Shown one piece after another: positions 1 through 35,666 of a DNA stretch of 35,666 bases (positions within the stretch are counted from its first letter, which is position 1; every line of letters starts with the position of its first letter). A model generated the notes under the pieces. That model saw nothing but the letters and a program-made list of their open reading frames with translations. It was not told the DNA's origin and did not search any database. Source of the stretch: a virus. Its lineage: Duplodnaviria > Caudoviricetes. A program made the translations under genes and the position numbers. The stretch spans positions 1 to 35,666 of the IMG/VR virus record IMGVR_UViG_3300045918_000224. One strand, given 5' to 3'.

Positions 1-217
1 CATTCGCGCTGGAAGTCATCGTCGTCGCGCCTGCACCGCTGGTAGATAACCCAGTCGCCCCAATCGTAGTAAACGCCCCCGTACTTGGCGTGGTGTTACC
101 TATCGGGGTGGAGTTGATGGATGTGGCGGTAACACCGCTCGCATTAAATGTAACAACGTCAGACCCGTTGAACTGTAATGAGCCATTACCGGTATTGTCT
201 TTTAACTTAACAGTCAT
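1..217 (-). CDS. 5' part of a probable tail fibre/virion protein (runs off the left edge)
   Basis: Not in the ORF track. ATG at 217 overlaps the upstream TGA (ATGA) and reads MTVKLKDNTGNGSLQFNGSDVVTFNASGVTATSINSTPIGNTTPSTGAFTT..., open to the edge. The TPIGxTTPSTGAFTT pattern is typical of fibre shafts. Confidence 0.75.
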   Translation of the reverse strand, partial: MTVKLKDNTGNGSLQFNGSDVVTFNASGVTATSINSTPIGNTTPSTGAFTTIGATGLSTSGAGATTMTSSAN

Positions 218-501
218 GCGAATGTCTCCTGAACCAGATATTTAACTGACTGCCCAAGCCATACACTTGAACCAATCACCACTTTCGCTTGCATTATATA
301 CGTTCCTGACTCGCTGAAGTCACCCGCAACAACAATATGCTCAATTGATTTGGTGTCCGCCCCAACCGTGGCAGGCCAAGAAGCTGAAACGCCAGAGGGC
401 TTTTTAACTTCAACTGTTACCGGCGATGCACCAACAATAACCACACCTACATTCAAGGTTATGACCGTACCAATGTCCGTCTTGTAACTATTAGACATCA
501 T
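214..501 (-). CDS. Small Ig-like virion protein (BppU N-terminal-like)
   Basis: 95 aa beta-rich; DIGT..KKPSG..W.A..GDFSESGTYIMQAKV pattern; located in the fibre gene cluster. Confidence 0.6.
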   Translation of the reverse strand: MMSNSYKTDIGTVITLNVGVVIVGASPVTVEVKKPSGVSASWPATVGADTKSIEHIVVAGDFSESGTYIMQAKVVIGSSVWLGQSVKYLVQETFA

Positions 502-1949
502 TCATCCTTTTTAATGAGCGATTGTAATGTCGCCTTAATATTTATTAGCGATTGCACTGCAACCGACTTAACAATCAATGAATCCTGAACTATCCGCTGT
601 GTAATGACTGATGACAGCTTAATAACCGACCGTACAACAGAACCAGCCACAGCGCTGATTGAACCTGCAAAGCTAACTGTACCAGCGCACGCCTGATAAT
701 AAAGATGCACCAGCCCGGAGGCTGTTGTTCCTGTGAATGACACTACACTAGATATTGATTTTGTAATCCTGCGGGTAATTCCTCCGACAAACGACAATGA
801 TGCTGTCATTAAATGTAATGTGGCACGGCTTATTGCGCCTGACAGAGTTAATACACCAACAACGGTCTTGGCAGTCTTTTTAACTGTACCCCCTGTGAAT
901 GATAAAGCACCTGCGCACGATTGATAAAATAGCGTACCACCGTGTATAAGTAATGACCCAAATGTACCGATAAAGGATAATGTCCCAACTATTGACCTTG
1001 CAATTAATTTGGAGGCAGACCCAACAAACGATACTGCTCCGGACTTGTGGGAGGAAGTTTGTTTGGTTTGAGTGCCAACGTAGGCTACTGATCCCACCAA
1101 GGTTTTGCCAACACCGCGTGCAATGCCACCGGCGCTGGTAAGCGTGCCTGCGCAAGTCTGATAGAACAGAGTTCCGCCGTGGATGAACGATGAACCTAAG
1201 GCTCCAATAAAAGACAGTCCACCAGCCGCCACTTTTCGTGCTTGCTTGGCAATCAGACCAGCAAATGCAACAGTACCGGCAATGCCTTTAAATGTTGACT
1301 TAGTAACTGCACCAGCTAAAGGTAGTGCCCCGACGGTTGCTTTAAGTGTACCCTTAACCGAAGTGCCAGCGAATGAAATAGCTCCTGCACAAGTCTGATA
1401 GAACAGCGTTCCACCGTGGATGAGAGATGTGCCAAGCGCCCCAACGAACGATAATGCTCCGACAACAGACTTGCTGATTGCGCGAGTGTTGACTCCGGTA
1501 AATGTCAATGCACCGGTTACAGTCTTCAACATAGAGCGAGTTTCAGCGCCCACAAATGATGCCGCACCGGACACTTTCTTTAACGCAGATTTAATTATTG
1601 CACCTGAAAATGAAACAGTTCCAACCACAGGTTTAAGTGTCATACGTGCAACAGCACCTGTAAAGTTGGTTGAACCTGTAACTCCCTTATAGGTTGTGCG
1701 TAATTGAGCGCCTGCCGTAGTTAAGCTGCCAGACACTTTCTTTGCTGTGCTACGAACTTCAGAACCTACAAAGGACAATGCTCCTGCACAAGACTGATAG
1801 AATAGCGTGCCTCCATGAAACAACGACGTTGCTAAGCCGCCGGCAAACGACACAGAACCACCTACAGATTGAGTGTAAGTGGTTCCTGATGCAGCGATGG
1901 TAGATGCTTCACCAATCGCCAGTTCGCCTATCGCACCGAAGCCTAGCAT
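498..1949 (-). CDS. Repetitive fibre-like virion protein
   Basis: 483 aa of ~18-aa KxxxGxxxFxGxxxR/K repeats punctuated by HGGTLFYQ(S/T)CAG units; N-terminal MLGFGAIGE motif. Confidence 0.7.
   Translation of the reverse strand: MLGFGAIGELAIGEASTIAASGTTYTQSVGGSVSFAGGLATSLFHGGTLFYQSCAGALSFVGSEVRSTAKKVSGSLTTAGAQLRTTYKGVTGSTNFTGAVARMTLKPVVGTVSFSGAIIKSALKKVSGAASFVGAETRSMLKTVTGALTFTGVNTRAISKSVVGALSFVGALGTSLIHGGTLFYQTCAGAISFAGTSVKGTLKATVGALPLAGAVTKSTFKGIAGTVAFAGLIAKQARKVAAGGLSFIGALGSSFIHGGTLFYQTCAGTLTSAGGIARGVGKTLVGSVAYVGTQTKQTSSHKSGAVSFVGSASKLIARSIVGTLSFIGTFGSLLIHGGTLFYQSCAGALSFTGGTVKKTAKTVVGVLTLSGAISRATLHLMTASLSFVGGITRRITKSISSVVSFTGTTASGLVHLYYQACAGTVSFAGSISAVAGSVVRSVIKLSSVITQRIVQDSLIVKSVAVQSLINIKATLQSLIKKDE
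687..1820 (-). repeat. Intragenic degenerate repeats encoding HGGTLFYQxCAG
   Basis: The YQ codons recur at 694, 922, 1159, 1396 and 1795 (spacings 228, 237, 237, 399 nt). Confidence 0.9.
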
Positions 1950-1955
1950 TTTATG

Positions 1956-2915
1956 TTACCAACAAAGGATAATTACTTGCCCCGCACCACCGCCTCCACC
2001 AGCGCCGCCTGTGGAACCTGTGAACATTGCACCACCGCCACCACCTCCACAGCCGATTGAACCTTTACCACCGTTAGCGCCCGCGCCCGTTGATGTTGGA
2101 CCACCGCCACCGCCGCCAGTGCCACCATAAGCGAATGCAAGTTTACCTGAGCCTTCAAATCCTCCTGAACCTGGAGTTCCAGCAGCAGCGACAGCACCGC
2201 CTGCACCACCGGCGAGTCCAGGTAATACGCCGACGCCAGTTATCGCACCACCAGCGCCGCCTGAAGCAGTGGTTGCTATAGCCCCCCCGCCTGTTCCAGG
2301 AGTTAGTGTGTTGCCTGTTGTGGCTGCTAATGAATATGCTGTTCCCGCTGTGGCTGTTGTGGCTGTACCGCCCGTGGTTCCTACGATGCCTCTAATATAG
2401 GATGCTGACGTCCCGAAGCCAGCCAACGGCATAGTTGCTATTGTGTCCGCCGTAGGAGCAGCACCACCAGCGGCGGCGGCAGTAGCGGCACCCGCAGCAC
2501 CACCGGCACCAGGATTAGCATGGGATAAACAATTCTGAACAACGGTGTCGGGATTGATGGATACCCACGAGGCAATACCAGCAGCACCGGCCACTCCTGA
2601 TCCTGAACCTCCAGCACCACCATGTCCGACACTGATAAACAGCAGGTCAGGCAAAAGGAAGGCAGGGACAATTACAATTGATTGATTACCACAAGCACCA
2701 CCGCCTCCTCCACCCGCCGCCGATGCAGCGCCTACAAAGCCGCCGCCACCACCACCACCACCGCCGATACACATGATGTACACCATCGAGATACCACGGC
2801 GTTTATTCCAAGTCTGCCAGCCGACACCGTTGGCTACAGCATTGGCATTGAATACCTGTAAGTCAGCGATTATCGAGTCAGGTGTGTGGAATGTATCTAA
2901 CATTAAATCATCCAC
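1956..2915 (-). CDS. Glycine-rich tail-associated protein
   Basis: 319 aa; W.K..G..MVYIMCIGGGGGGG start and GGGGGAGQVIILCW end are typical of phage glycine-rich domains. Confidence 0.8.
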   Translation of the reverse strand: MDDLMLDTFHTPDSIIADLQVFNANAVANGVGWQTWNKRRGISMVYIMCIGGGGGGGGGFVGAASAAGGGGGGACGNQSIVIVPAFLLPDLLFISVGHGGAGGSGSGVAGAAGIASWVSINPDTVVQNCLSHANPGAGGAAGAATAAAAGGAAPTADTIATMPLAGFGTSASYIRGIVGTTGGTATTATAGTAYSLAATTGNTLTPGTGGGAIATTASGGAGGAITGVGVLPGLAGGAGGAVAAAGTPGSGGFEGSGKLAFAYGGTGGGGGGPTSTGAGANGGKGSIGCGGGGGGAMFTGSTGGAGGGGGAGQVIILCW

Positions 2916-3082
2916 CCTAAACGTGGAGGATTAGCGTCCATGACGGAAGACCCTAATCCTGTGGGGGCGTGAGAGAACAATACGTTTCCTGTCTCATCCG
3001 TGTATTGCGTGACATTCCCGTAGGGGTCGATTTCTTGATAACCCACAGTCCCGTCTGAGAATTTGACCAAGATATAGTTCAT
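2903..3082 (-). CDS. Hypothetical protein (59 aa), possible fibre chaperone
   Basis: ATG at 3082 overlaps the upstream stop (TAATG); MNYILVKFSDGTVGYQEID...; fills the gap between two virion genes. Confidence 0.65.
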   Translation of the reverse strand: MNYILVKFSDGTVGYQEIDPYGNVTQYTDETGNVLFSHAPTGLGSSVMDANPPRLGWMI

Positions 3083-4098
3083 TAATATTTCCCTCCGACA
3101 ATACCTACCTGCCATCCAGCAGCTACAGCGGTTCCGAGGCCGACGTAAATTTCATAGCCCGGATCAAGCGCCAGAGCCATCGGGTAATCAATGTCGACTG
3201 TTGCCGATGATGCCGAAAGTGTAGTTGCTGGAAGCGATATTTCACCATAAAAGAACGAGTTATTCTTCGCTGGCTGTCCGTCATACGATGTGACTTGTGG
3301 AACCCCAGCAAGGTAGGTGTTCATCTGATGCGCTGGTATTAACTGCTCGTATTTCAAGGGGTCGGTTGCGCAAGTTGTGCTGCCTACTGTGGCACTCGTG
3401 CTGACTGTGTACGTGCCTGTTCTACCGTACGAACCATCAGCCTCAGCGGATGTTAATTGGTTCACGACGTATACCCCTGCCGCAATACCGGAAGCCATCA
3501 CGCTACCGATTGAGATAGCTGGGCAGATGCGTTTATCAGGGCAGGTAAGGATCGCGGTGACAGTCATCACAGTCGTGGATTGAGAGCCTGTGAACGTAGT
3601 GGTTGGAGCATAGAAATACTCTCCCTGTGCACCGGTCGCAAATCCAACGTGAACGCGATATGCTGTAATGCTAAACCCACTTGGAGCAGTCCATGACCAC
3701 AGCACTGAACCTGTTGGACCGGTTACGGCGACAGCGGAAGATTCTGTTGATATTGCGCCAATATCCCCACCCACGCCAATAGGTACTATTTTGGCGTACT
3801 GGCTTGATGTTTGGATTGACCCATTAGATGCTGATGCCGTACCGGTTGGAGTGCCAGATGCTGTTACAACTTGCTGGTTGCCTAGCCCGTTATTGACAAA
3901 CACACGAGCAACAGTCGCTACGTTAGTGCCTAAAGCCTTAAAGCGAATACGTTGGATATATCCGCCATTCGCGTCGTCAGCATCGAAGATTTCTTCGTTC
4001 AACGAACTGAAGCAAGTATAGTCATTAGCCGCTGCTGTGATGGGTGCTTGCCATTGTGTGTTACCTAAGCGGGAATATATAGGATCGGTGTTCGCCAT
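3082..4098 (-). CDS. Virion structural protein with an internal inserted segment
   Basis: 338 aa; GAGGAG RBS; conserved-looking ends (MANTDPIY..GTNVATVARVFVNNG / NNSFFYGEISLPATT..LGTAVAAGW..GGKY) flank a Thr/Ser/Gly-rich middle. Confidence 0.75.
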   Translation of the reverse strand: MANTDPIYSRLGNTQWQAPITAAANDYTCFSSLNEEIFDADDANGGYIQRIRFKALGTNVATVARVFVNNGLGNQQVVTASGTPTGTASASNGSIQTSSQYAKIVPIGVGGDIGAISTESSAVAVTGPTGSVLWSWTAPSGFSITAYRVHVGFATGAQGEYFYAPTTTFTGSQSTTVMTVTAILTCPDKRICPAISIGSVMASGIAAGVYVVNQLTSAEADGSYGRTGTYTVSTSATVGSTTCATDPLKYEQLIPAHQMNTYLAGVPQVTSYDGQPAKNNSFFYGEISLPATTLSASSATVDIDYPMALALDPGYEIYVGLGTAVAAGWQVGIVGGKY

Positions 4099-4107
4099 AA
4101 TTTCTCC

Positions 4108-4467
4108 TCATTGAAGGGGTGCTGCTCTGATTTGTGCATATATCAGACCGATGTTGGCGTTGTTGATATGTTCGGCCGATGGGGAACAGAATACAACCAA
4201 TCCAGCGCCAAAAGAGGATTTCATCCCAGCGCCAAGATTACTCGTCCTTATGAGGTCGCGGGACAAATTTACAAGGTTATTTAAAGTCCCCTTGCCAGTT
4301 TCCCAGTTACCAGCAGAGTCGTAAGCGGCATACGCGACATTATGGATTGGCTCTGGTCCAAACCCATGCGCGAATGTCTGGAAACCCGCCACCGCACCAG
4401 TTAAGATAAAATCAGCTGTTCCTGTGGTAGATGACGTTTCCCTTACGCGGTCTGCAAACTTAGGCAT
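4108..4467 (-). CDS. Virion structural protein
   Basis: 119 aa; ADRVRETSSTTGT..L.GA..GFQTF..WETGKGT motif, which is widespread in phage tail-associated proteins. Confidence 0.75.
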   Translation of the reverse strand: MPKFADRVRETSSTTGTADFILTGAVAGFQTFAHGFGPEPIHNVAYAAYDSAGNWETGKGTLNNLVNLSRDLIRTSNLGAGMKSSFGAGLVVFCSPSAEHINNANIGLIYAQIRAAPLQ

Positions 4468-4468
4468 A

Positions 4469-5047
4469 TTAGCCGCCAGCAGTTATAGTCAAAGTGTATG
4501 TAAACTGAATCGAATCGCCCGAAGCCACGCCAATAGAAGCAAATACTGTTCTATCCCACAATGTGCCTGTCGTAACAGCGGAGAATATGCCATGCTCAGT
4601 AATTGAGTGTGCCCCAGTATAGGCAATCGTCCCGATGGTGACATATTGACCGGAAACAGCACCCGATTGTGAACCTGTTGTACGGGCGTTGTCCGTAACT
4701 TCAGTTCCTAGTGCCGTGTCGGTAATGTTTTCTGCCACCGACCCCGTACCTGATGCGTGGAACTTAAACAGAGAGATATCTGCTGCACCAGTAGCCGCAT
4801 TGAAGTCGTCGCGCATGTAGTTTACGCCTGCGGTAGTTACGACCCGCTTGCCCACACAACCTAAATCAAGCGTTGAGCCATTGGCACGATGCACCACTGC
4901 ATTGAGTTCACCATAAGCGCGAACCACGTCGGTATCACCCAACATTCGAGCAACAGCACCTTCAACGACGATATAGGAACCGAGATAAAAAGCTCTCCAA
5001 TGAGCTTTCCAGTTGCGCAATTTATAGAGCAGTTGTTCGAGTTTCAT
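4469..5047 (-). CDS. Virion structural protein (tail/baseplate-associated)
   Basis: 192 aa; VVTTAG..GTGSVAE..TDTALGTE..ITEHGIF..GTLWDR..GDSIQFTYTLT pattern; AAAGGA RBS. Confidence 0.75.
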   Translation of the reverse strand: MKLEQLLYKLRNWKAHWRAFYLGSYIVVEGAVARMLGDTDVVRAYGELNAVVHRANGSTLDLGCVGKRVVTTAGVNYMRDDFNAATGAADISLFKFHASGTGSVAENITDTALGTEVTDNARTTGSQSGAVSGQYVTIGTIAYTGAHSITEHGIFSAVTTGTLWDRTVFASIGVASGDSIQFTYTLTITAGG

Positions 5048-5062
5048 GTCTGTCCTTTCGTC

Positions 5063-5084
5063 AGCGCCTCACGGCGTTAGTTGT
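5063..5084 (-). promoter_or_regulatory. 5'-UTR GNRA hairpin CGCC-GTGA-GGCG just upstream of the RBS
   Basis: 22-mer agcgcctcacggcgttagttgt matches 16877..16898 at 21/22 positions; both sit in the same position before an AAAGGA RBS. Confidence 0.7.
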
Positions 5085-5101
5085 GATTCAAGTCTATCCT
5101 A

Positions 5102-5112
5102 ATTATGCCACA
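5102..5112 (-). promoter_or_regulatory. Putative extended -10 promoter (TGTGG-CATAAT)
   Basis: Intergenic; TGn + CATAAT followed by TAGG; a similar GATAATTAGG lies at 16915..16924. No good -35 box. Confidence 0.4.
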
Positions 5113-5146
5113 TTTTTGGCCGCCAAGGTAAGCATATTGTTGCTAT

Positions 5147-5485
5147 TTACCCGACTTTCCACACCACACCATCTGAGTAGACTGGCACTTTCATAGCTCC
5201 GCTGCCTGCGACTGTCGCGCCCCATACCGGAGTTAGCGCGTCGATAACAAACGATCTAGCACCTGCCCCTACAGTTGCTGCCGCCGGTAATGTTGATACT
5301 ATGCGCGTTGACATTCGGAGTTCTCCGCTAACGGCCAGTCCATGCGCTAATGTAAGCAGTCCTGTCGCTGAATCAACAGTTGCACCCGCATCAGCAAATA
5401 ACAACGAATTGTTGTCAATATTCGCCTTGTATTGAGAAGCCGTTTGTGTTGTGCAGTCTGTTGTGACTGCCGCTATTGTTGTCAT
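5147..5485 (-). CDS. Short tail spike/fibre-tip-like protein (112 aa)
   Basis: ATG at 5485 directly follows the tail-tip stop; C-terminus TLPAAATVGAGARSFVIDA..VAGSGA.KVPVYSDGVVWKVG is a common fibre-end motif. Confidence 0.7.
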   Translation of the reverse strand: MTTIAAVTTDCTTQTASQYKANIDNNSLLFADAGATVDSATGLLTLAHGLAVSGELRMSTRIVSTLPAAATVGAGARSFVIDALTPVWGATVAGSGAMKVPVYSDGVVWKVG

Positions 5486-5486
5486 G

Positions 5487-8400
5487 TTATGCCCCCGTTG
5501 AAGTCCAATTAAATGTTCCGGTTGTCTCAGTGCCACCCGCAGTATATAACCGCGCTGTGAACGTCGTGGGCGATGTCGCTGTTACAACTCCGTACAAGCC
5601 TACCACAGTAGGCGTTATCGTCACTATTGGATTGTTGTGGTAACGGGACGGATATGTGATTGCTGTTCCACCCGTTGCCATAATAGTAGCCGCGCCGGAC
5701 TGTTGCAGTCCGGTTGTAGCATCAATCGTGGGTTTGAATGAATTAATGGCGGGTATTCCGTCCATCGTGTTGATAGACACTTTCATCTGAACATAACGTG
5801 CAGGCACAACACCGACCGACCACGGGAACCATGAGCTAAATGTGGGATATGTGGCTGTGTTGCAATACGATACACTCAATACAGGCGCTACCGCACCGTA
5901 ACTGGTTGGCGGAATATAACCTGTGATTTCCGACCACGCTCTATCATTTGAATCAAAACCAATATCTACCACCGGATGAATATATTCACAAACATCGTAA
6001 GGCTCAGGCACGAACTGATTGAATGTTGACCACCCGTCGTCAAGTTTATATGATAGGGTCTCGCTACCATTCGTCACCAACAAGCCTGTCCCATCATGTG
6101 TGGCAATGCAAGCTTGTGCACCGATGGAAGGAGTCTCACCAACCAACTGCAGCGCACCTCCTGACATGATAAAATATTCAAATATCACCTGACCGTTATC
6201 TGCATTAAATCCAGTGGCAAATATTTTAGTGCCATCGGGTGTTGAAGTGATGCCTTGGGTCAAGGTTGCTGGGTAAATCCCAAATCGAGTTGGGATGCCA
6301 GCTGATAAATTAAACCCTGCAATTGTATCGGCATTGGTTGCTGCCACATACAGCCGATTTCCCACCACCGTTGCGTAGTGCGGATATTCGCCGCCCGATA
6401 ACGACGTTGCCACTGGTGAACCAATAGGCACTAATGCACCTCCTGTAGCGTAACCCTGTATTGTGTCGTTTCCGTAATTAACCGAATAAATAAAAGCGCC
6501 GCTTGTGTCAACGACAATCCCATGTGGTGCGGAGCCGTATGCGCAATGCACAGGTACGTTGTCTATAGCATTCAGCACACCACTCGCAGTATTTCGTTCA
6601 AAGCATCGTATTGCGTCATCAGCGCATGAAATGTAAACCATCGTCCCATCAGGCGTAACCACTAAGTCTCGTGGGTTGCCACCTAAAGTTCTTGCGCTAG
6701 CTGCCGTGCCGGATGTTGAGTAGTATGGCGATAAAAAAGCTGCAATTTCAAATTGCGCTCCCCAAATATCAACGGTCTGCCCGATTAACCCGCCATATAG
6801 TTGAAAATTAAACAATGTGATGAATAGGTTTGAGTCAACCGCTGTAAGCGTCAATCTGAACCAATCACCGCCGACTGGGATGGCGTCTGCTGTCACAATA
6901 GACATCGTTCCCGTGTGGGACGTTGTCACGGTTCCATTCAACGGGTTCAGCACTACCGAGGCACTTGCCCCTGTTCTAGTTAACGACAATGTAATGGATG
7001 TTGTTGTTACGCGCCGTACATAAACGGATGCTGTCATCGGCAGTGTTGCCGCAGCGGTAAGGCTATTGTGGAAAACCATACTAACTGTAGATGTGTTTAC
7101 TAACCTGAAAGCTGTGTCTGTGCCATCGGGTGCAGAGTTGCCGCTTGTCACTGTGCTTCCAGAGTACCTTGTCCAATATGCGGTACCAAAATCCTGTGAA
7201 TACGGGATTAAATTGCTCGACGAAATTGGTGCAACACCATAGTTATGCGGTTCATTTAACGTGCGCGTGTATGCGCTTAACACTGAACCCGATTCCAATT
7301 GTTCTCCCCAAACAGTTACGCTGCCGGTACCTGTGCCTGTATATGATGTCACAGTATCACCATTGACCAACATAATTGTTGCGGCGCCGATAGTTGGGTT
7401 GACGCTGCCGACTGAGGAAACAGAACAACGGAACCATCCCGCACTTCCTGCGCCTGTAATCATGGCGTTGGTTAAGTTGCTTCCCACGGTTCCTACTATG
7501 CCGCTGGCGAGATTGAACCACGCTAAATCAGCAGACGATGTACTAAATCCCATTGCCACATATCCCAATGATCCAGCTTGGAAGTGGCAACTGTACGTGT
7601 ATTGACCGGTAATAGGAACGGGTCGACTTAATGTGTGAACACTTGCAACTGCCGTATCATATAGTGTATCGCCCAGTGTCTGCGAGTCAGGCGCATAAAC
7701 TAAATCAGGTGAGATTGATACTTGCGTCATCAGCCTGTCAACCGGGAATGAATCAGAATAGGTCAACAGGTTTTCTGAAGGCTCACCGTAATAGGTCGAG
7801 TGTTTTTCGATAAACGTCAACGTGCCATCGGATGATTTCGTAAACACCCATATCTCAGCACCATCGTTGGCTGTGGCGTAAACATTATTGCCGTCTGCCG
7901 ACATGGTGATGCCATAAGTGCCACTGCCACACGGATAGGACGTGTTGTAGGAGAGAGTTCCATCAGATGCTTTATTGAGCAGCACAATAGAACCCGGATA
8001 AGTCGGAAGTCCATCCGATACCAAATACCCATAATTGGCTACATACACAAACGCACCTGTAGGGTCTTCGCAGCATTGCTCAGGGACATCACCAAGCACA
8101 GAATTAACAAAATTCATAGCAGAACCGGCGATAGCTAGGTTAGAGCTGTCTGGAAATAATGTTCCGTTGGGGTGTCTGACCAGATGATTTAGCGTACCCA
8201 CCCACGCTGGAGATTCCTCCTCAGAGTAAACTATCGTATTCAGATTGGTGATATTGATGATGAACGTGGCAGGCGTAGCGGAATATCGTCCTGCAATATC
8301 GACTGCGCAACACATCAAAGTCCAATATCCAGGCGGCACTTTTGCTGTGGTTATTTGAGTTCCCTTAGTAGAACGGGTAATAGCAATCCCGTGCGCCCAG

Positions 8401-10841
8401 TCCATTGAGCCTAATGTATTGTATCTGAATTCATAACCTGATATATATGTCGCTGGATCAGTAGATTGATCCCATTGAAAAACGGTCACGCTTCCATTTT
8501 GTCCGGCTGAGAATCCTGTTACAACCGACGGTCTGCCTAGTCCGACGGGTATGGTGTATCGCGTGCTGGAAACCATTGACAGGTCATAACTCCCGCCGCC
8601 ATAATGGTTGAATGGAAGCAGCTTTATATAAATCGTTTTCCCCTCCCATGACGGGTCGAATGAAAACTTAGCCAATGCATTATCGAGCCTAACGAACGGA
8701 GTGCCTATGGGGTGATTGGCTTTGGCTGTATCGTATATATTATGATTAATGTACGTGTCCAGTGTATATTGATTGGTTGCCGTCAATACCGAATAGGAAT
8801 ACGAAACGAGTTCTGTGTTAGCCCCATCAACAAGTATAGACAATGTGATATTCGAGTTCGCGTCATCTACCGAACCACCATTAAATGTTGCACCCGATGA
8901 CGACGTGTCAATTATTATCGGACCAGCATCATTTGCAGATGTCCATGTTAATGAGTTGGTTGTATACCCATAGCGGGAAGCGCCATTTAGCGATGCAACT
9001 TTTTTATATGAAATATCATCAATGCTGGCATAGACATCGGCGCTCCCCCAATTAGAACCACCTGCCGAAGCCAACCATAATTCATAACCTGATGTGGTAA
9101 GTCGAGTAGGCGCTCTGAATATCACAGGTGTCTTACTTAATCCAGGGTCACCATTAGCGGCAGACGTGTAACCACCTTGCGGTTGGTGCGGATAAGCTGA
9201 AATTGTCGCGTTGTTTGATGGAAAATCTTCGGCAGTTATTTTTAGCTGCTCGTCCTCGTCTTCTTCGATTTCAATGATGCGAACCGGATATAAATTCATA
9301 TCTAACTCTGAATCAGTCAGCGTGACCAAATCCATCACCTCAAGAAGTGCATACTTCCAACCCAGCGTAAATTTATATTGGTTGCGCACATTCAAAACTC
9401 GTTGCAGCATCATCTGCACAACATTGCGGGCAATCTGTCCGTCAACAACATAATCCATCTGAACCTGTTGTTGCGCACGCACTCCGAACAGATTGATATT
9501 GCTCAAATCCGACGCAGATACCGTATTTGCGTTGTACTGATTCAACCGGTTCTTGTAGGCAACAGTGACCTGATTGAAAGCATCAGCCGTAGGCAGTCGG
9601 TGAACAGTGATTGGGTCAGTGGAGCTGTCTGCTATAAAATCGTCATCAGTGAGGTCATATTTTGGTGTGGTGTACCCGTATGTAGCTGGATCATAAGTGA
9701 TGCCTGACCTGCCACCATTTATCACGCTGTCACCGTAAGGTATTAGTTTTAATTTGCCATCAGACCAGACAGGTGCGGAGTTGCATATTGATGCTATATC
9801 GGTGATGACGTTGTGCCCTGCGACCTGTGAAATTAAAGCCGGTGCGATATATAAATCATTTGCGTCGCAGTATGCGGCAAACGATGTTAAATTACCAAGA
9901 GGGAATGTTGGACTTACTCCGAATGATGGATTTATCAGAAAGTCAGTGATTACATCCGACGGCCTTGCGTCGACGTTCACGCGCTGTATTGCAATCGAGC
10001 CTGTCCCAACGGGAAACGTCGTCGTTGTTGGTGATAAAAATGGGTTGGCTGTTTGATCGGCGGTTGAAATATATGGCTTGGCGGTCAATATGATATAGCT
10101 TTTTGTGACTCCACCGTACGTTACGCTTCCCACGCCGACATAATAATAATCAACGCCCATTAAAAACGGGGTAGGAAGTGCGACCAGAGGGGTATTTGTT
10201 TTGAATTGCACAATATCGTTAACCTGCAACCCAGCAGGGTAATTGTCAAGCACTAAACATTTAACGGTTGACCCGTCGTTGTGCAAGCTGATGACGTTTG
10301 ATATTGTTCCAGTAAACCCAACCGAATAACGCCCTGTCACTTCAAATGTATGATTAGGCATCTGTGCGGAGTCTGAAAGCACATATTGACTCCCTTGCAC
10401 TGTAGCAACTCCAGCATAGGCTAATCCTTGTCCTAAATTATTTCCCGCCCCTTTAATAGTTGCCTTTTCTCTGAAGAATGTCCACTTGTCCGACGCAGTT
10501 GGGCTAGGATTACCAACATTTAAGGTTAACCCAAGATTCGCTAACGTGGTATCGTTCTTTGCTGCCCACACCGATTTTACACCGCTGATTGGTCCTTCAC
10601 ACAACCCCATCAAGCCAGCAGCTTGATAGGAATAGGTTGTATTAGAATATGACCCACCACCCCCCTTGCCGCCTGTCTTAGCAACATGAGAAATAGCCAC
10701 AAAATAGCCATACCACAGTAAATTAGCCGCAATGCGCTGTTGTCCCCATACAAGCGGAATAGGCAATCCATAAGTCGACGTCTGGATATTCAGGTTGCCG
10801 ATAATCGGTGCAGACGTGTTGTTAGAGCCTCCTCCACTCAT
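5487..10841 (-). CDS. Tail tip/host-specificity protein (gpJ/Phage-tail_3-like) with FN3-like, beta-propeller and two carbohydrate-binding-like modules
   Basis: 1784 aa; QTSTYGLPIPLVWG, GLCEGPI, PNHTFEV, LEVMDLVTLTD; follows NlpC/P60; propeller blades (DPTGAFVYVAN, TPDGTMVY, DTSGAFIYSVN); two NLL.YS..F...WG.Q.E modules. Confidence 0.9.
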   Translation of the reverse strand: MSGGGSNNTSAPIIGNLNIQTSTYGLPIPLVWGQQRIAANLLWYGYFVAISHVAKTGGKGGGGSYSNTTYSYQAAGLMGLCEGPISGVKSVWAAKNDTTLANLGLTLNVGNPSPTASDKWTFFREKATIKGAGNNLGQGLAYAGVATVQGSQYVLSDSAQMPNHTFEVTGRYSVGFTGTISNVISLHNDGSTVKCLVLDNYPAGLQVNDIVQFKTNTPLVALPTPFLMGVDYYYVGVGSVTYGGVTKSYIILTAKPYISTADQTANPFLSPTTTTFPVGTGSIAIQRVNVDARPSDVITDFLINPSFGVSPTFPLGNLTSFAAYCDANDLYIAPALISQVAGHNVITDIASICNSAPVWSDGKLKLIPYGDSVINGGRSGITYDPATYGYTTPKYDLTDDDFIADSSTDPITVHRLPTADAFNQVTVAYKNRLNQYNANTVSASDLSNINLFGVRAQQQVQMDYVVDGQIARNVVQMMLQRVLNVRNQYKFTLGWKYALLEVMDLVTLTDSELDMNLYPVRIIEIEEDEDEQLKITAEDFPSNNATISAYPHQPQGGYTSAANGDPGLSKTPVIFRAPTRLTTSGYELWLASAGGSNWGSADVYASIDDISYKKVASLNGASRYGYTTNSLTWTSANDAGPIIIDTSSSGATFNGGSVDDANSNITLSILVDGANTELVSYSYSVLTATNQYTLDTYINHNIYDTAKANHPIGTPFVRLDNALAKFSFDPSWEGKTIYIKLLPFNHYGGGSYDLSMVSSTRYTIPVGLGRPSVVTGFSAGQNGSVTVFQWDQSTDPATYISGYEFRYNTLGSMDWAHGIAITRSTKGTQITTAKVPPGYWTLMCCAVDIAGRYSATPATFIINITNLNTIVYSEEESPAWVGTLNHLVRHPNGTLFPDSSNLAIAGSAMNFVNSVLGDVPEQCCEDPTGAFVYVANYGYLVSDGLPTYPGSIVLLNKASDGTLSYNTSYPCGSGTYGITMSADGNNVYATANDGAEIWVFTKSSDGTLTFIEKHSTYYGEPSENLLTYSDSFPVDRLMTQVSISPDLVYAPDSQTLGDTLYDTAVASVHTLSRPVPITGQYTYSCHFQAGSLGYVAMGFSTSSADLAWFNLASGIVGTVGSNLTNAMITGAGSAGWFRCSVSSVGSVNPTIGAATIMLVNGDTVTSYTGTGTGSVTVWGEQLESGSVLSAYTRTLNEPHNYGVAPISSSNLIPYSQDFGTAYWTRYSGSTVTSGNSAPDGTDTAFRLVNTSTVSMVFHNSLTAAATLPMTASVYVRRVTTTSITLSLTRTGASASVVLNPLNGTVTTSHTGTMSIVTADAIPVGGDWFRLTLTAVDSNLFITLFNFQLYGGLIGQTVDIWGAQFEIAAFLSPYYSTSGTAASARTLGGNPRDLVVTPDGTMVYISCADDAIRCFERNTASGVLNAIDNVPVHCAYGSAPHGIVVDTSGAFIYSVNYGNDTIQGYATGGALVPIGSPVATSLSGGEYPHYATVVGNRLYVAATNADTIAGFNLSAGIPTRFGIYPATLTQGITSTPDGTKIFATGFNADNGQVIFEYFIMSGGALQLVGETPSIGAQACIATHDGTGLLVTNGSETLSYKLDDGWSTFNQFVPEPYDVCEYIHPVVDIGFDSNDRAWSEITGYIPPTSYGAVAPVLSVSYCNTATYPTFSSWFPWSVGVVPARYVQMKVSINTMDGIPAINSFKPTIDATTGLQQSGAATIMATGGTAITYPSRYHNNPIVTITPTVVGLYGVVTATSPTTFTARLYTAGGTETTGTFNWTSTGA

Positions 10842-11269
10842 TTTGAATCCTCGTCGAAGAAGCTAAAATATTTAACTTGCCGCCCTGCCAAGTCGCCTTG
10901 TGTTATATCGCCTGCCACCACCGCACCAGCCACGCGGTAAGCATGTATGATATTAGGATGGTCAATTATAATGCCTGCATGACTATAAATCCTACCGAAT
11001 CGCCATAATGCAACATCGCCCATTTTAGGGGTTTTCACTTCGTGCGCATAGCGAGTTAATACCGCTAGAACTGTTTCCTCGCTCCTATGCTGCATTATAT
11101 CAATGGGGTAGTAAGGTATGTCATGCCTGTTCACATTAATCAATCCTACCGCCGTATAAACACCAGCCAGCAGAAACACACAATCAACACCGGCACCCTT
11201 GACGCAAGCGCGATGATGCCACGGCGTACCGATCCACGAATAGGCCTCGTCAATGATCTTTTGCCTCAC
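10838..11269 (-). CDS. NlpC/P60 tail-associated peptidase
   Basis: WIGTPWHH..GVDC and SHAGI..IIHA motifs; lies between DUF2163 and the tail tip. Confidence 0.93.
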   Translation of the reverse strand: MRQKIIDEAYSWIGTPWHHRACVKGAGVDCVFLLAGVYTAVGLINVNRHDIPYYPIDIMQHRSEETVLAVLTRYAHEVKTPKMGDVALWRFGRIYSHAGIIIDHPNIIHAYRVAGAVVAGDITQGDLAGRQVKYFSFFDEDSK

Positions 11270-12396
11270 GTCATCACATCCGGTGATGGGATATAGGGAA
11301 ACCCGCGATACCGTTCAACATTTGTTTTGGTGAACGTGGCGAGAGTGTTGGTTATGGCGGTCGTGATTGTCGATGATGGGTAAATATAATACTTACTCCC
11401 TGCTGTTTTCCCGTCTGAACCTGGATAATAGTTAATAACCCGCGCTGAATTACCATAGAACGCCAATATTTGATCTACATCAATAGGCTGAGCAAGTGTT
11501 GTTCTAAGCGTCATTATTGAATACGAGCCTGTTGGAGTTGCAATGTCGACGTAGGCAGATGGGTTGGCAATCACGAAGCCGTTGCAGCTTGAATATGTTT
11601 TATCACACCCACGATAAACTGCGAATTGATCGCCGCCTGCCGGTGCGAGGGGGAATGGATTAAGTAAATCGATATATGAACTGGTCGCAGATTTAATAGT
11701 GCGATACAAGCCTGTATTAGCACCAGTTGTGAACTCGATCATGCCCAGCGGCAATTGGGTGAGATCTACTCCGAGTTCTGTCCACAAAATGCGTGATGCC
11801 GTGCTACCACCATTGGCAAATGCTGGGGTAACTGGCGTTTTCGGAACTGCACACATAGTATCATATAGCGTGTTGATACATCCAGGCTGGTATGTGTTGC
11901 GTGGCATCATCATGTTTAGTAATTCAAGTTGACTATTGACCGTTAACTTGGCTTCAGTCCTGCCTACATCAACCGTAGACACAGCCCCGCTGAATTGGTA
12001 TAGACCGCCCACCAAAAGACCTGCAACTTGCATATAGGCACGATCTAACCGCACGACAGCGCCATCAAGCTCGCCCGTCCTTGCTGCCTTGATAACACTT
12101 ACGCCATTAACTAATGTTGTTGCGTCGCCATATAACGTTACATCCATAGAATCTACCACCACGCCAACGACCGTCTTGACCTTAGTGCGCGTAAATCGAA
12201 TTGAGTTGCTCAGAAATGTTCGCCCACGTATTGCAACATCGAAATCGGAGGTGTTCGGAACTGATATATCAAAATCAGCCGACGTGATTCGCACGACGTT
12301 GCCGTGTAACGGTGTTAACGTCAACAAGTCCGCCATTACGACTTGCGTAGTATTGCTGTTTAGGAAATTGGTAAGCGCCGTGTTAGCTGTCTTCAT
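11266..12396 (-). CDS. DUF2163/BR0599-family tail hub protein
   Basis: ATG at 12396 (ATGA overlap); PRNTYQPGC.NTLYD..C, GCDKT..SC and RGFPYIP motifs. Confidence 0.88.
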   Translation of the reverse strand: MKTANTALTNFLNSNTTQVVMADLLTLTPLHGNVVRITSADFDISVPNTSDFDVAIRGRTFLSNSIRFTRTKVKTVVGVVVDSMDVTLYGDATTLVNGVSVIKAARTGELDGAVVRLDRAYMQVAGLLVGGLYQFSGAVSTVDVGRTEAKLTVNSQLELLNMMMPRNTYQPGCINTLYDTMCAVPKTPVTPAFANGGSTASRILWTELGVDLTQLPLGMIEFTTGANTGLYRTIKSATSSYIDLLNPFPLAPAGGDQFAVYRGCDKTYSSCNGFVIANPSAYVDIATPTGSYSIMTLRTTLAQPIDVDQILAFYGNSARVINYYPGSDGKTAGSKYYIYPSSTITTAITNTLATFTKTNVERYRGFPYIPSPDVMT

Positions 12397-13031
12397 ATCT
12401 TCAATCCGAGACTTCCGATCAGCTCCAATTTCTTCACTGACCATAGTCGATACATGAAATTCTCAAAATCGGTAGAATCCTTCAGGAACCGGCAACGGTA
12501 ATAGTAGGAGCCTGACCATTTAACTGTATACCCTGATGTTGGAGCGGTAACGAAGTTTATCACCCCATTACCATCAATTGTGTAATTTGTTGTGTATGTC
12601 TGGGGAATATCGGTAGTGCCATTGTTGATGTAAACAAGCGGGGTTGTTCCGGGCAGTCCATTTATGCCAGCTATGTTTGAAACTAATTCAGCAGTCCCGC
12701 CAAATGACCTGTATGCTTGGAATGCACGGGTAGACCCATCACCAACACCCGTCGCTTGCAATGTGACTGCATTGTCAAACCAATCAGTAAACAGAAAGCT
12801 GTCGTAGCTTCCTTGTCGAGCATTAAAAAACGCCACTAACTGCTGCAACTCATTAAATGAATCAGCCCGCAATAGCTCATAGGTTAGCCCGAATGTGTAA
12901 ATAGGTTGCTGATATAAAGCACTCCGGTATTCTTTGCCACTCGCTGCTTTTTGAATACGGGTTGACCATTGTGGAGTCTTAATACGACTCCATCCTAATC
13001 CTGCCAGCACGGGAAATACAGCATTGCTCAT
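12393..13031 (-). CDS. DUF2460-family distal tail protein
   Basis: PQWSTRIQKAASGKEYR, FFNARQG.YDSFLF.D, GVGDGSTRAFQ motifs; immediately after the tape measure gene. Confidence 0.9.
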   Translation of the reverse strand: MSNAVFPVLAGLGWSRIKTPQWSTRIQKAASGKEYRSALYQQPIYTFGLTYELLRADSFNELQQLVAFFNARQGSYDSFLFTDWFDNAVTLQATGVGDGSTRAFQAYRSFGGTAELVSNIAGINGLPGTTPLVYINNGTTDIPQTYTTNYTIDGNGVINFVTAPTSGYTVKWSGSYYYRCRFLKDSTDFENFMYRLWSVKKLELIGSLGLKI

Positions 13032-15589
13032 TATGCGCGCCCCATGTTGAAGTTACGCGCCTGCCCCTTGAGGGTGTCCATCATCGTTGCCCCGTGCTTG
13101 GTGAAGAACTGCTTAACTCCTACCGCGTCCATAGCGTGAATGTGAATGGTTGGTTGTTGTGCTGCACCGCCGCCTGCAATCATGTCGCGAAGTGGTCCAG
13201 CGATATGTGCGGGTAAGATGGTTTCATTCTTGTGCACCAGATTCAGACGGTCTTCACCTACATTCCATTCTCCACCTTCCGATGAAAATAATGACTTGGC
13301 ACCTAATGCCAACGCCACCATTGCAGCAAATGCGCCGACGGCAAGGTCTGGACCGACAATAGGTATTGGCGCTTGTGATGCGACGGCACCCGCACCCGCT
13401 GCCGCAGCACTAGTTTCAACTTTCACGATTGCCGTGCCCACAGATGTCGCTTTATCCACAACAGCAGCTTCTAACCCAAGTGCTGTTCGTGCCGCAGTCC
13501 ATACCTGCGTAGCCGTGGTCATAATAACCTCCTTCATGATCCACTGAGCCGCCGCATCTGTAGCCATCTTCAGGAACGCACTGCCAATCGCTGATGTCAT
13601 GGTGTGCATGGCCTTACTGAATGATGCTGTGCCATTGAGCATCGTTTCCATTGCAGTAGACATTCCGCTTTCGACGGGCTTCATTACGCCGTCCATTGTT
13701 TTCTTTTGATCGACGGCTATTTGTTGTGTGAAACCGCTCAAGGTTGCAGTGTGTTTGCGATACAAGTCTTCAATCTTCTCTAAGTCCTTACGCTGCGCAA
13801 CAACATCTCCTTCATGCAATGCGTATAAGTCCATCTGCGATGCAACGGCAAGAGCATATTTAGCATCTTCCAAATCAGCCATTGTTTGCATTTCTTGCTG
13901 TTTACTGATAAGCCCCAACTCTGCGCTTTGCTTGATGTTCAATTCTTTTACGGCAATATCGTCAGACGCGGCCTTGCGGTCTTCGTCAATAACCATGCGG
14001 GACAAAGTTAGTTTATCCTTGATACTTTTCGTCAAGTCGGCAAGCTCCGCGCCTTGCGCCTTTTTTACTATAGTGTTGTAATCCTCAGTGGACAAATTAG
14101 ACAGCTTCAGCATAGCAGCCCAATATGCTGACTCCTCCTCCTTCAGCATGATATGGCCTGCACGCGCCATGGTCAGCTTAGCATTTTGCAACTCTTGCTC
14201 TAAGGCGGGCATCTGTGAAGGCGCCGGCGTCTTCTTATCAGCGCCTTCGTCACCAAGATGTTTTAAATTCTCATTCTTAGGCTTTACCTTCGCAGTGTCC
14301 GTAACATGAGCTGTTCCGTTCATTAGCTTTTCAAACGACTGCACGGCCTTCTCCGCATTGCCCGCTAAATCCTCATTTATGCCATCTGAAACCGCCTTAA
14401 TGTTGGACAGGCCTTCCTTGTATTTTGCTGCGACCCTGTCTCCCCAACCAACACCCCAGTTGTGGTAATCAAGTGCTGCTCCCGCTGTGTTTGCGAACAG
14501 TGCCAGGTCAGCAACCATCATAGCAAGAGCGCCTTTAAGCACAGTTGCTAGATTATTAAAGGCTAACTCAAGCACAATGACTGAAATGCCAACCAGCTTG
14601 AGTACATTTTGGAAAAACTCCATTGCCGTTACGCCCGATCCTCCACCACCAAATATCGCTCCAATGATTGAACCAATAGACGAAAATATAGTGCTAACAA
14701 CGCTCCATAATGTGCGTAGTACATCACCTATGGCATTAGCCACCGTTACATAAACGTCCATTGCAGTGCGTATCACAGCAGTTATAGATGGACCAATAGC
14801 AATGAACATCTTGCCGAGTTCGGCTAATCTCGGAATCATTGTGTCTCCGATGACTTTTTGCACCGCATCAAAGACGTTGTGAACGTCCATCATCGTGTCT
14901 TTATAGTCGCGCGCCGATGCTGCGTTTTGTGGTGTGATGGTGCTGCCTAATTCCCTTTGTAGATCTGCTGTAGCTTGTAGAGCTTCTTTGTTAACTCGCA
15001 GCATTGAATTAATATCACCAACCCTTCCCCCGAACACGCGCATAGCAGCGTTGTTTCTGTCCACGCCCTCGGCATATCCACCAACGACTTGCAACGCACT
15101 CATCATCATGTCACGTTGATTCAGCAAGTCACCGTTTACGTTACGCGTCTGAACGCCCATTGCATTCATGCCGTCTTCGTTCGATTTAACTTGACGGTTC
15201 AGACGCTGTGCCATACCTGTGAACTGTTCTGAAGACGAACCGACATCGTGCAATGTGTCGCCAAGGACACCGGCTTCTTGGATTGTTATACCTAATTGTT
15301 TTGATAGTTTGCTTGCTTCACTGGACATTTCGATGGTCTTTTCGACCATCTTTTTCATGCCTTCGCCGCCTTCCATAGCGGTCTGGAAGACTTGCATAGC
15401 TTGATTGACTTTAAGGAAGGATGCTGTTACACCTTCCATTGCTCCTTTGACTGATTCTTGCAGTCCCTTAACCTGCTCGGATATTTTGGACGTTGACTCA
15501 GTGAAAGCAGAGCTCGCCTCTTTTAGCTTCTCTTTTAAGTCAGAAACGTCCGCGCCTAATTTTACTATTGCTTCGGAGTCATTGGCCAT
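13031..15589 (-). CDS. Tape measure protein
   Basis: 852 aa, Ala-rich and helical; C-terminal VHKNETILPA and IHAMDA motifs; follows the chaperones. Confidence 0.92.
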   Translation of the reverse strand: MANDSEAIVKLGADVSDLKEKLKEASSAFTESTSKISEQVKGLQESVKGAMEGVTASFLKVNQAMQVFQTAMEGGEGMKKMVEKTIEMSSEASKLSKQLGITIQEAGVLGDTLHDVGSSSEQFTGMAQRLNRQVKSNEDGMNAMGVQTRNVNGDLLNQRDMMMSALQVVGGYAEGVDRNNAAMRVFGGRVGDINSMLRVNKEALQATADLQRELGSTITPQNAASARDYKDTMMDVHNVFDAVQKVIGDTMIPRLAELGKMFIAIGPSITAVIRTAMDVYVTVANAIGDVLRTLWSVVSTIFSSIGSIIGAIFGGGGSGVTAMEFFQNVLKLVGISVIVLELAFNNLATVLKGALAMMVADLALFANTAGAALDYHNWGVGWGDRVAAKYKEGLSNIKAVSDGINEDLAGNAEKAVQSFEKLMNGTAHVTDTAKVKPKNENLKHLGDEGADKKTPAPSQMPALEQELQNAKLTMARAGHIMLKEEESAYWAAMLKLSNLSTEDYNTIVKKAQGAELADLTKSIKDKLTLSRMVIDEDRKAASDDIAVKELNIKQSAELGLISKQQEMQTMADLEDAKYALAVASQMDLYALHEGDVVAQRKDLEKIEDLYRKHTATLSGFTQQIAVDQKKTMDGVMKPVESGMSTAMETMLNGTASFSKAMHTMTSAIGSAFLKMATDAAAQWIMKEVIMTTATQVWTAARTALGLEAAVVDKATSVGTAIVKVETSAAAAGAGAVASQAPIPIVGPDLAVGAFAAMVALALGAKSLFSSEGGEWNVGEDRLNLVHKNETILPAHIAGPLRDMIAGGGAAQQPTIHIHAMDAVGVKQFFTKHGATMMDTLKGQARNFNMGRA

Positions 15590-15830
15590 TGTGTATCCCC
15601 GTCATTGCTAAGAATTCTTCAATGCCTTGCGGCTTGCTTGGTTTTTCATATCCGATGTATGCCTTTACGAGAAGATGCAGAGGGGGATTCGCATCCCAAT
15701 AACTTTGCATCGCCTTGAGCCTGTCCATCGTCATGTGGTCGTCAATATACTCCCATGTCATTGACGGGAAGCATGTGATCAAATGGCAGTAGAGGGAATC
15801 CCATCCGTCACTGCCGTCTGAGCTTCCCCC
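15579..15830 (-). CDS. Tail assembly chaperone GT, C-terminal (-1 frame) part
   Basis: WDSLYCHLI..TWEYID..YW.ANPP; lies in the -1 frame of the G gene downstream of GGGGGAA. Confidence 0.75.
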   Translation of the reverse strand, partial: GGSSDGSDGWDSLYCHLITCFPSMTWEYIDDHMTMDRLKAMQSYWDANPPLHLLVKAYIGYEKPSKPQGIEEFLAMTGIHNGQ

Positions 15831-16099
15831 GATGACACCGCCTTTTGTACCAGCCCGCAAATCTCGGGGATAGCGGAAATGGCATCTGTCATCTCAGCAA
15901 TAGTAATCGACATCTCATCAACTTCGTCAGATGTCTTTCCGATCAGCAGCCCAATTACCACAGATGCCTCAGCCATTGCCGTTTCGGTAGATTCGCCAGC
16001 AACACGCATCCGGTTAAACGATGAAATGATCTTGCGCAACCTTCCGAAAGGGGGTTGCGCAATCTCAACTACTTGACCAGCCAGTTTCAATTGCGCCAT
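15779..16099 (-). CDS. Tail assembly chaperone G
   Basis: 106 aa; between tube and tape measure; slippery site near its 3' end. Confidence 0.8.
   Translation of the reverse strand: MAQLKLAGQVVEIAQPPFGRLRKIISSFNRMRVAGESTETAMAEASVVIGLLIGKTSDEVDEMSITIAEMTDAISAIPEICGLVQKAVSSGEAQTAVTDGIPSTAI
15824..15830 (-). promoter_or_regulatory. Programmed -1 frameshift site G-GGG-GAA
   Basis: TCG GGG GAA in the G frame; a -1 slip enters the 15579 ORF; canonical position between tube and tape measure genes. Confidence 0.75.
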
Positions 16100-16101
16100 T
16101 A

Positions 16102-16860
16102 TTATTCACCAATTCCGAGAGTGTAAATATTACCGGTTGAGTCAGCGAAGCATTCAAAGTCGATAGACGGAATGGCATAATCATCAAGCTTGGTTGCAAT
16201 CGATAGCTTGCCGGCTGTGGCTTGAGGGAATTTGAATGTATATTGCTTGCCGCCGAACGGGATAACAATATCGAGTGCAACTAGTGGAGTGGAGCCGAGC
16301 AACTGGCTGGATACAGCAATCTTGTTTCCGGTCGTGATCGTGTAACGATAGTCAATATATACTTTTTGTCCCGCAAATGACGTTACGTCAGCAGCGGCAA
16401 ATGCATACGCACCAGCTGTAACAGCGTACTGTCCAGCAGCGGGCGCTGAAGCCACACGAGTCATCGGAACACCTGACGGATTGCGCACACCCATGTCAGC
16501 AGCCCAAGTGCCAGAGCCTGGAACTGTTGGCGTCGTAGATGCGACGCAAGTGATACCTACAATGTCCTGATAGTAATTGTCTTGGCCTGTAGCAATAGTC
16601 TGCCCGAAGAATGCGTTGTTGTACAAAGCACCGTTTACCTGAGCGTGTTTGGCTTTGACCTGCACCTTGCCCTTGCCACGAGCAACAGACAGTGGCATTT
16701 GGTTTTGACCATAAAGCATCTTTGTGTCGAACGATGTGTCAATGGATATATCCTGACAGCCGAGGAATTTAACTGGCGTCGGATTGGTTACGGCGTTACC
16801 CGATGCGTCCTGAAGTGGTGTGGCGTAAATTGCGCCTGAACCGAATAAAAACTGACTCAT
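16102..16860 (-). CDS. Major tail tube protein
   Basis: 252 aa beta-rich; strong GGAAAGGA RBS; between tail terminator and chaperones. Confidence 0.8.
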   Translation of the reverse strand: MSQFLFGSGAIYATPLQDASGNAVTNPTPVKFLGCQDISIDTSFDTKMLYGQNQMPLSVARGKGKVQVKAKHAQVNGALYNNAFFGQTIATGQDNYYQDIVGITCVASTTPTVPGSGTWAADMGVRNPSGVPMTRVASAPAAGQYAVTAGAYAFAAADVTSFAGQKVYIDYRYTITTGNKIAVSSQLLGSTPLVALDIVIPFGGKQYTFKFPQATAGKLSIATKLDDYAIPSIDFECFADSTGNIYTLGIGE

Positions 16861-16876
16861 GATCTTTCCTTTCCAA

Positions 16877-16898
16877 AGCGCCTCACGGCGTTAATTGT
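16877..16898 (-). promoter_or_regulatory. 5'-UTR GNRA hairpin CGCC-GTGA-GGCG upstream of the tube RBS
   Basis: Near-identical to 5063..5084. Confidence 0.7.
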
Positions 16899-16932
16899 AG
16901 TGCTAAAATAATACCCTAATTATCCCGCATTT

Positions 16933-17373
16933 CTATGCGTCCGGCAGAAATATTTCAACAGGTATCACTGCCAACGCTGTGTCATCTTGAACCCCTTCAA
17001 CAATTTGTATGCTGCCTGCTATTCTACAACGCTCAACAAGCCCTCCCAATGTCTGCTCACCTATCGCGATAGGCGGTTCTATGATAGCAGTAACTGCATC
17101 AAGGACTGGGTTCAAAACTGACGAAGGAACCACGTCAGGGTCGTTGGCTCCGGTATTAACGAATATTGCCACATCGACAGTAATATTCCATTTACCAGGT
17201 AGCTTAGTTTGCGCCTGATGTGATTCAGTATGTTGCGTCATAAACAGGGCTGGACAATCGGCAGGTGAAACATTGTTGAAGCTCTTCAACCTGCGTGATG
17301 CAGATACAATGCCTGTCGCGTTGGATAACAGCATAAACAGTGCCACATAAATGGGTTCTCGCTGAATGCTCAT
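16933..17373 (-). CDS. Tail terminator/completion protein
   Basis: 146 aa; precedes the tube gene; PALF and QTLGGLV motifs. Confidence 0.7.
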   Translation of the reverse strand: MSIQREPIYVALFMLLSNATGIVSASRRLKSFNNVSPADCPALFMTQHTESHQAQTKLPGKWNITVDVAIFVNTGANDPDVVPSSVLNPVLDAVTAIIEPPIAIGEQTLGGLVERCRIAGSIQIVEGVQDDTALAVIPVEIFLPDA

Positions 17374-17894
17374 TGCAGTGCCTTCCGCATAGCTGCCGTT
17401 AACTGCGCAGTTATCTCACCCCGCATTTCACTTAACGCCGAACGTAAATATGAATGCGCAGGGTAATTGACTTGTCGGCTGTGCGCATGAACGATGATCA
17501 CTCCTGCGCCTTTTCCTTTTGCCTTACTGGGGCGAGTCTCGTTGCCGAGTTTGTTGAACTTGGCTGTTGCCATTTGAGCGCGACTTCTGCGCACGTATTC
17601 ACGAACAGATTCTATCCCTTGAAAGCCGTACTCCTGCCTTGCAGCATAGGGCACGTTCGCCCCTACAACACCCGTAAAGCCATTATCTTCTGTTGTAACG
17701 TAGATTGACCTAGACAGGTCGCCTGTAACCCGTTTAAGGGGCGTTCCGGACAGTTTGTTGGTGCGTACATTGCGCTGTAGATTGAATGACAATCGCAACA
17801 CAGCAGCGCGTATTGCACTTTCAGTGTCCGCGGCTCGACGTTGAAGTGCAGCTTGCACCGCCTTATCGCCGACAATCCGCCCTGTAATAATCAC
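17370..17894 (-). CDS. HK97 gp10-like neck/tail completion protein
   Basis: TGDLSRSI, VGANVPYAARQEYG and PAHSYLRSAL motifs. Confidence 0.82.
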   Translation of the reverse strand: MIITGRIVGDKAVQAALQRRAADTESAIRAAVLRLSFNLQRNVRTNKLSGTPLKRVTGDLSRSIYVTTEDNGFTGVVGANVPYAARQEYGFQGIESVREYVRRSRAQMATAKFNKLGNETRPSKAKGKGAGVIIVHAHSRQVNYPAHSYLRSALSEMRGEITAQLTAAMRKALQ

Positions 17895-18445
17895 AGCGGA
17901 AGCACCTTGCGATAATTGTTTAATATTGTCTTGACACTGGCGGGCATGTCTTTCACATCAAATGAAATCGTTTCACCGCCAATAGACTTGGAATTCTCCC
18001 CTATACGCTGACGCTCTTTATACCGGATGCTGAGCAACTCAATACAACATTGCTCTATTTCAGGCGGGGTCGTTGCGTAGCCAGCTGTGTAAGTGAGTGT
18101 GACATTCATTATGCCTTGCGTGAACAAATAACCAACTAAATAAATAAACTTCCCATCAGTGACGTATCCTGCCGAAACACCATCCGTTGATGCGGGGATT
18201 GAAAATGCACCTACCAGCACTGAATTTATTACAGCAGCGGGATAGTTACTTAACGCAATAGCATACGTGCCTGTACCGCTACGTCTTTCAGTATAGGATT
18301 GCAACGCAAATGAACGATTCAGCCATGATTGAATATACTGGCTGGTCGACGTAATCAACCGAGACAACAACACGTCATCGGATGTTGACGCTATATTCAG
18401 CCACGACTTCACGGCTGATAAGGTCGTCAGGTCTCCTTGCATCAC
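17891..18445 (-). CDS. Head-tail connector/adaptor
   Basis: LTTLSAVKSWL..DD.LL.RLI, YTAGY..PPEIEQ, P.SVK.IL..YR motifs. Confidence 0.88.
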   Translation of the reverse strand: MMQGDLTTLSAVKSWLNIASTSDDVLLSRLITSTSQYIQSWLNRSFALQSYTERRSGTGTYAIALSNYPAAVINSVLVGAFSIPASTDGVSAGYVTDGKFIYLVGYLFTQGIMNVTLTYTAGYATTPPEIEQCCIELLSIRYKERQRIGENSKSIGGETISFDVKDMPASVKTILNNYRKVLPL

Positions 18446-18636
18446 TCAGCGTCTTGATTGTTGGTAACGGGTGCTTGGCTTGGCTCAACTTCAGGGAGCA
18501 CAATAAAGCCTTGCCCCCACAATGCTGAGTGAACCAAACTATCGGGTATTTCAACAATGCCGTTCACAGGCTGGCAGATTGTGCCTTGCGCGTCTAATAT
18601 CGCGCCCGAAAAGTCCTTAGGGACTATGAGCTTCAT
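18442..18636 (-). CDS. Small head-associated hypothetical protein (64 aa)
   Basis: ATGA overlap at its start and 4-nt overlap with the adaptor gene; NGIVEIPD..GF pattern. Confidence 0.7.
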   Translation of the reverse strand: MKLIVPKDFSGAILDAQGTICQPVNGIVEIPDSLVHSALWGQGFIVLPEVEPSQAPVTNNQDAE

Positions 18637-18806
18637 GTCTGCTTCCCTTTCTTTGGTTCTGGTTTAATAGGCTCGGTTGTGAAACCAAACCCTAAAAATA
18701 ATTGTATCGCATCATCTGGTATATCCATTGCACCGGAGTCGTCAGATTGCATTTCAACGCCTCTAACTGAGACGCTTGTTACGCCTGCTGGAGCATACAT
18801 TTTCAT
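18633..18806 (-). CDS. Small head-associated hypothetical protein (57 aa), below the ORF-track cutoff
   Basis: MKMYAPAGVTSVSVRGVEMQSDDSGAMDIPDDAIQLFLGFGFTTEPIKPEPKKGKQT; AGGA RBS; TGA overlaps the next ATG. Confidence 0.8.
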   Translation of the reverse strand: MKMYAPAGVTSVSVRGVEMQSDDSGAMDIPDDAIQLFLGFGFTTEPIKPEPKKGKQT

Positions 18807-18818
18807 AAATCATGTCCT

Positions 18819-18847
18819 AAAATGGATCAGGTGGTTACACCTGATCC
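18819..18847 (-). terminator. Hairpin after the major capsid gene (weak terminator/attenuator)
   Basis: Perfect 10-bp stem GGATCAGGTG-TAAC-CACCTGATCC followed by ATTTT. Confidence 0.65.
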
Positions 18848-18870
18848 TAGTTTAGATTACGTTAGAGATT

Positions 18871-20376
18871 CTACCCGTTCGCAATATTACTGATCATACC
18901 GAAAGCTGGAGGGAAGTAATTCTGTAGCACTGAGTCAACATACACGCCATACTCGTACTTGCGGCTACGCAGAGGATATTCAATCTGGTAGTAGTCGCGG
19001 CGTGTACGAATCTGAAGCACGTTGCTTACGTTACTCAGTGGGTACGGAAGCGTGTCACAGAAGAACATGATCGTACCGGCCGGCATTTCAGGATGCAGGC
19101 GAATTGGAATTTCAGCCGCTCCGTCCATAGCATACTTGTTCAGATAGCTACGAACCATCGTACCGCCTGCCAATACACCTTGCTCACTATTAAACACGAA
19201 ACGCTGTGCAGAAGTCGAGGAAGCACTCAACACCTTCTTGCTAATGTTGGTCATTTCCTGACTGGACACATATATATCAGTTGGCGTCAGGCGGTAGTTG
19301 TCCCAGAATGCCTTGAGCGCAACGTCGATTTCCACAATGCCACCAGCACTGTCCGATGTCAAAGGAGTGCCGGTTCCGGCAGTTCCTGTAGGCATTGCCG
19401 TGTAGTAGCTGTTGTTGGCGGCAGTTCCAATCTGAGTCAACAGACCGTCATACACCAATGTGTTTTGCGAGTTGTCAGCAGTTAAAGCAGCCGCGGTGAT
19501 TGTTTGCGTACCGGTTGCAGCGGCAGTAATTGAAACACTGTTGATGCTTGTAACTGCGCCCAACGCTTCCGAACCTGACGTGCCCCAATACCATGCATAT
19601 CCAACAGCACCACGGACAGCTGCTACGGTTGCCGCGATAGAACCAGTCGAACCCGTGGTGGTTGCAGTTGCAGCAGCAGATTTTTGTGCGGCACCACCGC
19701 CATAAGTATCAGTCGAGCTGTCTGCATTGGTGCGAGTCACAGCACCGACAACACCTGACAACGAGCCTGCACCGCCTGCATTACGATAACCATCAAAGGC
19801 CAATGCAACACACACAACCGACCATGTCTGAGCAGCCAATGTACCACCAGTAGTGGAACCTACTAAAGTTGGAGTAGGAGTAGTGCCCAATGCCAAGGAG
19901 CTATTGCCGCCCAACACTGTGCGTTCTTCACCGATCATAATGCTCTTCAGCAAATTGGTAACATTGATGGAGCGTAAGTCATCAAAACCAGCGGCAGCCA
20001 AGTCAGCTTCAAAACTGACATTGTCGTCATAGCCGAGAGTGCGATACGCGGCAATGTAATCTTTGGTGGTGGTTGTGGTAATACCGCCGCGATTGCCTTG
20101 ACCAACACCTGCTGAGATACCAGCGGAGTTGATTGCTGTGATACCGCGCCAGTTGGCTTGGATGCCACCTTTACCACTTACACGCGGAATGCGTTTCAGC
20201 AAAGGGGTGATAACTGGGAACAGGAGCTTTGCACCAGCTTCCAAGTCATATTCTGTAATGCCGGATGTTGCGGTGCCGGATTGTGTCCAAGCCTTGCCGA
20301 GATTTTCTTGCTGTGATGCTTTGATCAGTTGCACTGTGGCAGCAGTTACAGCTGCGCGATTGATAGGGTCACTCAT
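18871..20376 (-). CDS. Major capsid protein with an inserted Ig/FN3-like domain
   Basis: 501 aa after protease-scaffold; strong RBS, structured leader and downstream hairpin; YDLE..AK.L.P..TPL..RIPR; C-terminal P.AFG.I.NI. Confidence 0.85.
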   Translation of the reverse strand: MSDPINRAAVTAATVQLIKASQQENLGKAWTQSGTATSGITEYDLEAGAKLLFPVITPLLKRIPRVSGKGGIQANWRGITAINSAGISAGVGQGNRGGITTTTTKDYIAAYRTLGYDDNVSFEADLAAAGFDDLRSINVTNLLKSIMIGEERTVLGGNSSLALGTTPTPTLVGSTTGGTLAAQTWSVVCVALAFDGYRNAGGAGSLSGVVGAVTRTNADSSTDTYGGGAAQKSAAATATTTGSTGSIAATVAAVRGAVGYAWYWGTSGSEALGAVTSINSVSITAAATGTQTITAAALTADNSQNTLVYDGLLTQIGTAANNSYYTAMPTGTAGTGTPLTSDSAGGIVEIDVALKAFWDNYRLTPTDIYVSSQEMTNISKKVLSASSTSAQRFVFNSEQGVLAGGTMVRSYLNKYAMDGAAEIPIRLHPEMPAGTIMFFCDTLPYPLSNVSNVLQIRTRRDYYQIEYPLRSRKYEYGVYVDSVLQNYFPPAFGMISNIANG

Positions 20377-20379
20377 TGT

Positions 20380-20454
20380 CTTTCCTTTCCAAGTCGCATC
20401 ACTGCGATAAATGTTTCGTCGAGAACCGCCCAGCGTCTCTCGACGTTAGGGCGG
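20380..20454 (-). promoter_or_regulatory. Structured capsid leader with two GNRA hairpins
   Basis: CCGCCC..CGTC-GAGA-GACG..GGGCGG (20426..20454) and TCGCA-GTGA-TGCGA (20394..20407), then TTGGAAAGGAAAGA, which is identical to the tube RBS region. Confidence 0.7.
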
Positions 20455-20499
20455 GTGATACAGGGGAGAGTTAATCTTCAGGGTTTGCACCCCACCATT

Positions 20500-21921
20500 T
20501 TATACCAACAACTTACGCCCACCAGCAGCGTGAATATTTTTCATTAGTGTGGCCGCTTCGTCTATGACACCGTTACGCATAACAGGTTCGACCTTATTGA
20601 CCACTTCATCAATCAGTGATGTGTCCAATTCCTTGCTAACAACACGCAGAATGCCTTTGCTCGGCAGCGGCATGGCTTCCAGTTCCTTGATGCGCTTGTT
20701 TAGCGGCTCAATGGCCGCGTCAATTGCCTTCTGTAACAGCTCAGGAGCGGCTTTCGATAAGTCATCAATTGATTCGAACTTAGCCGCATCAGACACAGCT
20801 TCTTGCTTAGCACACTGCGCACCCAAGCGGCCTGTCATATCATGCAACTTTTGGATGGTATCGGCATCAGCGGCGCTGTTGCGTGCGCCAACTTTAATCA
20901 ATTCACAAGCCAAACCGGCAGCCATTTGCATATTACCACTGACGTCTGTCATTGCATTATCGCTGTCAGCTAAATCAATTTCTTCCGCACCGGATGGGTT
21001 TGCTTGTGTTCCAATTCCAGATAGCAACTCCTCAATTTCTTCGCCTGCCATGTCTTTGTAAATTGAAGCTACTTCAGCACAGATTGCTTTCAGGCGGTCT
21101 GGGATTGGGGAATTGTCACCCTCATATTTAGCCTCCAATTGGGCGCTCTGTGTAAGGTAGTAAATCGTCTGTAGCACGTCACCGAGTTGCTTGACGTCAT
21201 GCATGCCCTTGCCTAAATCGGCATCTTCCGATTTATCTAAGTCATCTTCAGCTGGAGCTGTGCCGAGCGCAATTGATTTTTGCAATGCCGCGACAGCATC
21301 AGCAATCGACAAGCCGTTAGTGGCAAGCAGCTTCGCCAACGCATCGGCGTCTTCAGCTGTGCCTACAACTTCATATTCAATGTCCTTCTTTTCTAGGACT
21401 TCATCCGTGATCGCTGCCTTTTTTTCCTCCTGCAACGTGAACGCTTTTTGCATTACAGTGCCGTCGGCCTTCTGGATGTCAAAGAATTTAGCAGTTGGAA
21501 TGCAGGGACGGTCAACCAAACTGATTTCGTTTGGGATAGCTTCATAACGACGCAAGTCGCCATCCTGCCACTTCTCGCCGTATTTGCCGCCCATTGAGAA
21601 GCCCGTGTAACACCCTTCTAAAACTTTCTGCCACTCATTGTTGTCCACAATCTTCGCACAGACCTTGATGGACATAGCGGCATCATCGAAGTCGAGCCCG
21701 ACAGCCTTACCAGCAACTGTATTACCATGCATAGCTCGGATGTTACCGAGACTCGCACCATCTGTAGCCTTGCTCATTTCATCAGACCACGATTGAAAAT
21801 TTGGTTTGGACTTCTTATAGTCCATTATTTCACCAGCATGATCAGCTGTCTCTTGAGCAGCGATGCCAAACACTAAACGCTTTTCAACGTCTACCTTGGT
21901 TAATTGTGCGAATACTTGCAT
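20500..21921 (-). CDS. Prohead protease (XkdF/HK97-type) fused to scaffold
   Basis: KVD.EKRLVFG, IRAMH, TGFSMGG, EISLVDRP motifs, then an acidic helical tail. Confidence 0.88.
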   Translation of the reverse strand: MQVFAQLTKVDVEKRLVFGIAAQETADHAGEIMDYKKSKPNFQSWSDEMSKATDGASLGNIRAMHGNTVAGKAVGLDFDDAAMSIKVCAKIVDNNEWQKVLEGCYTGFSMGGKYGEKWQDGDLRRYEAIPNEISLVDRPCIPTAKFFDIQKADGTVMQKAFTLQEEKKAAITDEVLEKKDIEYEVVGTAEDADALAKLLATNGLSIADAVAALQKSIALGTAPAEDDLDKSEDADLGKGMHDVKQLGDVLQTIYYLTQSAQLEAKYEGDNSPIPDRLKAICAEVASIYKDMAGEEIEELLSGIGTQANPSGAEEIDLADSDNAMTDVSGNMQMAAGLACELIKVGARNSAADADTIQKLHDMTGRLGAQCAKQEAVSDAAKFESIDDLSKAAPELLQKAIDAAIEPLNKRIKELEAMPLPSKGILRVVSKELDTSLIDEVVNKVEPVMRNGVIDEAATLMKNIHAAGGRKLLV

Positions 21922-21935
21922 TGATGTCTCCTAGA

Positions 21936-22241
21936 TTAAACGGCAGCGCCGGTAGCCGGATTGCGCCATGCCGCGCCATCCCACACGATAATATATCCAA
22001 GCGTGCTGTCAAGGATAGTGGTTCCATCCTGATTGACTCCGAATGTCGGGCGTGTTGCAGTTGTGTAAACACCTTCAGCGGTGGTACGCATCCAACCATT
22101 CGCCTCAAGTATCTGAGTGTCAGACTCGGAAACGTCCAATGTTGAGCCGACAGCGCATGAGAATACACGTCCGTATGCTCGCACAGGGTTTAAACCTAGC
22201 GATGAGTTAGCAGGGGGAAGCATTCGATACAGTTCAGCCAT
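21936..22241 (-). CDS. Small virion protein (head fibre/decoration-like)
   Basis: 101 aa; TTATRP..DSTLGYIIVWDGAAWRN motif. Confidence 0.65.
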   Translation of the reverse strand: MAELYRMLPPANSSLGLNPVRAYGRVFSCAVGSTLDVSESDTQILEANGWMRTTAEGVYTTATRPTFGVNQDGTTILDSTLGYIIVWDGAAWRNPATGAAV

Positions 22242-22242
22242 G

Positions 22243-22482
22243 TTATGCTCCTAATAGTTGTGAGGTTCCACCGAGCTTCATGGCGCGGTACATTCCACGG
22301 GCAGTTTCTGCTGAGTGGGCTAAGGTTTTATGTTCAGCGTATAAAGGCGACAGGCTGCCGTCCTCGTTGCGCACGAACGTTGTTCTCGGTTTGGAAGACA
22401 GCTCAAAAAGACCATGCGACGGTTTGCCCACCGAAATGCGGCCAGCAAGTTTGCGAAGTCTTTTGCAGATCTTTGAGTTCAT
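22243..22482 (-). CDS. Hypothetical basic protein
   Basis: MNSKICKRLRKLA...; fills the operon gap; start at ATG 22482 or TTG 22491. Confidence 0.6.
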   Translation of the reverse strand: MNSKICKRLRKLAGRISVGKPSHGLFELSSKPRTTFVRNEDGSLSPLYAEHKTLAHSAETARGMYRAMKLGGTSQLLGA

Positions 22483-22500
22483 ATCGTTCAATTGGTTAGG

Positions 22501-22734
22501 TTACGTTCCAATTATGCCTTGACATTTTATAAAAGTCAAGTATTTGGAACGTCTTTCCCAGTCGTCTCTGCAATCTGTTGTGCAGAATCTGCTTCCTCCG
22601 GTGTGCTCTCCACATTCATAACAGCGTTCGCTTCTTGGTATTGGAATTCGCGCTGCTCTTTGAATGGCTTCAATATTCTCCATCCTGAACGCATCTTCAA
22701 CTTCGCTAGCATCATCTAATGTGTCCGCTCTCAT
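22501..22734 (-). CDS. TraR/DksA-like C4 zinc-finger protein
   Basis: ATG at 22734 (ATGA overlap); AD.LD.ASE.E helix, then CYEC..RFCTTDCRDDWE. Confidence 0.72.
   Translation of the reverse strand: MRADTLDDASEVEDAFRMENIEAIQRAARIPIPRSERCYECGEHTGGSRFCTTDCRDDWERRSKYLTFIKCQGIIGT
22511..22539 (-). promoter_or_regulatory. Sigma70-like promoter TTGACT-N17-CATAAT overlapped by a palindrome
   Basis: -35 at 22534..22539, -10 at 22511..22516; faces the protease/capsid genes. Confidence 0.6.
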
Positions 22735-23864
22735 TCTTCGCTCTGGTCGGTTATTGCAACACTTGAGCATCTGCAGTAGGGGTGCGCCAAAGGAGCGTCA
22801 TCCCCAGATTGAAACGCCTCGTCGATCGGTATAACGCCTTGCGCAGCGTTGGCGTTGCATTCGTCACTGACGATCTCGTCATCGGCAGTTATCCATTGCT
22901 TGCCAATTACAACCCCGCTTGATTTCCAAGCTGCTAAGTCACCCTTGCCGAGCGCGTTGCCTAATTCATAGCCTGCGATCAATGCGGCACGCTCTGGTGC
23001 GAATGCTCTGCTGTTGATTATGTTATCGGTCAGCGTTTCCTGATCCCAACCATCGTTCAGCGCTTGCATTACGGTGCCGCGCAGCATTGTGCGCGTTGAG
23101 TCTGGTATATTTGTAACAAGTTCTGCCGCTCTCGCCTCTGCATGGGCTACCGCCTCCTTGTTTACCAAGTTCATTTGCACTGTCATGCCGAGCTGGGCAA
23201 GAGAACTTAACCCCGCAGCATTAAATGCGGCTTCAATTTCCGGAGAAATTTCTTCTGAAACAACTGTTGCAAAGCCGTTAAGGTTCGTCTTATTCAAGAT
23301 GTCATCCGCGCTAATTTCTGTTTTGAGCAATGCGTGCGCCAAAGCAGATTTCTTGGCTGGCATTGCTTTCACGATCTGCTTGGCGATGCGCTTGCCTTCC
23401 TTGCGTAAGTACTCAGCCAATGTGGTGGTGAGTGCTTTTTGAGCCATGTCGATGGTGGAAAGAGGCGTTGACTCGACACGCTTCTTTTTGGCTTTCAACA
23501 AAGCAGTATGCGGAACAGATTTAACAGCTTCCACCACACCATGTGTGGTGTCGTGTATTTCAGGGGTAGTTGATGGTTCGTCTTCCGGAGCTTTATCTCC
23601 AAAATATAGCGCCATCGCTTCATCACTCGATAGCATCAGTTTCAGGATAACAGGGTTGCGATCCGCAGCCGTGCGTTTGCCGTCTGTATAACTCCACGAC
23701 CCGTCCGGGAACACATCAACGAGTTCGGACGTTCCATGTTTGCCACACAGCATGTGCCCGGTGATAGTAGATTCCCATGTGTCAAACCCCGCGGCATGCG
23801 CGGCGAATACCGACTGCCGGAATAAATCCTGATTCACAGCGTCTTGTGAGAGATAGAGTTTCAT
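22731..23864 (-). CDS. MuF/SPP1 gp7-like head morphogenesis protein with an extra N-terminal domain
   Basis: ATG at 23864 (ATGA overlap); RA.LIA..E, KQWITADD..S..C..N, PLAHPYCRC. Confidence 0.9.
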   Translation of the reverse strand: MKLYLSQDAVNQDLFRQSVFAAHAAGFDTWESTITGHMLCGKHGTSELVDVFPDGSWSYTDGKRTAADRNPVILKLMLSSDEAMALYFGDKAPEDEPSTTPEIHDTTHGVVEAVKSVPHTALLKAKKKRVESTPLSTIDMAQKALTTTLAEYLRKEGKRIAKQIVKAMPAKKSALAHALLKTEISADDILNKTNLNGFATVVSEEISPEIEAAFNAAGLSSLAQLGMTVQMNLVNKEAVAHAEARAAELVTNIPDSTRTMLRGTVMQALNDGWDQETLTDNIINSRAFAPERAALIAGYELGNALGKGDLAAWKSSGVVIGKQWITADDEIVSDECNANAAQGVIPIDEAFQSGDDAPLAHPYCRCSSVAITDQSEE

Positions 23865-25081
23865 TGCACTATTTCGCCCGTAATATGATAGGTGTACTCG
23901 CCCCACGCGTTTTTTGATTCCACACGGCTCGCCGCGGTAATGTTTATCCGGCTCTGCGGCTTGACGAGCATTTCGTGTTCAAATGTGTTCATCGTTTCAC
24001 TGAGGTCAATAGCTCGCGTTCCAGCAGGGGCGCGTAACGTGAAGTGTACGTTTCCAGGCCAGCCGAACGCTTGATGTGAGGTGGACATAATGCCTTCCTC
24101 CTTCAGCACCACGCCAGGTTTCAAATCATTCAATGACTGCAGTCCCGCCTGCTTCGCCATCACCTCCAGCGCCTGTTGTTTGATCGTGCGGAGAACGATG
24201 AGTTCATTCTTTGTCGGGGGCACGGCATCGAATGCACGTTGCAGGTTAAACAGGTGCGCCTGCGTATGCGGCTGTACTTGTGTGGCATCAGTCGCGAACC
24301 GGAACGCTTCATTGATCGCTTTGTAGGAGTTTCCTTTATAAGCCTGCAATGATTCCAGCAGCGCAGGGGGGAGTCCCTGCTCGGTCGCTGCGCCTTTGGT
24401 ACTAAACATAGCAAGCTTGGCACGCAGCGCATCGACCGCGTAAGTGGGAATATTCGCATGGTTAAGCGCGGCGGTGTCTTTCGGCGCGGCGGTGTCTTTC
24501 GGCGCGGCGGTGTTCTGTGAAAGACTGGTACCGATGCCCTCGACCGTAGTTCCTTTCCCGAGCAATTGTCCTGTCGCAGAAACATGCCCCCATGTCCCGG
24601 TTGATTCCTTGAACGATAGCTTCTCTCCCGTGGACTCGTTCTTGTAATACGTAATGCCTTGGTACGTACCCTCATGTGCGAAGCCGGGTTGTGATTCGAC
24701 CGCATTCTTAAAATTCGTGACGGTGATTGGCGTGCTTGTGACAGACGACGCTTTACCCGCCATGGCGTCCGCTTTCGCGGCTGCGTTGAACTTACCATAC
24801 GAATGTAATGCCACACCCACCGTATTCGGGTTGGCGGTAATACCCTTTGATGCGAGATGTGCGATCACGTTCGCAGATGAAGGTTTTGTCCCTGCTGTAT
24901 GCAAGGTCGCCGCAGCAGTCCAGATATCGTGACTCAACGTACCCGGCTTCGGCGCGGTCTTCCCGCCTTGAATTTTCTTGGCATCGGGCTTCAATCCGGT
25001 AAAAGTGAACTGCCCATGCTCGTCACGCGGGTGGTCGTCGGCGCTGAAGCCTGCTTTGCGCAGGACATCACGCAGAATCAC
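23861..25081 (-). CDS. Head-module protein with a C-terminal VIP2-like ADP-ribosyltransferase domain
   Basis: Y....Y..IN..R, VLR (24188), MSTS (24077..24085), P.GT.A, EHE (23972..23980); N-terminal HPRDEHGQF motif. Confidence 0.85.
   Translation of the reverse strand: MILRDVLRKAGFSADDHPRDEHGQFTFTGLKPDAKKIQGGKTAPKPGTLSHDIWTAAATLHTAGTKPSSANVIAHLASKGITANPNTVGVALHSYGKFNAAAKADAMAGKASSVTSTPITVTNFKNAVESQPGFAHEGTYQGITYYKNESTGEKLSFKESTGTWGHVSATGQLLGKGTTVEGIGTSLSQNTAAPKDTAAPKDTAALNHANIPTYAVDALRAKLAMFSTKGAATEQGLPPALLESLQAYKGNSYKAINEAFRFATDATQVQPHTQAHLFNLQRAFDAVPPTKNELIVLRTIKQQALEVMAKQAGLQSLNDLKPGVVLKEEGIMSTSHQAFGWPGNVHFTLRAPAGTRAIDLSETMNTFEHEMLVKPQSRINITAASRVESKNAWGEYTYHITGEIVQ
24466..24513. repeat. 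Perfect 18-bp tandem repeat, about 2.7 copies (encodes TAAPKD)
   Basis: gcgcggcggtgtctttcg twice, plus the first 12 bp of a third copy. Confidence 0.95.
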
Positions 25082-26466
25082 GGCTCTTCTCCTGCCACTA
25101 CCGGAGCAGACTTCGGAGGCGCTTGGCCTTCCCCCTCGGCAGGCACTACAACGGGAGCAACAGGCTCGGGAGGCAGCGGTGCTTCACCTGCCCAGCCCCT
25201 GTCCTCGCGAATCTCGTTTGCGCTGCGTATAGCCGTGCCCGTACCTCCGACATAAATAGAATCAATCTGTGCCTGAATCAACGGGTCGATGGATTCTTTC
25301 GTTTCCCAAACGAACTCTGCGTCAGGCAAACCGAACTTCGTCGCCAAGATGCTGTCCATCAGACGCTGGATAAATCTCTTGTTAGGTTGCAGACCCTGTT
25401 CTTCTGCCGCCTCCTTACTAGATTCTGCCGTTGCGCGATTCACACCCTTGATGAACGGCTCTGGTGGAACAGAGAACGCATAGCACACAATGCGTGCCAG
25501 CCAATCATCAAATTCATCCTTGATGGCAGATTGTCGTGTCTCTTTGAACTTCGCCGTGTCCATCGGCAGGAACTTGATCTTGCTACGGTTGGCTGTGTTG
25601 CCTTCCATCAAGCTGTCAAAATACAGCTGGAATTGCGCTACTTGGTCAGGATTCCATGTATCAGGAACAGACATCAATGCTTCAGGCACATTGCCGATCG
25701 TGAAGTATTGCAATTGTGTCATCTGACGGCGAAGTGCAATGTTCACCGTCGTCACGATCTGCTCAACCTTGGAATAGCCATAGCCACGATGGGTGCGTGG
25801 GTTGCCAATGCGGTAGATCAATTCGTCAGTCGTGTAATCTGCTGCAGGAACACCCTTTAGAATTGCTTGGTAAGCAGGGTCTGGTGCCATTGGCGTGCGA
25901 CCTTCGCCGTCCACAACCCGCTTGATAATGCCCGCGTCCAGCAAGTCGAGACTATAAATGCCGCCGCCACGATTCATGCGAGGATAAACAGCGACAGCGT
26001 CGAGCACCATGTGATCCTCCATGACCATGCGCAGCCATGCGTCCCAATCGTATTCAGGGGTAGGTTGCTTGAGCTTGTCAGTGATAACAGCGAGGACAGT
26101 ATCGGCAATCGTCTTTCCTTCACGCGCCTTTATCTTCCAATCCATCGAACACATCTGGTCTTTAACAGTTTCAATGACGAGACGCATGACATCAAGGCTG
26201 TCTGCAAGATTGCGCAAGTCGTTAAAACTAATGCCACCTTTGCCGTCGTCTTTTGGAGTGTACTTGGTGTTGATGGATGGCAGATAGTCATACTGACGAC
26301 CTTGCGCTTGCTCTTGGGCGACTGGCGCGATAGGTTGACTTGGACCAAACCAATTAGAAGGGGCGACACCACTGACGGTGTATCGCAATGCATCTTTCGC
26401 ACGGGCGAGGATGTTGGTGCTTACAGAAGTACCTGCTCCTGCGTCTCTTCCGTTATCGTTAGCCAT
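25078..26466 (-). CDS. Portal protein
   Basis: 462 aa downstream of TerL; YGYSKVEQ, YFT.GN.P, RIVCYAFSVPP, NEIRE..G motifs. Confidence 0.92.
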   Translation of the reverse strand: MANDNGRDAGAGTSVSTNILARAKDALRYTVSGVAPSNWFGPSQPIAPVAQEQAQGRQYDYLPSINTKYTPKDDGKGGISFNDLRNLADSLDVMRLVIETVKDQMCSMDWKIKAREGKTIADTVLAVITDKLKQPTPEYDWDAWLRMVMEDHMVLDAVAVYPRMNRGGGIYSLDLLDAGIIKRVVDGEGRTPMAPDPAYQAILKGVPAADYTTDELIYRIGNPRTHRGYGYSKVEQIVTTVNIALRRQMTQLQYFTIGNVPEALMSVPDTWNPDQVAQFQLYFDSLMEGNTANRSKIKFLPMDTAKFKETRQSAIKDEFDDWLARIVCYAFSVPPEPFIKGVNRATAESSKEAAEEQGLQPNKRFIQRLMDSILATKFGLPDAEFVWETKESIDPLIQAQIDSIYVGGTGTAIRSANEIREDRGWAGEAPLPPEPVAPVVVPAEGEGQAPPKSAPVVAGEEP

Positions 26467-26469
26467 TAC

Positions 26470-26751
26470 TTAACCCTTTGTCCACGTTACAACCAGTTTG
26501 TCATTAAATGCGGTGCAGTCAATGCGCCCAGTTCTTGAATAGAACCCATCATCAACGACAGAAATTTCAACTCCAGCAGCTTGAAATTGTGCAACAGCGT
26601 TGCGCACGACATCTCGATAACCCATTGCAGCATTCACGTCTATCTCCACTGCAAACGTCTTCCGAAATATCCTGTCGTAGTTGTCTTCAAACGCTTTCGA
26701 GTTTGTCTTGGACAGCATGCATGCCCCTGTGTGCTCGTTGATGGAGGACAT
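26470..26751 (-). CDS. Hypothetical protein
   Basis: 93 aa; N..TG....SK..S.AFEDNYDRIF N-terminus; fills the operon gap. Confidence 0.65.
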   Translation of the reverse strand: MSSINEHTGACMLSKTNSKAFEDNYDRIFRKTFAVEIDVNAAMGYRDVVRNAVAQFQAAGVEISVVDDGFYSRTGRIDCTAFNDKLVVTWTKG

Positions 26752-26753
26752 GG

Positions 26754-27083
26754 TTATCTCAAATATTTATTATGGTGGAAAGTTGACTGAGCTTTATGCT
26801 GGTCAATAGCTTTCTGTGTAGCCACTTTATCTGAGCTTGTTTTCATGGCATTAGAATGTGCCATGCTTGCAGCATAATGAGCAATCGATGCCTGCCTGTG
26901 GTTTTCAGGTGAACCATACTTGGTTGCAGCCCGAGTGGCGTCATTTGCGGTCTGTGTAGCTTTGGCAGCGTGTGTGCTGGCAGGAGTAGCTGACGCAGTT
27001 TGGTTTTTCCCGCCACCCGCATGACGACCAGATCCCGGTCCACCCTTCAACAACTGTTCCAAGTTCTCAACTAACGCGCTCAT
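26754..27083 (-). CDS. Small His/Ala-rich protein with a KGGPGSG motif (possible internal head protein)
   Basis: 109 aa; ATGA overlap with terL; GGAGG RBS. Confidence 0.7.
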   Translation of the reverse strand: MSALVENLEQLLKGGPGSGRHAGGGKNQTASATPASTHAAKATQTANDATRAATKYGSPENHRQASIAHYAASMAHSNAMKTSSDKVATQKAIDQHKAQSTFHHNKYLR

Positions 27084-28537
27084 GCCGCCTCCTTCATCTT
27101 TTCGTTGTACTGCTTTTCAAGGTATGCAAACAGGCTGTCTGCACCACAACCTCCACCGTGTAGTTCTGTAAACGCATCACTGCCAGCGTCCACTTGGTCA
27201 TCATGTGGACCGTTTGGGAACATCCGCAGCTCGTCAACAAACGCATCGTTCCAACCGGCTCGCAGCATAACAACATTACTAGCATTTACTTGGCTGGCGA
27301 ACGGCTCTGCGCGTGTGGTCTTCTCACCGCTGACGGTCAACACGTTGGTCGTGTAACCGGAGAGCATGCGGACAAACGATTGCGCTTGCGCCTTACCTGC
27401 CTGTCCGGGATCTTGCGGTAAACGGATCTTCGTTCTGTTGCTATCCCTGCCGGCCGCATTCAAGACCGCCTCGCGGACTCGATCGGGCGATCCCTGAAAG
27501 CGGATTACATCGGAAATTAGAGTGCGTCCATCGGGCATCTTGCCGAGTTTAGCACCCACGGTGTAGTCCCCATCATCGGCGGTGGCGGCTAAGTCCCAAG
27601 CGCGACAAAAGGTGGTTCCTACCGGGATCGCGTCAATCACCGCAAGCTTGTCGGCTTGGAAGAACTCCCCCTCCTCAATAAACGGGCGCTGTTGGTAGAG
27701 CGCCTCCCAAGAGGAGGCGCTCATAACGGCTTTCACAGACAACAGGAAATCGAGTGACTTGTGCGCCGGAAACAACGCTTCGCCCTTCTGTCGATTGGGT
27801 TCGTCGACTGTGGCGATTGCCTGATAACTCAAGGTTTTGATTGAGGGGTCCGCAGCTTTCAAACGACCGATCGGATCGTCCACGTGCCAGCGCGTAAGGA
27901 TGATCAGCAGTCCAGCCGCTTCACTGAAACGCGTAAGGAAGTCATCAGTCAGCCATTCCCAAGTTTTGTCACGTAGCGTCTGACTGCGAGCCTGCTCACG
28001 CCCTTTGATTGGATCGTCGATGACGCCAAGATCCAACGACTCACCAGTAATCGGTCCCCCGACTGTAGTGTTGCGGAAGTAGCCATCACGCCCGGCGTAT
28101 TCCAGAATCTCACGATTACGTAGAGACCCGCTGGTACTCGACGTACCTGCATTCGATCCATTGATGATGGTGTCACGGAATAGCTTCTGATATTTTGGAC
28201 TATCGTAAATGCGTTGCAGTCGCAGGTTGGCACGGATTCCAAGACGCTCCGAGAATGAGGTATAAATGGTTCGGCAGTCCGGGTTATGTCCAGCCAGCCA
28301 TGAAAGGAAATCAATAATCAATTGTGACTTGCCGTGTTGCGGTGGTGCCTCGATAACCAGCTTGGGGCGTTTACCCGCTTGCAGATCTTCCATAAACTGC
28401 TGCAACGCATGTGCAATCTCACGTTGCCACCAACCGAGTTTCATCTTCGGGTTGATGTACTGGCGATAGGCATAAAAGCTCGTTCGCGCCTCATAGTGTG
28501 CCAGCTTCTCCAGTAGATCGAGATCGTCGAGTTTCAT
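27080..28537 (-). CDS. terL: Terminase large subunit
   Basis: Walker A PPQHGKS, Walker B GVIDD, TRWH, ALYQQRP, WDLA, HDDQVDA. Confidence 0.96.
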   Translation of the reverse strand: MKLDDLDLLEKLAHYEARTSFYAYRQYINPKMKLGWWQREIAHALQQFMEDLQAGKRPKLVIEAPPQHGKSQLIIDFLSWLAGHNPDCRTIYTSFSERLGIRANLRLQRIYDSPKYQKLFRDTIINGSNAGTSSTSGSLRNREILEYAGRDGYFRNTTVGGPITGESLDLGVIDDPIKGREQARSQTLRDKTWEWLTDDFLTRFSEAAGLLIILTRWHVDDPIGRLKAADPSIKTLSYQAIATVDEPNRQKGEALFPAHKSLDFLLSVKAVMSASSWEALYQQRPFIEEGEFFQADKLAVIDAIPVGTTFCRAWDLAATADDGDYTVGAKLGKMPDGRTLISDVIRFQGSPDRVREAVLNAAGRDSNRTKIRLPQDPGQAGKAQAQSFVRMLSGYTTNVLTVSGEKTTRAEPFASQVNASNVVMLRAGWNDAFVDELRMFPNGPHDDQVDAGSDAFTELHGGGCGADSLFAYLEKQYNEKMKEAA

Positions 28538-29145
28538 TTCTCGAATACAGTAATCGGGAGACCCCGTTTGATTGCTTCCTCCTTCAACTGCTCATTGGTC
28601 AATTCGACCACCTGTGATTGCAGGGGACCGCCGTTAGCACCCGTGACCTCTTGTCGATCCACAAACTGGCGATTGATCTTCCCTAGCAGTTCGGTGGCTT
28701 TGAGTAGTGCCATAGCATCAACCAAAGTCTCGTCCACTACGAACGAAATCTCGCCGGTCTCCTCATCAACGATGCGCTTCTTCTGGGAGCGCTTCTTCTG
28801 AGAAACCGCAGAGACGAGATTGAGCAGGTTGAGTACATAGTCATCATCCATGCCCAATGCCTGCACGCGTAATTGCATACGCCGTTCAAGTTCTTTTGCC
28901 ACATGTGGACGTTTGGCAAAATCACTACCACGCGTTGCACAAGTCGTGTACGGTGCTTCAGGTCGAAGTTTCTGAAACGCCGCGGTCTTGTTGAATGTAG
29001 GCTCTTTCATCAGGTAGGCAACGAAGAGCGCCTCCTCGTAGTTCAAGCCACCTACATGCTGCTCCCGCGCAGCTTGACCCAAGAGCCCGCGCTTAGCAGG
29101 TCTTTGTCTCTTTGCGCGTACAGGTTTTGTTGCCGGGTCGGACAT
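28534..29145 (-). CDS. terS: Terminase small subunit
   Basis: Immediately upstream of terL; FV..Y....N.TAA HTH-like region, ALLKATELLGK, EVTGANGGPL; GGAG RBS before ATG 29145 (alternative starts 29160/29169). Confidence 0.85.
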   Translation of the reverse strand: MSDPATKPVRAKRQRPAKRGLLGQAAREQHVGGLNYEEALFVAYLMKEPTFNKTAAFQKLRPEAPYTTCATRGSDFAKRPHVAKELERRMQLRVQALGMDDDYVLNLLNLVSAVSQKKRSQKKRIVDEETGEISFVVDETLVDAMALLKATELLGKINRQFVDRQEVTGANGGPLQSQVVELTNEQLKEEAIKRGLPITVFEK

Positions 29146-29177
29146 AAGGGCGCTCCGCATTGGAATCAATTAGCGGC

Positions 29178-29206
29178 ATGATATATGACTATCGTCCAAA
29201 AATCAA
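29178..29206 (-). promoter_or_regulatory. Sigma70-like promoter for the packaging operon, TTGATT-N17-TATCAT
   Basis: -35 at 29201..29206, -10 at 29178..29183; upstream of terS. Confidence 0.55.
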
Positions 29207-29226
29207 CCACCTCACATTCGCCGGCT

Positions 29227-29473
29227 CTATATAGGGAATTTTAGAGGTTATGCATTTCGTTCAAAATAAAAGGCATCGACAGGATAGATATTGTATCAAA
29301 TTGCCATAAATTCCCAATATATTAACAAACCTGTAAAGCCCGATTACCTAATACAGCTTAACTTATTGTATTTAGTAAATGATATTAGGTATATTAGGTA
29401 TATTAGGTTTTTTTTAAAAACACGACACATGCGAGGCATATAATTCCCTATATAGGAGCTAATAACCTAATAT
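29227..29473. repeat. AT-rich iteron/inverted-repeat region (candidate origin or packaging site)
   Basis: ATATTAGGT x3 (29382..29408); inverted ACCTAATA at 29346 and 29465; 14-bp inverted repeat at 29227..29240 and 29442..29455. Confidence 0.8.
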
Positions 29474-29920
29474 TTTGCCGGGTGTTGTGCACGGGGCGGT
29501 AGTGAGCGCTGTGGCCAATAGCTGCCAATCCGTATTTCTGGCAGGAATCACTAAAGTGCAGCGATCTGGCAGGATTGTGCTATTAAATCCGCTTAACTCT
29601 CTGGCAAATATTCCCGGAATGAGGAAGAGAAACTGTCCACCTTGTGCAAGAATCCAGCAATTTGCGCCTGCCCGGCTGCGTCCATGAAGCCAAGAAACCT
29701 GTTCAGGTCTTAGCCCGAACTGCCCGGAAAAGACCGGAGTGCTAATACGCGAAGGCAGTTTTTCGCGATATTTGAGCTCCACGAAAGCGCAATTTCCTGT
29801 TTTTTTGCAATGAAAAACGGTGTCAGGGACGCCTTGCCCAACCATATTTTCGAGGCGTTGGGCGAATAAATAGGGTGAAATACCGGTCCGCATTCGCTCC
29901 CAGAGCCGCGCCTCGCTCAT
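29459..29920 (-). CDS. PD-(D/E)XK nuclease (VRR-NUC/Holliday junction resolvase-like)
   Basis: SE..LW, RLEN....GVPD, FVELK, LRPEQ..W motifs. Confidence 0.85.
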   Translation of the reverse strand: MSEARLWERMRTGISPYLFAQRLENMVGQGVPDTVFHCKKTGNCAFVELKYREKLPSRISTPVFSGQFGLRPEQVSWLHGRSRAGANCWILAQGGQFLFLIPGIFARELSGFNSTILPDRCTLVIPARNTDWQLLATALTTAPCTTPGKILGY

Positions 29921-30138
29921 TTGATTGACTCGTATTTGAGGGAAAAGAGGTGTTTGTTCTTAGCTTTGAGTCCGCCATTTTCTCCTTTGACGCGCCAAGC
30001 GCCGATTGATAGGGTGAAGATTCCTGCCGAGTGGCGCACCATAAGATCGTGATCGAGCGCTCGCATGGTGGTGATGTTTGTGCGGTCCCATTGAACTACC
30101 TGCGCGCGGTGTATTATTTTCTGGTGTGTGTATTTCAT
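29917..30138 (-). CDS. Hypothetical protein
   Basis: 73 aa; abuts the polymerase stop and overlaps the next ATG; W.VKGENG..F..KYE. Confidence 0.6.
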   Translation of the reverse strand: MKYTHQKIIHRAQVVQWDRTNITTMRALDHDLMVRHSAGIFTLSIGAWRVKGENGGLKAKNKHLFSLKYESIK

Positions 30139-32199
30139 TTATGCCTCCGTGTGATCGGTTTGTTCGCCCCAAGTGGGACCGTTAGTGCGCTCGACGCGCA
30201 TGGGCACTTTCCATTTGATTGCGTTCTCCATGATGTGTCTGGCTTCGGTGAGTGCTTCTTCTGCTTCGGGTGTTTCGGGATTGCTAAAGTTGACGTCATC
30301 GTGAACGATATTGAGTGGATAGCCTATGATATTGAAGAGCCCCGCTTTATAGCATTCGACGAGTGCCTTTTTAACGTGGCTGCCTTCGCCGTCTTGCGCC
30401 AGACGATTGAGTCCTAGGTGAGTGAAGGCGCGGACGACGTCCTTGTCACGCCCGCCGACGGCCGCGACTAGTGCGGCGCGATCGGTGGTTTGTTTGTGGT
30501 CTTTACGTTTATTCCAGTCGCGGGGTTCCCAGTGATCGAAACGATGCCGGCGACCGAGGATACCTTTGATGTATCCGCGCTGTTGCCCGGTGGTGGCGAT
30601 TGTGTCAGCGGTGGTTCGGATGAAAGGCGCTCCGGCATGGTATGCCTCAATCAGTGGTTTGGCTTCGGCGACAGGGAGGCCGAGGTTCTCGGCTAGTTTA
30701 TCCAGCCCCATCGTGAAGGCTAGGCCGAAGTTAATAGTCTTGACTGGTTTGCGTTCCAAGTGTACACCGGTAGTTTCTTTGATTAGCGCCTGCACCATGT
30801 TGTGATAATCTGTTTGTGGATCGGCGTGGTATTTTGCGCGCGCTTCATCTGCGCCTGCCCCGATCGCATAGTGGCAGATGATACGAAATTGAATCTGGCT
30901 GAAGTCATACACAGTCCACTGTGCGCCGTCTTCGGGTAACCAGAGAGTGCGAATCATGGGACCGATTTCCTCATCGCGTGAGGGTATGTTTTCGAGGTTC
31001 GGTGAATCTGAACTGAAGCGCCCTACAATTGTGCCACCGCGTTCGGAGCGTAGTTGATGGAACTGTCCATGTATGCGCCCGTTGATCTGTTTGTCCAGTA
31101 TGTAGCCATCGATGAAAGTGGCGCTGGCTTTATCGAATCGTCGCGCGTTACGGATTAAGGAAGTAATCTTGGAGGGATGGTGTTCCAGCCATTCGGATGT
31201 AAACGATGGAGCGCCCTTGGCGGTCTTGGGATAGGTGATGCCCTTTTTATCGAGCGCCGCCGCGATGCTTTGTGCTGCCCAGATATCAACCTTGACTCCG
31301 GTTATGTCTTTGATTTCATCAACTGCGTCCTTGACGCAGTTGATCATCGATTCTTTGACGCGTCCTGCCGCCTCGACATCGACGCGAACGCCTTTCATGC
31401 GCATGCCGACCAGTATACGCGGGATCACCGCCTCAATTTGAAATAGCTCCATCAAACCTTGTGCTTCGAGCAATGGTTTTTGATGCTGCCAGATACGGAG
31501 CGGCAGGTCGACATCGCCTTCGGCATACGGTCCCACGAGTGAAGGTGGGGCGCGATAAATGTTACCCGCCTGCGGACGACCTTCCTTGCCGCCGTAGGCA
31601 CGGTGACACCAGTTGTAAAGCGCGTCATCCACCTTTCCTTCGCCGAGGTATTTTTCTGCGAGGGAATCGAGCGCGTAGGTGGTGCGGTGTTCATCGAGTA
31701 GCGGCTCGGCAATCTGTACGTCAATGATATCCCCTGCCACGTCGACACCCTCCTGTTTCAACCAGCCCAAATCGTATTGTGAATTGGCAAATACTTTTGG
31801 CTGGTGGGCTCTGCCAAATTCATCACGGCACCATTGCAGGACGGCTTCTGGCGGCAGATTGCCTTCGCCGACTATGTGGCGCATCGGGAAATACCATCGC
31901 TGCCCGTCATCTGTCCCGACTGCGATCCCTACGATGTGGCCTACACCCCTTCCCCAACCCGGACCGTGTGTCAAAAGATCTGGATCATAGGTCTCGCAAT
32001 CGATGCAAATCATCTGGGCGCTATCTAAGCGAGGGAACGCGGTAGGCGGCTTCCAACCGGTTTCAGGTAGGGCAGGCATGGCGCGCTGCTGAACAGCGTG
32101 GGGAGCCCTTGTTTTGCCCTCCCCTGCTGCCTTCTTGGTGCGCTCCTGTAATGCTGGATGCGCATCGATCCAGAATAAGCCTTCGGCATCGGCTCTCAT
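30139..32199 (-). CDS. polA: Family A DNA polymerase with 3'-5' exonuclease domain
   Basis: Exo I IDCET, Exo II NSQYD, Exo III YAEGD; GRFSS..PNL.NIP; motif A DFSQIQFR; motif B RKPVKTINFGLAF; motif C VHDD. Confidence 0.95.
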   Translation of the reverse strand: MRADAEGLFWIDAHPALQERTKKAAGEGKTRAPHAVQQRAMPALPETGWKPPTAFPRLDSAQMICIDCETYDPDLLTHGPGWGRGVGHIVGIAVGTDDGQRWYFPMRHIVGEGNLPPEAVLQWCRDEFGRAHQPKVFANSQYDLGWLKQEGVDVAGDIIDVQIAEPLLDEHRTTYALDSLAEKYLGEGKVDDALYNWCHRAYGGKEGRPQAGNIYRAPPSLVGPYAEGDVDLPLRIWQHQKPLLEAQGLMELFQIEAVIPRILVGMRMKGVRVDVEAAGRVKESMINCVKDAVDEIKDITGVKVDIWAAQSIAAALDKKGITYPKTAKGAPSFTSEWLEHHPSKITSLIRNARRFDKASATFIDGYILDKQINGRIHGQFHQLRSERGGTIVGRFSSDSPNLENIPSRDEEIGPMIRTLWLPEDGAQWTVYDFSQIQFRIICHYAIGAGADEARAKYHADPQTDYHNMVQALIKETTGVHLERKPVKTINFGLAFTMGLDKLAENLGLPVAEAKPLIEAYHAGAPFIRTTADTIATTGQQRGYIKGILGRRHRFDHWEPRDWNKRKDHKQTTDRAALVAAVGGRDKDVVRAFTHLGLNRLAQDGEGSHVKKALVECYKAGLFNIIGYPLNIVHDDVNFSNPETPEAEEALTEARHIMENAIKWKVPMRVERTNGPTWGEQTDHTEA

Positions 32200-33149
32200 G
32201 CGCGGAGCCCCACAAACATACCTTCGATATCGTTACCGGAGAACCCGATTGGATTGGGGTATGCGGCGAAGTCGACGTGCGTTGCAACACCGAGTACCAG
32301 TTGCAGAACTTCGGCGCGATAGCTGCCGTCTGGCAGGGGGATGTCCCCCACTGCGGCAGAGTGATCCCCCTCGGTTGTGCTAACGCCGTTCTCCCCGAAC
32401 TTGATCACCGGCATTTTCGGATCAGGACAAAATGGAAGGATCTTGTCTATGGCGTTCGTCAGGAGAGGTGGAACCGGATCGCCGAAGGTGAGACCTTCAA
32501 ACTTCGTTTCAATCGACGGCCATTCGCCCATCAGGAGGTGTGCGCGAAGCCAGGCATCTCCTAATTCAAACACCAATGCGGAGTTATCTTGCAGGATTGC
32601 GGTCGGTTCTTGCCCAATGCGTAGCAGTTCGTCCACGGCGTACACAGGAAGGTTAACAGCACCGAAGCCCCAAGGCAGCGGAGTACGTACGAGGGCTATA
32701 TTGTTCGTCGCGTAGGCATAGCCATCGCGCAGCAGGATGCCGGTGCTCCATGGACGACTCGCATCCTCCGAAACGAACGGACGCAGGAGGCGAAGTGCCG
32801 GGAGTAAACCACCACCCAATTCGATCAGCTCCCCGGACTTTGTTGCCAGCGGGAATGTTGTGTGATCACCGAGTGGCAAGGTGGCACGGAACGACTTTCG
32901 TTTCAGGGTCAGCTTGCCACCATCGGTGAGGTTTAAGGTTGGTTCCCCATCACAGGCATCGACCGCCTTTAGGAAGCGCTCGGCAGGTACGGTGAAGTCC
33001 CCGACGCCGAACGCTTGGAACGGGGCGTCGATTGCAATCTTGCCGTTCTGTCCTTGAATGCGACCGGCGTAGAGATGAAAGCATTGCAGGACGGGTATCA
33101 GGTCTTTTGTACTTACCGAACCGCGGACGAATTTTAATGTGTTAATCAT
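32196..33149 (-). CDS. DNA polymerase III beta (sliding clamp)-like protein
   Basis: 317 aa; VS.KD..PVL, F.VPA..F, VS.DASRP...GI.L....AYATN, L..GEWP resemble the DnaN repeats; coupled to polA. Confidence 0.78.
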   Translation of the reverse strand: MINTLKFVRGSVSTKDLIPVLQCFHLYAGRIQGQNGKIAIDAPFQAFGVGDFTVPAERFLKAVDACDGEPTLNLTDGGKLTLKRKSFRATLPLGDHTTFPLATKSGELIELGGGLLPALRLLRPFVSEDASRPWSTGILLRDGYAYATNNIALVRTPLPWGFGAVNLPVYAVDELLRIGQEPTAILQDNSALVFELGDAWLRAHLLMGEWPSIETKFEGLTFGDPVPPLLTNAIDKILPFCPDPKMPVIKFGENGVSTTEGDHSAAVGDIPLPDGSYRAEVLQLVLGVATHVDFAAYPNPIGFSGNDIEGMFVGLRA

Positions 33150-33158
33150 GATGAACTC

Positions 33159-34133
33159 CTAATCAAAAAGGCCTTTTGTTTTGTGGAAGAAACGACGATC
33201 TGCTGCAGCCGCAATACGTTCCATCTCTTGAAACGCTGCGATGTTTACAATGGCGCGAGCGCAGTATGCCGGAAAGTTTTCTCCGCCGACCGCACACTCC
33301 TCCAAGTTCGTGCCAAGTGCCTCGATATGATTCTTGACGAACGCCTGCTCGATTGGTGACAGCTCGTTATAATGTATTCCGCCAACCTTCTTGGCATCGG
33401 GGGAGGAGGCGGAGATTGCGATCTTGCATAACTTGCCGCCCATGAAAATCGTCACCGAGCCAAGTGCGCCTGCCATCAACCATGACGTACTATCGACGCT
33501 ATGCCATGGATATCGCATGCAATAATATGGCGATGTGACGGCGAAGCCATGCACCTTGACCTTCGGATTACCGCCTTTGTCCGCAATGCGTTCCCATGCA
33601 AGATCCAGCCAGTTGCGCAACGCCTCGCCGGTGCCGAGCTGCGCCACCCCACCAATGCCGATCCCATCTTCACCGCACTCCGCCAGCATGGCATCGAGCG
33701 CCTCGAAGGGTTCACCATAGTGGAAGGTCGGGATGATTCTGGCGCCTGCCGCCTTCATGTAGCGAAAGTTTTTCATTGAGGCTTCAGCATCACCGATCAC
33801 ATCTAGTCCCGCGATCTTCTGGAACTTGTCCTGCCACTCCAACACGAAGGTTGTGTACTTCTCGAGCGGGATGGAAAGGTTTTGTGTCAAGGCCGAATAC
33901 GCCCCGGAGTCAAGGAATAAATCCTTGCCGAGGGCGGTCTGCCGCCGTAGTGTTTCGGTGACGTTAGTCATGCCATCGTAGTAGTAAGAGAGAAGGCGGC
34001 GATGGACGAGCTTGTCCACGCGCTCCACATTGTCTAGATAGTTCCCGGAGAGATAAATCTTCATTTGTTCCTCTGTTAAGTATTTCAATGGGACGGACAG
34101 CATGCGCTGACTGTCGGATAGATAAATCTTCAT
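33159..34133 (-). CDS. dpdA: DpdA-like 7-deazaguanine DNA transglycosylase (TGT fold)
   Basis: LLSYYY, LFLDSGAYSA, LDVIGD, IPTFHYGEP, IGIGG, KVHGFA, YPWHSVDSTSW; no tRNA-TGT CxCxxC zinc motif; adjacent to clamp and polymerase. Confidence 0.88.
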   Translation of the reverse strand: MKIYLSDSQRMLSVPLKYLTEEQMKIYLSGNYLDNVERVDKLVHRRLLSYYYDGMTNVTETLRRQTALGKDLFLDSGAYSALTQNLSIPLEKYTTFVLEWQDKFQKIAGLDVIGDAEASMKNFRYMKAAGARIIPTFHYGEPFEALDAMLAECGEDGIGIGGVAQLGTGEALRNWLDLAWERIADKGGNPKVKVHGFAVTSPYYCMRYPWHSVDSTSWLMAGALGSVTIFMGGKLCKIAISASSPDAKKVGGIHYNELSPIEQAFVKNHIEALGTNLEECAVGGENFPAYCARAIVNIAAFQEMERIAAAADRRFFHKTKGLFD

Positions 34134-34333
34134 TTCACACCGTCTTCACGGTCGATGCTTTTCAGCCCCTCCACCCGCCCCAAGTCACACAGCCGTTGAA
34201 AACATCTGATCCAGTCGGCCGGCACAAGACAGTCCGGCTGATAGCAAAACGGTCCGTCCTCCACCGCATCTGAATCATTGCAGCTGTGGTATGGGCATTT
34301 ATCGTAATAGCATTCGATGGCCATGGCGTTCAC
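34130..34333 (-). CDS. Small Cys-rich protein
   Basis: 67 aa; C-x4-C-x2-H-x-C..C-x4-C; 4-nt overlaps with both neighbours (GTG start). Confidence 0.65.
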   Translation of the reverse strand: MNAMAIECYYDKCPYHSCNDSDAVEDGPFCYQPDCLVPADWIRCFQRLCDLGRVEGLKSIDREDGVK

Positions 34334-35412
34334 CAGAACAGCAATGGCGCGCCGTCTGCTTCTTTGAACTGCCCGGTCTTTTTCTTACGGGAAGTGCGAA
34401 GTCCGGCGAACGTACGTTCCATGCGTTTGATCTTCCACATCATCGTTTTCTTGCGATAGAGACTTGCCGGCCACGTGCCGGTGGCTTCAAAGAACTGATA
34501 CTTGTTTTCGCGAATGAAGCGCCATTCCAACGGGTTGATGATATCCACCTGCACGTGCTCCGTTATGTTACCGCGTTCCCCTTTGGCGGGATGCCATAAT
34601 GTGTCAGGCACGTTCTCGAATGGATAAATCACGCCTGCGAGTGGTTTAGAACGATTCGGCAGGTTCCATGAGTTTGTGCTACAAACAACCGGCGCCGCGA
34701 TGTCGTAACGCGATCCCATCTTTAAGCGCTCCACCCATCCGCCGTCCGCACCGAAACCAAAACCAGTGACGATGTCCTTACCTGTCGCGGGATCCTTCCC
34801 CTTTTGCGGCCATCCGGAGACGCCGAACTTAATCGGGTGCAGCAGGAGGTCCGGGTTGGCGCGGGAGATCGCATGCCAGAGGTAGCTTGAATACACCTCC
34901 CAACAAAACAGCACGCTGACACGAATGCCATCCACGTCAACCACCTGTGAACGATTACGGAAACTTTCTTCCGGTGAGACATCGGTTAGACCGGCCACAT
35001 CGTACGCAGGGAGCATCATTTTATCATAGTAGCCTGCCACATCGCCTCCCTTGCCGACCAGATAAAAGCGTTCGCGGGTGAGCCGTGAAACGCGATCAAT
35101 CACCAGCGCCCCGAATGCCATGATGCAGTGATGCTTGACAGCGAGTGCCTTGATTGGATCAAGCACAACGTCTTCCTCATAGGCCAATGGCTCATCTACC
35201 TTGAAGAACAGTTGTTGAACCCCACCGAAAAACTCCTGCGGTGTTAGCAACAGGTCGGGAGCGTGCTCGATCAATTGTTTCTCCAGCCATTCAAGTTTCG
35301 CTTGCTGCCCCAGTTTCTGCTCCGGGACGCAGCTGAGTACTTTAATTGGCGGCAGCGATGGGATGGGGGTGTGGAGTGGTTCTTGTGGTTCGTCGTCAAA
35401 TAACTGTTCCAT
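34330..35412 (-). CDS. Carbon-nitrogen hydrolase (nitrilase superfamily)
   Basis: Catalytic triad in order: PDLLLTPQE (E at 35233), YYDK (K at 35020), VLFCWEVY (C at 34903); GAGG RBS. Confidence 0.82.
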   Translation of the reverse strand: MEQLFDDEPQEPLHTPIPSLPPIKVLSCVPEQKLGQQAKLEWLEKQLIEHAPDLLLTPQEFFGGVQQLFFKVDEPLAYEEDVVLDPIKALAVKHHCIMAFGALVIDRVSRLTRERFYLVGKGGDVAGYYDKMMLPAYDVAGLTDVSPEESFRNRSQVVDVDGIRVSVLFCWEVYSSYLWHAISRANPDLLLHPIKFGVSGWPQKGKDPATGKDIVTGFGFGADGGWVERLKMGSRYDIAAPVVCSTNSWNLPNRSKPLAGVIYPFENVPDTLWHPAKGERGNITEHVQVDIINPLEWRFIRENKYQFFEATGTWPASLYRKKTMMWKIKRMERTFAGLRTSRKKKTGQFKEADGAPLLFW

Positions 35413-35424
35413 AGTATTACCTCA

Positions 35425-35666
35425 TTAGTGTGTTGTTTGATTGCTGCAATCTCCACGATAGCAATCAGAGCCATGCTCCCCGTACGAAATAGCAAATAGC
35501 ACAGTGCTATAAACCACGGCTTTGATTAGCGGTGGCGCAGCACTTAACGTCTGTTTGAAATGCAGGGCGAGGTCGGGCGGAATCACGGATAGGAAATGAC
35601 CGCCGTGTGCTTGAAAGCCCGCCTCCACCTCCGCATCGAATGCCGCCATCGATGCGATTTCTTCTT
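35425..35666 (-). CDS. Hypothetical protein, probably the 3' part of a gene entering from the right edge
   Basis: The frame is open from the window edge (EEIASMAAFD...) to TAA at 35425. Confidence 0.55.
   Translation of the reverse strand, partial: EEIASMAAFDAEVEAGFQAHGGHFLSVIPPDLALHFKQTLSAAPPLIKAVVYSTVLFAISYGEHGSDCYRGDCSNQTTH

Follow-up and report, generated by a model that had tools for sequence, protein, structure and literature searches.

Among the fidelity residues of DNA polymerases, Glu710 and Tyr766 are textbook cases, and the phage polymerase gene considered here encodes neither of them. The question is whether such an enzyme has become an unusual one or works in the ordinary way by other means. 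The window, that is, the whole stretch of 35,666 nucleotides that was analysed, is a 35.7-kb tailed-phage fragment with structural genes, a terminase and a partial replication operon on the minus strand. The gene in question (30139..32199, minus strand) encodes a family A DNA polymerase (PolA) with a 3'-5' exonuclease (P0001, 686 aa; phrog_17). DNA_pol_A (PF00476) scored 154.6 bits against a cut-off of 34.3, and DNA_pol_A_exo1 (PF01612) scored 36 against 23.6. By its domains and catalytic residues the window PolA is a member of family A, although a variant at the Glu710-Tyr766 pair, and it is likely the phage's replicative polymerase. In its AlphaFold2 (AF2) model the fold is of the Klenow type and predicted with confidence (mean pLDDT 88); Klenow, KlenTaq and the Bst large fragment share it at a TMq of about 0.7. 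A fold search with this model gave 7PBK, the phiVC8 DpoZ, as the top match and Klenow next; a fold search of BFVD gave no further information.

Unless window residues are meant, numbers are those that we take E. coli Pol I to have at the corresponding positions. Motifs A, B and C were placed by pairwise alignment to Klenow, in which the Q849 helix is out of register; this helix was therefore mapped via a multiple alignment containing bacterial Pol I rows (P0118-P0120). All codons described below lie on the minus strand and were read directly. Q437 (codon CAA, 30889..30891) occupies the steric-gate position E710 in motif A, while F495 (30715-30717) and T496 (30712-30714) occupy the positions of Y766 and G767, where the O helix ends. 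A new carboxylate, E605 (codon GAA, 30385..30387), stands at the A852 position, three residues past Q849. It belongs to the segment Q602-D603-G604-E605-G606-S607 (30379..30396), in which D603 represents G850D and S607 marks the loss of D854; helix 593-618 of the AF2 model spans this segment. Motif C reads H633-D634-D635 (30295..30303), with D635 (30295-30297) as E883D. Further changes are T666V in V392-G-R394 (V392 at 31024-31026), where R394 retains R668, and Q677E in N-L-E403-N (E403 at 30991-30993). The exonuclease carboxylates D67, E69, D143 and D229 lie within 31513..32001. Compared with Klenow, the enzyme keeps both catalytic Asp residues, R668, R754, K758, F762, N845, Q849 and H881, replaces the E710-Y766 pair by Gln and Phe plus Glu852, and has no 5' nuclease domain.

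The substitutions listed in the preliminary description are thus real, each at the place given for it, and its statement that both catalytic Asp residues, the motif B Arg/Lys and the exonuclease motifs remain holds well beyond the window: among 37 clade members, D432, D634, H633, R483, K487, F491, R394, N598 and Q602 are invariant, as are E69, D143 and D229 of the exonuclease, with D67 conserved in at least 90%. That all the listed differences are unusual is correct only in part. Among 250 E710 relatives, several are ordinary for the phage family (Ser at 666 in 186, Gly at 851 in 53, and Tyr, Phe or Pro at 711 in 238), whereas Q710 and the following are rare: F766 (11), D850 (0), E852 (0), G853 (2), Ser or Thr at 854 (2), D883 (1) and E677 (3). 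The change from IQGTAA to AQDGEG had been recorded, but the probably compensating Glu at 852 within it had not been picked out.

Several near-invariant residues differ from those of E. coli, which might be taken as the mark of a decayed gene or of sequencing errors. This explanation is effectively refuted. The set of Q710, F[TS] and Q[DS]GE occurs in 42 of 119 other homologs among the matches listed, four further homologs among the same 119 have Q710 with a simpler set, and the catalytic residues are invariant. Contigs from a second study are identical to the window over 30214-30427, a stretch that covers the QDGEG and HDD region; motifs A and B lie outside this match and have cover only from the run that may be the window's source. 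The signature therefore defines a clade, a point that the preliminary description had put forward for checking, and it is kept over 50-77% identity with the catalytic and proofreading residues intact, which agrees with the earlier view that it reflects adaptation rather than decay. Other departures were observed elsewhere in the collection. Tyr replaces His881 in P0076, P0204, P0213, P0233 and P0387, and Ser replaces Glu883 in L122, P0116 and P0393. Inteins are likely in P0008, P0026, P0029, P0121 and many of P0122-P0265, which are 840-1280 aa long, with insertion sites at the Arg before motif A, in motif A or in motif B; PF14890 was found on P0008 and P0029.

The key to the signature is the relation between positions 710 and 852. 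We scored 330 of 361 proteins, a set that holds some near-duplicates, for positions 710, 766 and 852; the other 31 were left unscored owing to inteins, truncation or pattern failure. An acid is present at 852 in 62 of 62 proteins without Glu710 and in none of the 268 with it. In the former group, the residues at 710/766/852 are Q/F/E in 58, Q/F/D in one and H/Y/E in three. Four of the unscored proteins have Q710 (P0026, P0121, P0168 and P0253), and all four have E852. An independent search seeded with a distant member gave the same picture, with an acid at 852 in 11/11 non-E710 proteins vs 0/68 E710 proteins. In addition, after APC correction no column covaries with 437 more strongly than that of E605 (z 11.4 and 7.9). 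Position 766 behaves differently: F766 is also found alongside E710 (14 of the 268 E710 proteins, often adjoining Q710 branches), so Y766F is weak as a coupled partner in independent pairs (about 3/6 agree, p 0.25). As these counts show, the core of the signature appears to be the loss of Glu710, strictly coupled to an acid three residues past Q849. In the text passages considered, we found no published account of Gln or His at 710 combined with Glu852, including in the running text of the 2023 PolA reclassification, and the passages of PMC10484667, PMC6345897 and PMC13697223 contain nothing bearing on position 852.

When the signature columns were left out of tree building, the 710/852 swap came out as having arisen several separate times. 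There are 8-9 changes at 710/852, at least six of which are forced by well-supported branches, on quick or FastTree trees in which gain and loss are indistinguishable. In independent pairs the two positions change in the same direction in 6/6 cases (p 0.03). A single origin of the non-E710 proteins was considered and rejected: their monophyly gives a p-AU of 1e-9 in a test that omitted the long branches L112 and P0105. That a change at three sites has been fixed repeatedly may reflect positive selection for some property instead of neutral rewiring. The window sits in a deeper clade with more changes (43 rows, support 93). As a separate observation, L014 and L022 are close sister polymerases that differ in having Gln and Glu, respectively, at 710 (L022 is cut before motif B), which suggests a recent switch or recombination. 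Prophage or bacterial members of the group were also considered; a GTDB scan gave a single chance match (L116), which has no polymerase frame, and all the bacterial Pol I rows retrieved have E710. No cultured phage with Gln710 was seen: among the protein matches listed, which are the best rows of longer lists, the best identity is below 60%, blastn of the phage collection gave no match, and motifs were read in four cultured-phage records.

Cultured phages do, however, provide a second natural solution, namely His710 with Tyr766 and Glu852. Paracoccus phage vB_PmaS-R3 (L132) and Sphingomonas phages Birtae (L131) and Kimi (L133) resemble the window in having lost Glu710 and in having Glu852, as well as in having a clamp gene upstream of PolA. 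Unlike the window PolA, their enzymes keep Tyr766, have Glu-Pro at 852-853, form a separate branch and lack the extra changes of the window's clade. vB_PmaS-R3 is lytic, clusters with VpKK5 and is described as closely related to YuA, M6 and phiJL001 (PMC4641407). Neither dpdA nor que genes turned up across the complete R3 genome or the 26 kb covered of Birtae and Kimi, and R3 is also without a match to thymidylate synthase (TS).

We judge it probable that the pocket carboxylate has been relocated, with compensation, from 710 to 852 in a working replicative PolA whose dNTP selection is about as usual. Published data on Klenow define what such a change has to repair. The E710Q mutant binds the correct dTTP about 280-fold worse than the wild type (Kd2 230 vs 0.83 uM) and shows no improvement in closing on rUTP (K2 0.056 vs 0.083; PMC3715850). 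Both constants describe equilibria, of binding and of closing, rather than rates of incorporation. E710Q is also a mutator and incorporates slowly; E710A, unlike E710Q, gains in rUTP closing, and Y766F behaves almost like the wild type (PMC3715850). The same paper calls the E710-Y766 pair universally conserved. Since E710Q binds dTTP weakly without any gain with rUTP, Gln likely keeps the steric block and loses something that the carboxylate gives. In KlenTaq, a water molecule held by E615, N750 and Q754 reads the minor groove of the incoming nucleotide (PMC6125688). N598, Q602 and E605 of the window PolA are at i, i+4 and i+7 on the model helix; because of this spacing, E605 would lie on the face of N598 and Q602, turned to the minor-groove water site, and could reach the equivalent of the site held by KlenTaq E615/N750/Q754.

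From covariation and helical register, we thus infer a contact between positions 710 and 852. In the proposed mechanism, the isosteric Gln437 would keep the 2'-OH block, and E605 would supply the charge without which Klenow E710Q is crippled. Y766F would be nearly neutral and seems to have preceded the loss of Glu710, because it is found alone in E710 relatives. G850D with D854S/T, A853G, G767T, E883D and Q677E/T would represent later re-tuning around the new carboxylate. On the basis of its sequence, the window PolA is predicted to have dNTP polymerase activity and ordinary sugar discrimination, and ordinary function is its likely outcome.

Among characterized enzymes, the phiVC8-like DpoZ (PolA cluster #18; 7PBK) is the best PDB sequence match of the window PolA (E 2e-45). 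The two share the exonuclease-polymerase architecture, Phe at 766 and a residue other than Gly at 767, but DpoZ keeps Glu710 and has Leu762, whereas the window PolA has Gln710, Phe762 and Glu852. Phe at 766 (position B4 of motif B) is the one change common to both Z-specific DpoZ clusters (PMC8599892, PMC10201439). The window PolA has it as F495, although it is not diagnostic, since the E710 relatives mentioned above also have F766. The marker of the phiJL001-like cluster #11 is Leu or Phe at B3, i.e., position 762 (PMC10201439), where the window PolA has F491; the phiJL001 PolA also has two insertions of the DpoZ type. In the group made up of the phiJL001-like PolAs and those of VpKK5, PSASB_03 and vB_SM_ytsc, cultured members are 44-47% identical to the window PolA over the full length (VpKK5, 44%) and, as in the window, are paired with a clamp gene, often after a que/dpdA cassette. 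Those of PSASB_03 and VpKK5 (L050) are canonical (E710/Y766/A852), unlike the window PolA. The best reading is that this family A enzyme stands near the phiJL001-like/DpoZ supercluster, related to both phiJL001-type enzymes and DpoZ.

The neighbouring genes had suggested a connection with base modification. Upstream of the window PolA, all on the minus strand, are genes for a sliding-clamp-like processivity factor (32196..33149; phrog_947, E 3e-50), a DpdA-like 7-deazaguanine DNA transglycosylase (33159..34133; phrog_887, E 2e-46) and a carbon-nitrogen hydrolase of the nitrilase-like type (34330..35412; PF00795). The DpdA-like protein shares 31% identity with the TGT annotated in PSASB_03, a phage with a canonical PolA. 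Indeed, canonical enzymes of this PolA family usually have a cassette of clamp, dpdA and folE/queC/D/E beside them. With loci required to have at least 3.4 kb upstream and duplicates removed (so that, for example, L083, which has dpdA, was omitted), dpdA flanks 46/69 canonical E710 loci vs 5/7 Q710 loci, the latter being a small sample; TS is found at 6/69 E710 loci. The proposal that the signature tracks with dpdA and the nitrilase therefore did not hold. The nitrilase is absent from all 123 loci besides the window. Its 11 viral relatives all lie away from polymerases of the window's clade; six of the 11 have a distant PolA nearby, and the five readable cases have no acid at 852.

A complete relative, G001 (63.7 kb, with terminal repeats), is especially informative. 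Its major capsid protein, portal and PolA are 57%, 49% and 68% identical, respectively, to those of the window, and it has the full signature, but local HMMs gave no match to dpdA, que or clamp genes, while the positive control L001 was detected. G001 encodes TS, dCMP deaminase, dUTPase, a sugar/glycosyltransferase cluster, a primase and helicases; no second polymerase and no purZ, datZ or mazZ were found among its 62 ORFs, nor purZ, datZ or mazZ among the 29 ORFs of the window, which is a fragment. In G001 (L124, 12518-15749; L125, 8110-19708), TS, dCMP deaminase and dUTPase genes together with the large sugar-nucleotide cluster stand in dpdA's place; this cluster includes a DegT aminotransferase, an epimerase, a GT41-like protein, an acyltransferase, an AMP-binding protein, a GT2-radical SAM protein and a methyltransferase. 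A polymerase co-adapted to 7-deazaguanine would carry the signature in company with dpdA/que and lack it elsewhere; this is not the distribution that was found, and adaptation to modified templates or dNTPs, as the preliminary description tied it to dpdA and the nitrilase, finds no support.

The nitrilase family itself has a distinct context. It comprises 60 phage nitrilase/CN-hydrolase proteins, and its viral loci (L135-L145) lie in folE/queD/queE/dpdA cassettes: HMMs detected folE in 11, queD in 10, queE in 10, dpdA in 10 and queC in none of the 11 loci, of which L139-L142 are near-identical. The nitrilase may stand in for QueC, acting on CDG and yielding an undescribed 7-deazaguanine derivative; our literature search found nothing specific on a phage nitrilase in such cassettes. 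In L137 (7108-8741) and L138 (5242-6875), a tandem pair of dpdA-like genes directly follows the nitrilase. In L001 (313-1206) and L002 (1885-2763), the N-terminus of folE is extended by a stretch that resembles a phosphoribosyltransferase domain; Pfam identifies the L001 protein as FolE. Elsewhere in the window, an ORF at 23861-25081 (minus strand), between the portal and a MuF-like head gene, has an ADP-ribosyltransferase domain (PF03496) and is likely a head-associated phage enzyme.

Other readings of the altered pocket have to be weighed against a compensated relocation. The rewired pocket, chiefly the extra changes of the window's clade, could have been selected for non-canonical bases, whether these stand in modified templates or, as with DpoZ, enter as a modified dNTP, without a tie to dpdA. 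The altered residues line the nascent base pair, F766 is common to both DpoZ clusters, DpoZ is the top match in sequence and fold, and repeated origin fits selection. Six contigs combine the full signature with upstream genes, and each is near some nucleotide-metabolism cassette: the window, L001, L002 and L083 have dpdA, L003/G001 has TS, dCMP deaminase and the sugar/glycosyltransferase cluster, and L081 is a duplicate of L001. In the examples without a cassette, L105 (only methylases in the flank) and R3, the swap is of the simpler kind. The same cassettes, however, stand beside canonical E710/Y766 enzymes, the signature persists through the change from dpdA to TS/glycosyl cassettes, and the gene context of DpoZ (purZ/datZ/mazZ) is seen in neither the window nor G001. 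For every 7-deazaguanine insertion reported, the proposal is that DpdA acts once the DNA has been replicated (PMC10516641), so that the polymerase need not accept a modified dGTP or other modified dNTPs. We regard selection for non-canonical bases as unlikely, though deserving of some weight.

A relaxed sugar gate, which would place ribonucleotides in the genome or make RNA primers, had also been suggested, and E710 is indeed the steric gate of family A (PMC3715850, PMC13492167), with both E710 and Y766 altered here. Yet Gln is isosteric with Glu, the rUTP closing of Klenow E710Q quoted above gives relaxed selection no support, F762 is kept, the exonuclease residues are intact and G001 has its own primase, so that we give this idea little credence. 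The mutator phenotype of Klenow E710Q and the additional changes at conserved sites in the window's clade would also fit a slower or error-prone polymerase in which the change is only partly compensated. This, too, is improbable, given the conserved proofreading residues, its being the only polymerase found in G001 and the strict coupling to E852, which argues for compensation.

Beyond the compensated relocation, the window's clade has features of its own. D850 is present in 41/48 clade rows, always together with Ser or Thr at 854, and D883 in 36/48 clade rows vs 1/250 E710 rows. The combination of D850 with S/T854 is possibly a second acid shifted by one helical turn. It is conceivable, if doubtful, that the clade, with its acid moved from 854 to 850 and with T767, G853, D883 and E/T677, represents a third natural design of the family A active site with a changed substrate range. 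For example, it may tolerate a wide variety of minor-groove or hypermodified bases, which would let phages swap dpdA and TS/glycosyl cassettes freely; under the same reading, positions 766-767 may converge on those of DpoZ.

With respect to metagenomic data, the loss of Glu710 in a PolA is, taken alone, no sign of exotic DNA. Position 852 is a new site for polymerase engineering, the swap can be probed directly in Klenow by asking whether A852E rescues E710Q, and the cultured phages vB_PmaS-R3, Kimi and Birtae are ready models for assay. While the size and the charge of the gate are not fully separable in published work, nature has split them repeatedly, with Gln or His at 710 and Glu at 852.
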